Shown: piece by piece, positions 1 to 64,000 of the stretch | Layout of the letters: each line of letters starts with the position of its first letter | Position numbering within the stretch: the first letter of the stretch is position 1 | The notes under the pieces: model-generated | Seen by the model: the letters and a program-made list of their open reading frames with translations, nothing else | Database searches by the model: none | Told to the model about the DNA's origin: nothing | From: a virus | Taxonomy: Duplodnaviria > Caudoviricetes | IMG/VR virus record: IMGVR_UViG_3300033273_000282 | Coordinates: 128,001-192,000 of that record | DNA: 64,000 bases | Reading direction: 5' to 3' (one strand) | Position numbers and translations under genes: made by a program

Positions 1-1009
1 TAAGTATCGTTGGAAGTATATGTACACCATCGATGCTGACAATATTCTAAAGTTTGTTACTTCTGAGTTTATTCCTGTTCTGGAGAACCCTCTTGTAGAA
101 GCTGCCGCAGGTGCTGGGTCTGTTGATACTATCGTTATTGAGAATGCTGGTGCTGGTTACAACAATGGTACATATACTAACGTCCCCATTCGCGGAGACT
201 GGGAAATCAACGGTGGATCTCAAGCCTATTGCTCCATCACTGTGATTTCTGGTTCTATTAGCAATGTTACTGTTACTCAGTCTGGATCTAACTACAGTTT
301 TGGCACTATTGACGTTGGTCTGATTCCAAACATCGGTACTGGTGCTAACGCTGATCTAGATGTTATTATTCCTCCTAATGGTGGTCATGGTTCTGATGCC
401 ATCAGAGAACTCGGTTCTTACCGTCTGATGTTTGCTTCTAAACTTGAGACCTCTACTGCTTTTGTTGACTTCCCAACTGACCTCACATTCCGTAGAGTCG
501 GTCTGGTCCTTAATCCATATGACTACAACACCACAACGGTGTCTTCTCAAAATACAAGATCTGGCGTAAAGGCTATGATCTTCCCACAGTCAGGAACTGG
601 TTCTCCCAGTGGTACTTTCCAACCTGGCACAACTATTTCTCAGGCAACTACCCTAGCAAAGGGATATGTAGTTTCCTACGATTCTAATACTAAGATTCTA
701 AAGTATTATCAAGACTCATTTGATGGTACCACTTCTGGTAATATTATTGAGTTTTCTGGTAATTATGAAATCACATCATCTGATTTGATTACTGCCACCC
801 CTGATTCTACTTTTGGTACAGCATCTGTTCCTAAGAGCCAGATTCAGATCGGTGTTTCTGTCTATGAACTTGGTCTCTCTTTTGTAGAGGGATACGCAAA
901 CGGTGAAGTTGAAATCAACTCTGGAGAAATCCTCTACATAGATAATAGGAACCCGATTTCCAGATCGGCGGATCAGAACGAAGAGCTCAAAGTAGTAATT
1001 GAATTCTAA
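1..1009 (+). CDS. gp8: Baseplate wedge subunit gp8 (5' partial; frame open from position 2)
   Basis: Frame reads KYRWKYMYTI upstream of the ORF-track Met, a conserved internal gp8 motif. C-terminus EILYIDNRNPISRSADQNEELKVVIEF is typical of cyanophage gp8. Confidence 0.88.
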   Translation, partial: KYRWKYMYTIDADNILKFVTSEFIPVLENPLVEAAAGAGSVDTIVIENAGAGYNNGTYTNVPIRGDWEINGGSQAYCSITVISGSISNVTVTQSGSNYSFGTIDVGLIPNIGTGANADLDVIIPPNGGHGSDAIRELGSYRLMFASKLETSTAFVDFPTDLTFRRVGLVLNPYDYNTTTVSSQNTRSGVKAMIFPQSGTGSPSGTFQPGTTISQATTLAKGYVVSYDSNTKILKYYQDSFDGTTSGNIIEFSGNYEITSSDLITATPDSTFGTASVPKSQIQIGVSVYELGLSFVEGYANGEVEINSGEILYIDNRNPISRSADQNEELKVVIEF

Positions 1010-4000
1010 ATGGCACAGAATACCAACCTTAATATCTCCCCTTATTTTGACGACTTCGACGAGGATAAGGGGTTTCTAAAGGTACTGTTTAAGCCTGGAT
1101 ACCCAGTCCAAGCCAGAGAACTAACTACCCTACAATCGCTGCTCCAGAACCAAATTAACTCATTTGGTCAGGGTATCTACCGCGAGGGTAGTATGGTTGT
1201 GCCTGGGGGTATTACCCTCAATAAACAGTATCCAGTTGTACTGGTACAAAATAACTACCTCAACCTTCCCGTTGAGCTCTATAGGGAATCTCTGAATAAT
1301 AAAGTTATTAAAGGTTCTAACTCGAACATTCGTGCTAGGGTCAATTTCAGTATTAGTGCCACTGAGTCTGACCGTGGATACGTATCGTTCTACCTGACAT
1401 ATCTGACAAAGGCAGACGACAATACTACTAGCGTCTTCCAGGCTGGCGAAGTTCTGACTTGCGAAGAAGATATTACTTACAGCACATCTACCATTGTTGC
1501 TGGTACACCTTTGGCTCAGTTGCTAAACTCCAACAGCACTGCCATTGCTTCTACCGCCAACATTGGTAGAGGTGTTTATTTTGTTCGTGGTTACTTTGTA
1601 ACTGTACCCGAGCAAACAATTGTTCTTGATCAATACAGCAACAACCCCTCATACAAGGTTGGTCTGAAGGTTGAAGAGAGAATCATCACCGCTGACGAGG
1701 ATGCCAGTCTGTATGATAATGCTATTGGCAGCACTAACTTCTCTGCTCCTGGTGCCGATAGATTCAAGATCAATCTCACCCTGATCAAAAAGGAACTCAA
1801 GGACCCTAACTCTGCTGACTTTATTGAACTTCTCCGTACCAATGAAGGTAAACTGGAGAGTAAGGTAGAGCGTAGTGACCTTAGCTACATCAATGACATC
1901 CTGGCTCTTAGAACTAAGGAAGAGTCTGGTGACTATTATGTCAAGAGATTTAGTATCGATGTCAGAGAGAATCTGAACGATGCTTTCAATAATGGTGTCT
2001 ATGAAGCAGATGCCACTACTCAAGATGGCAATGAACCATCTGAGTCTAAAATGGCAGTACAGATTTCCCCAGGTACCGCCTACATTTCTGGTTATAGAAC
2101 CGAGAAGTTATCAAATACATTTAAGGATTCTGATAAGCCCAGAACATTTACTGCTGCCGATTCCCAGTCATTTGCTTCTGATTTTGGTAACTATGTTCTG
2201 ATTGATGATCTTTATGGTGGTGTTGAACTTTATGACACCATCGAGCTTCGTGATAGAATTGTAACTACCAACGGCACTGCTGCTGGTAATGTTATTGGTC
2301 TTACTAGAGTCTTGGGCTTTAGTTTTGACTCTGGTGTTAGAGATTCAACTAGCACTATCTACCGAGTTAATATCTCGGATACGACGTTGTTTACCACCCT
2401 CACCATGTCTGGTGCGGTAACTTGGGTCCAAGGAACCAAGATTGTAGGTGTCAACTCTGGCGCGTCTGGCTTCGTTAGAACTAATGGTTCTAACTCTACA
2501 TGTACTGTCTACGGTATCACTGGCAACTTTGTTTCTGGTGAAGCTGTTAGATATGAGAATGCTACCAGCAATCTGGGTACAATCTCTTCTGTTTATGGAT
2601 ATCAGTTTAGTGATATCCGTTCTATGTCCCTTAGTGGTACCTTTACTGCTAACATCCTTTTGGATGTACAAGCAACTCTTGCTGCTAATGGTCCTGTTCT
2701 GAGTGGTGTTTCTGGTGGCAATGCCACCGTCACTGCTAGTCTGTCTAATTTTACTGCTCAATTGAGAATCGGTGACATCATTAGATTCTCCAACAATAAC
2801 CAGCAGCATGTCGCTAGAGTTACCGCAGTAACTAATAACTCTAGTTTCACTATTACTAGAGAGGGTTCTACTACTCTGGCTAATGGTGCTGTAACTTCAC
2901 CAATTACTCTGACGAGACCTCAGATTCAGTTCGCTACTAAGCGTGCTCTGATTACTCCTATTCCTAAGGCTGCTGTTAAGTCTACCAGCACAAACAGTCA
3001 AGGTGCTTCTGTAACTCCTTTGGGTTACTTCCGCAAGTCTTACGTTATCCCTTCTTCGGAAATCACTAGCGGTTCGTTCTCTCTTTCTGCTGGATCTAAC
3101 CTCGTGTTTAGAGCAGCGCAAGATGCTGATGACTTCCAAATTATCGTAACCAGTGTAAGTTCTGGCAGTGGTGTTCTCGGTAACACCTACACCTATCCTA
3201 ACTTCACTACATCGACAGGATCTAACTCTGCCTCCGTTTCTGTCTCTGGTCTTCCTACTACAGTAAACGGTTGTATCGTAATTGCTACTGTCTACTCCAG
3301 CAATAGATCTGCTAAGTCCAAGACCACCGAGCGTATGAAGGTGGCTCTGATTAACAGATCTTCTCAGGGTGCTGTTAATGGTCTTACCAGCTACACCGCT
3401 GGTTATGGTACTAGAGTTCAAGATCGTACCATTTCTCTCGGTTGCCCTGACGTATTCAAGGTCAAAGCAATCTACGAATCAAAGGATTCTCAAGATCCCG
3501 TTATCCCACACTTCGCATATACTAACTTAGTTGGTTCTTATGAGATTAACCAGATTTTAACTGGTGCTTCTTCTGGTGCTAAAGCACAGATTGTATCTTT
3601 TGATAGTAACTATGTTTACTTTGTGATGCTGACAGATACTTTGTTTGATAACGCAGAGATTATTACTACTCCTACAACTACTGCTCGTATTGTAGCCAAT
3701 AGCATTCAAGAAGGTAGTTCTAATGTTACTAGCGCTTTTGATCTTGATAATGGTCAAAGAGAGCAGTATTATGACTACTCTAGAATTGTAAGAAAGAGTG
3801 GTTATTCGCCTGTATCCCATAAACTTCTTGTTATCTTTGATAGATTTGTAACCACTGGTGGCGACGGTTTCTATACTGTAGATTCTTATTCTTCTGACGT
3901 TTATAAGGAGATCCCTGAGTTTGAACTTTTCTCTCTGAGAAACGTTCTGGATTTCCGTCCAATGGTCCCAAGCCAGATTTCTGGTTCTGGTACTAGACTG

Positions 4001-7000
4001 TCTCCTTTTGAACACACCTCTTCTGGTAAACTTGATTTTGATAACAGAGACTTTACTGGTAACTATGTTGGTCTGCCTGGTCAGTCTGACACTACCATTC
4101 TGTCTTATGAATATTATCTCGGTAGAACTGATAAGATCTTCATCAACAAAGATAATAAAATCCAACTCGTCAAGGGTGAGCCTGCTGAGAATCCAGTAGA
4201 ACCCGCCGAGATTGAAGATGCCATGCTTTTGGCTACCATCTTCATGCGTCCATATGTCTTTGACATTGACAAAGATGTAGACATCACCCAGACAAACTAT
4301 AAGAGATATACCTTTAGAGACATTCAGCAACTTGAGACCAGAATTAAAACTCTGGAATACTATACTCAACTGTCTCTTCTTGAAACTGAAACCGCTACTC
4401 TTCAGATTAGAGATACCAACGGTCTGGATAGATTCAAGAATGGTTTCATTGTTGATAACTTTGCTTCTCTGGGAACTAGCGATACTTTCCACCCAGATTA
4501 TAGAGTCTCTATTGACTTTGAAGAAGGTCATCTGCGTCCTTCCCACTACACAACTAACGTCCCTCTGATCTTTAGCTCTAATTCCACCAACATTCAGCAG
4601 ACTGGTGATATTATCACCCTGCCATATACTGATGTTGTTTTGGTTGATCAGCCATTTGCTTCTGCTCTGGAGAATGTCAACCCATTCAACGTCTTTACTT
4701 TTGTGGGTGATATTAAACTTTATCCTGAGTCCGATGACTGGGTAGATACTAAGTCACTGGCTGCTCTTCAGGGTCCAACTGTTGAAGGTAACTACCAGAC
4801 TACTCTCCGTGATATGAGAGCGGATCAAAATGGTATTACTCCTATCCAGTGGGGTTCCTGGCAGACTACATGGTCTGGTCGTATCTGGTTTACACGTCAG
4901 GTCAGCACTGGTAAAGGTAAGAACCGTAGCACTAGAACTGAGAGATTCTCTAGAGTTAGAACTGATCAGACAAGAACTGGTGTACGTTATAGAATTACTC
5001 CTATTATTGAACAGCAGTCGCTGGGCAACAGAGTTGTTTCTGTTGAGCACATCCAGAACATGCGTTCTAGAAACATCGAGTTCAAAGCAGAGAAACTCAA
5101 GCCTAAGACTCGTTTCTATGCTTTCTTTGATGGTGTTTCCGTCAAATCTTATATCACACCCAAGATGCTTGAGGTGACAAAGAATCCTAATGATGACTCC
5201 GCAACAAACAGCATCCCATTCCAAGTCGGTGAGACTGTTAAAGGTCAAACTTCTGGTTGTACGCTCCGTATTCTGGAGCCAAATAATGAGTATAATGTCA
5301 ATCCATATACCAACCAGAACATCGCATCCGTCAGCGACTACACCGCAAACCTCGGTTGGATCAACCTCGACACTTCTTCTCTTGCCGCTCAAGCCCTTGG
5401 TGCTTACTCTGGTAACCCCATTGCTGGTGAAGTCCTGGTTGGACAGTCTTCAGGCGCAAGAGCCAAAGTTAAAGAAAGAAGACTTGTCACCGACAACGCA
5501 GGTTTCCTTAAGGGTACCTTCTTCATTCCAGATCCTAGCAAGTCTACCAATCCTAAGTTTAAGACTGGTACTCGTGTATTCCGTCTTTCGGATACTACGA
5601 ATGATTCGCAGGTAGTTGGTGAGTCTGAGTCCAGCGCACAGACAGAATACAGCGCAACTGGTATTCTCCAAACCACTCAGGAAACAATCATCTCTGTTCG
5701 TAATGCTAAACTTGACGAAGAGAGACTGACTCAAAACAGAACTCTGTGGTCTGACCCACTGGCTCAAACCTTCCTGATTCAGGACGATGAGCTTGAGGGT
5801 GGTGTATTCCTTACTAAGATCGATCTGTACTTCCAGCAAAAGGATTCTGAGATTCCCGTTGCTATTGACATTCGTACAGTGGAAAATGGTACTCCAACCC
5901 AAACTATTCTTCCTTTCTCTAAGGTAATTAAGAAAGCAGCAGACGTTGTTACATCTGCCGATGCTTCTGCTCCAACCACATTTACATTTGAATCTCCAGT
6001 ATTCATTCCTCACCAGCAGGAACATGCTATTGTCGTAACCTCTGACTCTAACCAGTTCAAGGTATTCATCTCGCTCCTGGGCGAAGATGCTATTGACGCA
6101 GCACACGCTGGTGAAAAGATCTCTGAACAACCTTATATTGGTGTACTGTTCAAGTCGCAGAACGCTTCTACTTGGACACCTTCCCAGTTTGAGGACTTGA
6201 TGTTCAAGATCTATAGAGCAGAATTCACTCTGCCTACTACACTGGCTCAGTCTCAAGTCTTCCTGAACAACGCTACTCTCGAAGAGAACAACGGTGGTTT
6301 CCTGCCACTGCTGCCAAACTCGATTGCTGTAACTGACAATCAAGCATACATTGATGTTTTCCACAGCAATCACGGAATGCAAAGTAATGCCAACTATGTG
6401 ATTATAAGTGGTGTTATTTCCGAAGTTGGCAATACTGCCACAACTAGCGCAGTATCAGCAACTGCCTCCCAGATTATTGTTTCTGACGCTTCGCTATTCC
6501 ACCGCTGTATCGGCGGCAATGCCACTCAAGCCGCTTCTCTGACCGCTTCCAACACTGGTCCTGGTAACGCCGCTCCTGCGGTCTCTGACACCAATCCTGG
6601 ATTCATCAAGATCGATGACGAGATCATTGCTTATGAGTACATTAACAATGGTTCCCCCAACTGGGTTATCAACGTTCTGGGTCACAACTCTGGTACCGTC
6701 TCTGGTAGAAACTGGGATCCATCCTCTAACTCTGGCGGTGCTTCTGGTTCTGCTCATGATAATGGTGCTACTGTTGAGTGCTACAACCTTGCTGGTATTC
6801 CTCTTACCAAGATCAATGGTACCCACCACACCACAACCTTTGGTGGTCTCAGCACACTCAATAGTCCCCATAAGTACAGACTGAACATCACTGGATTCAA
6901 GTCCCACAAGACTATCAACGCTGGTGGTGAAAATATCCTGGCTTCCCAGAACGTTCCCTGGGATGTTCTGACACCTCAGATCCAGACCCAAATTCAGCCT

Positions 7001-7690
7001 GGTTGTTCTATCGCTGCTAGAGCAAGAGCTACTAGCGGTACCTCCTGTGGTCCTTTCCCATCAGGAGTCACCCCTGAGACTTCTTTCCAAGCAGATTCTA
7101 CTTGGAGAGAAATTACTCTTAACGATATTAACTACTTCCTGTCCCATAAGATTATTGCTTCCAAGCAGAACGAAATCAGCAACATGTCTGGTGGTAAGTC
7201 TCTAACTCTGGAACTGAACTTCTTCTCTGATGTAAGCCATCTGTCGCCTGTTCTTGACACCCAACGTATGAGTGTCACTACGACTGCTAACCTCATCAAC
7301 TACGCTACACCTAGTCAGGGTATCGGTGATGAGAACGCCGCTATATACATCACGAGACTTGCTAGATTGGAAAATTCGTCTACAGGCGTTAAGGTTGCTT
7401 TGTCTGCTAATACATTCGAGTTCTCAGACATCGTTGCTATGTACAAACTCGTTCCTGCTGGTTACACTGGCGATCCCGACGATATCAACTTTGAATTCTT
7501 CAATACTGATGGTCGTCCTGATAGCGGAAAGATGGTTCCTCAAAACGATCCATTTGTCTGGAATGATTACGAGTATACCCTGAATGACGCGGCTGCTTTC
7601 GATGGATTCCAACTGAAGTTGGTACTGAGAAACTATAATCAGCCATACATTCCAAGAGTTAAGGATCTTAGAATCATCGCTCTGGCATAA
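1010..7690 (+). CDS. VrlC-like / DUF4815-type large virion structural protein (2226 aa)
   Basis: N-terminus NLNISPYFDDFD..KGFLKVLFKPGYPVQARELTTLQS; internal DRFKNGFIVDNF and DPLAQTF..GGVFLTKIDLYF; C-terminus PRVKDLRIIALA; lies directly after gp8 as in T4-like cyanophages. Confidence 0.85.
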   Translation: MAQNTNLNISPYFDDFDEDKGFLKVLFKPGYPVQARELTTLQSLLQNQINSFGQGIYREGSMVVPGGITLNKQYPVVLVQNNYLNLPVELYRESLNNKVIKGSNSNIRARVNFSISATESDRGYVSFYLTYLTKADDNTTSVFQAGEVLTCEEDITYSTSTIVAGTPLAQLLNSNSTAIASTANIGRGVYFVRGYFVTVPEQTIVLDQYSNNPSYKVGLKVEERIITADEDASLYDNAIGSTNFSAPGADRFKINLTLIKKELKDPNSADFIELLRTNEGKLESKVERSDLSYINDILALRTKEESGDYYVKRFSIDVRENLNDAFNNGVYEADATTQDGNEPSESKMAVQISPGTAYISGYRTEKLSNTFKDSDKPRTFTAADSQSFASDFGNYVLIDDLYGGVELYDTIELRDRIVTTNGTAAGNVIGLTRVLGFSFDSGVRDSTSTIYRVNISDTTLFTTLTMSGAVTWVQGTKIVGVNSGASGFVRTNGSNSTCTVYGITGNFVSGEAVRYENATSNLGTISSVYGYQFSDIRSMSLSGTFTANILLDVQATLAANGPVLSGVSGGNATVTASLSNFTAQLRIGDIIRFSNNNQQHVARVTAVTNNSSFTITREGSTTLANGAVTSPITLTRPQIQFATKRALITPIPKAAVKSTSTNSQGASVTPLGYFRKSYVIPSSEITSGSFSLSAGSNLVFRAAQDADDFQIIVTSVSSGSGVLGNTYTYPNFTTSTGSNSASVSVSGLPTTVNGCIVIATVYSSNRSAKSKTTERMKVALINRSSQGAVNGLTSYTAGYGTRVQDRTISLGCPDVFKVKAIYESKDSQDPVIPHFAYTNLVGSYEINQILTGASSGAKAQIVSFDSNYVYFVMLTDTLFDNAEIITTPTTTARIVANSIQEGSSNVTSAFDLDNGQREQYYDYSRIVRKSGYSPVSHKLLVIFDRFVTTGGDGFYTVDSYSSDVYKEIPEFELFSLRNVLDFRPMVPSQISGSGTRLSPFEHTSSGKLDFDNRDFTGNYVGLPGQSDTTILSYEYYLGRTDKIFINKDNKIQLVKGEPAENPVEPAEIEDAMLLATIFMRPYVFDIDKDVDITQTNYKRYTFRDIQQLETRIKTLEYYTQLSLLETETATLQIRDTNGLDRFKNGFIVDNFASLGTSDTFHPDYRVSIDFEEGHLRPSHYTTNVPLIFSSNSTNIQQTGDIITLPYTDVVLVDQPFASALENVNPFNVFTFVGDIKLYPESDDWVDTKSLAALQGPTVEGNYQTTLRDMRADQNGITPIQWGSWQTTWSGRIWFTRQVSTGKGKNRSTRTERFSRVRTDQTRTGVRYRITPIIEQQSLGNRVVSVEHIQNMRSRNIEFKAEKLKPKTRFYAFFDGVSVKSYITPKMLEVTKNPNDDSATNSIPFQVGETVKGQTSGCTLRILEPNNEYNVNPYTNQNIASVSDYTANLGWINLDTSSLAAQALGAYSGNPIAGEVLVGQSSGARAKVKERRLVTDNAGFLKGTFFIPDPSKSTNPKFKTGTRVFRLSDTTNDSQVVGESESSAQTEYSATGILQTTQETIISVRNAKLDEERLTQNRTLWSDPLAQTFLIQDDELEGGVFLTKIDLYFQQKDSEIPVAIDIRTVENGTPTQTILPFSKVIKKAADVVTSADASAPTTFTFESPVFIPHQQEHAIVVTSDSNQFKVFISLLGEDAIDAAHAGEKISEQPYIGVLFKSQNASTWTPSQFEDLMFKIYRAEFTLPTTLAQSQVFLNNATLEENNGGFLPLLPNSIAVTDNQAYIDVFHSNHGMQSNANYVIISGVISEVGNTATTSAVSATASQIIVSDASLFHRCIGGNATQAASLTASNTGPGNAAPAVSDTNPGFIKIDDEIIAYEYINNGSPNWVINVLGHNSGTVSGRNWDPSSNSGGASGSAHDNGATVECYNLAGIPLTKINGTHHTTTFGGLSTLNSPHKYRLNITGFKSHKTINAGGENILASQNVPWDVLTPQIQTQIQPGCSIAARARATSGTSCGPFPSGVTPETSFQADSTWREITLNDINYFLSHKIIASKQNEISNMSGGKSLTLELNFFSDVSHLSPVLDTQRMSVTTTANLINYATPSQGIGDENAAIYITRLARLENSSTGVKVALSANTFEFSDIVAMYKLVPAGYTGDPDDINFEFFNTDGRPDSGKMVPQNDPFVWNDYEYTLNDAAAFDGFQLKLVLRNYNQPYIPRVKDLRIIALA

Positions 7691-8004
7691 TGGATTTTGA
7701 TAAAATTGAGGATATAGTTCGGAAGCGAGAACAAGAAGTTCTCGCTCGTCGTGATCAATCTGAGTATGAAAAAAATAGAGACATCAGAAGAGAACTTGGT
7801 CTGATGAAAGTTGAGGGTCATGAGCATCTTGGTCGTGACCCTAAAACTAATGCGATCGTAAACACTGACAAGAGTGGATACAAAGCCTACATTGAAGCAA
7901 GAGATAAGAACAAACTTAAACTCACTGAAACTCAAGAACTGAAGAACGAGATTAACGAACTGAAGGAAATGCTCAAACTTCTAGTCGAGAAGAACGATAA
8001 ATAA
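7690..8004 (+). CDS. Conserved small cyanophage protein with C-terminal coiled coil (alternative start 7804)
   Basis: KVEGHEHLGRDPKTNAIVN..Y..Y motif followed by heptads LKNEINELKEMLKLL; TAATG overlap with the upstream gene. Confidence 0.75.
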   Translation: MDFDKIEDIVRKREQEVLARRDQSEYEKNRDIRRELGLMKVEGHEHLGRDPKTNAIVNTDKSGYKAYIEARDKNKLKLTETQELKNEINELKEMLKLLVEKNDK

Positions 8005-8018
8005 GAGTGAGCTAAATA
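7997..8018 (+). promoter_or_regulatory. T4-type late promoter-like motifs (ATAAATA 7997-8003, CTAAATA 8012-8018)
   Basis: Matches to the gp55 late consensus TATAAATA shortly upstream of the ATG at 8040. Confidence 0.55.
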
Positions 8019-8039
8019 CTAAAGAGAATATCTTAGCGA

Positions 8040-8378
8040 ATGGCATCTGCTGTATCCAACTTATTGATCTATCAGGGTGCTGATTTCACCATCGACTTTT
8101 CTGTCGAAAATGATAATGGCACTGAGTTCAATTTGTCAGGCTACTCTGCGGCATGTAAAATCAAGAAGCACTATACAAGTTCTTCCTCTGTAACTGTTAC
8201 TGCCGCGATTATTTCACCAGAGACGGCAGGACGTATTCAACTTTCGCTTAATAACTCGCAGACGGCAGCAATGAAGTCTGGTCGTTATGTTTATGATGTT
8301 GTTATCACTGCACCATCTGGTCTAAAAACTAGAGTGCTTGAGGGTACTGTTAGTGTTCTGGAGGGCGTTACACTCTAA
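8040..8378 (+). CDS. Small virion structural protein (BppU N-terminal-like beta sandwich)
   Basis: IYQGADF..DF, G.I.LSL...QTAAMKSGRYVYDVVI, RVLEGTV.V pattern. Confidence 0.7.
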   Translation: MASAVSNLLIYQGADFTIDFSVENDNGTEFNLSGYSAACKIKKHYTSSSSVTVTAAIISPETAGRIQLSLNNSQTAAMKSGRYVYDVVITAPSGLKTRVLEGTVSVLEGVTL

Positions 8379-8599
8379 TGGCAAGATTAAGATTCGGAGA
8401 TCAGTCAGTTCCTAGAGTGACCCGTGTCGCCACTGGTGGTGGCGGCGGAACAATTGGCGCACTTGCGGACATTGACTTGACCGACACATCGTTGGGTGGC
8501 TTACAGGATGGCAGCTTGCTCGTTTATGACAGCAACTCAACTAAATTCATTCCTACTACGGTTCTGAACAACATCACAGTTAACGGGGGTACCTTTTAG
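8378..8599 (+). CDS. Small virion protein (73 aa)
   Basis: L.DID......DGSLLVYD fibre-type motif; ends GGTF; TAATG-coupled to the upstream gene. Confidence 0.65.
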   Translation: MARLRFGDQSVPRVTRVATGGGGGTIGALADIDLTDTSLGGLQDGSLLVYDSNSTKFIPTTVLNNITVNGGTF

Positions 8600-10287
8600 T
8601 GGCATCGGAAATTCTAATTAAAAGAAGTACAGGCACAGTTGCGCCTGGTACTATCAATTACGGTGAACTTGCCGTAACCGTCGGCTCAGGTACTCAAGGT
8701 AACCTGGGCGACCGTCTTTTTGTTGGTGATAATAACTCCGCTGCTCAGGTAGTTGGTGGTAAGTATTTCACCGACATGCTGGATCAGGTACATGGTACTC
8801 TGACCGCATCTAGTGCTGTAATCGTTGACAGCAATCTCAAAGTTGATCAATTCCTGGTTGACAACATTACCCTTGATGGTAATACAATTACCACCAACGT
8901 AACCGATAGTGATCTGATCCTCGGTGCTAACGGTGCTGGTAAAGTTGTCCTCCTGGATGGTCAGGAGATTGAGTTCGGTACATCTGGTGATATCGAACTG
9001 GCTTGGAACGACACCACTGGTGACGTAGAGATTCGCAGATCAGGCGGTAACGCTAATGCTGCTTTGTTGGTACAGGACGACATCCCCCTGAAGTTCGGTA
9101 GTAACAATGATGCTCGCGTTTACTACGATGAGGCGACTCTCGATAAACTGCGTTGGGCTGGCGCTGATCAAGAATTTGATCTTGGTGTCCAAGTAAAGTT
9201 TGCTGACAATACTGCTGCTACTTCTACAGCAACTGGCGCTGTCCAAGTTGTTGGTGGTGTGGGTGTTGGTGGTACAGTCTGGGCAAATGGTTTGGCTGTT
9301 GATGGTGATGCCACCATTGGTGATACCACTTCTGATAACCTGACTGTCAACTCTGCTACTACCTTTAACGGCAATGTTATCTTTAATGGTACTAGCACCG
9401 TTAGTGGTAACACCTCTCAGACTGGTTACATTGACATTGACCAACTGAGACTTGATGGTAACGCTCTGTCTACCACTTCTGGTACAGAACTGATCATTGA
9501 CCCCTTCCCCGCTGGCGGTGATGCTGAGGGTCTGGTTATCATCAAAGGTGACCTCCAGATCGACGGTACTACAACCACTGTTAACTCGGCTTCTATGTCG
9601 GTTAACGATCCTACTATCGAACTGGGTGATCCCACTACTGTCCTGACAGTAACTACTAATGCTCTGTCTGGTGCTACTACCCTTGAGGTAGATAAGGTAG
9701 ATGGTATTGCTATCAATGATACAATTTCTGGTACTGGCATTCCTGCTGCTACCACAATTAGCAACATCTCTTCTGCTGGTTCTCCAGTAGTTCACACTCT
9801 TACTTTGAGTGCTGCTCTCACCGCAAACTGTAATGCTGGTGAGCAACTGACAGTTGTAAGGGACACCAACGACGCTCTTGATCGTGGTGTTAAACTTCAC
9901 TACCATGATGGTAGTGCTGCCAAATTTGGCTTCTTTGGTTACGATCGCAGCGGTGGTGCTGACGGTCAGGGTGCTTGGACCTTCATCGAAGATGCTACCG
10001 ACGTTGGCACCGTATTCGGTGTAAATGGTCAACGCGGTACTGTTGTACTGGGCGACTTGGAACTCGATACTGATCTTGCTGTTCAGTATGGTGGTACTGG
10101 TGGTTCTACCTTTACTCAGTATGGTATTATCTACGGTAATGCCGCCAATCCTTTCCAAGTAACAGATGCTGCCAATATGGGAGCTCCTGGAACTGGTAGC
10201 GATGCTACTACCTCTTACCAAATCCTGACAGTGACCTCTGCTGGGATCCCCGTCTGGACTAACGTCCTAGATGGAGGAACTTTCTAG
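8599..10287 (+). CDS. Fibre-like structural protein (562 aa, GTG start)
   Basis: N-terminal ILIKRSTG..APG....GELA motif typical of fibre/Mtd-type N-termini; IKGDLQIDGTTTTVNS..V.DP.IEL repeat; TAGTG stop/start overlap. Confidence 0.75.
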   Translation: MASEILIKRSTGTVAPGTINYGELAVTVGSGTQGNLGDRLFVGDNNSAAQVVGGKYFTDMLDQVHGTLTASSAVIVDSNLKVDQFLVDNITLDGNTITTNVTDSDLILGANGAGKVVLLDGQEIEFGTSGDIELAWNDTTGDVEIRRSGGNANAALLVQDDIPLKFGSNNDARVYYDEATLDKLRWAGADQEFDLGVQVKFADNTAATSTATGAVQVVGGVGVGGTVWANGLAVDGDATIGDTTSDNLTVNSATTFNGNVIFNGTSTVSGNTSQTGYIDIDQLRLDGNALSTTSGTELIIDPFPAGGDAEGLVIIKGDLQIDGTTTTVNSASMSVNDPTIELGDPTTVLTVTTNALSGATTLEVDKVDGIAINDTISGTGIPAATTISNISSAGSPVVHTLTLSAALTANCNAGEQLTVVRDTNDALDRGVKLHYHDGSAAKFGFFGYDRSGGADGQGAWTFIEDATDVGTVFGVNGQRGTVVLGDLELDTDLAVQYGGTGGSTFTQYGIIYGNAANPFQVTDAANMGAPGTGSDATTSYQILTVTSAGIPVWTNVLDGGTF

Positions 10288-10299
10288 ACCTAAATTAAC

Positions 10300-10509
10300 A
10301 TGGATGTAAACCTTATTATTTCTACATTACAACGTAAAGTTTCTGAGTTGACCTTGAGTAACATTATGTTGGAAGCGAAAATTCTCGATTTAACTAACCA
10401 GTTAAATAGTATCAACCAAGAAAAAAACTCACCAGAGAATGCTATAAATGGCAACGAGGATCAAACTCAAAAGCTCAGTAACAGCCAGCCAGGTTCCAAC
10501 GACTTCTGA
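10300..10509 (+). CDS. Small coiled-coil hypothetical protein
   Basis: MDVNLIISTLQRKVSELTLSNIMLEAKI heptad pattern; overlaps the next gene by 62 nt. Confidence 0.65.
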   Translation: MDVNLIISTLQRKVSELTLSNIMLEAKILDLTNQLNSINQEKNSPENAINGNEDQTQKLSNSQPGSNDF

Positions 10510-13500
10510 CTTAGAAGATCGTGAAGTTGGCTTAAATATTACTGACAAAAAATTATACGTCAATAACAATGGTACGATTGAGGAGGTGGCTAACGCCGAA
10601 CCCAATCCTGCTAGTGTTACTACGGCGATGCTTGCCACGGACATTACTAATGGTCCTGGGGCAACTTGGTTTGTCGCTCAAAATGGTACTGATGTAACCA
10701 CCCTAGGTGGTGGTGGAGCAAACGGTAAACACCCTGATACTCCATTCCTAACTGTTGCTAAGGCTTTGAGCGTTGCTCAGCCTGGTGATTCTATTGAGAT
10801 TGCTGCTGGTTCATATGTAGAGACCTTTCCTCTTACCATTCCTGATGGGGTTCATGTTAGGGGTTCTGGTATTCGCCAAACAGAAATTAAACCATCTGGC
10901 GGCACAAATGATCTGAACGCATTCGTCCTTAACGGTGATGTCACTGTTGAGGATCTTACTATTCGTGACTTTTTCTACAACAGCACGAATGACACTGGTT
11001 ATGGTTTTGTATGTGCTAATAATTGGAACTCCGAGAGAAGCGCATACATTCAAAGAGTCACTATCCTCAACAAAGGTAGTGTAACTTCTGGCTCTGACCC
11101 ATATGGTTTCCAGCAAGGTGATGCTGGACGTGGTGCTAAGCTGGATGGTTCTATTGCTAACAGCGCTGGTATTGAAGCTGCTGTTCTTTTCAACGAATGT
11201 ACGTTCATCGTACCTAATTCCGTTGGTCTGTATCTGACTAATGGTATTCGTGTAGAGTGGCTTAACGGCTTCATCTACTTTGCTGATGAAGGTATTAAAG
11301 GTGTTCAGGGTGCCACTGGTGCGTTTGGTACTGGTAGAACACGTCTTAGACTTTCTGGTACCTCTGGTACATTTGCTGCTGGTGAAGAGATCTATCAACT
11401 GGAAGACCAATTCCAGTCTGGTACTTATTCGAGATCTGGTACCACAGTTACCATTACCAGAAATGCTCACGGTCTGGTAAATGGTGACCGTGTATACGCT
11501 GACTTTATTACTGGTACTGCTACTGACAATTTCTATGTCGTCGGTGGAGTTACCACAAATACATTTACTCTAACTGATAGCGCTTCTGGATCCACAAGCG
11601 GCAACGTAACTTATAAGAAAGCCGACGCTTACGGTTTAATTACTCTTAACGATGGTAGCTACATTTACCTGAGTGGTAAGGGTGAGGGTCAATTTACAAC
11701 CACCGTTGAGGGTGGTAAGACTGCTGTACCTAATGCTGATGCTCAGGCAGATAACTCTGTCAAGAAGTTTGGTACTGGATCTCTGTTACTTGATGGTACT
11801 GGCGACTACGTTAACTATGCTTCCGAAGCTGACTTTGGTTTCGGTACTGCTAACTTCTGCGTTGAGACTTGGATCTACGCAAACGCTCTTTCTGGCACTC
11901 AGACTCTGCTTGACTTTAGAGGATCTGCTGCCGACATTGCTCCAACTCTGAGACTTAATGGTGGAACCGTTGAGTACGCTGTTGGCGGCACAACTCAGAT
12001 TTCTGGTGGCTCTCTTACCACTGGTACCTGGGTACATATCGCCGTTGCTAGATTCAACGGATCTACAAAACTCTTTGTTGCTGGTAACCAAGTAGGTTCT
12101 ACCTATACCGATACTAACAACTATGGTGCTGAGAAAGGACTGAAGATTGGTGCTCAGTATGACAACAGCACTAATTATAATGGTCACCTTGATGAAATCA
12201 GAGTAAGTAAGGGTACTGCTCGTTTCACTGGTAATTTTACTCCATCTTCTGCTGAGTACGGAACTGACATCTTTACAGTTCTGCTGCTCCACTTCAATGC
12301 CAATGATGGCGCTACAATCTTCATAGACTCTGGTTCTGCCATTAAGGACATCCGTTCTAATGGTGGCGACTCGGCTACTGGCATTGCTCTGGTTGACTAC
12401 AACCAGTTTGGCGCTGAACTTAGATCGATTGCTTCGGCAAACGTTTATGGTAATAAGGGTGTTGTTGCTGATGGCAACGGTGTAAAACTCCTTCTTACTG
12501 CTCACAACTTTGCTTATATTGGTGCTGGACAAGACTTCACCAATGATGGTTCTCTCGCTGCTCAGAGCAACGAAGTAGAAGAACTGAATGGTGGTCGTGT
12601 CTTCTACTCCTCTACTGACCAGAAAGGTGACTTCCGTGTAGGTAACGTCTTCCTGGTTGACCAGGAAACTGGTAACGTTAATTTTAGTTCTACCTCTACC
12701 TCTCAGGAAGCCGCTAGCATCACCCTGTCTGATGTTACTGGTACTACAAATATCTTCCCAGCGTATATTGAAACTGGGAACCTGCGTCTTGCTGGCAACA
12801 CGGTCTCCACTACGAGTGGTGATATTATCTTTGATCCCGCTGGTAACCAGGACGTTATATACAATGCTGAAGTCGTCTTCACTGAAGGTGTCTACTACGA
12901 TCAACCAAAATCCGCTAACTTTAAGACTGATGTCCCTGGTAACTTAGGTTTCTATGAGGGTCAGAATCAAAGACGTGGTGGATTTAATGGTTACGGTGTA
13001 CAATCTGACACCAACTTCTACTTAACCAAAGAACAAGTCACTACAGTTACTGTAGATACTGAAGGTGATGGATACACTGGCGGCGCGGCAACAATTGATG
13101 CCGATACTAACCCTCCAGTAGTATGTACCGCTACCCTGACACTGGATCTTCAGGACGGTGCTCTCAAGGAGATCAACGTTACCGCAGGGGGTGACAACTA
13201 TGTCTCTGATCCTACGGTTGGGTTTAGTGCTCCACAAGATGCTGGTGGATCTACTCCTTCTGTTTCTGCTGTTCTTTTCAGCTATGGTGACGTTCAGGCA
13301 ATCACTGTAGATGATGGTGGTGCTGGTTATGCTGCTGCCCCAGGTCTTGTTATTGACGCTCCTGGTGGTATCTCTTTCGATACTGAATCGGACATTTCTG
13401 GAAATGCCATTCAGTCGGCTAACCACCCGATGCGAAATGGTGATCGCGTTGTTTATAGTCAGAATCAAGGTGCCGAAAATATCGGTCTTACCGATGGCAC

Positions 13501-16500
13501 AACATACTTTGTTGTTAACGCTGTTAACGACTCGATTGGTGCTGGTGTAAGTTTCCAACTTTCTGCTACCCAAGGTGGCGCTGTTATTCCTCTGACTGCC
13601 TCTGCTTCTGGTAGTGGAGAGTCTCAAGCAATCAATGGTGTACAAGCCACCGCAACTTGTACTTTGTCGGGTGATGCTATTGCTAGCGTTACCATCACCG
13701 AACCTGGATCTTTGTATGACAGAGGTGCTGGTGTTTCTGTCCAAGAAGATGGATCGCAGTCTCCAACAACCGCTGCTACTCTGACAGTTTATATTGGGTC
13801 TCCTCTCTCTGGATTTATCATCAATAGCAGAGGTAGTGGATATAATGCTGCTCCAACAGTAAGCTTTACCAATGCTGCCGTTGATACTTATGGTGCTGGT
13901 GCTGCTGCTACAACTACCATTGGATTCCCACTCGCCCAAGAACCTGCTGGTCTAACTGTAACTAACGCAGGTGCTGGTTATGCCTTTGCTCCTCAGTATA
14001 AACTGAGTGGTGGCAATCCTGTTACAGAAGCAGTTCTGTCACCAACCCTCGATAAGAAGAAAGGTAATATCAGTTCAGTTGGTATCACTGGTTTTGGTGT
14101 TGGATATTCGTCTGCTCCTACCGTAACATTCTATGGTGGCGCTGGTGACGGAGCCAGACTCACTGTTAATGTTCAATCCTTAGATGGTACCATCACTAAT
14201 GGTGGTACTGGATACGTTGCTGGTAAGTACCAGAGTGTAGAACTTGAATATGTTTCTGGTGGTAGTGGTGCCCCTGCTAGCAATGCTACCGCAGACTTCA
14301 CTGTCGCTGGTTGGACTGGTAACGTCACCAATGCTGGTAGTGGTTATATTGACGGTCAGTATGACGGTCACGTTATGTACAACGTGCCTGCTGCTACTTA
14401 TACCGTAACGGTTATTACCAACCCTGGAGCTGCGCCACCAGATAACGTATATGTTATCAATGGTACTACCCAAGCTTCTCTTAACTTTGTTGAGGGTAAT
14501 ACTTATCGCTTTGATCAGTCTGATTCTTCCAACAGTGGTCATCCACTTCTCGCTGGTAGAGAAGATGGTGGAACCCTTTCTACTGATATTCTTGCCGTTA
14601 GTTATGGTACTCCTGGTGACGCAGGTGCCTTCACTGACATTATCGTAAAGCCAGGTACTGCTGGCGAAGTCCTTGATTATATCTGTAGCAACCATTCCAA
14701 CATGGGTGGCAGCGTTACCATTGGTACTGGTGCTGCTGGTAACTATGGTACTGGTCTTTCGGCAAATGTGACCGTCTCAGGCGGACAGATTACTGCTATT
14801 GAGTCTGCCGCTCAAGGTACTGACTACGCTGTTGGTGATACAGTTTCTGTCAATCCATATGCCATGGATACCAGTGGCGCTGGTAGTGGCTTTTTGTGGA
14901 CTCTTGCTGCTAATGACACAACTATTAGTGTCGTAGACAACATCAGTTTGACTGGTGGTCCATACGAAGTTGGCATGATTCTGTCGGTTGACGTACAGAA
15001 TGTCGGCGGCTCTGGTTCTAACTTTACCTATACTGTATCTAAAGCAGGTTTTGTAAAAGATGTTGACGTAGTTCAGGGTAGTGAAGGTTATGGATACACC
15101 GCAGGTGAAATTCTCTATCCAAGAATTGACCCAACCACAACAGGCAATGCTTTCCAACTCACTGTAGGTAGCACAACTACAACACCCGTTTGGGAATTTA
15201 CTCACGATGGTAGCATTGTAAACTCAGCATTTAATGTTGCTGGTACTAAGGACCCAACTTATGACCCAGGTACTCTGAGTCTCGGTTCTGGTGTTCCTAA
15301 GATTGTAATGGAGACCGAGTTTGGTAACATTACAACCGACGGTAACCTCACTGTTAAGGGCAATCTTACTCTTGGCGATGATGCTGCTGTTGACACAATT
15401 ACAGTTGCTGCTTCTACAACTGCTACTGGTGATACTACTCAGACTGGTGATTTCTCCCTGACAGGAGATATGACCATCGATGGTATCTTTACTCAGTCTG
15501 GTGGTGCTTCCTTCCTTGAGGAATTAACTGGTACCATTGCTGATGGTACTGCCGCTGCTCCTTCTCTGGCTCTTAACACCAGTCCCACCACTGGTTTGTT
15601 CTGGGCAGACACTGACATCATTGGAATTTCTAATGCTGGTGTTGAGACTGGCAGAATTGGTCCTGCTGCTTATGCCGTTGGAACTAGATTCCAAGTTGGT
15701 TCTAGTTCCATAACCGCATCTCCTCTCCTCGATGCTAACCCAGCAACTAACCTTGTAAGAATTGGTAGTTCTGCTAGTGGTCTTAGTATCAGTAGCACTG
15801 GACTCATTGAAGGTAATGGTACCGATGCTAATATTGGTATTACACTTCAACCAAAAGGTACAGGCAACGTTACTGTTGTTGGTGGTACTGATAAAGACTT
15901 TGTTCTGAACGATGGTACTTCTCTCGAACTGTTCAAGGTTGATTTAGATAGTGGTGACGCTAATCTTAAGGGTGGTCTGACTCTTAACAGCAGACTGGAG
16001 ATTAAAGATTACACACTCACTAACCAGTCTCTCGCTACTGCGTCCTTTGGCGAAGTCGTTTCGTTTGATACCAGTGGTACAGCAACTCTGTTTACCGATG
16101 GTAGTTTCACTAACGTCAACATTACCGCAACTGGTACTGGAAAAGGTACTGGTGGTCAGGTAGACGTTACTGTTGTCGGCGGTACTATCACTACCGTTGT
16201 TAAAGCCATTTCTGGATCTGCTGGTAGAGACTATGTTCTCGGGGATACAATTACAATTGACCCCGCTATTATCGGTACTGATCCTGCCCAGACAATCACC
16301 ATCACCGATGTTTCTGGTGCTGGTATTGACCTGAAACCACAGGCTCGTAAGAACGTTAGAATTAACGGTACAGGTACATTTGTCGTTCCCGTTGGTGGAA
16401 CAAATGATAGACCTGTCGCTGACGATCTCTACGTTGGTGGCATCAGATATAACACAACTACCTCTCAGTTTGAAGGATATAACGGCATTGACTTTGTATC

Positions 16501-17626
16501 TCTGGGTGGTGTTCGTGACGTTGACCAAGATACCTACATCCTTACTGAGGTAAGTCCTGGATCTGACGAGGATACCTTCGAGTTCTACAACGCTGGTTTT
16601 AACAGCCTGAGCATTGATGTTAATACCATCACGCTTAAGACTGCCAGAACAATGGACGTTGAGGGTACACTAACCCTTAATGGAACAACAGGTTTGGATA
16701 CGCTGGATGTTCAGCGTAAGTCTACTTCTATTGTCAAAGTAAGAACAACCAAGGATCTGGAGATCACTGGTGGTTTCTATCTCAAGAACCAGTTGGCTGC
16801 TGGTACCATTGCTAGCTTTGATGATGGTACTCTGGGTGCCTCTCCTGGATCCTTCAACAGCGCAGGTAATGTATATACTCCATCTCAAACATTTAGTGCT
16901 GTTGCTGGTGTATCTGAGTTTGCTGGATCTGGATCCACATTCGATGTTGTAACTAACGCTAGTGGTGGCATTACTAGCATCAGCATTGTTAGTGGCGGTT
17001 TTGTTTATGAGGTTGGTGAAATCATCACCATCCCAGGTGGTTTGCTTGGTGGTGGCGTTGGTTCTGATGTTACCTTCACTGTTGCTAGCATCAGCAACGC
17101 TGACGTTGCTCACGGTAAAGTTAGTGCTCTCCAGAGTGAACTTCGCTTTAACCTGAACGGCGACAAGCAATTCCTCAGCCTTGATTCTAATCTTACAGAA
17201 GCTCGACTTAAAGTCAACAGAGACTATGCCACTGGTGGGCAGAACTATCTGACAGTTCTGGACTCCACAGCAAAATTTGTTGAACTCAATGATGCCAGAG
17301 TGGAGGGTGGTGAGATTACCTCCTTCTCCACAACCGTAACTATCACCCAGTTTGAGAAGACTCAGTATAAGGGTGCTAAGACTTTGATCACTCTTGAGAG
17401 TGATGATGGTAAGGTACACATGTTTGAAGTAACAACCATCTGTGCCGCTAGTGGGACTGTGGCTCACGCTACCGTCACAAACTCCATCACATCCGACAAT
17501 GATTTGATGGATGCTTCAGTATCGGTTGCTGGCAACAACGTCCAGATTTCCTTGGCAAAATCGTCGCAGGCAACCTCTTCTTCGACCTTTACAGGTAGAT
17601 ATACAACTACCAAGGTCAAGGTATAA
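10448..17626 (+). CDS. Giant tail-fibre-like protein (2392 aa): beta-helix, LamG domain, GxGY..P repeats, cupredoxin-like domain
   Basis: Fibre N-terminus MATRIKLKSS..VP...L..E.GLN; PFLTVAKAL..G.Y.E beta-helix start; LamG motifs FCVETWIY, WVHIAVAR, GHLDEIRVSKG (about 11762-12300); IRYNTTTSQFEGY motif. Confidence 0.8.
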   Translation: MATRIKLKSSVTASQVPTTSDLEDREVGLNITDKKLYVNNNGTIEEVANAEPNPASVTTAMLATDITNGPGATWFVAQNGTDVTTLGGGGANGKHPDTPFLTVAKALSVAQPGDSIEIAAGSYVETFPLTIPDGVHVRGSGIRQTEIKPSGGTNDLNAFVLNGDVTVEDLTIRDFFYNSTNDTGYGFVCANNWNSERSAYIQRVTILNKGSVTSGSDPYGFQQGDAGRGAKLDGSIANSAGIEAAVLFNECTFIVPNSVGLYLTNGIRVEWLNGFIYFADEGIKGVQGATGAFGTGRTRLRLSGTSGTFAAGEEIYQLEDQFQSGTYSRSGTTVTITRNAHGLVNGDRVYADFITGTATDNFYVVGGVTTNTFTLTDSASGSTSGNVTYKKADAYGLITLNDGSYIYLSGKGEGQFTTTVEGGKTAVPNADAQADNSVKKFGTGSLLLDGTGDYVNYASEADFGFGTANFCVETWIYANALSGTQTLLDFRGSAADIAPTLRLNGGTVEYAVGGTTQISGGSLTTGTWVHIAVARFNGSTKLFVAGNQVGSTYTDTNNYGAEKGLKIGAQYDNSTNYNGHLDEIRVSKGTARFTGNFTPSSAEYGTDIFTVLLLHFNANDGATIFIDSGSAIKDIRSNGGDSATGIALVDYNQFGAELRSIASANVYGNKGVVADGNGVKLLLTAHNFAYIGAGQDFTNDGSLAAQSNEVEELNGGRVFYSSTDQKGDFRVGNVFLVDQETGNVNFSSTSTSQEAASITLSDVTGTTNIFPAYIETGNLRLAGNTVSTTSGDIIFDPAGNQDVIYNAEVVFTEGVYYDQPKSANFKTDVPGNLGFYEGQNQRRGGFNGYGVQSDTNFYLTKEQVTTVTVDTEGDGYTGGAATIDADTNPPVVCTATLTLDLQDGALKEINVTAGGDNYVSDPTVGFSAPQDAGGSTPSVSAVLFSYGDVQAITVDDGGAGYAAAPGLVIDAPGGISFDTESDISGNAIQSANHPMRNGDRVVYSQNQGAENIGLTDGTTYFVVNAVNDSIGAGVSFQLSATQGGAVIPLTASASGSGESQAINGVQATATCTLSGDAIASVTITEPGSLYDRGAGVSVQEDGSQSPTTAATLTVYIGSPLSGFIINSRGSGYNAAPTVSFTNAAVDTYGAGAAATTTIGFPLAQEPAGLTVTNAGAGYAFAPQYKLSGGNPVTEAVLSPTLDKKKGNISSVGITGFGVGYSSAPTVTFYGGAGDGARLTVNVQSLDGTITNGGTGYVAGKYQSVELEYVSGGSGAPASNATADFTVAGWTGNVTNAGSGYIDGQYDGHVMYNVPAATYTVTVITNPGAAPPDNVYVINGTTQASLNFVEGNTYRFDQSDSSNSGHPLLAGREDGGTLSTDILAVSYGTPGDAGAFTDIIVKPGTAGEVLDYICSNHSNMGGSVTIGTGAAGNYGTGLSANVTVSGGQITAIESAAQGTDYAVGDTVSVNPYAMDTSGAGSGFLWTLAANDTTISVVDNISLTGGPYEVGMILSVDVQNVGGSGSNFTYTVSKAGFVKDVDVVQGSEGYGYTAGEILYPRIDPTTTGNAFQLTVGSTTTTPVWEFTHDGSIVNSAFNVAGTKDPTYDPGTLSLGSGVPKIVMETEFGNITTDGNLTVKGNLTLGDDAAVDTITVAASTTATGDTTQTGDFSLTGDMTIDGIFTQSGGASFLEELTGTIADGTAAAPSLALNTSPTTGLFWADTDIIGISNAGVETGRIGPAAYAVGTRFQVGSSSITASPLLDANPATNLVRIGSSASGLSISSTGLIEGNGTDANIGITLQPKGTGNVTVVGGTDKDFVLNDGTSLELFKVDLDSGDANLKGGLTLNSRLEIKDYTLTNQSLATASFGEVVSFDTSGTATLFTDGSFTNVNITATGTGKGTGGQVDVTVVGGTITTVVKAISGSAGRDYVLGDTITIDPAIIGTDPAQTITITDVSGAGIDLKPQARKNVRINGTGTFVVPVGGTNDRPVADDLYVGGIRYNTTTSQFEGYNGIDFVSLGGVRDVDQDTYILTEVSPGSDEDTFEFYNAGFNSLSIDVNTITLKTARTMDVEGTLTLNGTTGLDTLDVQRKSTSIVKVRTTKDLEITGGFYLKNQLAAGTIASFDDGTLGASPGSFNSAGNVYTPSQTFSAVAGVSEFAGSGSTFDVVTNASGGITSISIVSGGFVYEVGEIITIPGGLLGGGVGSDVTFTVASISNADVAHGKVSALQSELRFNLNGDKQFLSLDSNLTEARLKVNRDYATGGQNYLTVLDSTAKFVELNDARVEGGEITSFSTTVTITQFEKTQYKGAKTLITLESDDGKVHMFEVTTICAASGTVAHATVTNSITSDNDLMDASVSVAGNNVQISLAKSSQATSSSTFTGRYTTTKVKV

Positions 17627-17629
17627 ATA
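17622..17629 (+). promoter_or_regulatory. T4 late promoter TATAAATA
   Basis: Exact consensus overlapping the upstream stop codon, 20 nt before the ATG at 17650. Confidence 0.75.
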
Positions 17630-17649
17630 ACGAAAGGTAACCTAAAACA

Positions 17650-18186
17650 ATGGCGATTAAGAACTTTTCATCGGTAGGGGGGTTTGCCGTAGGCTCAACT
17701 GAGGTGCTCAACACCGAGTTTGAACTTAAAAATATCTCAGCCATCCACATGGTTAGTGATAATTTTAGCGATGCTACAAATGACTTGTACATTGCTAAAA
17801 GGACAACCGACCCCTCGAATACAGTTCTTCGTTTGAGCCTTGATGGTAGCACTAACATTGATACCAACACGCCAGCTTTGGGACACAATAGTGTGGCGTT
17901 TATTAAGTCTAAAATCTTTGGGCAAGAGCAAAATGACAACACCTATATCCTTGCGGGTATAGATGAGTCAGTGGTTACGGTTGATGCTAGTGGGGTCCCA
18001 ACACTTCAAGCAACTTATAAAACTGTTATTCACGAGCATCTGCCTGGTACGGAAACCTGGAGTTTTACTCCAGTAGCATTCCAAATTGGTGCTGCTGCTT
18101 ACTTCAGTTATGACGTTGAGACGGTAACTAATACCTCTACTGTAAAATGGCTTGCGATGATTGAAATCACTAATGTCACAACATAA
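17650..18186 (+). CDS. Hypothetical virion-associated protein (178 aa)
   Basis: Beta-rich ORF between two giant fibres, behind a late promoter. Confidence 0.65.
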   Translation: MAIKNFSSVGGFAVGSTEVLNTEFELKNISAIHMVSDNFSDATNDLYIAKRTTDPSNTVLRLSLDGSTNIDTNTPALGHNSVAFIKSKIFGQEQNDNTYILAGIDESVVTVDASGVPTLQATYKTVIHEHLPGTETWSFTPVAFQIGAAAYFSYDVETVTNTSTVKWLAMIEITNVTT

Positions 18187-18206
18187 AGACTTCGGAGTAT
18201 CCTTAG

Positions 18207-21200
18207 ATGAGCTTAAGCCTTAATTCTTCACAGCAAAGACTTGAGGGTAGCGGTCTAGTCCCCCAGGGTCCCTGGACTTCCGCTACTTATGGTAGAGCTA
18301 ATGGTATCGTCACTGTTACTTCCGTTGCTCACAGATTAAACGATGAAGAAAGAATCTATATCAAGTTTGGCGAAGACCAACTTTTGAGAACGATTCCTGC
18401 TGGTCAGCATGAAATCAATGTAGTTGACGACGATACATTTACCATTACTGGTACTGGGCAGAACTTTATTGAGGCTGCTACTGCTTGTTCTTATCGTCTG
18501 GTAAGATCCTTTGTACTTAACGCCACCGACTCCATGGCGTTCACCGTTGGCACTGGAGCCAACGAAGATGATGCTGTCTTCATTAACAAAGGTCCTACTG
18601 GAAACATCCGTGTTGGTATTAACAACACTAACCCTGAGTTTGACCTCGACGTTGAAGGTCAGATCAGAACCACTCGATCCATCATTTCTGATACAGCGCA
18701 AATCAGAAACCTGGATGTTACCAACGAGTTTGTAACCAAGGGTCTGGATCTGCGTGGTCCTAACCTTATTAACTTTGAGGAAACTGATCCTACCGCTAGT
18801 GACTTCGGTACGATCTACTATCCTACTGCTGACAACCCTCCACGTCAGACACAGAATAATAGAATTGCTACAACCAAGTTCGTATATGACGTTGCTACTG
18901 CCGATAACGGCGGTCGTGTATACGTATCTTCGGTCCCTGGTATTGGTGATGACGAGAACGATGGTCGTTCCGCCGCTAAGCCAGTTCGTACTATTAAGAA
19001 GGCAGCACAGATTGCCTACTCCCTCCAGCAGGACACTGAAGTACCTGAGTACGTGTCCATCATTGTATCGGGTGGTGACTATGTTGAAGACAACCCAATC
19101 TCGCTGCCTTACAACTGCTCGCTGATTGGTGATAACCTTCGTCGTGTTATCCTGCGTCCTCTGAACCAGGATCGCCACATGATCAAGGCGTCCAACGAGA
19201 CGTATGCTGCTGGCGTTGTTTTCAGAGATCACCTCGACAACACTGGAACTCCAGACTGGACCTGGAAGTACGCTTACGTATTTGACGACAAACAGCGTCT
19301 GTACTACGAGCCTGAAATTGCTCCATTCTCCTTCTCTCCTGGTCTTGAGAACCAAGGTCGTAACCTTTTTGCTATCACCTTTGAGAACCATACTGGTGAT
19401 AACACAACCCTTCTCGTCGGTTATGCCGTTGAGGGTGGTTCTTCGTCCTCTAGAGGTATCATTGAATCTGTAGTATTCACTGGTCCCAATGCTTCTCCAT
19501 ATTCTTCTGGTACCATTCAGGTATTGATGAGTGACGATCAGTCAACATTCCTGTTGGCTGAAAAACTATACTATGCTGACATCTACGCCAACATCGTTAA
19601 GACAGGTGCTTCCCCATCTGACTCTCTTGACGTTGCTGACCGTGAATCTCAGAGACCAGAAACTGAGGTTATCAAGCACCAGAGATATCAGCACGTTATT
19701 AGTTCTGAGACTGAGACTCTGCGCTTTGATGGTACAGATCTTAATAATGTCATTGATACTACTGACAACAGAATTACAATCCCACTCCACAGATTGTATA
19801 CTGGTGCCAAGGTAATCTATAAAGTTCAGAATGAAGACGGCGCTCCCGTTGAGGGTCTGACTGATAACACCACTTACTTTGTTCGTGTTATCAATGACAA
19901 TACTATCGAGTTGTATGATACTTGGCTGGATGCTACAAGTCTCCAGACTACAACTGGTATTAGAAACCTGAGTGATGAAGGTAGTGGCGATGAGCACACC
20001 CTGTTCACATGTAGGGTTTCGGTCAACGACGACACTATCTACTTCCCCAACCATGGTCTGTTTACGGGCAATGGTATTTACTACCGTGCTTCTAAGGCAG
20101 GCGGTATTGGTGGTCTTAATGACAACTCTCTGATCTTTGTCTATAGAGTAGACAGCCATCACTTTAAGCTTGCTAATACTCAGGCAGATGCTACCAATAA
20201 GAACATTTCTGGTGAAGATGCTCCAGTAATTCTGCCTCTGACTTCTGAGGGTATTGGTTATCAGCGCTTTGAGAAAGCAATCAACGTTGTTGACATCTCT
20301 AGCGTAACTACTGACGTTGCTACTCAGCAAGCATACAACGGTATCATCTATGAAGTCACTGCGGCTTCTAGAGTTATTGAAGGTATTAACTTCGTTGGTC
20401 ATGACTATGAAGTCGGTCAAGAAGTACAAATCTATGGTCTTCCTTACACCGCACTGAGTTTCGGTAGCGGTGCTAGTGCTACCTATACTCAAACAGCAAA
20501 CCTGATTACAGTTACGGTCTCCAATACAGACCCAACTGTAATGAACGTTCTTTGGCCAAACCTCAAGACCCTTGGTCCTGTTGGTGGTAAGGGCGTTGGT
20601 GTTCGCATGGTCTTTGACGATGCTGGTAACACTGGACATATCAATAAGTCTTTCCACATCGCCACGTATCAAGACGGTACACTGGCTCAAACCCAGTCCG
20701 ATTTTAATGCTTATCTGGGCAGCCCATCTAACCTGGGCGCTGGTGTTGCTAGATATAATTCTTCTACTAATGAGGTTTACTTCCTCCTTAGAGCAGTAGA
20801 CTCTGCTACCAGAAGTGGTACAGTAACTGTCTTCGACAACCTTGGCGACTTCAATGGTCGTAAGTACGTTACTCATCGTATTGAGCGTGCTGACGGCTAC
20901 TCTGTTAAGTTCGTAACTAGAGGTTCTTGCTCTAGAATTGCTACGGCTCTTGACCCATCTGGTGACCAGCAGGTTTGTTCTGCTACCAACTATGCTTTGA
21001 TGTCGCTGAGGAACTCTCCTTATGCGTTCGATAAAGTAGAGTTTGGCGCTAACGTCCAAGAATCTGCTAAGCAAAGAGACGCTGCTGAGACAATCAACAA
21101 TAACCTCAGCTTCATTGCTGAGGAATCTTACGCTTATGTTAAGTCCCAGTACAACGCTGGTACTAACACAAGTTTCTCCAGAACTGGTACATACACCTGC

Positions 21201-24200
21201 TCTGGCAATGTAATGACTGTTACTTGCCCTAGAGGTTCTGCTGTATTTGCCAAGAACTCCTACGCTTTTAACTTCAGCGGTGCCACTACAGACGGTGCTT
21301 ACATCGTTGATGACTGTGAGGATCACAGAAGATTCACAATCATCCTCCCTGCTGCTAGCACGGATTCTGGTACAGTAACTATCACCATCCCTGCTCCTTG
21401 GCAGACACCAAACTCTGTTCCTCCCGTTGACAGAGCTGCTGATGGCACATCTTTGATTCTGGCTAACAAGCAACTGATTGCTCAAGAAGCAGTTGCTCGT
21501 ATGTTGATTGCTAACCCAACCTTCAACATTCCAACTGGCAACCAGGCTTGTATTGATGATGCTGTTGACTTCCTGGAAGCAATGGCATACAACCTTGCTT
21601 ACGGTGGTAACGATCAGGTCTATGATGCCGCTAAGTATTATGTTGATGGCGCTCACGTTGTAGGTGAGGAAGATGAATCTGTAGAGGTCTTCAACAACGC
21701 CAGAGACATTGCTATTCAAGTAATGCGTAACCAGACGGTTACCATCCAAGGTAGCCATGGTCTGACTCAGATTAAAGACTTTACCATCTCCCCCGACTCT
21801 GCTAACTCTGGAGTCGGTGATCGCTTCAGTGATGCTCGCAACCTGATCTACAAGAACAAAGAGTTCATTGCTGAGATCGCTGTCGGCAGATTGAATGCCA
21901 ACCTCGGATATGAGGTTGTAGATTCCAGACACATGGATGCCCACGATCTGCTGATCGCTAACCTGGACTTCATTGCTGAAGAAGCATATGCTGTTCAGTT
22001 GGCTGCCGATCCTAATCTGACCACCCCAACAGGTGATCCTCAGGATTGTATCGATGACGTTAGAGACATCCTTACCGCAGTTGCTTTCAACGTACAGCAT
22101 GGTAGCAACAACCAAGTCTGGGATGCTGCTAACCTGTATGTTGGTACACCTCACATTCAAGGTGAAGAAGCTAACTCTATTGCGATTATCAACCACGCAA
22201 GAGACATTGCTAAACTGGTAATCACCAACAGAACTCACACTAAAGTTGGTAGTCACGAATACACCCAGTCCTTCGATACCACCATCACCCACGATCAATC
22301 TGCTTCTGGTGGCGCTTACAGTTCTGCTGATTGCGCTAACGTCCAGAGCACCATTGATTCTCTGATGCTGATCGTTACCGATGCGATCACCAACCAGACT
22401 CTGAATGGTGTTACTAAGACTACCCCTGCTACCTTCTCCGTTCCAACTGGCAACCAGTCCTGTATTGATGACATCATCAATATTCTGGAAGTTGCTTCCT
22501 GGAACTTGGCTATGGGTGGCAACGACTTCACCTATGATGCTGCTAACCTGTACATCACAGGCAACCACGTCGTTGGCGAAGAGAACCACTCCATCTATGC
22601 TTTCCGTCAGGCAAGAGATATTGCCATCGAGTGTTTCCAGAATGAAGATGTAACTACTGGTGGATACACCCAACGCACTCAATTTAAGGATCTTACGATC
22701 ACTCAGGACACAGGTCTTCCAATCTGTGCTAACGTAATCGCATCACTTACTGCGTTGATGAACGTTGTTGAAGTTGCTATTGATACCCAGTCTCTGTCTT
22801 CTTTTACTAGAACGGATTCTTACGCAAACAGATGTTCTGACACTGCTGCTGCCATCACCTCTCTGACTGGTGTTGTTACAGGTGCTATTGGTAGCACTGG
22901 TAACCCTGGTAGCCTGAGTGGTGTTGTTAGAACATATCCAGTTAGCGACCAACAGTGTATTGATGACGTATATCACGTACTCCGTGCTTGGATGTACGAC
23001 ATGCGTTATGGCGGTAACTCCAAGACTATTGAAGCCGCACAGAAGTACATCCAAGGTACTAACGTTAACTACGTTACTAATGAAGTACCTCAAACTCGTG
23101 AGGTATATACAAGAGCCGAGCAACTTGCTACTCTTGCTATTCGTAACCAACTCCCTCAGGGTGAGTTCTCGCAGATTGCTCCATTCCACAACGCATCTAC
23201 AACAGTTGATAGCAACCAACCCGAGTGTGGTGCTTCTATCACCTTCCTGAATGGTCTTGCTACCATTCTGGATGACGCGCTGTCAACTGCTGGAACATCA
23301 CTTTCCAATGTTACTCTCACCGAGCCAAGCACACTCCTGAAAGATGACAGTGGACTTAAGATTGTCCCAATGTTGGCTGACAACCTTGACCTACCTGTTA
23401 TTGAGGCATCGCCTTACATCCAGAACGCATCGCTGATTTCGTTCCTGGGTGCGTCTGGTGCTGAGATCGATGGTGCTAAGGTTGCTTCTCCCAACGTTCC
23501 CCGTCCTGGTGTATTCCTCGACGGTAACGGTGTTGAGCGTTCTACTTTCCCACCTCAGGGTAAGTCGATGGTTGCCAACGCCTTCACGATCATCTCGGTC
23601 AACGGCGGTGTTGGATATAACATTCTGAACGATGGTTACACCCAGCTGGTGTCGGTCTTTGTCATCTTCGGTGGAGATGGTGTTATTGTTCAGTCTGGTG
23701 GTTATGCCTCACTGACTAACTCTGCTTCTAACTTTGGTACCCGTGCTCTGAAGGCAACTGGTTACCGTTCTGAGGCTTATGAGTTTGACGTTGGTACCGT
23801 AACCCAGATCAGAAACCAAACAGACAACAACGGTGCTCAAACTGGTCGTCAGATCATTGAGGTCGGTGGTCCTATCACCAACTTCCCTGTTGAAGACTAT
23901 ATCATCAAATTTGAAGGATTTAGAAATTCTGATCCTGCTAAGGAATACTTCGTCCTTGGTACGGAACAACTGTCTGGTTCGATCGGTACTCAGATTACCG
24001 CTAACGTTACTACTAACGACGGTCTGGGTCTTGATCTGATCAGAGAGTCCGATAGCACAAACGTGTCGTTCCAGAACGGCAACCTGGATCTGCTGAACAA
24101 TGCGGTCATCAAATTCCACAGACCTTCGATCTGTAACTCCTCCTCCCACACCTGGGAATATGTTGGTGCTGGTGATACCTATAACGCTCTGCCTCAAAAC

Positions 24201-27200
24201 GGTGGTGTTGGTATTCCTGCTAACGAAGCAGTTGAAGAAGCATACGGTCAGGTCTACACCTCTGGTACTAACGAATTCGGTGACTTCAAGGTTGGTGACT
24301 TTGTTACCATCTTCAACAGAACTGGTAGTATCAGCTTCGTTGGTACTGTTAGTATCTCCGAACTGTCTTCGATTAAGATCGTTGGTGGCTCTATCACCAT
24401 TACTGGATTCTCCGACAGTGATGAACTGGGTGGTGCTTTTGCTTCTGACTCCTTGCTGCCTACACAGGCTGCTGTTAAGGACTACATCACCAACAAACTT
24501 GGTCCATACCTGAACCAGCCATACTCAACCAACGCTGTTCCTAGCGCTCTGGTTCAGTTGACCACTAGCGGTAAGATCAACATTGAACAGATCCCCGCTC
24601 TGCGTCCTTTCAATATCACATCTGTTGCCTCTACTGCCGAGCGTCTTGCTATTGAAGATGCCAGCGCTGGTGACATCGCTATTGAAACAACTTCGACTTC
24701 TTATCAAGTTGCTCCTTCTAGCGTTGATATTGTCAATGAAGTTATCACCATTCCTTCTCACGGTCTTACCACTGGCGATATTCTGACCTACTTCCAAGGT
24801 ACCTCCAACATTGGTAACTTGGCTGATGGTGCTAACTACTATGTAATTCAACATGCTATTGGTGCTAACACCACCGACTACATCAAACTCGCTACTTCCT
24901 TGGCTGATGCTCAGGCAGGCACTGCGAGAAACCTGACTTCTCAAGGTACTGGCACCCACGTCTTCCGTACTGAAGGTGCTGCTATTTCCTACATTCTGGA
25001 AAATGACCTTGATACAATGTATGCTGCGTTTGTTCCTAACAGCGCATACGTATTCAGCAACAACTCTCTGATTATTGGTTCTCAGTCTACTGCTCAGGTA
25101 ATCGTCACCAACTACGAAGGTGGTGTCGTCAGAGACATTCTGATCGATGATCCTGGTTCTGGTTACGCTACTGCTCCTGGTATTAGCATCAGTGCTCCAC
25201 CTAGCGGTACTCAAGCAACTGCGAGTTGTACTATCACTAATGGTCAGGTAGCGTCGATCACCATTACCAACCCTGGTTCTGGTTACTACACAGCACCTAC
25301 AGTTTCTTTCACAGGTGCTCCTACAGGCGGTACAACTGCTACTGCTCAGGGCAATGCTGCTAGAATTGAAGCCAGACTTTATGTTGATCTTGCTAATAAT
25401 ATCAAGATCTCTGACATTGACTTCATTCTTGACGAAGCAAACGTCACCGTAGCCAGCGGCGTATACACCCACGATACCTTCGATATCACAATTACTGAAA
25501 CCAATCACGGATTTAGCCAAGGTGATACGGTATATCTGGAATTCACATCTGGTTCTTCGACCAGTGGTTTCTACTCTGTTGATAGTATTGTCAACGCAAA
25601 CGAGTACACGGTTGTTGCTCAGACAGCACTCCTTACCTCTGGTAACTACAACAGAAAGAGAATCGTTGACATCACCAGAGTTGTTAACACCTCTGCTTCT
25701 AACGCTCAGAACTGGACTCAGTTGTCCTCCACTAACATCGATGCTTCTAACATCGTTGCTGGTGTTATTGACCCACAGCGTTTGGCTGACACTGGTGTTG
25801 CTAACTCCTTCACCTTCCTTAGAGGTGATGCTTCCTTCCAGTATGCTGTTCAGTCGATTAAATTTACTACAGACGATGTTCTGGTTGGTGAATCTTCGAT
25901 TCAGGATAACAGCTACATTGAGAAAGTTAATATCGTTAACCCTGGTTCTGGTTATACCGTTGGTACATACCAGAACATCCCAATGGTCGGCGGTAACGTT
26001 CAGATCTCTGAGCAAGGCGTTGCTCGTGCTACCTATACCGTCGCTGACGTTGTAACTGGTGGTATTGTAGATAGCGTAAGTAACCTGTCGTTTACCCCAG
26101 GATCTTACACCCCCAGCAGCACATTTGACGTTTCTGTTTCTACCACCGATGGCGCTGGTCTCGGTGCTCAGATCAGATTCGTAACTGATGTCAACGGTGA
26201 TATCGCAGTTGATATCATTCTCGATGGTGGATCTGGATACAATGGTGGCGATACTCTTGAATTTGACGGTCCACTCTTCGGTGGTACTGTACAGCAGGGC
26301 GTAAGCGTAACTGTATCCACGTTGACTTCCAGCACAACCCTTGGTGCTATCACTAGCGTTTCGGTTGTTACTCCTGGTACTGGATACACCTCTGACTTTA
26401 CACTCACAGTTCCTAGCGAACTGGGTCAACCAGTTCAGGCAGGTAGTCTGACTGCTGTTAAGGGTACATTGTCTCGTTACTACGGTAACGCTTCGTTTGA
26501 CCTTCTCAAGGCAAACAACCTTACCCCAACAACCCTCCAGGCTGGCGGTTCGGTCTTCGGTAACTATGGTATCGCCAAGTTCCGTAAGCCAGCTGCTGAG
26601 CAAGCGCTCGCTAACCAAGACCTCGGTGGTTTCGTTATTACCACTGCTGGTGAAGTTACCATTGACCAGGGTCCTGGTTCTAAACTGAACGCTGATAAAC
26701 TGGATGGTAACGAAGGTTCCTTCTACCAGAACGCTACCAACCTTATTGAGGGTATTCTTGATCCTCAGCGCCTGGCAAACACCACCTACAACATCTCGAT
26801 CTCTGGTACAGCAGACTACGCAAACACTCTGTTCTGCGAAACAACTGCTCCATCTTCCGCTAACGCTTCCCTCGTCAGCGCTGCTAACGTAGGTACCCAG
26901 CTTGCCCTGAGATCCAACTCCGTAACTGGTATTCCTACCGATGCTGGTGGAACCAGAGCGGGTATCATGACGTTCCGTCGTTCCGCAACTGGTAACTCTG
27001 TTGCTCAGTTGGCTTTCTCTGCCACCGACAACCTGTACCTGAGAGGCAACTCTGACACTGGTACTGTATATGGTCAGTGGGCGAAGATCTGGTCTTCTGA
27101 GAACGATGGTGCTCCCGATCCTAACGATCCTCGTCGTGGCACTCTGCCTGGTCCAGATGCCGACTACCTCGATGGTAAGCAAGGTCTCTGGTATCAAGGT

Positions 27201-29108
27201 GGTTACAACATCAATGACCAGCGTGTTGCTGGTGTCATCGGTGACACTGCTCTGCCCGAGCTGCTGGGTCGTAATAAGTATTTCGCTGACAACCTGTATC
27301 TGGTTGCTTCAAGTGAGACTTACGAACTGTATGTTCCCGACTTCTTCTGTGCTACTGGTACTGCTCCTGTTGGTAACTTGGCTAACAATGGAGTTTATAC
27401 ACTCTACTCCGATGAAGCCGCTGTCAATAACATCGGTACAATCACCATTCTTGCTAACGGTATTTCCGAAGTTAACGACACCACTACTGGTTCCATCTAC
27501 ACAACGATTAGAGGTACAATCAGTTTCGTTGGTAACTACACCAACAAAGATATCAAGGTCTTTGGTCCTAACCCTGGTACTAAGTGGACTGTTACTTCTT
27601 CCAACCTGCTGACCACTGGCGCAAGTCAAGTGTTCGCTATGAGCAACACCGCTAACGGTGCTCTGCTTGAAATTGGTAGAACTAACATCGTTGCTACCCC
27701 AACCATTGACTTTAGATCTGGTGCTCTGGCTTCTGACTATGATGTAAGATTTGAAGTTAGCGGTGGCACCGCACAGAACGGTGAAGGTGTTATCGAACTG
27801 AAGACCAGTTCCTTCACCCTGAACGGCAACACTGTATGGCACTCTGGTAATGACGGTGTTTCCTCTCAGTTGGACGCACACTATGTTGATGGTTACATCC
27901 AGAGCTCTTCTAACACAAACAATGCTCTTGTAAGAAGAACATCAAGCGGCGACATTAACATCTCTGACGTATACGCTGATCAAGGTATCTTCGCCAACAC
28001 TGGTGAATCCATCCTTCAACTTGCTGATAGCAACGGTATCAACCTCGGTAAGGCAGGCACTAACGTTCTGTCCCTCAGAGGTAGACAGAATACCAATACT
28101 GGTTACATTGAGTTTGGTAATGATTCCAAGAAACTTGGTTGGAACGGTACTCACCTGTCCTACGGTACAATCTACTTCCGTAACAACAGAATCGGTATTG
28201 GCAATGATAACCCACAATATGATCTTCACGCCGCAGGTGATATCGTCACTGGTAGCACAAGCAGATCCGCTAATACAGTTGTTCGTGCTCTCTCGGGAGA
28301 CAGCAACCAAGCAGGCTTTGAAGCGTACGGTAACAGCCAAGGTACTGGTTACCTGTACATAGGTCAGTCTACTTCTTATGGTGGTGGTATTGCCTATAAC
28401 GGCGACAACTCCCCCGCAGCGTTCGGTTCTGAACAGGGTGACGATATCACCTTCTACAGAAGAAACAACGGCACTGACACCCGTGTCATGAAGTACCGTT
28501 ATAATGATTCTACCGTTCACTTCTTCGGTCAGATTCGCTCTCGCGTTGCTACTGGTACCGCTCCCGTCGATGTAGACTCCACTACAGTATGTAATAACCT
28601 GAACGCTGACCTGCTCGATGGATACCAGGCAAACAACCTGCCTTACCTGTCCAGAGCAGTCAACACCTGGATTACTGATGCGAACGGTCAGCAGAGATTC
28701 TACTTCTCTAACAACTCTCATACATACTTCAGAACTGGTAATGACTTCTTCTTCAGAAATGATTCTGATCAGACATTCTTGTCGATGGATGAGGGTGGTA
28801 GAGTTCACTTCCACGAGCCAGGTAGCAACAGCATTCAGAGCAGCTACAGACTCCAAGTTACTGGAGATAGTGGTCTTAACATTAACGCTTCTGAAAGTCT
28901 CTCTAGTGGTCAGAAGTCTACTGTTCTCAGAGCAACTGGAGACAAGCAGTATCTTGACTCCTATGGTATAATCAAGAGAAACCGTCAGAACATTAGCGAG
29001 TCTATCACCATCAACAACGGTGATTCTTGTGGATCCTTTGGTCCTATCACTATAAATAATAATGTGACCATTCAAGTCGCCCCAGGCGGTGCCTGGGTAA
29101 TTCTCTAA
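18207..29108 (+). CDS. Giant multidomain virion/fibre protein (3633 aa) with split beta-helix and four phycobiliprotein-like helical domains
   Basis: Single open frame with GGAG SD at 18194. Contains DDENDG....P..TIKKA beta-helix start, NHGL..G..Y repeats, CIDD..YGGN helical repeats, RIGIGNDNP and LNADLLDGY fibre motifs, and C-terminal GPITINNNVTIQVAPGGAWVIL. Confidence 0.8.
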   Translation: MSLSLNSSQQRLEGSGLVPQGPWTSATYGRANGIVTVTSVAHRLNDEERIYIKFGEDQLLRTIPAGQHEINVVDDDTFTITGTGQNFIEAATACSYRLVRSFVLNATDSMAFTVGTGANEDDAVFINKGPTGNIRVGINNTNPEFDLDVEGQIRTTRSIISDTAQIRNLDVTNEFVTKGLDLRGPNLINFEETDPTASDFGTIYYPTADNPPRQTQNNRIATTKFVYDVATADNGGRVYVSSVPGIGDDENDGRSAAKPVRTIKKAAQIAYSLQQDTEVPEYVSIIVSGGDYVEDNPISLPYNCSLIGDNLRRVILRPLNQDRHMIKASNETYAAGVVFRDHLDNTGTPDWTWKYAYVFDDKQRLYYEPEIAPFSFSPGLENQGRNLFAITFENHTGDNTTLLVGYAVEGGSSSSRGIIESVVFTGPNASPYSSGTIQVLMSDDQSTFLLAEKLYYADIYANIVKTGASPSDSLDVADRESQRPETEVIKHQRYQHVISSETETLRFDGTDLNNVIDTTDNRITIPLHRLYTGAKVIYKVQNEDGAPVEGLTDNTTYFVRVINDNTIELYDTWLDATSLQTTTGIRNLSDEGSGDEHTLFTCRVSVNDDTIYFPNHGLFTGNGIYYRASKAGGIGGLNDNSLIFVYRVDSHHFKLANTQADATNKNISGEDAPVILPLTSEGIGYQRFEKAINVVDISSVTTDVATQQAYNGIIYEVTAASRVIEGINFVGHDYEVGQEVQIYGLPYTALSFGSGASATYTQTANLITVTVSNTDPTVMNVLWPNLKTLGPVGGKGVGVRMVFDDAGNTGHINKSFHIATYQDGTLAQTQSDFNAYLGSPSNLGAGVARYNSSTNEVYFLLRAVDSATRSGTVTVFDNLGDFNGRKYVTHRIERADGYSVKFVTRGSCSRIATALDPSGDQQVCSATNYALMSLRNSPYAFDKVEFGANVQESAKQRDAAETINNNLSFIAEESYAYVKSQYNAGTNTSFSRTGTYTCSGNVMTVTCPRGSAVFAKNSYAFNFSGATTDGAYIVDDCEDHRRFTIILPAASTDSGTVTITIPAPWQTPNSVPPVDRAADGTSLILANKQLIAQEAVARMLIANPTFNIPTGNQACIDDAVDFLEAMAYNLAYGGNDQVYDAAKYYVDGAHVVGEEDESVEVFNNARDIAIQVMRNQTVTIQGSHGLTQIKDFTISPDSANSGVGDRFSDARNLIYKNKEFIAEIAVGRLNANLGYEVVDSRHMDAHDLLIANLDFIAEEAYAVQLAADPNLTTPTGDPQDCIDDVRDILTAVAFNVQHGSNNQVWDAANLYVGTPHIQGEEANSIAIINHARDIAKLVITNRTHTKVGSHEYTQSFDTTITHDQSASGGAYSSADCANVQSTIDSLMLIVTDAITNQTLNGVTKTTPATFSVPTGNQSCIDDIINILEVASWNLAMGGNDFTYDAANLYITGNHVVGEENHSIYAFRQARDIAIECFQNEDVTTGGYTQRTQFKDLTITQDTGLPICANVIASLTALMNVVEVAIDTQSLSSFTRTDSYANRCSDTAAAITSLTGVVTGAIGSTGNPGSLSGVVRTYPVSDQQCIDDVYHVLRAWMYDMRYGGNSKTIEAAQKYIQGTNVNYVTNEVPQTREVYTRAEQLATLAIRNQLPQGEFSQIAPFHNASTTVDSNQPECGASITFLNGLATILDDALSTAGTSLSNVTLTEPSTLLKDDSGLKIVPMLADNLDLPVIEASPYIQNASLISFLGASGAEIDGAKVASPNVPRPGVFLDGNGVERSTFPPQGKSMVANAFTIISVNGGVGYNILNDGYTQLVSVFVIFGGDGVIVQSGGYASLTNSASNFGTRALKATGYRSEAYEFDVGTVTQIRNQTDNNGAQTGRQIIEVGGPITNFPVEDYIIKFEGFRNSDPAKEYFVLGTEQLSGSIGTQITANVTTNDGLGLDLIRESDSTNVSFQNGNLDLLNNAVIKFHRPSICNSSSHTWEYVGAGDTYNALPQNGGVGIPANEAVEEAYGQVYTSGTNEFGDFKVGDFVTIFNRTGSISFVGTVSISELSSIKIVGGSITITGFSDSDELGGAFASDSLLPTQAAVKDYITNKLGPYLNQPYSTNAVPSALVQLTTSGKINIEQIPALRPFNITSVASTAERLAIEDASAGDIAIETTSTSYQVAPSSVDIVNEVITIPSHGLTTGDILTYFQGTSNIGNLADGANYYVIQHAIGANTTDYIKLATSLADAQAGTARNLTSQGTGTHVFRTEGAAISYILENDLDTMYAAFVPNSAYVFSNNSLIIGSQSTAQVIVTNYEGGVVRDILIDDPGSGYATAPGISISAPPSGTQATASCTITNGQVASITITNPGSGYYTAPTVSFTGAPTGGTTATAQGNAARIEARLYVDLANNIKISDIDFILDEANVTVASGVYTHDTFDITITETNHGFSQGDTVYLEFTSGSSTSGFYSVDSIVNANEYTVVAQTALLTSGNYNRKRIVDITRVVNTSASNAQNWTQLSSTNIDASNIVAGVIDPQRLADTGVANSFTFLRGDASFQYAVQSIKFTTDDVLVGESSIQDNSYIEKVNIVNPGSGYTVGTYQNIPMVGGNVQISEQGVARATYTVADVVTGGIVDSVSNLSFTPGSYTPSSTFDVSVSTTDGAGLGAQIRFVTDVNGDIAVDIILDGGSGYNGGDTLEFDGPLFGGTVQQGVSVTVSTLTSSTTLGAITSVSVVTPGTGYTSDFTLTVPSELGQPVQAGSLTAVKGTLSRYYGNASFDLLKANNLTPTTLQAGGSVFGNYGIAKFRKPAAEQALANQDLGGFVITTAGEVTIDQGPGSKLNADKLDGNEGSFYQNATNLIEGILDPQRLANTTYNISISGTADYANTLFCETTAPSSANASLVSAANVGTQLALRSNSVTGIPTDAGGTRAGIMTFRRSATGNSVAQLAFSATDNLYLRGNSDTGTVYGQWAKIWSSENDGAPDPNDPRRGTLPGPDADYLDGKQGLWYQGGYNINDQRVAGVIGDTALPELLGRNKYFADNLYLVASSETYELYVPDFFCATGTAPVGNLANNGVYTLYSDEAAVNNIGTITILANGISEVNDTTTGSIYTTIRGTISFVGNYTNKDIKVFGPNPGTKWTVTSSNLLTTGASQVFAMSNTANGALLEIGRTNIVATPTIDFRSGALASDYDVRFEVSGGTAQNGEGVIELKTSSFTLNGNTVWHSGNDGVSSQLDAHYVDGYIQSSSNTNNALVRRTSSGDINISDVYADQGIFANTGESILQLADSNGINLGKAGTNVLSLRGRQNTNTGYIEFGNDSKKLGWNGTHLSYGTIYFRNNRIGIGNDNPQYDLHAAGDIVTGSTSRSANTVVRALSGDSNQAGFEAYGNSQGTGYLYIGQSTSYGGGIAYNGDNSPAAFGSEQGDDITFYRRNNGTDTRVMKYRYNDSTVHFFGQIRSRVATGTAPVDVDSTTVCNNLNADLLDGYQANNLPYLSRAVNTWITDANGQQRFYFSNNSHTYFRTGNDFFFRNDSDQTFLSMDEGGRVHFHEPGSNSIQSSYRLQVTGDSGLNINASESLSSGQKSTVLRATGDKQYLDSYGIIKRNRQNISESITINNGDSCGSFGPITINNNVTIQVAPGGAWVIL
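29051..29058 (+). promoter_or_regulatory. T4 late promoter TATAAATA embedded in the 3' end of the 3633-aa gene
   Basis: Exact consensus 58 nt upstream of the ATG at 29117. Confidence 0.55.
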
Positions 29109-29116
29109 GTAAATCT

Positions 29117-29869
29117 ATGAGTAGGTTATACGTAAATAATATCCGCGCTTACAGCGGATCAACTATTTCCATTCCTGCCACTACTGCCCTCTCTCTTGGT
29201 GGAGCCAAGATTGACGAGAACTCTGTTCTGCCCAGTGCTTCTGGGCAGGCTAACCGAGCAGTTGGTAGTGATGGTGAGCAAGTTGTATATGACACTTACG
29301 GTGCTCAGTCGATCCAAGTGTTCCAAAGTTCTGGAACATACACTAAATCGGCTGGCGTCAATACCGTTCTTGTCAGGCTTGTAGGTGGCGGTGGTGGTGG
29401 TTCAGGTCATGCTGAATCTGGTGGTGCTGGTGGATACGCTGAAAGAGTTTGCGATGTATCTGGAGTAAATACAGTATCCGTTGTCGTTGGACAGGGTGGT
29501 GCTGGTACTTACTACTCTGGTAGATCGAGCCAAGGTGGTTCTACTTCATTTGGTTCTTTCTGTTCTGCTACTGGTGGCGATGGCGCTAACCAGTCTTTCC
29601 AACATGCTGGTGGACTGGGGGGAATCGGTGCTGGTGGAGATGTTAATATGTACGGCGGCGGTGGATCTGCCCACGGTAGATATAACGGAGCAGGTGGATA
29701 TTCCTTCTTCGGTGGTTGCGCTGCTAGAGGACACCCCCGTGGTGGCGACTATTCAAGAAACCACCAATCAAGATGTGCTCCTGGATCGGGTGGCGCTAAC
29801 GGCTGGTTTCGATCCTACCTCGGACCAGATGGTAAACACGGTATGGTAGTAATCTGGGAATTTAAGTAA
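29117..29869 (+). CDS. Glycine-rich fibre-tip/adhesin-like protein, paralog 1 (250 aa)
   Basis: MSRLYVNNI fibre-adaptor N-terminus; GGGGGGSG..E.GGAGGY, GG.GAN..QH.GG and YGGGGS.H motifs. Confidence 0.7.
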   Translation: MSRLYVNNIRAYSGSTISIPATTALSLGGAKIDENSVLPSASGQANRAVGSDGEQVVYDTYGAQSIQVFQSSGTYTKSAGVNTVLVRLVGGGGGGSGHAESGGAGGYAERVCDVSGVNTVSVVVGQGGAGTYYSGRSSQGGSTSFGSFCSATGGDGANQSFQHAGGLGGIGAGGDVNMYGGGGSAHGRYNGAGGYSFFGGCAARGHPRGGDYSRNHQSRCAPGSGGANGWFRSYLGPDGKHGMVVIWEFK

Positions 29870-29872
29870 ACA

Positions 29873-30634
29873 ATGTCTATTCTTAAGGTCAATGAATTGA
29901 GAGCCCAGTCGGGCAGTAACGTAACCATTCAAAGTGGTTATAGTCTTCGCCTGGGAACTAAGACACTGGATGCTTCTAGTGTTATGCCCTCGCCCTCTGG
30001 TCAGAATGGTAAAATTCTTACCAGTAATGGATCTACTAGATCATGGACTGAACATGGTGCCGTATCGATGCAGGTATGGACTTCCAATGGAACTTGGAGC
30101 AGACCATCTGGGGTAAAGAGAATTCTTGTTAGAATCTCTGGTGCTGGCGGTGCTGGCTCGGGTGTTGGTGAAGCAGGTGGTGCTGGTGGATACGCTGAAG
30201 AAATTATCGACGTTACTGGTATCTCTTCTGTTTCTATTACTGTAGGTCAGCCTGGTTCCTGGGGTGGTACTTACTACTCAGGTGGTGCTGCTAATGGCGG
30301 TACTACTTCTTTCGGTAACTATCTCTCTGCCTCTGGTGGTAACGGTGCTAACCGTAATTACCAGCACTGTGGAGGACTTCCTGGCGTAGGCTCAGGTGGT
30401 CAACTTAACATCTACGGTGGCGGTGGATCTGGTCACGAGTATTGGTCTGGTTATCCTGGTGGCGGTTCCTTCTGGGGTGGCGCAGGTGCGACTGGTCACC
30501 CTCGCGGTGGTCACTATGCTTACACCCACCAATATAGAGCCGCTCCTGGTAGCGGTGGTTCTCCTGGGTATCACACTTCTCGTCGTGGTGCTAGGGGTAT
30601 GGCTGGAATCGTAGTAGTTTGGAACTTCGCATAA
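29873..30634 (+). CDS. Glycine-rich fibre-tip/adhesin-like protein, paralog 2 (253 aa)
   Basis: Collinear with paralogs 1 and 3 along its whole length. Confidence 0.7.
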   Translation: MSILKVNELRAQSGSNVTIQSGYSLRLGTKTLDASSVMPSPSGQNGKILTSNGSTRSWTEHGAVSMQVWTSNGTWSRPSGVKRILVRISGAGGAGSGVGEAGGAGGYAEEIIDVTGISSVSITVGQPGSWGGTYYSGGAANGGTTSFGNYLSASGGNGANRNYQHCGGLPGVGSGGQLNIYGGGGSGHEYWSGYPGGGSFWGGAGATGHPRGGHYAYTHQYRAAPGSGGSPGYHTSRRGARGMAGIVVVWNFA

Positions 30635-30637
30635 ACA

Positions 30638-31393
30638 ATGTCTAATATCCGTATCAATGAACTCGACGCTGCGTCGGGAACTACTATTCTTATCCCCGAT
30701 GGATACAATCTATCCCTCGGCGGCACTACGCTGAACAAGAACTCGATTCCCCCACCACCAGCGGGGAACGCTGGTAAGTTTCTTGTTAGTGATGGAACTT
30801 CTGCGTCGTATAAAAACATCGGTCCCGCTAGTATTCAGACTTTCTATAGCAGTTCTACTTGGACTAGACCTCCTGGGATTAACCGTGTTCTGGTCCGTGT
30901 AGTCGGCGGCGGCGGCGGTGGATCTGGACACTCAGAATCAGGCGGAGCAGGTGGCTATTCTGAAGAGGTAATCGATGTCCGTGGAATCTCGTCTGTTACT
31001 ATTACTGTGGGCAATGGCTCTACGGGCGGCACTTATTATTCTGGTAATGGCGGAGGCGGTCAGACATCCTCATTCGGAAACTACCTTTCTGCGTCGGGTG
31101 GTCTCGGTGCTAACCAGTCTTACCAACATTGCGGTGGTCTTGGTGGTTTGGGCTCTGGTGGCAATTTGAATATCTACGGTGGCGGTGGTATCGGACACAT
31201 GAACTACATGGGTCATGGTGGCGGATCATTCTTTGGTTGTGGCACCATGAGCGCTCATGGTAATTGGGTACAAGGTACCCGTTCTAACCAACTTCGTGCT
31301 GCTTATGGTGCTGGTGGAACGTCTGGTTATCAGCGTTCTTATCAAGGTGCCAATGGCATGCAGGGGTGCGTTATTGTAATGGAGTTTATTTAA
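30638..31393 (+). CDS. Glycine-rich fibre-tip/adhesin-like protein, paralog 3 (251 aa)
   Basis: Collinear with paralogs 1 and 2 along its whole length. Confidence 0.7.
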   Translation: MSNIRINELDAASGTTILIPDGYNLSLGGTTLNKNSIPPPPAGNAGKFLVSDGTSASYKNIGPASIQTFYSSSTWTRPPGINRVLVRVVGGGGGGSGHSESGGAGGYSEEVIDVRGISSVTITVGNGSTGGTYYSGNGGGGQTSSFGNYLSASGGLGANQSYQHCGGLGGLGSGGNLNIYGGGGIGHMNYMGHGGGSFFGCGTMSAHGNWVQGTRSNQLRAAYGAGGTSGYQRSYQGANGMQGCVIVMEFI

Positions 31394-31395
31394 TT

Positions 31396-31402
31396 CTAAA
31401 TA
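31396..31402 (+). promoter_or_regulatory. Late promoter-like CTAAATA
   Basis: Intergenic, 23 nt upstream of the ATG at 31426. Confidence 0.55.
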
Positions 31403-31425
31403 GTTACCAAGGAATCTAGAGTAAA

Positions 31426-31941
31426 ATGGCTAAAAGTTGTCTTGTAGATTACAGAGGATTTATCACCGACATCAGAGAATGCGGTGATGAATTTGAAGTA
31501 TACCAAGGTCCCGATTCTCATATCCGCTGGGTCATTTGTGATGATGACAACGTGGATAATACTTGGGTCCTTTATAACGGGGAGTTTTTCCCTGGAGATC
31601 TTCGCCTGGAACGTAACCAGGATATGAAGCGTAAGGTTGCTTACGGATCGATCGAAGAGCAGTTGGACATGATGTACTGGGATCAGGTCAACGGAACGAC
31701 CACCTGGAGAGATCATATTGGCTCGATCAAATCAGCGGAACCCACTCAGTCCGTTGCTGACGCTGATCCTACCTTCTACGCTGATAAGCGAGAGTTTGAG
31801 ATGGGTACTGAGGATGCTCCTGCCTGGGAAACTCTTCCCGCAGTAAAGCGTCAGAAGATCACCACCTTCAAGAATGGGACAGTTTATGAAGAGGGCTGGG
31901 GTCCTGACCCTGTGACTGGCAAACCTGTTAGACTGGCTTGA
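31426..31941 (+). CDS. Tail-fibre assembly/chaperone-like protein (171 aa)
   Basis: R..AYGSIEEQLDMMYWD..NGTTTWRDHI..IK motif common in small proteins that follow fibre genes in marine phages. Confidence 0.55.
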   Translation: MAKSCLVDYRGFITDIRECGDEFEVYQGPDSHIRWVICDDDNVDNTWVLYNGEFFPGDLRLERNQDMKRKVAYGSIEEQLDMMYWDQVNGTTTWRDHIGSIKSAEPTQSVADADPTFYADKREFEMGTEDAPAWETLPAVKRQKITTFKNGTVYEEGWGPDPVTGKPVRLA

Positions 31942-31958
31942 GGATATCCATCTAGATT

Positions 31959-33527
31959 ATGATTGATAAAATTTGTATTGTTGGCGGCGGCACCGCTGGA
32001 TGGATTGCCGCTGCTTCTTTGATTAGATTTTTTCCTAAAAAAGAAATTACTCTGATCGAATCAGAAGAGATCCCCACCATTGGTGTGGGTGAATCTACCA
32101 CCCAGTTCTTTAGAGACTGGACTCGGGAGATGTGTATCTCTGATGTCTGGATGGATGAGTGTGAAGCCACCTATAAGTACAGCGTGAAGTTTAGAAACTT
32201 CAGCGAGTACGGTGATTTCCATTACCCATTTTTTCCTGGTAAAGAGCCACCTAACGCAAAGCTGGGACTTCTGGATTGGTTCCTTCATTACCGTGCTACT
32301 AACGGTAATCCAGAAAAGTCCTTCTGTGAGTGGATGGTTCCTTATTGGAAAGTCATCGAAGATAATAAGGTTGTTCCTCGGGACGTTGATTACTTCAGCT
32401 ACTTGGACAATGCTGGGTATCATATGGATGCTCAGAAGTTTGCTGAGTATCTCCGTCGGGAGTTCTGTGTTCCTCGTGGCGTCAAGCACGTTAAGGGTAC
32501 AGTAACTGAGATTGATCACGATGAGACTGGTATCAAACGTCTATATGTTGGCGATGTGTTCTACACTGCCGACCTCTTTATTGACTGTACTGGATTTAAG
32601 TCTCTGCTTCTGGGTGAAACTCTGGGTACCGAATGGGATGAGTTCCCCTTCCTGATCAATGATCGTGCCTGGGCAGTTCGCCTGAAGTATAAGGACAAGA
32701 AGACAGAGATGCTCAACCATACTCTGTGTACCGCACTGGGTAATGGCTGGGTTTGGCATGTCCCCCTCAGCACTCGCTACGGCACTGGATATAACTTCAG
32801 CAGTAAGTTCATCTCTGATGAGGATGCTCTGGAGGAGTTCAAGTCGCACCTGGGCGAAGAATTTGAGGATCGTCAAATCAGTGACTTCCGTTTGATCAAG
32901 TGGAAGAACGGTATCTCTAAGAAGATCTGGAATAAGAACGTCGTTGGTATTGGACTCTCTGCTGGCTTCATTGAACCCCTGGAATCCAATGGACTCATGA
33001 GTGCTCATAACTTTGCCATGTATCTGTGTGATGCTCTGACAGCACATAATGGTAAGGTGAACACATTGATCAAGGATCAGTTCAACCGTCGCTGTCGTCA
33101 GAACTTCCAGAACTTTGCTTACTTTGTGGGCAACCACTTCATGTTATCCACCAGGGATGATACACCCTACTGGAAGTACATCACTCAGGATATTGATTAT
33201 CTCAGTGCTCACGTTCAAGATGAGTATCGAGTGTATCCTCAGAACCAGATCTTCCTGGACATGCATGACATGAGCATCTGGAATATGAGTAACCTTGAAG
33301 GTAACGCATATCTTGCTGCTGGATTCAACCAGCATCCAGTTACTGAATGGCACGCTGACTACATGGAGAGGCGGCATAGCCTTGACTTAAGTCAGTGGAG
33401 GACGCTAGAATCTGGGTACGAACTCCACCCCGATGCGGTGAGGGAGATCGATGAATTTCCAACACCAGCAGAGTTCTACTATGAGGACGTTGCTGGTATA
33501 GACATGCCCTACTACATTCATGGCTAA
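31959..33527 (+). CDS. prnA: Flavin-dependent halogenase, tryptophan halogenase family (copy 1)
   Basis: GGGTAG FAD motif, IGVGEST, ATYK catalytic Lys, FIDCTGF, WVWHVP (WxWxIP variant), FIEPLESNG (Fx.Px.Sx.G). Confidence 0.9.
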   Translation: MIDKICIVGGGTAGWIAAASLIRFFPKKEITLIESEEIPTIGVGESTTQFFRDWTREMCISDVWMDECEATYKYSVKFRNFSEYGDFHYPFFPGKEPPNAKLGLLDWFLHYRATNGNPEKSFCEWMVPYWKVIEDNKVVPRDVDYFSYLDNAGYHMDAQKFAEYLRREFCVPRGVKHVKGTVTEIDHDETGIKRLYVGDVFYTADLFIDCTGFKSLLLGETLGTEWDEFPFLINDRAWAVRLKYKDKKTEMLNHTLCTALGNGWVWHVPLSTRYGTGYNFSSKFISDEDALEEFKSHLGEEFEDRQISDFRLIKWKNGISKKIWNKNVVGIGLSAGFIEPLESNGLMSAHNFAMYLCDALTAHNGKVNTLIKDQFNRRCRQNFQNFAYFVGNHFMLSTRDDTPYWKYITQDIDYLSAHVQDEYRVYPQNQIFLDMHDMSIWNMSNLEGNAYLAAGFNQHPVTEWHADYMERRHSLDLSQWRTLESGYELHPDAVREIDEFPTPAEFYYEDVAGIDMPYYIHG

Positions 33528-35085
33528 AAGTATTTGTATTATTGGCGGTGGCAGTTCAGGATGGATGACTGCTGCCGCTTTTGCTGTCCGTTTTCCAGAT
33601 TGGGATATCACTCTAGTTGAAAGTGAGTGGTCTAAGGCTATTGGTGTAGGCGAATCCACCCTAGGGCATTTTAATCGGTACCTGGATTGTTTGGGTATTG
33701 AGGATAAAGACTGGATGCCTGCGTGTAGCGCAACCTATAAAGTATCGATCCAGTTTACCAACTGGAAGAACGAAGGTGATGTCTTCCAATATCCTTTCGG
33801 GGACTTTGACTTTTCCCGTGGAGGATTCCTAGATTGGTATCATCTTCACAACTTCTTTCCAGAAAAGTTCCCTGATACATCGTTTGCTGAGTTCTACAAT
33901 CCGATCTCCTTCTTGGCTTCTGCCAATAAGATGTGTGATACGGATCAATATATTCCAAACTTTAGCAGACGCTGGAACGCCGCCTACCACTTTGACGCTG
34001 ACAAGTTCGGGCAGTGGTTGCGGGAGAACCTCTGTAAGGATGTAACCCATCACAGAGGTGACATCTGTGGAGCCGTACATAAACACACGGGTGATATTGC
34101 TTACCTGCTCGATGAAGAGGGGCACCAATATCATGCTGATTATTTTATCGACTGTACTGGATTTAAGTCAGCAATCCTAGAAGGATTCATGGGAGTTCCC
34201 TTTATCTCCTTTGAGAATGATCTCCCTAATGATTCGGCAGTAGCAGCACGTATCCCCTACACTAATCGTAGGGAACAGATGAGAAATACTACCGATGGGT
34301 ATGCTCTGGATAATGGCTGGGTGTGGACTATTCCCACTTGGGATCGCATTGGTACTGGTTATGTGTACTCATCTAAGTTCTGCTCACAGGAGCAGGCAGA
34401 GAAAGAGTTCCGTGAGCATGTTAAGTGGGACGGAGAAGTTAAGCACATTAAGTTCCGTCATGGTAAGCACAAGTATGGATGGTCTAAGAATGTCATTGGT
34501 ATTGGACTATCTTATGGTTTCCTAGAGCCACTAGAATCCACAGGTCTCTTTACTACACATGAAAATATCCTAAGACTGATTGACACCTTTGAAAGAAGGA
34601 ACGGCAAGATCACTCAACTGGATATTGACGGATTTAATCACGCTGTATCATACGAACTTGAAGCAATGAAAGAGTTTGTGTACATGCATTATTATCTGTC
34701 ACCTAGAGATGACACTCCTTACTGGAGGTATTACACTGAGCGCAGTCCACTGACATATGAGGAAATGTATGATAAAGTGGTAAGGTCACCTAGACTGTAC
34801 CAGGAGTTCATACATAACTTCAATATCGCTAATGCTCCCAAAGACCTTGGAGGATTGGTCTATATCGCTGCTGGTCTTGGATACCATCCATTGACTATGA
34901 CGGATAGTCTTCATACGAGAAATCGTAAAGAGTATCCTCAAGAGGAAATGGAAACCACTGTTACACAGTTTGAGAAATATAAGACCAGTCTAGAAAGGCA
35001 CGTTGCTAAACTCCCAAGTCACTATGATTACCTTGTTGAAAACATTTATGGGGTTGATAAAGAAACCCAAAAAACCTCGTGCTAG
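33520..35085 (+). CDS. prnA: Flavin-dependent halogenase, tryptophan halogenase family (copy 2)
   Basis: GGGSSG, IGVGEST, ATYK, FIDCTGF, WVWTIP, FLEPLESTG. Confidence 0.92.
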   Translation: MAKSICIIGGGSSGWMTAAAFAVRFPDWDITLVESEWSKAIGVGESTLGHFNRYLDCLGIEDKDWMPACSATYKVSIQFTNWKNEGDVFQYPFGDFDFSRGGFLDWYHLHNFFPEKFPDTSFAEFYNPISFLASANKMCDTDQYIPNFSRRWNAAYHFDADKFGQWLRENLCKDVTHHRGDICGAVHKHTGDIAYLLDEEGHQYHADYFIDCTGFKSAILEGFMGVPFISFENDLPNDSAVAARIPYTNRREQMRNTTDGYALDNGWVWTIPTWDRIGTGYVYSSKFCSQEQAEKEFREHVKWDGEVKHIKFRHGKHKYGWSKNVIGIGLSYGFLEPLESTGLFTTHENILRLIDTFERRNGKITQLDIDGFNHAVSYELEAMKEFVYMHYYLSPRDDTPYWRYYTERSPLTYEEMYDKVVRSPRLYQEFIHNFNIANAPKDLGGLVYIAAGLGYHPLTMTDSLHTRNRKEYPQEEMETTVTQFEKYKTSLERHVAKLPSHYDYLVENIYGVDKETQKTSC

Positions 35086-35854
35086 ATTCTTTAGCCTGAT
35101 TCCTGGGGCGCATACTTTGTACCCTGTGGTTCGATCTGAAGAACTCGATCGGGATTGGATTAAGCAAGAGAAAGAAGACTATAGGGAACGGCAAACTAAG
35201 TGCCCTATGGCTAATATCATAAACGCGATTCCTTTTAACCAACCCCATAGTATTGGTAAGTGTCCAGCGATTAACTCTGTGATGCGAACTGGGTATGTTG
35301 TTCGTGCTCCAGCTGACTTTAAGGTCCATACTAATGGAGATGGACATACCATCCTCTTTACCACAACTGCTTTCAGTCCTCCTGGATCTGACTATGTGGT
35401 CCTTCACGATAGTGATACGGCTAAGTGGTTGATGGATTCAACTAAGGATAATGTTATCGATCAGGTTATCAAAGTCAATACGTGTTGGAGAGTACAAGCA
35501 GATGATGATATTGTGTTCCTCCAGACTAAGGTTCCTTTTGTAAATGAATCTCGTTTCAGCGCTATTACTGGTATCCTTGATCCACGATCGGCTTATGAAA
35601 TCAATGTTCAACTCTGGTGGCATGTGAAGGAAGGGGATGAAACTATCAAAGCAGGAACTCCCCTAGCATGTTATGTCCCTATCTCTCGCAAGCTTCTAGA
35701 AGATCTGAATGTGGATATCGACATAGCCACTCCAGAAGATTATGTTCTAGAGAACGAGTTTCAATATACAGCCTATAATGAATTTCCTGACACGGTGAAT
35801 GTTACCAGGCGTCAGTTAAAAACAAACAAGATCCTTCGCAAGTATTGGAAATGA
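35048..35854 (+). CDS. Conserved hypothetical beta-rich protein (possibly DUF6065-like); start probably 35048 rather than 35003
   Basis: KCPAI...M.TGYVV.AP.D, IK.NT.WRV and IKAGTPL..Y.P motifs of a family often found beside phage 2OG oxygenases. Confidence 0.55.
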   Translation: MGLIKKPKKPRARFFSLIPGAHTLYPVVRSEELDRDWIKQEKEDYRERQTKCPMANIINAIPFNQPHSIGKCPAINSVMRTGYVVRAPADFKVHTNGDGHTILFTTTAFSPPGSDYVVLHDSDTAKWLMDSTKDNVIDQVIKVNTCWRVQADDDIVFLQTKVPFVNESRFSAITGILDPRSAYEINVQLWWHVKEGDETIKAGTPLACYVPISRKLLEDLNVDIDIATPEDYVLENEFQYTAYNEFPDTVNVTRRQLKTNKILRKYWK

Positions 35855-36231
35855 ACATCCCCACATTTAATACACCTGAACACCAAGAAGAGTTTGAACT
35901 CGTCTTTGCTGAAAAAGCAGTAGAGTATGTCAAACTCATGAATGTTGTGAGAGAACTGATGTATGGTACTGGTAATGGTAACTATGCTAATCTCCCTGGA
36001 TCATGCCTAGAAATAGTCAATGACATCACACGTTCTCTACTCTATGATTGTGAAACTCAATTCAAAGAGTATCACCCAGAGTATAAGACTGATGAAGATG
36101 AGATCTTCATTCCACGTAAGTCATTCAAAGAAAATGTAACTGAAGCACTGCTAGAAGCAAACCAGAAGTTCTGGAATAGTGGTGATGAACCTACCGAACT
36201 ACAGTGCGTTGATCATCTTACTGACGAGTAA
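35851..36231 (+). CDS. Hypothetical helical protein (about 126 aa)
   Basis: ATGA overlap with the upstream stop; TAATG overlap with the downstream start. Confidence 0.6.
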   Translation: MNIPTFNTPEHQEEFELVFAEKAVEYVKLMNVVRELMYGTGNGNYANLPGSCLEIVNDITRSLLYDCETQFKEYHPEYKTDEDEIFIPRKSFKENVTEALLEANQKFWNSGDEPTELQCVDHLTDE

Positions 36232-36836
36232 TGACTATCCATCCTTTGTTCTCGGTTCCAGTATTCAAGGGGCATCTTTGCCCCACCGAATATCAAGAAG
36301 CCGAGTTTGATGATATCCTCAACAGGATGTTTTTGGATTGTAAGTTGGGTGACTTTACTGGGGAGACTGGGTTGTCTACCGCACCCAACGGTATGAACCT
36401 TCATAAGATCTCAGAGTTGAAATGGTTCTGGGAGAGAATTGATTATGCTGTGCGAGACTACTGGGTAAACATCCTTGGATATAGGAGGATGTCTTACGTT
36501 GAGTGTCAGCACTCTTGGGCAAACAAACACTTTTCTAATGACAGCACCGCAGAGCACAGTCATAGAGATGGTTGGAATGGTAGATGTCAGGTCTCTGGCG
36601 TATACTACTTTAAGAAGCCAAAAGGATCTTCTAACATCCACTTCTGTAATCCAAACGATTATATTTTAAGGATGACTCCATACGAGCACATGACAGGCAT
36701 AGATACTATATCTACTGAAGTGACAGCAGAGCAGTACGATTTTATTCTCTTCCCCTCCTGGGTTAGACATAGAGTCCCACCAAGCAATGCTTCTCAGAGG
36801 ATCGCTATATCATTTAATTACCTTGGTTATGATTGA
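36231..36836 (+). CDS. Fe(II)/2-oxoglutarate oxygenase (TIGR02466-like)
   Basis: LFSVPV, SWAN, EHSH, VSGVYY, LFPSWVRHRV, RIAISFN. Confidence 0.85.
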   Translation: MTIHPLFSVPVFKGHLCPTEYQEAEFDDILNRMFLDCKLGDFTGETGLSTAPNGMNLHKISELKWFWERIDYAVRDYWVNILGYRRMSYVECQHSWANKHFSNDSTAEHSHRDGWNGRCQVSGVYYFKKPKGSSNIHFCNPNDYILRMTPYEHMTGIDTISTEVTAEQYDFILFPSWVRHRVPPSNASQRIAISFNYLGYD

Positions 36837-37611
36837 AGACTTTAAGATTCTTCCAGTCCCTAAACACTTAGCACTCTTTGTCAAGCCATTTGATGAGTGG
36901 AACTGGACTTATCACGGGTACTACTGGCGTATCCGTGATATGTTCTATGAACTAGATAAGTTTATTGAAGTCCTTAAGTGCTATCCCATTGAGGATATGA
37001 ACAATGCTGATAGTGCGGACGATCCGAACCCTTTCGCGCAAACGTCGATACCTTATTGGATATTTGCCCCCATAGCGGAGCAGATCAGAAACTTCATCAT
37101 TGTCAATCACTTCAAGCAAGAAGTATCTTTCTCGCTACACGATGAGCGTCTCTCTGAGTGGGGTAACGTATACTCTAAGAAACACTCTAGACCTGTTGGG
37201 TGTTGGCAAATGCCCCATCGAGATTTTGGTACCGATGAAGGATTCATTGGCAACCTCTGGCTTTCTCACCACGAACCAAATGAAACAGGAACCGCGTTCT
37301 TTGACTATAAAGGAACGATTGATGAGGGACGGTACGATTTCCAAATCGATCCAAATCACCACAGGTATAAAGAGTGGCATAATTGGCACGGAAGCGGAGC
37401 CGATCACGACGACCGATGGATCAACTTCGACTCAAATAAGCAACGGCATTGGGGTTTCATTAAGAGAGGTTTCGCAGCAGCTGAATATGGAACTATGACA
37501 CTTTACGATGCGAACGCTATCCACTCACCGTACATCCCTGATAGTGTAGAATGGCGTTGGAGCCATTGCTTCGGATTCAAGTATACTCCTTTACGAAATG
37601 TTCTTAGATGA
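36829..37611 (+). CDS. 2OG-Fe(II) dioxygenase-like protein (DUF6445-like); start probably 36829
   Basis: MPHRD (HxD), GTAFF, TLYDANAIHSP distal His. Confidence 0.7.
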   Translation: MIEDFKILPVPKHLALFVKPFDEWNWTYHGYYWRIRDMFYELDKFIEVLKCYPIEDMNNADSADDPNPFAQTSIPYWIFAPIAEQIRNFIIVNHFKQEVSFSLHDERLSEWGNVYSKKHSRPVGCWQMPHRDFGTDEGFIGNLWLSHHEPNETGTAFFDYKGTIDEGRYDFQIDPNHHRYKEWHNWHGSGADHDDRWINFDSNKQRHWGFIKRGFAAAEYGTMTLYDANAIHSPYIPDSVEWRWSHCFGFKYTPLRNVLR

Positions 37612-38161
37612 AATCTTCCCTACCCCAATATGGGGAGCGGATCTCAATCTTGATGTGGATAGCATCATGTATTGGGCATACCGCCAGAAAGAAGAAGATG
37701 AAGGTAGGATCATATCTAATGTTGGTGGGTGGCAATCAAATGATTACAGAAATTTTTCTGGAACTCCACTCCTCCCCCTGACGGAGGCAATTTCTAAGCT
37801 TGCTATTCAAGCCAGCGAAGACCTGGGTATACCAGAACCTGCTGATGCTATTGTTAACTTGTGGGTTAACATCAATCCTAGACTTTCATATAATCAAGTT
37901 CATGTACACCCTGAGTGTAAACTGTCTGGTGTCTTCTATGTGAAAGCAGAGAAGGATTGTGGTAATCTTTGTTTTACTAGAGGATCTAATGACTTTGCTC
38001 TAGGAACGGTTGCTCCGAATCAAACTAGATATAGTAGTGCTGAATATGAGTACACGCCTAAACCAAATCGCTTGATTATTTTCCCAGCGTGGGTGATGCA
38101 TCATGTGAAAGCTAATCTATCCTATTCTGATAGGATATCTTTGTCATTTAATTTACGATGA
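37598..38161 (+). CDS. Fe(II)/2-oxoglutarate oxygenase (TIGR02466-like)
   Basis: IFPTPIW, SNVGGWQS, LWVNIN, VHVHP, LSGVFYVK, FPAWVMHHV, RISLSFN. Confidence 0.88.
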   Translation: MFLDEIFPTPIWGADLNLDVDSIMYWAYRQKEEDEGRIISNVGGWQSNDYRNFSGTPLLPLTEAISKLAIQASEDLGIPEPADAIVNLWVNINPRLSYNQVHVHPECKLSGVFYVKAEKDCGNLCFTRGSNDFALGTVAPNQTRYSSAEYEYTPKPNRLIIFPAWVMHHVKANLSYSDRISLSFNLR

Positions 38162-38772
38162 AAGAGTTTAAGAATTTTCTACCAGTATCTCAAGCACTTG
38201 AGATTCATGACATCCTTACTTCTAGTATCTTCCCATGGTACTGGCTTGATGATGTAACTGTTTCTCCTGAGGAGAGAGATGAGGTTCCAGCATATTACAG
38301 GTCTCAACCTGGAATGCATCATACTCCTTTTGTTGATGGTCGCGCTAGTGAGTGGTACGATAAGTTTAGTTTCATCTATCACTACATTCTGGATGCGATG
38401 GAACTGGATTATAAGGAATGGCAACTGGCTCGGATTCGATGTGGATTAAACTTCCCCACCTTTAGGGATGAGCACATGCTCCACAACCAGCCACACATTG
38501 ATTACCCAGAGACTCAAGTGGGGGATCACTTCACCTGTCTGTATTATGTGAATGATTCGGACGGTCCTACAGTTGTGTTCAACGAAACCGAAGAGTCTGA
38601 TAAGTACACAATTAAGTATCAGTGTCATCCAGAAAAGAATAAACTCTTTGTCTTTAATGGTAAGCACTATCACGCATCCTCATGTCCCAAGCATCATGAT
38701 GCTAGAATGGCATTGACAATTAACCTTTGTAGCAGAACTCGAAATGTGGAACAGTTTCTTCGCGGCGTCTAA
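38158..38772 (+). CDS. Fe(II)/2-oxoglutarate oxygenase (prolyl-hydroxylase-like)
   Basis: FPWYW, PHID, LYYVNDSDGPT, VFNGKHYHASS, R..LTINL. Confidence 0.85.
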   Translation: MKEFKNFLPVSQALEIHDILTSSIFPWYWLDDVTVSPEERDEVPAYYRSQPGMHHTPFVDGRASEWYDKFSFIYHYILDAMELDYKEWQLARIRCGLNFPTFRDEHMLHNQPHIDYPETQVGDHFTCLYYVNDSDGPTVVFNETEESDKYTIKYQCHPEKNKLFVFNGKHYHASSCPKHHDARMALTINLCSRTRNVEQFLRGV

Positions 38773-39427
38773 TTTATTAGGCAAAGATCAAGCGGCTTAC
38801 GTTCCAGATTTTCTCAAGTCTCCTGAGAAGTATTGTTCTTGGGAGACTGTAGAGGATGCCTTACATAGATCCGATATGTATTGGGAACTCATCAATCCCA
38901 ATGGGGGCAAAGATGATGTCGGTGAGTATAAACCAGCATGGGCTAGAACACCAGACCAAGACAAAAGGCACATTCATGATCACATCATGAGTGGTAAAAG
39001 TTTTGTTATCTTGTCTTATAGTAGAGCGAACGCTAGAGTTAGATCTCTATGTGCTGAGATAGAAAGGCACTTCAATGTGAATACTGACATCCATGTATAT
39101 GGAGCGAGAGATTCTGCTAATTCTTTCAAGTGTCATTATGATCACTTTGCCAATTTCATCATCCAATGCGAGGGTGAAACTGATTGGGTAGTCTATAAGA
39201 ACAGGGCTACCTCTCTATGGGAAGCAAAGAATGATAAACCTGTAGATGAATCAAATTATGAAGTTGACTGGAAGGGGGTTCTCAAACCTGGAGATATGCT
39301 GTATATTCCAGATAGGGCGTGGCATAAAGCCACACCAACTTCCAGAAGACTGTCAATGAGCATCCCATGTATGCCCACTGTGATACCCTCTAATTTCTAT
39401 GACCGAACTCATTATAAAATCACATAG
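38744..39427 (+). CDS. JmjC/cupin oxygenase (ribosomal-oxygenase-like)
   Basis: HIY..SFKCHYDH.NFIIQCEG..W.VY, LKPGDMLYIP..WH.AT, RLSMSI. Confidence 0.85.
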   Translation: MWNSFFAASNLLGKDQAAYVPDFLKSPEKYCSWETVEDALHRSDMYWELINPNGGKDDVGEYKPAWARTPDQDKRHIHDHIMSGKSFVILSYSRANARVRSLCAEIERHFNVNTDIHVYGARDSANSFKCHYDHFANFIIQCEGETDWVVYKNRATSLWEAKNDKPVDESNYEVDWKGVLKPGDMLYIPDRAWHKATPTSRRLSMSIPCMPTVIPSNFYDRTHYKIT

Positions 39428-40031
39428 AAAACCATTTGTCAAACTGGTTAGGCAAATGGTATCTCCTAATGTTATTGATCTTCTTGCTACCGAGTTTAGG
39501 CTTATGCGAGATGCTCTAAAAGCAATGGGAAACAATGAGGGTTACAATGACCCTACTGTCCCAAACACATTTTCTTGGTACTCTCCCCTTTGTTTCGAGT
39601 CTCTAAGTTTGGTTCTCCAACCAAAAGTCGAGAGGATCTTAGAAGAGAAATTGTATCCGACCTATTCTTATGGTCGCATATATACTGAAGGTAGCGAGCT
39701 TGTTCGGCACGTTGACCGAAGAAGTTCTGAAGTAGCAGTAAACGTCAACATCGCAAGGGATGAGGAGCACCTATCGTTCCTCTACTTTGAATGGGAAGGC
39801 AATCTAAGAAAGGTTGACCTTGAGCCAGGAGATGTGGTAATATATTCAGGATCACTCATTCCCCACTGGCGTGAGAAGTATACTGGTCGAGAGCAAATGA
39901 ATGCTTTCATGCAGTATGTCTTTGCTAATGGTCACTACAGTGATCTAAAGTATGATACCCGTCCCTATCTTGCTACTCCATATGAGCTGACAGAAGGACA
40001 CATTAAAGATGAAGTGAAAAACTATGTCTGA
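39399..40031 (+). CDS. Fe(II)/2-oxoglutarate oxygenase
   Basis: LYPTYSYGRIY..GSEL.RHVDR, PGDVVIYSG...PHWRE, FMQYV. Confidence 0.85.
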   Translation: MTELIIKSHRKPFVKLVRQMVSPNVIDLLATEFRLMRDALKAMGNNEGYNDPTVPNTFSWYSPLCFESLSLVLQPKVERILEEKLYPTYSYGRIYTEGSELVRHVDRRSSEVAVNVNIARDEEHLSFLYFEWEGNLRKVDLEPGDVVIYSGSLIPHWREKYTGREQMNAFMQYVFANGHYSDLKYDTRPYLATPYELTEGHIKDEVKNYV

Positions 40032-40293
40032 AGAAACAACAACCGAAGGTCTCTTGGATTTTACGGAGGTGTGGGATGACTTTGTTGAGCAGCTTCTCGC
40101 TTGCCGTAAAGAGGTTAAAGAGCGTGAAGATGAACTCGAAAAAAATTCTGCTCTTCTAACTCGTGTAGACCTCAGCGAACTCAATGAAGTTCGTAACAAG
40201 TGCCTTAAGCTTGAAGGTGCTTGTGAAGCCCTTGACCTTGTACGCACCAGAGTTATGGGTGAAGAATCCAAAATCCAAAGGAGTGAAGCATGA
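40024..40293 (+). CDS. Small coiled-coil hypothetical protein
   Basis: Heptad pattern with LKLEGACEAL; similar to the downstream ORF. Confidence 0.6.
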   Translation: MSEETTTEGLLDFTEVWDDFVEQLLACRKEVKEREDELEKNSALLTRVDLSELNEVRNKCLKLEGACEALDLVRTRVMGEESKIQRSEA

Positions 40294-40493
40294 CTATTGA
40301 AGAAATGATTAAAGATTTTGAAGAGCAGCGCGGTAAAATCCGTGGTGAAATCTCTGAGATCGAAGACGCACTGAAAGCCAGACAAGAACAACTCTTGCGT
40401 CTTGGTGGCGCAATCGAAGGTCTCCGTCTGGCTGAAAAGAATCTAGACGCCGCACCCGTTGCTACGGGTAACGTAGAGGTTGCCGCTGACTAA
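40290..40493 (+). CDS. Small coiled-coil hypothetical protein
   Basis: EQLLRLGGAIEGL motif seen in many cyanophage small ORFs; ATGA overlap with the upstream gene. Confidence 0.65.
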   Translation: MTIEEMIKDFEEQRGKIRGEISEIEDALKARQEQLLRLGGAIEGLRLAEKNLDAAPVATGNVEVAAD

Positions 40494-40765
40494 AGCAGTG
40501 CCTTGCTGCTGAGCATATCATGCTTCTCATCGAATTCAAATCTTTGAGGAGCATGAGTCCTATCACCAGCAACGATTAGGTAATATCTTTTACCGTAAAT
40601 ATTTTTGGTAATACCGATGGATCTGATTTCTCTTCCATCATATTTACCACCAACTTCGTAGGGGACAGTCTCTGGAGTACCGTCAAACTGTGGTTTGATA
40701 CGGGACCAAAGATGTTCCCTTTCTCTGTATTCGCCAGTAATTGGCTTTCTATCTCTTAACGACAT
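40490..40765 (-). CDS. Hypothetical protein (about 91 aa); the only credible minus-strand gene
   Basis: Fills an otherwise empty 320-nt gap. The ATG at 40765 avoids overlap with the next gene, and its stop overlaps the convergent stop at 40491-40493. Confidence 0.6.
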   Translation of the reverse strand: MSLRDRKPITGEYREREHLWSRIKPQFDGTPETVPYEVGGKYDGREIRSIGITKNIYGKRYYLIVAGDRTHAPQRFEFDEKHDMLSSKALL

Positions 40766-40770
40766 TAGGG

Positions 40771-40778
40771 TATAAATA
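40771..40778 (+). promoter_or_regulatory. T4 late promoter TATAAATA
   Basis: Exact consensus 34 nt upstream of the ATG at 40813. Confidence 0.75.
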
Positions 40779-40812
40779 CAAAAGAGGATAACACTGACCT
40801 GGACAGGCGTAC

Positions 40813-43800
40813 ATGGCAACCCTATTAGTTAAGGTCGCAGACTCATTTGACGTTAACGATGTAAAGGATACTCTCCTTAGTCAGCATGATTATTTAGAGT
40901 TTGTAAAGACACTTAGATCATTCCGTACCATCAGATTCAGCGTGGCAGACGAGAATGCTACTGCCGAGAATTTAGAAAGCGTACGTCTAACCGAGGGTCT
41001 CCAAGGAGCCACCTGGGACAGAGAGTTTCGTGTCACCGATTATGATGACGGTGGCGAAGTATTGAATGTAGAGTATGTAGGTGATGAAGTTGAAGAAACT
41101 GATGCTCAACTTCAAGACACCAAGAATACCAGAATTCTTTCTACTGGTTCTGGTGGTACTATCTACGTTCGTGTTCAGAACTTTCCTGCTGGTCCAAGAT
41201 ATACATTCTCAACTATCAGCGGTGGTCCTTTCAGCAGGATCAGTACCTTTACTGGCTTCCTCCAAGGCGGTACATATACTTTTGACCAGTCAGACTCCTC
41301 AAACGCAGGTCATCCTCTTAGACTCTCTATTACTCCAGACGGCACTTGGACTGCTGGTGGCGTTATTTACTCTACGGGTGTAACTGCTGCTGGTACTCCT
41401 GGACAGTCTGGTGCGTACACTAGAATTGTAATTAGTTCTAGTACACCTTCTGTTCTCTATTGGTATAACACCAACTCTTCCAACTACGGCAACTATAACG
41501 ATAGTCCTGCTCGTTTTGGTAAGTTATGTGTTCATGACTTTTGGCATCTTGACAGAATTACAAAACAGAATCGTTCTTACATGAACGGTGTCTACAATAG
41601 CCCAGAGGAAGGCGACGGATGCGACCTCTACGTTATTGATACTGGTGTTCGTGGTTCTTCTAGACCCACTGGTAACAACGCTGCGCTCCACCCAGAACTG
41701 TATGATCCCGACAACATCACCGACCTGAACGGTACTTCGGAGCAACAGTCTTATCGTGTATATGAAGTAACTGGATTCCAATCTGGTTATACCGTTGGTG
41801 GTAGTGCTAACTCTAACGAAGATGACCAGGGTCATGGTACCAACTGTGCTATCTGTGCCGCTGGTATTAAAGCAGGTGTGGCTCGAAAGACAAAGATCTA
41901 TGCCCTGAAGGCTTTCAACAGCGGTGGTAGTGGATCTCTTTCCGACATCATTGATGCTTATCAGGCAGTCCTTGATCACAACGATTCAGGTCACCCCAAC
42001 TACAAGGGCAACACAAGACCTGCTGTCATCAACGCTTCCTTTGGTCCCACAACTCCAAGCGGCGCTTTCCCTTACGTTGAGATTAACGAGAGCGGACAAG
42101 ATGCTGGCTTCGATCTGGAACTCTATGACGAAGTTGAAAAAATAATCGTTGATAATAACATTATCCTTGTCAGATCTGCTGGTAATGGATTTATCGACGC
42201 CTCTTCTAACTTCGCTGGTCCTCTCCAGACAAGATATGTTGCTGGCGCTAGATCCTCTGGTTTCTCTGACAATGATGTAAACTATCAGGACGTTAATATC
42301 AAGAGCATCGCGGTTGGTGCTTCTGATTACAACGACCGTTGGGCAGACTTCTCCAACTATGGTTCTGGTACAACCACAGTTGCTCCTGGTGCTCACCTAA
42401 CAATCCCAAGATACGACTGGACCGCTAACACTCCATACACCAGCACTGGTAACTATGGAAATATCAGTGGTACTTCGTTCTCTAGTCCCATCGTTGCTGG
42501 CATCATGTGTCAGTGGGTAACCTCTAATAACTATACTCTGGGAACTAGTGATGTACCTGGACTGGCTAAAACGTTCATCCGTACATCAGGTCCTGTTAGT
42601 GACATTTCCGCCGTTAGCAGTTCGGCATATCCAATCAACACTGCTACTGAATACAAACTACCATCTGATCCATTTGCTACAACGGCATCTAGCACTGCGC
42701 TGAAGATTTCTTTCCCACCAGCACAGTCTTCGGTATTCCTCAACAACATTAACAAGTATATCCAGTTCAGAGTTGGCGCTTCTTCTCTGACTGTTGGTGG
42801 TGTTAATATCAAGGATGAATCCTATCAGTGGCACCAGATTACAGCACAGGATCCTGTAAACAATACGATCACCATCACCCTTCAGAACGCTGCTACTGGC
42901 ACAGCGTCTGGTGGTGGATCAAATAATTTCATGTGTATCATTTCGGATACCCATGAATTTACCGATGGACCTGAGTTCAGCAATGTTACTCTCTATGCTG
43001 AACTTGATTCCGAGGAGGCTACTCATAGTGGTAGAGCCATCAACAACATCCCCGTACACACAGGGGTTGACTTTGATGCGTCTAGCACTAATGACGTGAT
43101 CTCCAAAGTAATGGGTATGTTCAACCCATTCATTCCTAAAACAATCTCTTGGTATACTAGCGCGGGAGATCTTACTAGCGGTCAAGGATATGACAACGGA
43201 GATTCCGTCAACGTACAACTTGGCATCCAAACTATTGTTTCATATGCTAGTGAGCCATTTACTGCTAGAGAATATAGTCTGACTGGTGATGACATCAGCA
43301 GCACTGGATTGACATTCAGCACTAGCTCTGGTGTTCTCTCTGGTACAGTAACTTCTAGTTATCAGGATCTCACATTCAATATCACAGTCACCGAAGTAAA
43401 GAGCGGTGAGTCTCGTAGTTATTCCTTCCAGACAAACGGAACGGGTGTTCTTGTATTCGTTACATCTCAGCCCGTTGACCAAGTTATAGAAGCTGGTGCT
43501 GGGACTAACGCTACGTTCGGTCCCCTTGGAGGATACTCTTCTGATGGTTCTACTGTTACTTATCAGTGGCAGATTTCCACAGACAATGGAAGCAACTGGT
43601 CCAACATCAGTGCGTTGGCTGGACACTCTGGAGAAACTACCGAAACTCTGACTGTTGATGATGATTTCGCATTCAACGGTTATCAATATCGTTGTATTCT
43701 AGACTCCAACACTGCGGTACAGACAACAACAACTAATGTTGCTAACCTAAGTCTGTACAGAGTTATCACAGTATCGACAGACCCACAACCACAAAGCGTT

Positions 43801-45954
43801 GTGGCTCCTGCTGCTGCTACCTTTACTATCGTGGCAGCGACTGCTGATAACGCAACTCTCGCTTATCAGTGGAAAAGATCTACCTCTCTGAACGGTACTT
43901 ACTCCGACATCGGTGGTGCTACTGCTCCCGCATATACAACACCAGCAACTACATACGCTAACGATAACAGTACATTCTTCAAGTGTAATATCACCGTTGA
44001 TGGTTCATCTTCTGTTCTATCTACAGCAGCAGAACTGACAGTCACTAGAACTATCGTTATCATCACTCAACCTGCTAACGATACTGGTTCTGTTGGTGGT
44101 ACTAGAACATTTAGCGTTGTTGCTAATACATCTGATAATGTTCCTGGTGATCTTACTTATCAATGGCAGTTGTCCATTGATGATGGATCTAACTGGTCTA
44201 ACATTACTGGTGCTACATCTGACAGTTATACAACTGGAACACTCACGGCTTCCGATGATGACTATCGTTTCAGAGTTCTGATTGCTGCTGCTGGTGCCCC
44301 AACAGTAACTTCCGATGCTGCGATCCTTCAGGTTGAAACTGTATCGATTGCGATCACACTCAACCCAACCCCACAAACAGTTAACGAGGGGCAGACTGCT
44401 ACGTTCACCGCTGATGGTAACGCAGTCAACAATAGCATCAATGCTCTGGTAAGTTCTTCGTTTGGTATTAGTCAATGGGATTCTCCTGCTGGCGGTGGTA
44501 ACCAATTTGAAGATCCAGAACAGCAGTTGCTCTGGGATAAGACCTGGGCTAAGATTGCTTCCGATCATACTCCATCTGTTACTTTCCAATGGCAAAGAAC
44601 TGACGATCAAGGAGTCAACTGGAGTGACATCAATGGAGCAACATCAAATAGTTACACTACACCTAATCTGACATACGCTGATGATCATGATGATCGTTAT
44701 CGTTGTAAGATTGATGCCGTAGGCGCAGAAGCTCCTGCCTTTACAAGTGCTGCTCTGCTGACTGTCTTCAGAACACACTCTGTACAAACTGAGCCATCCA
44801 ACCAGACTGGCAATGAAGGAGGCACGGCAACCTTTACCGTTGTCGGACAAACATCCAGTGGAACACAGACTTTCCAATGGCAGAGATCTGATGACACAGT
44901 TAACTATAGTGACATCCCAGGTGCTACAAGTTCGTCCTACACCACGCCAAATCTGGTGTTCGCTAATGACAACGAATCTAGATATCGTTGCGTACTTTCT
45001 CTGGTCGGTTCTCAAGCGCCAGTAACTTCTACCTATGCTGTACTGACTGTTAACAGGGTCATCACAATTGATACCCAACCAACAGGTCAGGCAGTCATTG
45101 AAGGCAACAGAGCCACATTTACTATTGCTGCTTCTATCACATCTGGTACGGTTAACTACCAGTGGCAGATTTCCACAGACAATGGTTCTAACTGGAATAA
45201 TATTTCTGGTGCTAATAGCACAAGTTATGAGACAGAGGTTCTTCCATTCCCAACTCTGAACAGAAAGTATCGTTGTGTACTTAGTAATAGTAATGCTATT
45301 ACAGTCACATCTGATGCTGCTGCTCTGACTGTTAATGAAGCGGAGTTTGTTGATCCTCCAACTAGCGTCAATGTCAATGTTGATGCTGATACTGGTTTGA
45401 CATTCAACAGACAACCAACGTTTAATGCTTCGGCTTTCAACTCACAGTATGCTGGATCTACTCATGCTGCTAGCTTCTGGCAGATCAAGAGAGTTGCTGA
45501 CAACGTTATCATCTATGATACTTCATCAGTTACTGTTCCTGATCTTTCCCAGGGTGATCCTGTCAACCTGACATCCTTTACAGTACCAGTCGCAGTTCTG
45601 GACTTTGATACTTTGTATCAAGTTGCTGTTAAATATAAGGATAACGCAGGACTGACTTCTCCTTACTCTATCCCAATTCAGTTCCAAACTCCTAAGGTAG
45701 ATCAACCAGAGATTCAAACTATTACTCCAGCGTTCAACCCAACTATCAACGTTATTACTCCTGCGATTAAAACTGGGTATCAGCATGTAACTTCTGATTG
45801 GCAGTTCTCTCAGTCCGATCAGTTCATTGACATTATTCACCAGTCTCTCGGTAACTCTACTAACCTTCTGTCTTATACTCTGCCAGGAGACGTAGTTGTA
45901 CTGCCACTGACAACATATTATGTTCGTGTTCGCTTCAATGTAGATGTAGTGTAA
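40813..45954 (+). CDS. Subtilisin-like S8 protease fused to six Ig-like repeats and FN3-like C-terminal domains (1713 aa)
   Basis: Triad Asp276 (YVIDTG), His341 (QGHGT), Ser555 (SGTSFSSP) and oxyanion Asn458 (SAGN). Repeats QP...ATF..YQWQ.S.D.G.W..I.GAT...Y..YRC. Confidence 0.88.
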   Translation: MATLLVKVADSFDVNDVKDTLLSQHDYLEFVKTLRSFRTIRFSVADENATAENLESVRLTEGLQGATWDREFRVTDYDDGGEVLNVEYVGDEVEETDAQLQDTKNTRILSTGSGGTIYVRVQNFPAGPRYTFSTISGGPFSRISTFTGFLQGGTYTFDQSDSSNAGHPLRLSITPDGTWTAGGVIYSTGVTAAGTPGQSGAYTRIVISSSTPSVLYWYNTNSSNYGNYNDSPARFGKLCVHDFWHLDRITKQNRSYMNGVYNSPEEGDGCDLYVIDTGVRGSSRPTGNNAALHPELYDPDNITDLNGTSEQQSYRVYEVTGFQSGYTVGGSANSNEDDQGHGTNCAICAAGIKAGVARKTKIYALKAFNSGGSGSLSDIIDAYQAVLDHNDSGHPNYKGNTRPAVINASFGPTTPSGAFPYVEINESGQDAGFDLELYDEVEKIIVDNNIILVRSAGNGFIDASSNFAGPLQTRYVAGARSSGFSDNDVNYQDVNIKSIAVGASDYNDRWADFSNYGSGTTTVAPGAHLTIPRYDWTANTPYTSTGNYGNISGTSFSSPIVAGIMCQWVTSNNYTLGTSDVPGLAKTFIRTSGPVSDISAVSSSAYPINTATEYKLPSDPFATTASSTALKISFPPAQSSVFLNNINKYIQFRVGASSLTVGGVNIKDESYQWHQITAQDPVNNTITITLQNAATGTASGGGSNNFMCIISDTHEFTDGPEFSNVTLYAELDSEEATHSGRAINNIPVHTGVDFDASSTNDVISKVMGMFNPFIPKTISWYTSAGDLTSGQGYDNGDSVNVQLGIQTIVSYASEPFTAREYSLTGDDISSTGLTFSTSSGVLSGTVTSSYQDLTFNITVTEVKSGESRSYSFQTNGTGVLVFVTSQPVDQVIEAGAGTNATFGPLGGYSSDGSTVTYQWQISTDNGSNWSNISALAGHSGETTETLTVDDDFAFNGYQYRCILDSNTAVQTTTTNVANLSLYRVITVSTDPQPQSVVAPAAATFTIVAATADNATLAYQWKRSTSLNGTYSDIGGATAPAYTTPATTYANDNSTFFKCNITVDGSSSVLSTAAELTVTRTIVIITQPANDTGSVGGTRTFSVVANTSDNVPGDLTYQWQLSIDDGSNWSNITGATSDSYTTGTLTASDDDYRFRVLIAAAGAPTVTSDAAILQVETVSIAITLNPTPQTVNEGQTATFTADGNAVNNSINALVSSSFGISQWDSPAGGGNQFEDPEQQLLWDKTWAKIASDHTPSVTFQWQRTDDQGVNWSDINGATSNSYTTPNLTYADDHDDRYRCKIDAVGAEAPAFTSAALLTVFRTHSVQTEPSNQTGNEGGTATFTVVGQTSSGTQTFQWQRSDDTVNYSDIPGATSSSYTTPNLVFANDNESRYRCVLSLVGSQAPVTSTYAVLTVNRVITIDTQPTGQAVIEGNRATFTIAASITSGTVNYQWQISTDNGSNWNNISGANSTSYETEVLPFPTLNRKYRCVLSNSNAITVTSDAAALTVNEAEFVDPPTSVNVNVDADTGLTFNRQPTFNASAFNSQYAGSTHAASFWQIKRVADNVIIYDTSSVTVPDLSQGDPVNLTSFTVPVAVLDFDTLYQVAVKYKDNAGLTSPYSIPIQFQTPKVDQPEIQTITPAFNPTINVITPAIKTGYQHVTSDWQFSQSDQFIDIIHQSLGNSTNLLSYTLPGDVVVLPLTTYYVRVRFNVDVV
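43564..43589 (+). repeat. 26-nt exact direct repeat, copy 1 (copy 2 at 45160-45185)
   Basis: cagtggcagatttccacagacaatgg encodes QWQISTDNG in Ig repeats 1 and 6. Confidence 0.85.
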
Positions 45955-46764
45955 ATGGCTAAACCAGGAACCAGACAACAACTTATCGATTATGCTCTGA
46001 GAAAACTGGGTGCCCCAGTTCTGGAGATTAACGTCGATGACGATCAGATCGATGATCTGGTGGATGATGCTATCCAGATGTACAACGAAAGAATGTACGA
46101 TGGATATATCAAAACCTATCTGAAGTATCAATTCGATCAGGCAACTATTGATGCCATGAAAACCAACAGCACCACAACGGTGACTCAAGTTGGTGGTAAG
46201 GCAACTGACTTCTTAGAAGCCAATAACTATATTACAGTTCCCGATTACGTTACCAGCGTCATCAAAATCTTTGACTTTACGTCGAAGAATACTACAAACC
46301 TTTTTGATGTCCGCTATCAGTGGAGACTCAATGATCTGTGGGATCTTACACAGACTGAGATCTTGACCTATGAGATGGTCAACCGTAGATTGGAAGATAT
46401 CTACTTCCTGCTGGAAGGGCAAAAACAAGTTAGATTTGACATGAGAGGTCAACGTCTATTCATGGATATTGACTTCCAAGAGGATGTGGCAGCAGGAGAT
46501 CACTTGGTCTTTGAATGCTACAGAGCTCTGGACCCAGCAGATCATGCTGGTATCTTTAACGATCTCTGGCTCAAGAGATATGTCACTGCTCTGATTAAGA
46601 GGCAGTGGGGTCAGAACCTGATCAAGTTCCAAGGTGCTCAACTCCCTGGTGGTATCACTCTGAATGGGAGAGAATTGTTTGATGATGGGAACAATGAGGT
46701 GAACAAACTAGAAGATGAAATGCTCAGTCGTTATGAAATGCCACCCCTGGATATGATCGGATGA
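45955..46764 (+). CDS. gp13: Neck protein gp13
   Basis: LIDYALRKLGAPVLEINVDDDQIDD; WLKRYVTALIKRQWGQNLIKFQGAQLPGGITLNG. Confidence 0.95.
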   Translation: MAKPGTRQQLIDYALRKLGAPVLEINVDDDQIDDLVDDAIQMYNERMYDGYIKTYLKYQFDQATIDAMKTNSTTTVTQVGGKATDFLEANNYITVPDYVTSVIKIFDFTSKNTTNLFDVRYQWRLNDLWDLTQTEILTYEMVNRRLEDIYFLLEGQKQVRFDMRGQRLFMDIDFQEDVAAGDHLVFECYRALDPADHAGIFNDLWLKRYVTALIKRQWGQNLIKFQGAQLPGGITLNGRELFDDGNNEVNKLEDEMLSRYEMPPLDMIG

Positions 46765-48092
46765 GAAACGTTTTCTTCACTCACGGAACTCGTAACGAAC
46801 AGTTTCTCCAACAAGGACTGGTCGAAGAGTACATCAAAATGTTTGGGATGGATATACTTTACATCCCAAGACAACTTACTCAAAAAGATGGCGTCTTTAA
46901 TGAAGAGGTGTCATCTGAGTTTGATGACTCGTATCTTATCGAGGCTTACTTGGAGAACGCCGAAGGCTTCCAAGGTGGTGGAGATCTGTTGACTAAATTT
47001 GGGATCAGGCAGAACGATGAGATAACAATGGTTATTTCTCAGCAAAGATTCTCTGATCTTATCTCTCAGTTCCTTCTTCTGGATACTGATGTAGAACTTG
47101 GGGAGAGACCACAGGAAGGAGATCTTATTTACTTCCCACTGGCAGGCAACTATTTTGAGATCAAGTTTGTAGAACACGAAGAGCCATTCTACCAACTTGG
47201 CAAGAACTATACTTACAAACTTAAGTGCGAACTGTTCGAGTACAGCGACGAGCAGGGAGACATCTTCATTGGAGACGAAGATCTCGTCGATACTGGATAC
47301 ACTATCAAATACTACTACCTTACTTCTCAAGGTGTCAGTGCTATTGGTGTACCAACACTTCTTAATGGAGGAATCTCTTCGCCAGTTCTCACTGAAGAAG
47401 GTAAGAACTATAACTACACTCCAACTGTCACAGTGAATGGTGATGGCACTGGAGCCACAGTTCGTGCTGATATGATTACAGTTTCCGTTCAGGGTTCCAC
47501 ACCACTGAAGGATGCTGTACTGAAACCAACTGTGGTACAAGGTAAACTTACCAAGTTGGAAATTGTAGATGGTGGCGAAGGATATGATGCTGCTAGATCT
47601 AGTATCGCATTCTCAACCCCACCTTTCGGTGGACTTACACCCGTCGCCAAACCAACGTTTGATACCAATGGTAAACTGGTCAATGTTGAAATTACAAACC
47701 AAGGTAAGGGTTATACTTCTGTATCCAAACTGGTAGTAGAGAATCCTGGCACTGGATACACCACAGCATCACTCGCTATCCAACCAGTATCTCCTGGACT
47801 TACTGGTCAATTCAAGATTGGTGAAAGTGTCACTGGTGGTAGCACTGGCAACCAAGCAGTTCTCGCAGATTGGGATTCTAAGGAAGGTTGGCTTAAACTC
47901 AAAGCACCTACTGGAGACTTTAGAATCGATGAAACACTCATGGGTTCTACCTCTGGTGCTCAGATTGTAATCAACTCCTTTGATCCAATCGATTCTACAG
48001 ATGATAAATATTATGATAATGTTGAGTTTGAACTTGAAGCAGACGACATTTTAGACTTTACTGAGTCTAACCCATTCGGCATAGCAACATAA
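46761..48092 (+). CDS. gp14: Neck protein gp14 with internal insertion
   Basis: EQ.L..LVEEYIKMFG, PQEGDLIYFP, FEIKFVEHEEPFYQLGK, ILDFTESNPFG. Confidence 0.93.
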   Translation: MRNVFFTHGTRNEQFLQQGLVEEYIKMFGMDILYIPRQLTQKDGVFNEEVSSEFDDSYLIEAYLENAEGFQGGGDLLTKFGIRQNDEITMVISQQRFSDLISQFLLLDTDVELGERPQEGDLIYFPLAGNYFEIKFVEHEEPFYQLGKNYTYKLKCELFEYSDEQGDIFIGDEDLVDTGYTIKYYYLTSQGVSAIGVPTLLNGGISSPVLTEEGKNYNYTPTVTVNGDGTGATVRADMITVSVQGSTPLKDAVLKPTVVQGKLTKLEIVDGGEGYDAARSSIAFSTPPFGGLTPVAKPTFDTNGKLVNVEITNQGKGYTSVSKLVVENPGTGYTTASLAIQPVSPGLTGQFKIGESVTGGSTGNQAVLADWDSKEGWLKLKAPTGDFRIDETLMGSTSGAQIVINSFDPIDSTDDKYYDNVEFELEADDILDFTESNPFGIAT

Positions 48093-48093
48093 G

Positions 48094-49101
48094 ATGTTAA
48101 ACACTGGATACACTTATAACAAGATCATCCGTAAGTGCGTTATCGCTTTCGGTACGATGTTCAATAATATCGAGGTTCGCAAAGAAAACCCCGATGGATC
48201 AACGTACCAGAAAATGAAAGTGCCTCTGGCTTATGGACCTAAGCAGAAGTTTCTTGCCAGAATTGAACAGCAGCCAGATCTTAACAAGAAAGTTTCCATC
48301 ACTCTGCCACGCATCTCCTTTGAGATTACTGGCATTAACTATGATGGCACTCGAAAGTTAAGTCCGATCACCTTAAACCTTAAGGCGGATGGTAACAATG
48401 CGGTTAGAAAGGTATACACCCCAGTACCATATAACATCGAGTTTAGTCTTTCTGTTTTATCCAAGACTAACGATGAGGCTCTGGAAATCATGGAGCAAAT
48501 CCTCCCATTCTTCCAACCCTCTTATAACGTTACGATCAAACTTATTGAAGACCTCAATGAGTTCCGTGATGTGCCTATCGTTCTTAATGGCATATCATAC
48601 TCTGATGAATACGAAGGTGACTTTACTCAGAGAAAACTTACAACGATTGACTTCACGTTTTCGATGAAGACATATCTGTTTGGTCCTTCTCAGACTGGCG
48701 CACCCATTAAGAAAGCTTCTGTGGATCTCAAGATGGGAACCAACAGAGAGTTGGCACCACGCAGAGTTACCTATCAAGTTACTCCTGCCGCAATCAGAGA
48801 TGGAGATCTCGACGGCACTTCTACTCTCATGGCTGATCTTACTAAGACAGCAACCACAATTGAAGTACAAGACTCCTCTGTATTCACTATCGGTGAATTC
48901 ATCGAAGTTGACAATGAAGTGATGAAGGTTGCCACACTTGTAAATGCTACAAGCATTACAGTTGTCCGTGGTCAGAAAGGAACCAGTAAAGCACAGCATT
49001 TGGCTGGTGCTTCTATCGATCTGATCAACTCTGCTGACGACGCATTGCTTGAAGCGGGTGATGACTTTGGTTTCAATGAACTGACGAGTTTCTATGGATA
49101 A
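48094..49101 (+). CDS. gp15: Tail terminator / sheath stabiliser gp15
   Basis: FGTMFNNI, KVPLAYGPKQKFLAR, LPRISFE, PVPYNI, EQILPFFQP. Confidence 0.95.
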   Translation: MLNTGYTYNKIIRKCVIAFGTMFNNIEVRKENPDGSTYQKMKVPLAYGPKQKFLARIEQQPDLNKKVSITLPRISFEITGINYDGTRKLSPITLNLKADGNNAVRKVYTPVPYNIEFSLSVLSKTNDEALEIMEQILPFFQPSYNVTIKLIEDLNEFRDVPIVLNGISYSDEYEGDFTQRKLTTIDFTFSMKTYLFGPSQTGAPIKKASVDLKMGTNRELAPRRVTYQVTPAAIRDGDLDGTSTLMADLTKTATTIEVQDSSVFTIGEFIEVDNEVMKVATLVNATSITVVRGQKGTSKAQHLAGASIDLINSADDALLEAGDDFGFNELTSFYG

Positions 49102-49498
49102 GTTTGACGGGTTAGATAAGGCGTTTGAAACTGTGAGTGAACTCTCCACAGTTAGTGAACCCAAGAAACCACCTGCTCCAATTGAAAAGGATCAGGTACA
49201 AGATGATCATGAATATAGCAGAGCAAACCTTTATCAACTGATCGAAAAAGGTCAGGAAGCAATCAATGGTGCTCTAGATGTAGCAATGTCATCTGACCAT
49301 CCCAGAGCATATGAGGTGGCAGGTCAACTTATTAAGCATGTCGGTGATGTTACCGATAAGTTGATGGCTCTTCAGAAGGCAACTAAGGATGTCAAAGAAG
49401 AAAAGAAGAAGGGTCCAACCAATGTTACAAACGCACTGTTTGTTGGATCAACAGCAGACCTTCAAAAAATGTTGAAGGATGCTTCTAAAAAACAATAA
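49094..49498 (+). CDS. gp16: Terminase small subunit gp16
   Basis: DYEYSR.NLY.L, HPRAYEVAGQL, NALFVGSTADLQKML. Confidence 0.95.
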   Translation: MDKFDGLDKAFETVSELSTVSEPKKPPAPIEKDQVQDDHEYSRANLYQLIEKGQEAINGALDVAMSSDHPRAYEVAGQLIKHVGDVTDKLMALQKATKDVKEEKKKGPTNVTNALFVGSTADLQKMLKDASKKQ

Positions 49499-49501
49499 AT
49501 A
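49495..49501 (+). promoter_or_regulatory. Late promoter-like ATAAATA
   Basis: Overlaps the gp16 stop, upstream of the ORF at 49524. Confidence 0.6.
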
Positions 49502-49523
49502 GAAAGAAGGTATTAGTAGTCCA

Positions 49524-49784
49524 ATGATTGTAAAACCACTGTCAGTCGCTGAAGACATTCAGGCAGCTGCTAGTGTCAACGCTACTATTCTTGCTGCTCC
49601 TCTGGTGCTGTGTACGAATAGTTCCGCCACAGCAGCTGCTGCGGTGACCGTTGTTGCCACTGGCTTTGTTGCTTACATTCCACCAGCGAGTTCGCTAGTT
49701 ATTGAAAAACCAACAGCATCTGCTTTGGATGCCACTGGCGCGGCTGCCTCCGTATGGGCAACTGCTGTAGCATATAAAAACTGA
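49524..49784 (+). CDS. Small hypothetical protein (86 aa)
   Basis: Ala/Val-rich beta pattern ..VIEK..S..L; behind a late motif. Confidence 0.65.
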   Translation: MIVKPLSVAEDIQAAASVNATILAAPLVLCTNSSATAAAAVTVVATGFVAYIPPASSLVIEKPTASALDATGAAASVWATAVAYKN

Positions 49785-50038
49785 TGGCAAATAGAATCAA
49801 CGAATACGGAAAGTATTATCTCGCTGAAGTATTATGGCGAGGTAAACCTTATCGTCTTCAGTTGTTCTTTCCCTACCTAAACAAACCACAACGAGGTGAT
49901 ATCCAGAAACAGGCAGACAAGGTTTACCCTGGATGCCGTGTTTATTCTTACTCTGAGTCAGAGTACAAGATTAAGCAAATACCTCTGTTTTTAGCGTTAG
50001 AGTCTGAGCGTGCTAATGTAGACGGGACTCTCCTCTGA
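49784..50038 (+). CDS. Small hypothetical protein (84 aa)
   Basis: WRGK.Y.LQLFFP...P.R..IQ....KVYPG motif; TGATG overlap. Confidence 0.65.
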   Translation: MANRINEYGKYYLAEVLWRGKPYRLQLFFPYLNKPQRGDIQKQADKVYPGCRVYSYSESEYKIKQIPLFLALESERANVDGTLL

Positions 50039-50040
50039 TT

Positions 50041-50361
50041 ATGACAATCTCCCCAACTACCTGGCTACTTTTAGTTCTATTGTTCTGTGTAGCGTACGCT
50101 GGTTGGGAAGGTACCATGCGTTTGATTACGTACATTGAATTAGAAATCAAGTACGGATATGTGAAATTGCGTATGTACTTTATGGAAAAACGTCTTAGAC
50201 GGGAGCTTCAGAAAACAATTACGCAAATGGAAAAAGAGTATGGAATTAAACTCGGAGAGGGAAGTCTCGGACCTGTCGCTCAAAAGAGTCGATTGTCCGA
50301 AGTGCGGAGCGATGTGGATCAACGGTCAACACATCTGGGCGACGGGCAAGATAGGGGATGA
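50041..50361 (+). CDS. Hypothetical protein with N-terminal hydrophobic segment
   Basis: WLLLVLLFCVAYAG hydrophobic stretch. Confidence 0.5.
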   Translation: MTISPTTWLLLVLLFCVAYAGWEGTMRLITYIELEIKYGYVKLRMYFMEKRLRRELQKTITQMEKEYGIKLGEGSLGPVAQKSRLSEVRSDVDQRSTHLGDGQDRG

Positions 50362-50506
50362 GCTTGACTTAGCTGGTCTTGTGTGTAATAATTTAGGAGA
50401 TAGTACCTGTATCAATCCATGCGTAGGTATGGATGGTGGCGATACCTGGAATAAACGCAGGGAATTCCTAGAAACATACGAACCAGAGGTCAAAGAAGAT
50501 GAGTGA
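50240..50506 (+). CDS. Small Cys-rich hypothetical protein
   Basis: CPKCGA.WINGQH.WATG...DLAGLVCN...CINPC. Confidence 0.7.
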   Translation: MELNSEREVSDLSLKRVDCPKCGAMWINGQHIWATGKIGDELDLAGLVCNNLGDSTCINPCVGMDGGDTWNKRREFLETYEPEVKEDE

Positions 50507-50771
50507 AGTTCCAGAAGATCGCATCACGCTCCTTGAAGATCTTCGAGATGAAGCACTAGATAATCCTGATTGGTACCGCAGTTATGTTGCGGAGCATCCT
50601 CCTATTTCGGAGGCTCCCATCACGTTTGATTCTTTGCTTGGAAAATTCTGCGTTGTCTTTGATGGTCATACGATGTTCTTCAATGAGTTTGACGCAGCAG
50701 AGGACTGGTACCAGCTAAATACCCATAGAAAGCATGTAGCCAGCACAGCAGATGTCTCTGACAATTCGTAA
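50499..50771 (+). CDS. Hypothetical protein (90 aa)
   Basis: Overlap-coupled ORF inside a continuous + strand gene run. Confidence 0.5.
   Translation: MSEVPEDRITLLEDLRDEALDNPDWYRSYVAEHPPISEAPITFDSLLGKFCVVFDGHTMFFNEFDAAEDWYQLNTHRKHVASTADVSDNS
50715..50721 (+). promoter_or_regulatory. Late promoter-like CTAAATA
   Basis: 30 nt upstream of the fibre ATG at 50752. Confidence 0.5.
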
Positions 50772-53700
50772 GTTACCTGAGGAAGCCGCAAATCTCCTCA
50801 GACCACCATCAAGTATTTTCCCTGCTCAGATTGGGGACGTTGTTCTGGAAGCGACTTCCAACACCGTCCTTACGATGAAGTTGAAGGGAAGTGATGGTGT
50901 TGTCAGAAACTTTGACGTTGGTGGTGGTGCTTCCTCCATCGGTACTGAATATGATATTAGGATGGTTTCCACAACTGGTGGAGCCATTTTTAGATTGACA
51001 TCATCGTACTCTGTTCTTGATGATATCACCTTTGCGGAGACTGCTAACCAAGTTAGAGTCTACTATACTAACGATGACACCGTTACGTTTGGTCTTGCGA
51101 ATGATGTAACCATTCCAAACGATCTGGTAGTCACAGGTAATCTTACAGTCAATGGCTCGACCACGACTGTGAATTCGACGACTGTCACAATTGATGACAA
51201 GACATTTGAACTAGGTTCTACCTCTAGCCCGACTGATGCTGGAGCCGATGGTGGCGGGATTGTTCTTAAAGGAACCACAGATAAAAGTATTCTTTGGTCT
51301 AACGTCAATGACGCTTGGACCTTCAATCAGCACATCTATCCTGATGTGGATAGCACTTGGGACTTGGGTTCCAACCTAATCCGCTACGCTAATGTATACG
51401 CTGATGCTGCTAACATCACAGCTATCACAGGAGCACTAACAGGAAATGCGGATACTGCCACGGCGCTTCAAACATCTCGCAATATCAGTGGCGTATCTTT
51501 CGATGGCACTGCTGATATCACGCTTGTCACGGACAACGTACAAGAAAGCGGCACCCCGACCAACATCTATTTCACAGATGCCAGAGCTCGTGCTGCCGTA
51601 TCGGCAACCGATGCTGGTGGTGACGGATCGTTCGCCTACGACTCGGGTACAGGTATCTTTACATACACTGGTCCCAGCGCAGCAGAAACCCGTGCTCATT
51701 TCTCGGGTGGCACTGGAGTCACTATCAACTCTGGAGTAGTTGCTATCGGTCAAGCCGTTGCGACAACTGATAGCGTAACCTTTGCTAGTATCAGTGGTCC
51801 TCTGACTGGTAATGCTTCTACCGCAACGGCTCTTCAGACTGCCAGAACAATCAACGGTATCTCTTTCAATGGTACCGCCAATATCACTCTGGATCTAGAT
51901 GACATTGCGGAAGCCCAAGCATCCCCAACTAATCTTTTCTTCACTAACGAAAGAGTTGATGACCGCGTAGCGGTTCTCCTTCAAGGTGGCACGGGCATCA
52001 ATAAAACCTACGATGATGCCAACGATCAACTGACATTCTCTGTTGATTTCTCTGAGTTTGATTCCGATTCTATTGTAGAAGGTAGCACAAATGTCTTCTT
52101 CACCAATGCTAGAGCTCGTAGCGCAATCTCGCTCGTAGACAATGGCGGAGACGGTTCTCTTACTTACAATTCTACTTCTGGTCAGTTTACTTATACTGGT
52201 CCCAGCGCTGCCGAAGTCCGTGCCCACATTTCTGTCACTGATCTTGGTGGTGATGGATCTCTCGCTTATGATTCTGCTACTGGCGTCATCACCTATACTG
52301 GTGGCTCAGCTGCTGAGACACGTCAACACCTTAGTGGTGGAACTGGCGTCACGTATTCATCTGTTAGTGGTGAGATTTCAATCGGTCAGGACGTTGCTAC
52401 CAACTCCAACGTAACCTTCGCTAACATTACATCTGGTGGTTCTGGTCCTAGATCTCTGCTTCTCCAGAATACAGACAACGTTGGTACAGTAGATACTGCT
52501 GCGAACATTACATTTAAGCATAGTGGTATTGACTTTACCTCCGATTCTATTGTTGCTGATGGCAATGATCTGGGTCACATCGACTTTAGAAACAACGGTG
52601 GCTCTATTGTTGCTCAGTTTGGTTTCCGTAAGCGCAACACCGCAACATCCAAGGTTGCCTTTGAGATCGATACAAACAACGACGGAACTCCAGAGTTTGA
52701 AGTTTCCGATAGCAACATCAACTTCTCGTCCACTAACATCGGCATTACAGCAGGTGCTGGATATACAGTAACCACTGAGAATTCCACAGTTGATTACTCT
52801 GATGATGCTGATGGATATGGTCCTAACTTTATCCTCAGAAGAAACAGCACATCTGCTGCTGTTGATGACCAACTCGGTACTATCCAGTTCATTGGTAGAG
52901 ACGCTGCCAACACTGTGGATCTGGAGTACGGAAGAATTAAGACTGACATTCACCTGACTGCTGCTGGCTCTGAGAGGGGTCTGATGAGACTTCAGGCAAT
53001 GGATGCTGGTTCTCTGTTTGACACCTTAGTCCTCAGAGGTCAACTGGTCGGTCTGGGTATTGATGAGCCTGCTGGTCAACTCCACATCAAAGGTAGTGAC
53101 ACGACTGACCAGGTTATTATTGAGAACACAACCAACTCTTCTACTACCGCCCCTGACCTTGTTCTCTACAAGTCGGGTACTATCAGTATAGGACACCAGC
53201 CTGGTCGTATTGACTTCCGTGGCAGAAACGCTGCCGACAACGCCAACGTTAACTACGGTGGTATCTTCGCTGAGGTTGAGTCTACCACCAATGGTCAAGA
53301 AGGTGGTGCCATTAAGTTCCTCACCTCTCAGTTTGGTACTCTCACCGAAGCCGCTCGATTCAACTCCAGTGGTAACCTCGTTCTTCAGGCAGAAAAGGGT
53401 ATTGATTTCAGTAACCAGACTGCTCTCCTTGGCGTTTCTTACCAAGTTCTTGATCATTATGAAGAGGGTTCTTACGACTGTACCCCATACTTTGCTAACA
53501 CAAATAGAGCAGGTATGTCGAACACCTCTACTGGATACTACACCAAGATTGGTAGAATGGTTCATGTGCATGCCAAGATGGTCGTTAACATCCTGGATAA
53601 CACATTGATTGGTGGTGAACTGAGATTCCCACTTCCATTCCAACCATCTGTATCTTGTAGTAACAATGCTGTTCAGCGTGTGATCATGGAGAATGATTCG

Positions 53701-53904
53701 GGTCACTTCCTGAATACTGCTCAAGCAATCTTCCTTGACGACTCTAGAGATATGATTGTTACTCATGCTGGCTCTCAGAATCAGTACGTTCTTCTCCAAG
53801 GTTTGAACGCTGACTATCAGAGAGGATCCCTAATTACTTCCAGCAACTGTGCCATTGGTCTTGGTACTGTATTCATTGACTTTACTTATAGAGCCGCTGC
53901 TTAA
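50752..53904 (+). CDS. Tail-fibre-like protein (1050 aa) in the g16-g17 interval
   Basis: VTGNLTVNGSTTTVNSTTVTIDDK, LTGNA.TAT.LQT.R.I.G.SF.GTA.ITL repeats and C-terminal YEEG.Y..YTKIGR.VHV..LPF fibre module. Confidence 0.8.
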   Translation: MSLTIRKLPEEAANLLRPPSSIFPAQIGDVVLEATSNTVLTMKLKGSDGVVRNFDVGGGASSIGTEYDIRMVSTTGGAIFRLTSSYSVLDDITFAETANQVRVYYTNDDTVTFGLANDVTIPNDLVVTGNLTVNGSTTTVNSTTVTIDDKTFELGSTSSPTDAGADGGGIVLKGTTDKSILWSNVNDAWTFNQHIYPDVDSTWDLGSNLIRYANVYADAANITAITGALTGNADTATALQTSRNISGVSFDGTADITLVTDNVQESGTPTNIYFTDARARAAVSATDAGGDGSFAYDSGTGIFTYTGPSAAETRAHFSGGTGVTINSGVVAIGQAVATTDSVTFASISGPLTGNASTATALQTARTINGISFNGTANITLDLDDIAEAQASPTNLFFTNERVDDRVAVLLQGGTGINKTYDDANDQLTFSVDFSEFDSDSIVEGSTNVFFTNARARSAISLVDNGGDGSLTYNSTSGQFTYTGPSAAEVRAHISVTDLGGDGSLAYDSATGVITYTGGSAAETRQHLSGGTGVTYSSVSGEISIGQDVATNSNVTFANITSGGSGPRSLLLQNTDNVGTVDTAANITFKHSGIDFTSDSIVADGNDLGHIDFRNNGGSIVAQFGFRKRNTATSKVAFEIDTNNDGTPEFEVSDSNINFSSTNIGITAGAGYTVTTENSTVDYSDDADGYGPNFILRRNSTSAAVDDQLGTIQFIGRDAANTVDLEYGRIKTDIHLTAAGSERGLMRLQAMDAGSLFDTLVLRGQLVGLGIDEPAGQLHIKGSDTTDQVIIENTTNSSTTAPDLVLYKSGTISIGHQPGRIDFRGRNAADNANVNYGGIFAEVESTTNGQEGGAIKFLTSQFGTLTEAARFNSSGNLVLQAEKGIDFSNQTALLGVSYQVLDHYEEGSYDCTPYFANTNRAGMSNTSTGYYTKIGRMVHVHAKMVVNILDNTLIGGELRFPLPFQPSVSCSNNAVQRVIMENDSGHFLNTAQAIFLDDSRDMIVTHAGSQNQYVLLQGLNADYQRGSLITSSNCAIGLGTVFIDFTYRAAA

Positions 53905-55586
53905 TGTCGTCTGATCATTATCTTGGTAATCCCAACCTAAAGAAGGTTGGGACTCCCATTGAGTTTACTAAAGAACAAATTGAAGAGTATCTGAAGTGTA
54001 AGGATGATCCCGTATACTTTTCGATGAACTATGTCAAGATTATCTCTCTTGACGAGGGCGTCGTGCCGTTTAAGATGTGGGATTTCCAGAAAGATCTCAT
54101 CAAGAAGTTTCACCACAATAGATTTAATATCGCAAAGTTGCCGCGACAGACTGGTAAGTCTACTACCTGTGTGTCGTATCTACTTCACTATGCCCTGTTT
54201 AACGACAACGTAAACATCGGTATCCTGGCAAACAAACTGTCTACTGCCCGCGACCTGTTGGGAAGATTACAGTTGGCTTACGAACAGTTGCCATTGTGGA
54301 TGCAACAGGGTATAGTGGTATATAACAAAGGATCGATGGAGCTTGAGAATGGCAGTAAGATACTGGCAGCTTCTACATCTGCGTCTGCTATCCGAGGCAT
54401 GTCGTTTAACATCATCTTCCTCGATGAGTTTGCGTTCATTCCAAACCATATTGCGGAGCAATTCTTTGCCTCTGTTTATCCTACTATTACTTCTGGTAAA
54501 AGCACAAAAGTCATCATCATCTCCACCCCAAATGGAATGAACCACTTTTACAAGTTGTGGGTGGACGCACAGAAAGGTAGAAACGGATATACTTGGACTG
54601 AGGTTCACTGGTCACTTGTACCAGGAAGAGATGCGGAGTGGAAGAAGACCACTATCGCTAACACATCAGAACGACAGTTCACTCAGGAATTTGAGTGTGA
54701 GTTCTTAGGATCGGTTGATACACTGATCCATGCTTCTAAATTAAGAACGCTAGTTTACGATGACCCACTGACTAGCCATAAGGGATTGGATGTATATCAG
54801 AATCCTGTAGAGGGTCATGACTATATTATATGTGTGGATGTGTCCCGTGGATTGTCACAGGACTACAGTGCCTTTGTAGTTATTGATATTACGCAAGCTC
54901 CGTGGTGTCTGGTTGCTAAGTATAGGGACCATGACATCAGACCGATGTTGCTACCCAACGTTATTCAGAGAGTTGCTAGCAATTACAACAAAGCGTACGT
55001 ATTGGTAGAGGTCAATGATATTGGTGAGGCAGTGGCTTCCATGCTTCATTATGACATTGAATATGAGAATGTATTGATGTGCGCTATGCGTGGGCGTGCT
55101 GGTCAGATTGTTGGACATGGATTCTCTGGTGGTAAGACCCAGATGGGTGTCAAGATGTCCAAGACTGTCAAGGCTCAGGGTTGCTCTAACCTTAAGACTC
55201 TGATTGAAGATGATAAACTTCTAGTCAAAGACTACAACATCGTATCCGAACTTACTACCTTCATTCAAAACAAACAATCATTTGAGGCAGACGAAGGATA
55301 TAACGATGACCTAGTGATGTGCCTGGTTATTTTTGCTTGGCTTGTACAGCAAGAATACTTCAAAGAAATGACGGATCAAGATATCCGTAAGCGCATCTAC
55401 GAAGAACAGAAGAATCAAATTGAGCAAGACATGGCACCCTTTGGATTTATTCTAAATGGTATTGATGACGAAGATCAAATTATTGATTCGGAAGGTAACG
55501 TATGGTCGGCTGATATGTCTGATGAGAGTGCTAGATATCATCTAGATGAATACGGTGACAGATCGTTTATGTGGGAGTTCCGTTAA
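53904..55586 (+). CDS. gp17: Terminase large subunit gp17
   Basis: YLGNPNLKK, Walker A PRQTGKST, Walker B IIFLDEFAF, nuclease motifs DVSRG and NDDLVM. Confidence 0.97.
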   Translation: MSSDHYLGNPNLKKVGTPIEFTKEQIEEYLKCKDDPVYFSMNYVKIISLDEGVVPFKMWDFQKDLIKKFHHNRFNIAKLPRQTGKSTTCVSYLLHYALFNDNVNIGILANKLSTARDLLGRLQLAYEQLPLWMQQGIVVYNKGSMELENGSKILAASTSASAIRGMSFNIIFLDEFAFIPNHIAEQFFASVYPTITSGKSTKVIIISTPNGMNHFYKLWVDAQKGRNGYTWTEVHWSLVPGRDAEWKKTTIANTSERQFTQEFECEFLGSVDTLIHASKLRTLVYDDPLTSHKGLDVYQNPVEGHDYIICVDVSRGLSQDYSAFVVIDITQAPWCLVAKYRDHDIRPMLLPNVIQRVASNYNKAYVLVEVNDIGEAVASMLHYDIEYENVLMCAMRGRAGQIVGHGFSGGKTQMGVKMSKTVKAQGCSNLKTLIEDDKLLVKDYNIVSELTTFIQNKQSFEADEGYNDDLVMCLVIFAWLVQQEYFKEMTDQDIRKRIYEEQKNQIEQDMAPFGFILNGIDDEDQIIDSEGNVWSADMSDESARYHLDEYGDRSFMWEFR

Positions 55587-55599
55587 GACTGTGATTTTA

Positions 55600-55606
55600 A
55601 TAAATA
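55600..55606 (+). promoter_or_regulatory. Late promoter-like ATAAATA
   Basis: Intergenic, upstream of gp18. Confidence 0.65.
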
Positions 55607-55646
55607 ATTTTAGACAAATTGAAATCATTCATCAGGAGTACCACGC

Positions 55647-57635
55647 ATGGCTAGCACGCTTCTCTCGCCAGGAGTAGCGATCCAAGAAAGAGATTTAACT
55701 CTTGGATCCGTCGAGACTGTAGAAACTAATGTGGGCGCTATCGTTGGCGCTTTCCAGAGGGGACCTGTAGGTGTCCCCACAAGAGTTACTTCAGAAGCCG
55801 ACCTCCTCAACCTCTTCGGTCAACCTAACGATTCCAACGCTGGTACTTGGTGGGTTGCTTCTAGTTTCCTGTCGTATGGCGGCGTCCTGGACGTTGTTCG
55901 TGCTGCTGGTGCTGCTCTGCTTAACGCTAAAGTCGGTGGCAGTGGTATCCTGATTCGTAACGATGATGATTACGAAGGCAACTACTGGTTCCCAACTGGC
56001 GCTAATACAAACACCTGGGAATTCGCCGCTAAAGAATCTGGTACTTATGGTAACTCCCTGAGAGTTGCTATCATCGACCGTGGTGCTGATCAGAATATCT
56101 ACTTGGCTACCACTCCAGTAACGGCGATCAATGCTGGCGATTTGGTCACCAATGCTGCTGCTACCAAGACTGCTTACGTTCACTCCTGGGACTCTACCAC
56201 TCGTAGACTGTCCCTGATCTGGGCAACTGGTGGTCGTTGGACTGTTAGCGCTGGTGGTGGTGACGAACTGGATGATGGCACCAACCCTGATGTAAGCATC
56301 TCCTCCGAGAAGAACTGGTACGATGAGCAAGAAGTCTTCACAGGTCTTCGCTGGAATCAGCTCGCTGGTAGACCTGGCACTTCTCTTTATGTTGGTGACC
56401 GTGGTGGTGCTTATGACGAAGTTCACATCGTAGTTTACGATGCTGATGGCGGCGTCACTGGTACTCCTCTGACAGTTCTTGAGAAGTTCCTCTATGGTTC
56501 TAAGGCTAACGACGCTAAGACCACTGAAGGTTCCAACAACTACTACGCTACCAACATCTTTGATGGTTCGTCCTACGTTTACTGGGGCAAGCATGAAGAG
56601 TCAGTTTGGGATGTAAGCGCTAACGCTTTCACCACTACTGACGGCAACGTCGGGGCTGGTGCTGGTACTACCTTCGACGTTATCGGTAAGGTAAATTACA
56701 CCCTGTCTGGTGGATATGACGCTTACAACCTGACAGACGCTGAAGTCCTGACTGGTTACGATACACTGTCTGACACTGAGACAGTTAACATCGACTACCT
56801 GCTGATGGGCGACTCTGGTTCTAACAGAACCGCCTCCCTTGCTAAGGCAGCAAGAGTTCTTCAAATCGCTTCTTCCAGAAAAGATTGTATCGGTTTCGTC
56901 TCCTCTCACAAAGGAGATGTTGTTGGAGTTCCCGACAGCGCAACCGCAACAAACAACATGATCGCATACTTCGATCAACTTCAGTCCACATCCTACGGTG
57001 TGTTTGACGCTGGTTGGAAGTATCTGTACGATCGCTTTAATGATAAGTATCGCTGGGTACCATGTAACGGTGACGTTGCTGGTCTCTGTGCTGCTACTAC
57101 AGCAAACGGTGATCCTTGGTTCTCGCCCGCTGGTCTGAACCGTGGAGCCATCCGTAATGCTATCAAGCTTGCTTATTCTCCTAAGAGATCTGAGCGCGAT
57201 GCCCTTTATCAGGCACGCATCAACCCCATCACCAGCCTGCCTGGTCAGGGTATCGTTCTCTTCGGTGATAAGACTGCTCTCGCTTCACCATCTGCTTTTG
57301 ATCGCATCAATGTCCGTCGTCTCTTCCTCGTCGTTGAGAAGACAATCGGCAATGCTGCGAAGGGAGTCCTGTTTGAACTGAACGACGAGTTCACCAGAAA
57401 CAACTTCAACAATGTTGTTGAACCATTCCTCCGCGAGATTCAAGCTCGCCGTGGTATGACTGATTTCCTGGTAGTTTGTGATGGATCAAACAACACACCA
57501 TCTGTGATTGATGCTAACGAGTTTGTCGCTGAGATCTACATCAAGCCCGCACGCTCGATTAACTTCATCACACTGACCTTCGTTGCTACACGCACAGGTG
57601 TTAGCTTCGAGGAAGTAGTCCCCCGCAGAGTTTAA
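55647..57635 (+). CDS. gp18: Tail sheath protein gp18
   Basis: LSPGV..QERDLT, WFSPAGLNRG, FGDKT, FDRINVRRLF, IYIKPARSINFI.L.F.ATRTG. Confidence 0.97.
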   Translation: MASTLLSPGVAIQERDLTLGSVETVETNVGAIVGAFQRGPVGVPTRVTSEADLLNLFGQPNDSNAGTWWVASSFLSYGGVLDVVRAAGAALLNAKVGGSGILIRNDDDYEGNYWFPTGANTNTWEFAAKESGTYGNSLRVAIIDRGADQNIYLATTPVTAINAGDLVTNAAATKTAYVHSWDSTTRRLSLIWATGGRWTVSAGGGDELDDGTNPDVSISSEKNWYDEQEVFTGLRWNQLAGRPGTSLYVGDRGGAYDEVHIVVYDADGGVTGTPLTVLEKFLYGSKANDAKTTEGSNNYYATNIFDGSSYVYWGKHEESVWDVSANAFTTTDGNVGAGAGTTFDVIGKVNYTLSGGYDAYNLTDAEVLTGYDTLSDTETVNIDYLLMGDSGSNRTASLAKAARVLQIASSRKDCIGFVSSHKGDVVGVPDSATATNNMIAYFDQLQSTSYGVFDAGWKYLYDRFNDKYRWVPCNGDVAGLCAATTANGDPWFSPAGLNRGAIRNAIKLAYSPKRSERDALYQARINPITSLPGQGIVLFGDKTALASPSAFDRINVRRLFLVVEKTIGNAAKGVLFELNDEFTRNNFNNVVEPFLREIQARRGMTDFLVVCDGSNNTPSVIDANEFVAEIYIKPARSINFITLTFVATRTGVSFEEVVPRRV

Positions 57636-57655
57636 TTAAAGGAGAGTAAATCAAA

Positions 57656-58267
57656 ATGGCTGAAGTATCCGCACTAGGCGTACTTAATTTTCAAACAAAA
57701 ATCAGGGGCGGCGTACGCCCCAACCTGTTCTCGGTCGATCACGATTGGCCAAACGGTCTGGCAAAGCCCGACGAGGATATGGTATCGCTCTTCTGTAAGA
57801 GTGCTGCCCTCCCCGCAACTTCGGTAGGTACAGTTGAACTCCCCTTCCGTGGTCGTGTCATCAAAGTTCCTGGCGACAGAACTTATGAGTCCTGGACTGC
57901 TACCTTCTACATGGACGACGCATTCAGACTGCGTGGTGCATATGAGAAGTGGATCGAACTGACCAACGCTGTTGATGCTAACGTTTCGCAATCGTCCATC
58001 GACAATGTTCTGAGAACTGTTACCATCACTCAGTTGGATAAGTTCAACAATCCTTCCGAGAAAGGTTTCACAAAGATCCGTGGCTATACACTGGTCAAGG
58101 CATTCCCTGTCAGCGTATCTCAAGTTTCGGTTGCTTACGATAACAACGACTCTTATGAAGAGTTCGATGTTGAGTTTGCTTACCAATTCTTCGAGACTAG
58201 CGAGGAGAATGGTGGTGGTGGAAACGAGCAAAAAGCCAAAGTTTCGGTCAACCAAAAATCCAACTAA
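57656..58267 (+). CDS. gp19: Tail tube protein gp19
   Basis: GG.RPNLF, CKSAALP, FRGRVIKVPGDRT, EEFDVEFAYQ. Confidence 0.95.
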   Translation: MAEVSALGVLNFQTKIRGGVRPNLFSVDHDWPNGLAKPDEDMVSLFCKSAALPATSVGTVELPFRGRVIKVPGDRTYESWTATFYMDDAFRLRGAYEKWIELTNAVDANVSQSSIDNVLRTVTITQLDKFNNPSEKGFTKIRGYTLVKAFPVSVSQVSVAYDNNDSYEEFDVEFAYQFFETSEENGGGGNEQKAKVSVNQKSN

Positions 58268-58270
58268 ATA
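58264..58270 (+). promoter_or_regulatory. Late promoter-like CTAAATA
   Basis: Overlaps the gp19 stop, upstream of gp20. Confidence 0.6.
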
Positions 58271-58298
58271 GTCAGGTAGGAATCGTCCACACTATACA

Positions 58299-59927
58299 AT
58301 GGCAGAGCTTTTTGGTTTTTCATTCAAGAAGAGGGAGCAGGCTAAGCGTAGCGCACCTTCTCCCATTGCCCCTTCATCAGAAGACGGAGCCACTAGCTTT
58401 ATCGCAGGCGGTTACTATGGTCAGTACGTAGATCTTGACGGCAACTTCAAGACTGAGTATGACATGGTTACTAAGTATCGCCAGATGGCGATGCACCCTG
58501 AGGTAGACTCTGCCATTGAGGACATTCTACAGGAAGCTATCGTTACAGATTTGAACGATACTCCTGTTCAAATCAATCTTGACAACTTGGATGTATCCGA
58601 GAGTGTCAAGACTATGATGCGTAATGAATTCGATTACGTAAAAACTCTTCTAGGTTTTGATACGAAAGCCCATGAGATGTTCCGTAGATGGTACATCGAT
58701 GGGCGTTTGTATTATCATAAGGTAATTGATTTGAACAAGCCTCAGGATGGTATCCTGGAGCTGCGCTACATTGATCCCCAAAAGATCAAAAAGGTTCGTC
58801 AGATTCAGAAGAATCCGAAGAACACTGAAGAGTTCATGACGTTGGACTTCGGTAAGATCGACGAATACTTCATCTACAATCCAAAAGGTCTTAACAATAC
58901 CTCTGCGAATTCTGGTATCAAGATTGCTAAAGACGCTATCGCGTATGTAACGTCTGGCATCATGGATACCAATAGAAATATCGTATTGTCTTATCTCCAT
59001 AAGGCAGTGAAGGTACTCAATCAACTTCAAATGATTGAGGACTCTTTGGTTATCTACCGTATCTCACGCGCACCCGAGCGTAGAATTTTCTACATCGATG
59101 TGGGCAACCTACCTAAGGTCAAGGCGGAACAGTACCTTAGGGAAGTGATGGGTCGCTATCGCAACAAGCTTGTGTACGATGCCAACACAGGTGAGATTCG
59201 TGACGATAGAAAATACATGTCCATGTTGGAAGACTTCTGGCTTCCAAGACGCGAGGGAGGGCGCGGGACAGAAATTACCACTCTTCCTGGCGGGCAAAAC
59301 CTCGGAGAACTGACTGACATTCAGTATTTCCAAACTAAACTCTACAAGGCTCTTAACGTTCCTGCTGGTAGACTCGATTCCAATACCAGTTTCAATCTTG
59401 GCAGATCCTCTGAGATCATGCGCGATGAACTCAAGTTCACCAAGTTTGTAGGAAGGCTGCGTAAGAAGTTTAGCGAACTGTTTCAAGACGTTCTTAAGAC
59501 TCAACTGATCCTCAAGGGTGTTATCACTCCTGAAGATTGGGAGGACATGAAGGAGCATGTACAGTATGACTACTTATATGACAATCACTTCACAGAACTT
59601 AAGAATATTGAAATGTTAAATGAGAAGCTGAGCGTCATTGCTCAGATGGAGCCCTACATGGGTCGCTACTTCTCTACGGAATATGTTCGTACTGAGATCC
59701 TCAAACAGACTGAGCCTCAGATGAGAGAACTTGATGCTCAAATGGCTGACGACATTAGTCAGGGTCGTATCATCGATCCTCTCGATCAAGTCGCCATGGA
59801 TACTCAAGCGATGGAAGACGAACAGCAGAACGCGGAACTTGATCAGGAGATGAAAAAGGCTCAGATCCAACAGGCAAAGAATCCACCTAAACCTGCCGCA
59901 AGTTCAAATTCCAAAACAAATAAATAA
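58299..59927 (+). CDS. gp20: Portal protein gp20
   Basis: YRISRAPERRIFYIDVGNLPKVKAEQYL, MLEDFWLPRREGGRGTEITTLPGGQNLG. Confidence 0.98.
   Translation: MAELFGFSFKKREQAKRSAPSPIAPSSEDGATSFIAGGYYGQYVDLDGNFKTEYDMVTKYRQMAMHPEVDSAIEDILQEAIVTDLNDTPVQINLDNLDVSESVKTMMRNEFDYVKTLLGFDTKAHEMFRRWYIDGRLYYHKVIDLNKPQDGILELRYIDPQKIKKVRQIQKNPKNTEEFMTLDFGKIDEYFIYNPKGLNNTSANSGIKIAKDAIAYVTSGIMDTNRNIVLSYLHKAVKVLNQLQMIEDSLVIYRISRAPERRIFYIDVGNLPKVKAEQYLREVMGRYRNKLVYDANTGEIRDDRKYMSMLEDFWLPRREGGRGTEITTLPGGQNLGELTDIQYFQTKLYKALNVPAGRLDSNTSFNLGRSSEIMRDELKFTKFVGRLRKKFSELFQDVLKTQLILKGVITPEDWEDMKEHVQYDYLYDNHFTELKNIEMLNEKLSVIAQMEPYMGRYFSTEYVRTEILKQTEPQMRELDAQMADDISQGRIIDPLDQVAMDTQAMEDEQQNAELDQEMKKAQIQQAKNPPKPAASSNSKTNK
59920..59926 (+). 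promoter_or_regulatory. Late promoter-like ATAAATA
   Basis: At the gp20 stop, upstream of the ORF at 59947. Confidence 0.55.
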
Positions 59928-59946
59928 AATATAGTCAAGATTTATT

Positions 59947-60213
59947 ATGTCTACACAAGAACGAGATATCGTTGATTTGCTCTGGGACAATGACCAAGCG
60001 GACGCTCTGGTAAAACTGAAGGACATGCTGAGTGTGAAAGCTGCTATGGCAGTAGACGCATCTAAGCAAGATGTGGCAACAGCAATGTTCCCACATGTTC
60101 CCGAAGAAGGAGATGTAGAGCCCGACAGGGAAGAGATCGAAAACCCAGAAGCTACCGCTGAAACTGAAGAACCCGAAGTAGAAAACGATGAAACTGATCA
60201 CGGAACAGATTGA
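59947..60213 (+). CDS. Small acidic prohead core-like protein (g67/g68 position)
   Basis: Lies between gp20 and gp21; helical N-terminal half with an acidic tail. Confidence 0.6.
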   Translation: MSTQERDIVDLLWDNDQADALVKLKDMLSVKAAMAVDASKQDVATAMFPHVPEEGDVEPDREEIENPEATAETEEPEVENDETDHGTD

Positions 60214-60835
60214 AGACCTTGAGATTCTTACCGAAGAAACCGACGGTAAGAAGAATACCTATATCAAGGGAATCTTTCTTCAAACGGAAATCACTAACCG
60301 CAACGGTCGTATGTACAAGTACGACACGCTTCAGCGTGAGGTGAATAAGTACAACGAAGAGTTTATCAAGCGTGGTCGCGCTCTTGGTGAGTTGGGACAT
60401 CCCGATGGTCCAACTATCAATCTTGACAGAGTAAGCCACAAGATTGTGGAACTTATCCCTGAAGGTACTAACTTCATTGGTAAGGCTAAGTTACTCGATA
60501 CACCTATGGGTAAAATTGCCCAGTCCCTCCTGGACGAAGGTGTACAACTGGGAGTCTCTTCTAGAGGTCTCGGTTCAATCAAGCGTGAAGGAACAGTCAA
60601 CGTTGTTGCTGATGACTTCATTCTTGCGACTGCTGCGGATATCGTAGCAGATCCTTCCGCCCCAGATGCTTTCGTCGAAGGCATTTATGAGGGACGTGAG
60701 TGGGTTTATGCTGAAGGTAGATTCAGAGAATCTTCCATGGAAGATGTTAAGCGTAAGCTTGACAACGCACCAAACCCCTTAGAACTTCAAGAAGCGAAGA
60801 TCGCCGCGTTCTCCGCGTTCTTAAGAAGTCTCTAA
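60188..60835 (+). CDS. gp21: Prohead protease gp21
   Basis: MKLITE, YI.GIFLQ...NRNGR.Y, ALGELGHP, GVSSRG.GS, DIVADPSAPDAFV.GI.E. Confidence 0.97.
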   Translation: MKLITEQIEDLEILTEETDGKKNTYIKGIFLQTEITNRNGRMYKYDTLQREVNKYNEEFIKRGRALGELGHPDGPTINLDRVSHKIVELIPEGTNFIGKAKLLDTPMGKIAQSLLDEGVQLGVSSRGLGSIKREGTVNVVADDFILATAADIVADPSAPDAFVEGIYEGREWVYAEGRFRESSMEDVKRKLDNAPNPLELQEAKIAAFSAFLRSL

Positions 60836-60837
60836 TT

Positions 60838-60845
60838 TATAAATA
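60838..60845 (+). promoter_or_regulatory. T4 late promoter TATAAATA
   Basis: Exact consensus between gp21 and gp22. Confidence 0.8.
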
Positions 60846-60889
60846 AACATATAGCAAATTACCGCAGTCTTTATTCGTAGGAGCAAACA

Positions 60890-61981
60890 ATGTCCACAAT
60901 CGATGAAAAATTCGAGAAACTCATCGCGGAGAAGAAAGCTCAGACCACCGCTGAAGCGGTAGTCGAAGAGGTTGAAACCGTTGATGAAGTTTCCGAGGAA
61001 GCCGCTACTGGTGATAGCGCAATCAAGAAAGGTGCTGTCCCCCAACAGAAATCCGATCTGAAAAATGATGGGAAAGAAGTTGCCAAGAATAGCAAAGAGA
61101 AACCAGAAGGTACTGAAAACCCTGGTGCGAAGGCTGCTGCTCCTGTAACTGCTACTAAAGACTCCACCCTGAAGACCCACCCTAGCGCAGCTTCTAGCGC
61201 TATGCCTGGTGCTCTGTCTGCGAAGATCTTCGACTCTGTTGAGACCGAGGGTGAGGTAGTTAGCGAAGAAGAGATCAGCGAGGACATTGCCGCCATTCTG
61301 GCTGGTGCTGATCTTTCCGAAGAATTCCAAGATAAAGCAAAGACTGTCTTTGAAGCCGCTGTTAGCGCAAAGGTTTCTGAGCAAGTAGTTGCTATTAAGG
61401 AATCGACCGAAGCGAAGATTGCTGAAGAGATTGAAGCAATCAAAGAAGATTTCGCTGGTCGTGTTGAGAACTTCCTGAACTACGCTTGTGACGAGTGGAT
61501 GTCGGAGAATGAACTTGCTATTGAGCAAGGTCTCCGTGCCGAAATCACAGAAGGGTTCATGGATGGACTCCGCAAACTGTTTATCGAAAGCAACATCAAC
61601 GTTCCTACCGAGAAGCTGGATCTGGTTGCTGAGATGAGCGAAAAGCTTGATGAGATGGAGACCCGACTGAATGAACAAGTCGAGCGCAACGTCGAACTTC
61701 ACGAGAGTGTAAGTAAGTATCGTAAAAATGAGATTTTGAATGAACTGACCCGTGGTCTCGCTGAGACCCAAAAGGATAAGTTCTCTTCCCTCGCAGAAGC
61801 AGTTGAGTTCCGTACTGAAGAGTCGTATCGTGAGAAGCTGGTTCAGATTAAAGAGTCCTACTTCGGTGCTCCCAAAGTGGAAGCCGTAGAAGAGATTGTT
61901 CCTGAAGAATCTGCTGCCCCTACAGAAGCAATTAGTGAAAGCATGAGCGCATACGTTGCTGCTCTCGCTAAGCGTCTGTGA
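60890..61981 (+). CDS. gp22: Prohead core/scaffold protein gp22
   Basis: LSEEF..KA.TVFEAAV, YL.Y..DEWM.EN.LAIE.G...E, M.AYV.AL. Confidence 0.95.
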   Translation: MSTIDEKFEKLIAEKKAQTTAEAVVEEVETVDEVSEEAATGDSAIKKGAVPQQKSDLKNDGKEVAKNSKEKPEGTENPGAKAAAPVTATKDSTLKTHPSAASSAMPGALSAKIFDSVETEGEVVSEEEISEDIAAILAGADLSEEFQDKAKTVFEAAVSAKVSEQVVAIKESTEAKIAEEIEAIKEDFAGRVENFLNYACDEWMSENELAIEQGLRAEITEGFMDGLRKLFIESNINVPTEKLDLVAEMSEKLDEMETRLNEQVERNVELHESVSKYRKNEILNELTRGLAETQKDKFSSLAEAVEFRTEESYREKLVQIKESYFGAPKVEAVEEIVPEESAAPTEAISESMSAYVAALAKRL

Positions 61982-62019
61982 CCACACTGTTAACCCAATT
62001 CTAAACTCCCGAGATTCCC

Positions 62020-63387
62020 ATGTTTAACACCGAATCTCTCCAAGAGAAGTGGGCTCCAGTCCTTAGTCATGATGGTCTTCCTGAAATCAAGGATAACTAT
62101 CGTAAGGCTGTAACCGCACAACTCCTGGAGAACCAAGAGCGCTTCATGCGCGAAGAGCGTGCCATCCTTACCGAGGCACCTACTAACGTTGGTCCTATCA
62201 ACACCCCCACCACTGGTGCTGGTGCTGTCGCAGGTTTCGATCCCATTCTGATCAGCCTGATCCGCCGCGCAATGCCTAAGCTGATTGCTTATGACATCGC
62301 TGGCGTTCAGCCTATGAATGGTCCTACTGGTCTGATTTTCGCAATGCGTTCGCGCTATGTGAACCAGACAGGTAATGAAGCATTCTTCAATGAGCCCGAC
62401 GCTCAGTTCTCTGGTACCGATGGTGCTACACCTCCTACCGCTACCACCGAGAACAACCCTGCGCTCATCAACGACGCAACTGGCGGCGGTACCACCGAGA
62501 CCAACTATGATCTCGCATCCTCCAAGTTCTCCACCTCTGAGATGGAAGCTCTGGGTGATAGCGCTTCGACTGCCTTCATGGAGATGGCATTCAGCATCGA
62601 TCGTATTGCCGTTGAGGCAAAAGGTCGTGCTCTGAGAGCCGATTACTCCGTTGAACTGGCTCAAGACCTCAAGGCTATTCATGGTCTTGACGCTGAGTCG
62701 GAGCTGGCAAACATCCTCTCCACCGAGATCCTGGCTGAAATCAACCGTGAGGTTGTCCGTACCGTTTATCGTGGTGCTAAGCCTGGTGCTCAAGTCAACA
62801 CCGCTAACGCTGGTGTATTTGACCTGGATGTTGACAGCAACGGTCGTTGGTCTGTTGAGAAATTCAAAGGTCTGCTGTTCCAAATCGAGCGCGATGCTAA
62901 CGCTATCGCCCTGGAAACTCGTCGCGGAAAGGGCAACGTTCTGATCTGCTCCTCTGACGTTGCTTCTGCTCTCGCTATGGCGGGTGTTCTGGACTACAGC
63001 AGCGGCATCAACCAAGCCGTTGGTGGTCTGGGCGAAATCGACGACACTGGTAACACCTATGTCGGTACCCTGAACGGTCGTATCAAGGTCTACATCGATC
63101 CTTATTCGGCTAACGTTTCCGCTGACCAATACTACGTCATCGGTTACAAGGGTAGCAACGCCTATGATGCTGGTCTGTTCTATTGCCCATACGTACCTCT
63201 CCAGATGTACAGAGCAATCGGTCAGGATACCTTCCAGCCCCGCATTGGCTTCAAGACCCGCTACGGCATGGTCCTGAACCCATTTGCTAAGGGTCTGACC
63301 GCACTGAGCGATTCCGATCCTCAGGCTGCTGGTAACCTGAATGCGAACGCCTACTATCGTCGCGTACGTATCAAGAACCTTATGTGA
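62020..63387 (+). CDS. gp23: Major capsid protein gp23
   Basis: L.EKWAPVL, FDPILISLIRRAMP, GVQPM.GPTGLIFAMR, ELAQDLKAIHGLDA, TFQPRIGFKTRYG. Confidence 0.99.
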   Translation: MFNTESLQEKWAPVLSHDGLPEIKDNYRKAVTAQLLENQERFMREERAILTEAPTNVGPINTPTTGAGAVAGFDPILISLIRRAMPKLIAYDIAGVQPMNGPTGLIFAMRSRYVNQTGNEAFFNEPDAQFSGTDGATPPTATTENNPALINDATGGGTTETNYDLASSKFSTSEMEALGDSASTAFMEMAFSIDRIAVEAKGRALRADYSVELAQDLKAIHGLDAESELANILSTEILAEINREVVRTVYRGAKPGAQVNTANAGVFDLDVDSNGRWSVEKFKGLLFQIERDANAIALETRRGKGNVLICSSDVASALAMAGVLDYSSGINQAVGGLGEIDDTGNTYVGTLNGRIKVYIDPYSANVSADQYYVIGYKGSNAYDAGLFYCPYVPLQMYRAIGQDTFQPRIGFKTRYGMVLNPFAKGLTALSDSDPQAAGNLNANAYYRRVRIKNLM

Positions 63388-63409
63388 TCCATTCGCAAAG
63401 GAAGTAAGG

Positions 63410-63436
63410 GAGGGACCTTCGGGTCCCTCTTTTTTT
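63410..63436 (+). terminator. Rho-independent terminator with cUUCGg tetraloop
   Basis: Stem gagggacc (63410-17), loop ttcg, stem ggtccctc (63422-29), then a T7 tract directly after gp23. Confidence 0.92.
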
Positions 63437-63438
63437 AG

Positions 63439-63445
63439 CTAAATA
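63439..63445 (+). promoter_or_regulatory. Late promoter-like CTAAATA
   Basis: Immediately after the terminator, upstream of the ORF at 63466. Confidence 0.6.
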
Positions 63446-63465
63446 TAACAGCACGTATTTTTATT

Positions 63466-63633
63466 ATGCCTAGAGGAACTATGTCCAAGGTTGATATCTA
63501 TGCTCGTGTCATCAAACTAAAGAACCAGTTGAGTCAGAATGAGTATGGTACTCAGTGGACTCACGATGAAAAGATGGCTGCCCACGGAGCTCTGAACACA
63601 GTGCTTGACATGATTAACGAGTACAGTCAATGA
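63466..63633 (+). CDS. Small hypothetical protein (55 aa; below the ORF-track cutoff)
   Basis: Manual translation MPRGTMSKVDIYARVIKLKNQL...ALNTVLDMINEYSQ; ATGA overlap with gp3. Confidence 0.7.
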   Translation: MPRGTMSKVDIYARVIKLKNQLSQNEYGTQWTHDEKMAAHGALNTVLDMINEYSQ

Positions 63634-64000
63634 GCAAAAAGCGCCTATTCAGTCCTGACAATAAGAACTTTCTTGCTCCAGTTGGATTTAAGTTTATCTT
63701 GGACCGAGCCAAGAATGTAGAATACTTCTGTCAGTCCGTAAATATCCCTGACATCAATATCAACACTAGAGTGTTTGATACCAGGGTGAAGCAGTATGAG
63801 GTACCAGGCGACAAACTCCAGTATGGAGATCTCCAGTTGACCTTCATGATCAATGAGGATCTAGACAACTACTATGAGATCTACAACTGGCTCAAAGGTC
63901 TTACTAACCCAGAGCATGAGAGGCAGTGGTACGAATACATAGAGTCTATTGAAGAAGAAGGTAGAAGCACTGCCTTCCAAAAAATTACCACAGATGCTAG
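63630..64000 (+). CDS. gp3: Tail completion protein gp3 (3' partial)
   Basis: Manual translation NKNFLAPVGFKF...VEYFCQSVNIP...PGDKL.YGDL.LTF.I.EDL.NY.EIYNWL; runs off the window. Confidence 0.9.
   Translation, partial: MSKKRLFSPDNKNFLAPVGFKFILDRAKNVEYFCQSVNIPDININTRVFDTRVKQYEVPGDKLQYGDLQLTFMINEDLDNYYEIYNWLKGLTNPEHERQWYEYIESIEEEGRSTAFQKITTDA

Follow-up and report, generated by a model that had tools for sequence, protein, structure and literature searches.

Immediately in front of the neck protein gene gp13, the Caudoviricetes record IMGVR_UViG_3300033273_000282 carries a gene whose predicted product joins a subtilisin-type (S8) protease to a long chain of immunoglobulin-like (Ig) domains. 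What could such a protein do for a phage, and is it carried on the particle? The stretch that we analysed, hereafter the window, comprises 64,000 nucleotides (positions 128,001 to 192,000 of the record). An initial annotation had pictured the product as a virion-displayed protease on a neck or head appendage, its gene being in the place of that for the T4 fibritin. We read it as a late modular protein of a T4-like marine cyanophage, most likely an accessory of the virion surface in which a stalk of beta-sandwich domains bears an apparently functional subtilisin-type protease on its distal tip, a reading that we favour with considerable reserve. The locus contains the following features.

40490..40765, minus strand: gene for a 91-aa partner protein (P0122; phrog_26228, T4-GC 518), divergent from the S8-Ig gene
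40771..40778, plus strand: T4-type late-promoter-like motif TATAAATA, 34 nt 5' of the S8-Ig ATG
40813..45954, plus strand: S8-Ig gene (P0001), 1713 aa, member of T4-GC 519 / phrog_27200
45955..46764, plus strand: gp13 neck protein gene (phrog_211)

As the initial annotation had stated, the S8-Ig stop codon directly abuts the gp13 start (TAA at 45952-45954, ATG at 45955) and the gene has a copy of TATAAATA of its own. The genes downstream are gp13, gp14, gp15, gp16, gp17 and gp18, and the junction from S8-Ig to gp13, with a gap of 2-16 nt, was present in all 60+ fetched loci with downstream sequence. Four copies of the motif occur in the window, all on the plus strand and each 20-60 nt upstream of the start of a plus-strand ORF; their number alone is not significant, as 13 of 100 shuffles reached four. 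In P-HM2, experiment placed the orthologue PHM2_106 in the late class, where it belongs to cluster E, as does g13 (PMC5082946 Table S2). The assignment of S8-Ig to the late module is supported. Giant fibre genes and fibre-assembly genes share this late region, while non-structural genes, e.g. 2OG oxygenases, lie immediately 5' of S8-Ig, so that the gene neighbourhood is not decisive for a role in the virion.

In T4, wac, the fibritin gene, directly precedes gene 13. The fibritin position that had been claimed for S8-Ig therefore stands as far as gene order is concerned, and this position is the sole likeness between the two. Homology to fibritin was rejected, since no fibritin family was found among the Pfam and PHROG matches and the protein has neither a coiled coil nor a foldon; both S8-Ig models are all-beta outside S8, their helices being confined to propeptide, S8 domain and some short turns, and the stretch between the two models consists of Ig repeats by sequence. 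In S-SM1 and eight other cyanophages, gp13 is preceded by a 6-8 kb gene annotated 'YadA domain, structural protein' and flagged with proteomic data (PMC3037559 File S1). This family (T4-GC 402; SSM1_109 and its eight orthologues) is like S8-Ig a giant late gene in the identical slot, and has virion proteomic data, but the sequences are unrelated and T4-GC 402 lacks a protease domain. No full T4-GC 402 orthologue was found in the window genome, where only two other ORFs contain short similar patches.

The small divergent gene is separated from S8-Ig by a spacer of 47 nt, and the two genes co-occur in both directions. Among isolates, the 91-aa gene was found only where S8-Ig is present, and in fetched loci with the 91-aa gene S8-Ig adjoins it in 76 out of 80, three of the remaining four ending <=140 nt from the 91-aa gene. 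The protein has 15 invariant residues. It gave no match in Pfam or PADLOC, its profile gave none under E 0.5 against the PDB, and an Atlas search yielded no useful match. A sigma-70-like promoter for the inverted gene was not found on the minus strand near 40766-40900. Its P-HM2 orthologue, PHM2_105, is a middle gene (PMC5082946 Table S2). A complex prediction that combined the 91-aa partner with the FN3 pair and with residues 1-612 of S8-Ig scored 0.00 in both runs, which did not include controls, and weighs neither way.

The S8-Ig ORF is intact, with no internal stops (40813-45954, plus strand). The protein matched the phrog_27200 profile over its full length (E = 0, 1929 bits) and showed ~51% identity over 99% of its length to the proteins of P-HM1, P-HM2 and MED4-213. 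Compared with two close relatives, dN/dS was ~0.1 for the whole gene and 0.02-0.15 per domain. With a ratio of ~0.1, the features of S8-Ig are not due to chance, and judged by these values every domain of the family is under purifying selection. The family is widespread in marine cyanophages: metagenomes contain >300 protein clusters, and 218 IMG/VR stretches carry a gene for a relative. Among ~500 cyanophage records, P-HM1, P-HM2 and MED4-213 are the only isolate carriers, and the host of these cultured phages is Prochlorococcus MED4. A megablast search against isolates found no close DNA relatives of the window. The orthologues in the three isolates (PHM1_104 in P-HM1, PHM2_106 in P-HM2 and that of MED4-213) have the domain order and invariant active site of the window protein, adjoin gp13 and are preceded by the small partner gene. 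They differ in being ~115-120 residues longer and in the orientation of the partner gene, which is co-directional there and inverted here.

The sequence family itself is already known, its members in P-HM1, P-HM2 and MED4-213 being annotated as 'hypothetical protein', and our literature search found no paper on its function. Newly described here are the adjacency to gp13 across loci, the analogy to a virion-protein slot, the paired 91-aa gene, the copper-site relic, the exclusion of fibritin homology and the link to the late class through the P-HM2 orthologue that clusters with g13.

Along the chain, the order is I9-like propeptide and acidic linker, then a sandwich resembling a cupredoxin, the S8 domain, a pair of beta domains, the He_PIG domain, the six Ig repeats and the FN3-like pair.

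40813..41031, plus strand: I9-like propeptide fold, residues 1-73 (beta-alpha-beta-beta-alpha-beta in the model)
41113..41532, plus strand: beta-sandwich domain, residues 101-240, with a type-1 copper site relic (model, alignment)
41533..42612, plus strand: proteinase-K-like S8 catalytic domain, residues 241-600 (Pfam, motifs, fold matches)
42613..43182, plus strand: two beta domains, residues 601-790 (model, VIA)
43183..43464, plus strand: He_PIG-like putative Ig domain, residues 791-884 (weak Pfam match, all-beta model)
43465..45342, plus strand: six Ig-like repeats, residues 885-1510 (YQWQ-type)
45343..45951, plus strand: two FN3-like domains, residues 1511-1713 (model, Foldseek)

The beta-sandwich at 101-240, the two beta domains at ~610-790 and the paired small gene upstream had been missed in the earlier reading. 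The modules that it had listed were all recovered. The putative-Ig module corresponds to a He_PIG match at residues 831-873 (E 5e-4, under the gathering score). The six Ig-like repeats, the fourth of which has a ~35-residue insertion, matched the Ig part of Hex-Dec from phage Bas63 (9ncf_S, E 9e-24) as well as three families of head, virion and tail proteins, phrog_613 (E 3e-45, six stretches), phrog_25852 and phrog_3995, in agreement with the surface-display type that had been assigned to them. The C-terminal FN3 pair was modelled with a pLDDT of 89.8, its Foldseek matches being Ig-FN3-FN3 arrays. The first of the two beta domains (~610-712) resembles the beta-barrel domain of the phage phi92 endosialidase (VIA: Z 9.9, 85 aligned, rmsd 2.3). 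In longer relatives, plastocyanin-like (PF00127) domains are inserted after residues 656 or 789, and it is these insertions, not the sandwich at 101-240, that the PF00127 plastocyanin tags on some homologues mark.

S8-Ig has tandem Ig-like repeats and an acidic character in common with two capsid decoration proteins, T4 Hoc and Bas63 Hex-Dec (9NCF); the pI of the entire S8-Ig protein is 4.4, and the acidic nature of Hoc and Hex-Dec is remarked on in the Bas63 paper (PMC12609058). Hex-Dec is located on capsid hexamers, and both proteins lack an enzyme and contain 3-4 Ig domains (PMC12609058), whereas S8-Ig has an enzyme head and an FN3-like chain end. The Hex-Dec match covers only the Ig part, beginning at about chain residue 96, past its N-terminal capsid-binding domain, and the C-terminal FN3 matches are generic. 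The FN3-like module is a widespread repeat, with up to 20 copies per protein, and its presence in 1916 protein clusters rules out the FN3 pair as a dedicated virion anchor. A screen of other large ORFs in the structural module of the window found no further copies of it, and no recognisable virion-binding domain was found in S8-Ig.

The same tail is found under a different head in S-BM3. Its protein SBM3_00202 (2648 aa) shares the Ig chain and the FN3 pair with S8-Ig right to the C terminus (36% identity over 824 residues). It is annotated as 'peptidase S8', yet Pfam detected no S8 domain and instead a YHYH domain (PF14240, E 3e-37), which points to modular heads on a common tail. No homologue of the 91-aa partner was found in S-BM3, and the gene for SBM3_00202 lies among tail-fibre genes, not before gp13. 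For this reason gene position does not fix the neck placement that the initial annotation had drawn from it; a neck location of S8-Ig would be suggested by gene order only.

Taken together, the late, gp13-linked position, the slot analogy and the surface-type Ig modules make display on the virion plausible. Literature searches on virion proteomes or structures of the carriers, on S8 peptidases of cyanophages and on virion-associated subtilisin-like enzymes found nothing relevant, and no virion proteome, micrograph or structure was found for any phage carrying S8-Ig; the virion proteomics of Sullivan 2010 covered S-SM1, S-PM2 and Syn9 only. The absence of any sign of the protein in virions in the literature would suit a late, non-structural protease that stays in the cytoplasm and is released at lysis, acting on the host envelope from within or on debris. 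Such an enzyme might aid lysis, release nutrients or prevent the loss of progeny to dead cells by stripping these of receptors, with the Ig and FN3 domains as substrate binders. We regard this explanation as unlikely, although several observations agree with it: lacking a signal peptide, the protein would stay in the cell until lysis; the genes just 5' are non-structural and no dedicated anchor domain was found; and a partner expressed earlier, in the middle class, would be consistent with an inhibitor shielding the infected cell. Against this reading stand the tight and universal gene-order link to gp13 and the late co-expression with g13, the virion protein that other cyanophages have in that slot, and the stalk itself, which is kept by purifying selection and whose Ig repeats and ~1100-residue length are typical of particle-displayed proteins.

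Several features of the N-terminal half point to an apparently working protease. Pfam Peptidase_S8 (PF00082) matched residues 274-574 with 88.5 bits versus a cut-off of 21.8. The complete triad and oxyanion residue named by the initial annotation were confirmed: D276, H341, N458 and S555, in the contexts DTG, HGT, SAGN and GTSFS, are invariant in 121/121 homologues, as are the HGT and GTSFS contexts themselves. Foldseek of the N-half model, whose mean pLDDT is 63 with several catalytic-domain loops at low confidence, returned subtilases at E ~1e-8 to 1e-9, and VIA aligned it with proteinase K (8rse_A, Z 19.9, 248 aligned, rmsd 3.0). Triad, oxyanion Asn and subtilisin fold are common to S8-Ig and proteinase K, aqualysin-1, keratinase (5wsl), pro-subtilisin E (3whi) and Tk-SP. 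Identity to the proteinase-K-like subtilases (MEROPS S8A) is ~20-28%, and ~30% to the nearest cellular relatives. The S8 protease looks catalytically competent. Conservation within the family is highest in S8 and the FN3 pair (60-65% identity).

The prodomain-like segment that had been noticed at the N terminus was likewise seen. The AlphaFold2 model forms a beta-alpha-beta-beta-alpha-beta fold over residues 1-70 (pLDDT 73-90), docked as in the pro-forms of subtilases. VIA aligned the N-half model from residue 1 onto the pro-forms 3whi, 3afg and PCSK9, with Z 20-22 to those of subtilisin E, PCSK9 and ProN-Tk-SP (pro-subtilisin E, 3whi_B: Z 22.1, 315 aligned, rmsd 3.4). By sequence, neither a Pfam I9 match nor a PDB match was obtained for this putative propeptide, which is the least conserved stretch of the family (31% identity). 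The linker that follows (residues 74-106) is acidic and modelled with low confidence. On reading the sequence, without a predictor, we saw no signal peptide, as had been reported; residues 1-8 are taken up by the first strand of the N-domain. S8-Ig differs from subtilases with I9 propeptides in lacking a signal peptide and in being encoded in a phage late module, as well as in having a 140-residue sandwich and a 33-residue acidic linker between propeptide and catalytic domain and ~1100 residues of beta-sandwich domains C-terminal to S8.

The second domain was modelled as a beta-sandwich over residues 101-240 (pLDDT ~60-88) and is the sole basic domain of the protein (pI 9.4). In 64 of 121 homologues, and in P-HM1 and P-HM2, Cys-x2-His-x2-Met occurs at the copper-ligand positions, and the P-HM1 and P-HM2 domains have four of four ligands. 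The window protein has lost this pattern: H167 is retained, while N219, S222 and Y225 stand in place of Cys, His and Met. By these residues and the model, the domain looks like a blue-copper domain with three of its four ligands lost. Pfam gave no match for residues 101-240, nor for the domain in five ligand-bearing relatives; a profile of residues 1-240 gave only chance matches to PDB sequences, and an Atlas feature search with the domain returned unnamed viral clusters only, all below 0.9. VIA of the whole model says nothing on a cupredoxin fold, because the S8 domain filled the match list with subtilases and a few small-domain matches.

A competent S8 domain might also serve during assembly only. 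Its substrates would be either giant fibre or baseplate proteins from genes upstream or solely its own chain; in the latter case it would be an intramolecular chaperone removed by cleavage, comparable to the S74 domains known from endosialidases and some tail fibres. At most the Ig-FN3 part would then remain on the mature particle. Self-cleaving chaperone domains of the peptidase S74 type are established in phage fibres and provide a precedent, genes for giant fibres and for fibre assembly are part of this late region, and I9-like N-domains act as folding chaperones in subtilases. Even so, we consider this assembly-only reading improbable. In contrast to the C-terminal S74 modules, S8 is N-terminal and has its own propeptide; S8 is among the most conserved parts of the protein and the propeptide the least; the non-protease YHYH head of the S-BM3 relative fits better with an exchangeable working head; and phages with similar giant fibres do without an S8-Ig gene, P-HM1, P-HM2 and MED4-213 being alone among the ~500 records. 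The weakest alternative, and a very improbable one, is that S8 is a binding module and the protein only an adhesin, its propeptide remaining bound and blocking the site after one self-cleavage as in PCSK9, which is among the best structural matches with its prodomain included, and in line with the decay of the neighbouring copper site in this clade, where modules can lose their chemistry yet persist. All 121 homologues, however, keep the oxyanion Asn and the entire GTSFS and HGT contexts, a strictness for which a single self-cleavage has no obvious need, and the propeptide evolves fastest, which suits a disposable chaperone better than a permanent partner.

For the virion-displayed protease that we prefer, the following course can be proposed. 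Since it has no signal peptide, the protein would be made in the cytoplasm as a zymogen, and self-processing would take place in the acidic linker that follows the propeptide. The protein may join the particle via the conserved C-terminal FN3 pair, at a site on head, neck or tail. With 11 beta-sandwich domains of ~4 nm each, the stalk could hold the protease some tens of nanometres out, where it would cut proteins at the surface of the host cell or in its surroundings, doing to proteins what the depolymerases of virions do to glycans. The 91-aa partner, expressed earlier, may restrain the protease or help its folding. The full version, in which an active virion protease on an Ig stalk opens infection by cutting host surface proteins, the partner restrains or folds it and the copies in sister clades also bind copper, is put forward tentatively. 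Within it, S-layer, pili, porins or giant cell-surface proteins are conceivable host targets, a proposal we regard as equally speculative. The S-layer, organic matrix and fibre maturation that the initial annotation had named as targets are likewise conjectural.

To our knowledge, virion-borne enzymes mostly target sugars, namely capsules, O-antigen and peptidoglycan. A general protease displayed on the particle would, if true, represent a different route for a phage through the cell surface, and the existence of cultured carriers makes the idea testable by ordinary methods. The strictly co-inherited, earlier-expressed 91-aa gene may encode a protease inhibitor or a chaperone of no known family. 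Prochlorococcus and Synechococcus are the most abundant phototrophs of the ocean, and protease display, if true, would bear on how they gain and lose resistance through changes in their surface proteins.

An uninterrupted ORF of 1713 residues, present as a single copy in the complete genome of an uncultured virus (200,309 bp; IMG/VR), encodes a subtilase-like protein carrying a chain of immunoglobulin-like domains (the S8-Ig protein). The gene features described in the initial annotation, namely the ORF, the S8 triad, a prodomain-like fold, Ig and FN3 domains, an upstream motif and the junction with the gp13 homologue, were all confirmed. The features at the two ends of the gene are:

40490-40765, minus strand: 91-aa ORF, the partner gene
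40771-40778, plus strand: TATAAATA octamer, 34 nt 5' of the S8-Ig ATG
40813-45954, plus strand: S8-Ig gene
45952-45954, plus strand: S8-Ig stop codon TAA, with the ATG of the gp13 homologue at the very next base

The Pfam Peptidase_S8 domain spans residues 274-574 (88.5 bits), and its PDB sequence matches are aqualysin and proteinase K. D276, H341, N458 and S555 all lie in canonical sequence contexts; the active site is intact, and we infer that the protein is an active protease. Residues 1-900 were modelled with AlphaFold2 from 33 input sequences (mean pLDDT 63). In this model, a beta-alpha-beta-beta-alpha-beta N-domain (residues 1-70, pLDDT 73-90) is joined by a low-confidence acidic linker (residues 74-106) to a beta-sandwich at about 110-240, behind which come the subtilisin domain and more beta domains. 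Unprocessed pro-subtilisin E (3whi_B) aligned from model residue 1 (Z 22.1, 315 residues, rmsd 3.4), as did PCSK9 and ProN-Tk-SP, so that the N-domain, as modelled, resembles a subtilase propeptide in both shape and position; no I9 profile in Pfam matched it. Proteinase K gave a Z of 19.9, and Foldseek agreed. Residues 610-712 (window 42640-42948) resembled the beta-barrel domain of the phage phi92 endosialidase (4hiz_A; Z 9.9, 85 aligned residues, rmsd 2.3); we treat this model-based likeness as a lead only, and the domain may be a glycan-binding module. After a weak He_PIG match at residues 831-873, six Ig repeats with a core of the YQWQ type occupy residues 885-1510. They match the Ig part of Bas63 Hex-Dec, a Hoc-like capsid decoration protein (9ncf_S, E 9e-24), and PHROGs of head, virion and tail proteins. 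The C-terminal 298 residues were modelled with a pLDDT of 89.8 as one Ig and two FN3-like domains. The whole protein is acidic (pI 4.4), with the exception of residues 101-240 (pI 9.4).

The match to phrog_27200 spans the full protein, and identity is about 51% to PHM1_104, PHM2_106 and the MED4-213 orthologue, which are 'hypothetical proteins' of T4-GC 519 in Prochlorococcus phages. More than 300 related protein clusters were found in metagenomes, and 218 IMG/VR contig stretches encode a relative. The sequence family is already catalogued, though uncharacterised. The triad and the oxyanion Asn were kept in all 121 sequences aligned. Within the family, conservation is highest in the S8 domain and the last FN3 domain (65% identity) and lowest in the propeptide (31%), and a comparison of the window protein with two close relatives gave a dN/dS of about 0.1 overall and 0.02-0.15 per domain. 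The closest cellular subtilases are just about 30% identical. We see the protein as a variation on two familiar kinds, beta-sandwich-tailed subtilases and Ig-decorated phage surface proteins. Family members also differ in length through an additional stretch of about 125-135 residues near residue 1265-1269.

In type-1 copper proteins the ligands are a His together with Cys-x2-His-x2-Met. Within residues 101-240, H167 is invariant among the 121 homologues and the Cys-x2-His-x2-Met motif occupies positions 219/222/225 in 64 of them, all four ligands being kept in the P-HM1 and P-HM2 proteins. The other 57, including the window protein, have Asn, Ser/Asn/Tyr and Tyr at these positions, and its copper site appears to have decayed. 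Because of the ligand motif and the modelled sandwich fold we call this region cupredoxin-like, although no profile in Pfam or among PDB sequences matched it, even with ligand-bearing relatives as queries. Longer relatives have true plastocyanin-like domains (PF00127) as insertions behind residues 656 or 789, between protease and Ig chain; examples from metagenome homologues are P0016 (residues 875-965) and P0004 (residues 689-769).

A homologue of the 91-aa ORF (phrog_26228, T4-GC 518) lies just 5' of the S8-Ig gene in nearly all loci with upstream sequence. Among isolates, only P-HM1, P-HM2 and MED4-213 have it, the very three that possess the protease gene in full length. Conversely, in 76 of 80 loci fetched by the small protein an S8-Ig start was found nearby, at 40-190 nt or at about 1.3 kb with one intervening gene; three of the remaining loci break off no more than 140 nt from the small gene, and one shows about 500 nt with poor conservation. 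In most clades the small gene is co-directional with the S8-Ig gene; in that of the window it is inverted, so that the two stand head to head over about 50 nt. Within this 47-nt spacer lies the late motif belonging to the S8-Ig gene, and a motif scan revealed no sigma-70-like promoter for the inverted partner gene. The partner protein has 15 invariant residues, among them Glu-His, His and His-Asp, and no family was recognised by Pfam, Atlas, PDB profile or PADLOC. Over a P-HM2 infection time course, the partner orthologue PHM2_105 falls in a middle cluster, and PHM2_106 in late cluster E together with g13 (PMC5082946 Table S2).

The window has four TATAAATA octamers (17622, 29051, 40771 and 60838), a count that alone does not exceed chance. 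All are on the plus strand, 20-60 nt 5' of plus-strand ORF starts (17650, 29117, 40813 and 60890), a placement to be expected of T4-type late promoters. The S8-Ig gene is followed by gp13, gp14, gp15 and gp16 homologues, a fibre-like ORF, gp17 and gp18, and preceded by 2OG oxygenases, small ORFs and the partner gene. The gp14 (46761-48092, plus strand, 443 aa) and gp15 (48094-49101, plus strand, 335 aa) homologues are longer than their S-SM1 counterparts; since the extra segments (residues about 190-340 and 242-316, respectively) match repeats that occur in structural proteins of baseplate, fibre and virion, these neck proteins seem themselves decorated.

The initial annotation suggested that the product might be a virion-displayed protease at the fibritin (wac) position, an interpretation that is supported in part. 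The resemblance to T4 fibritin is confined to gene position before gp13, and fibritin identity was rejected: no fibritin match, coiled coil or foldon was found with Pfam, PHROGs or structure models. Display itself is plausible, being favoured by the late timing shared with g13 in P-HM2, by gp13 2-16 nt downstream, followed by gp14, in all fetched loci with downstream sequence, and by the Ig repeats, which belong to the surface-display type. Also in its favour, the slot before gp13 is filled in S-SM1 and eight other cyanomyoviruses by a gene of 6-8 kb for a 'YadA domain, structural protein' that is flagged with proteomic data (PMC3037559 File S1). A full orthologue of the S-SM1 protein is absent from this genome, whose best similarity patches to it lie in the fibre-like ORF between gp16 and gp17 (50752-53904, plus strand, 1050 aa). 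Against display, the literature yielded no virion proteome or structure of any carrier phage, non-structural genes adjoin the S8-Ig gene, and no dedicated anchor domain was found, the FN3-like module of the C-terminal pair being a common repeat. A neck location cannot be deduced from gene order, because a relative in S-BM3 sits elsewhere, among fibre genes. This relative shares the Ig-FN3 tail with the window protein to the last residues and has a YHYH domain as its head instead, a pattern that resembles a common stalk on which working heads are exchanged and that again favours display. The S-BM3 protein, SBM3_00202 (L002:1316-9262, 2648 aa), bears the product name 'peptidase S8'; Pfam detected YHYH (PF14240) and no S8 domain, it has only the Ig chain and FN3 pair in common with the window protein, and its name seems to have been inherited from the label of T4-GC 519.

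We propose that the S8-Ig gene is transcribed late, as shown for its P-HM2 orthologue. As the protein has an N-domain folded like a propeptide and lacks a signal peptide, it would be synthesised as a cytoplasmic zymogen. It would process itself within the acidic linker and attach to head, neck or tail through its conserved C-terminal end, with 11 beta-sandwich domains as the stalk that presents the active protease. Its targets might be proteins of the host surface or its vicinity. Judging from co-inheritance and timing, the earlier-expressed partner might serve the protease as an inhibitor or folding aid.
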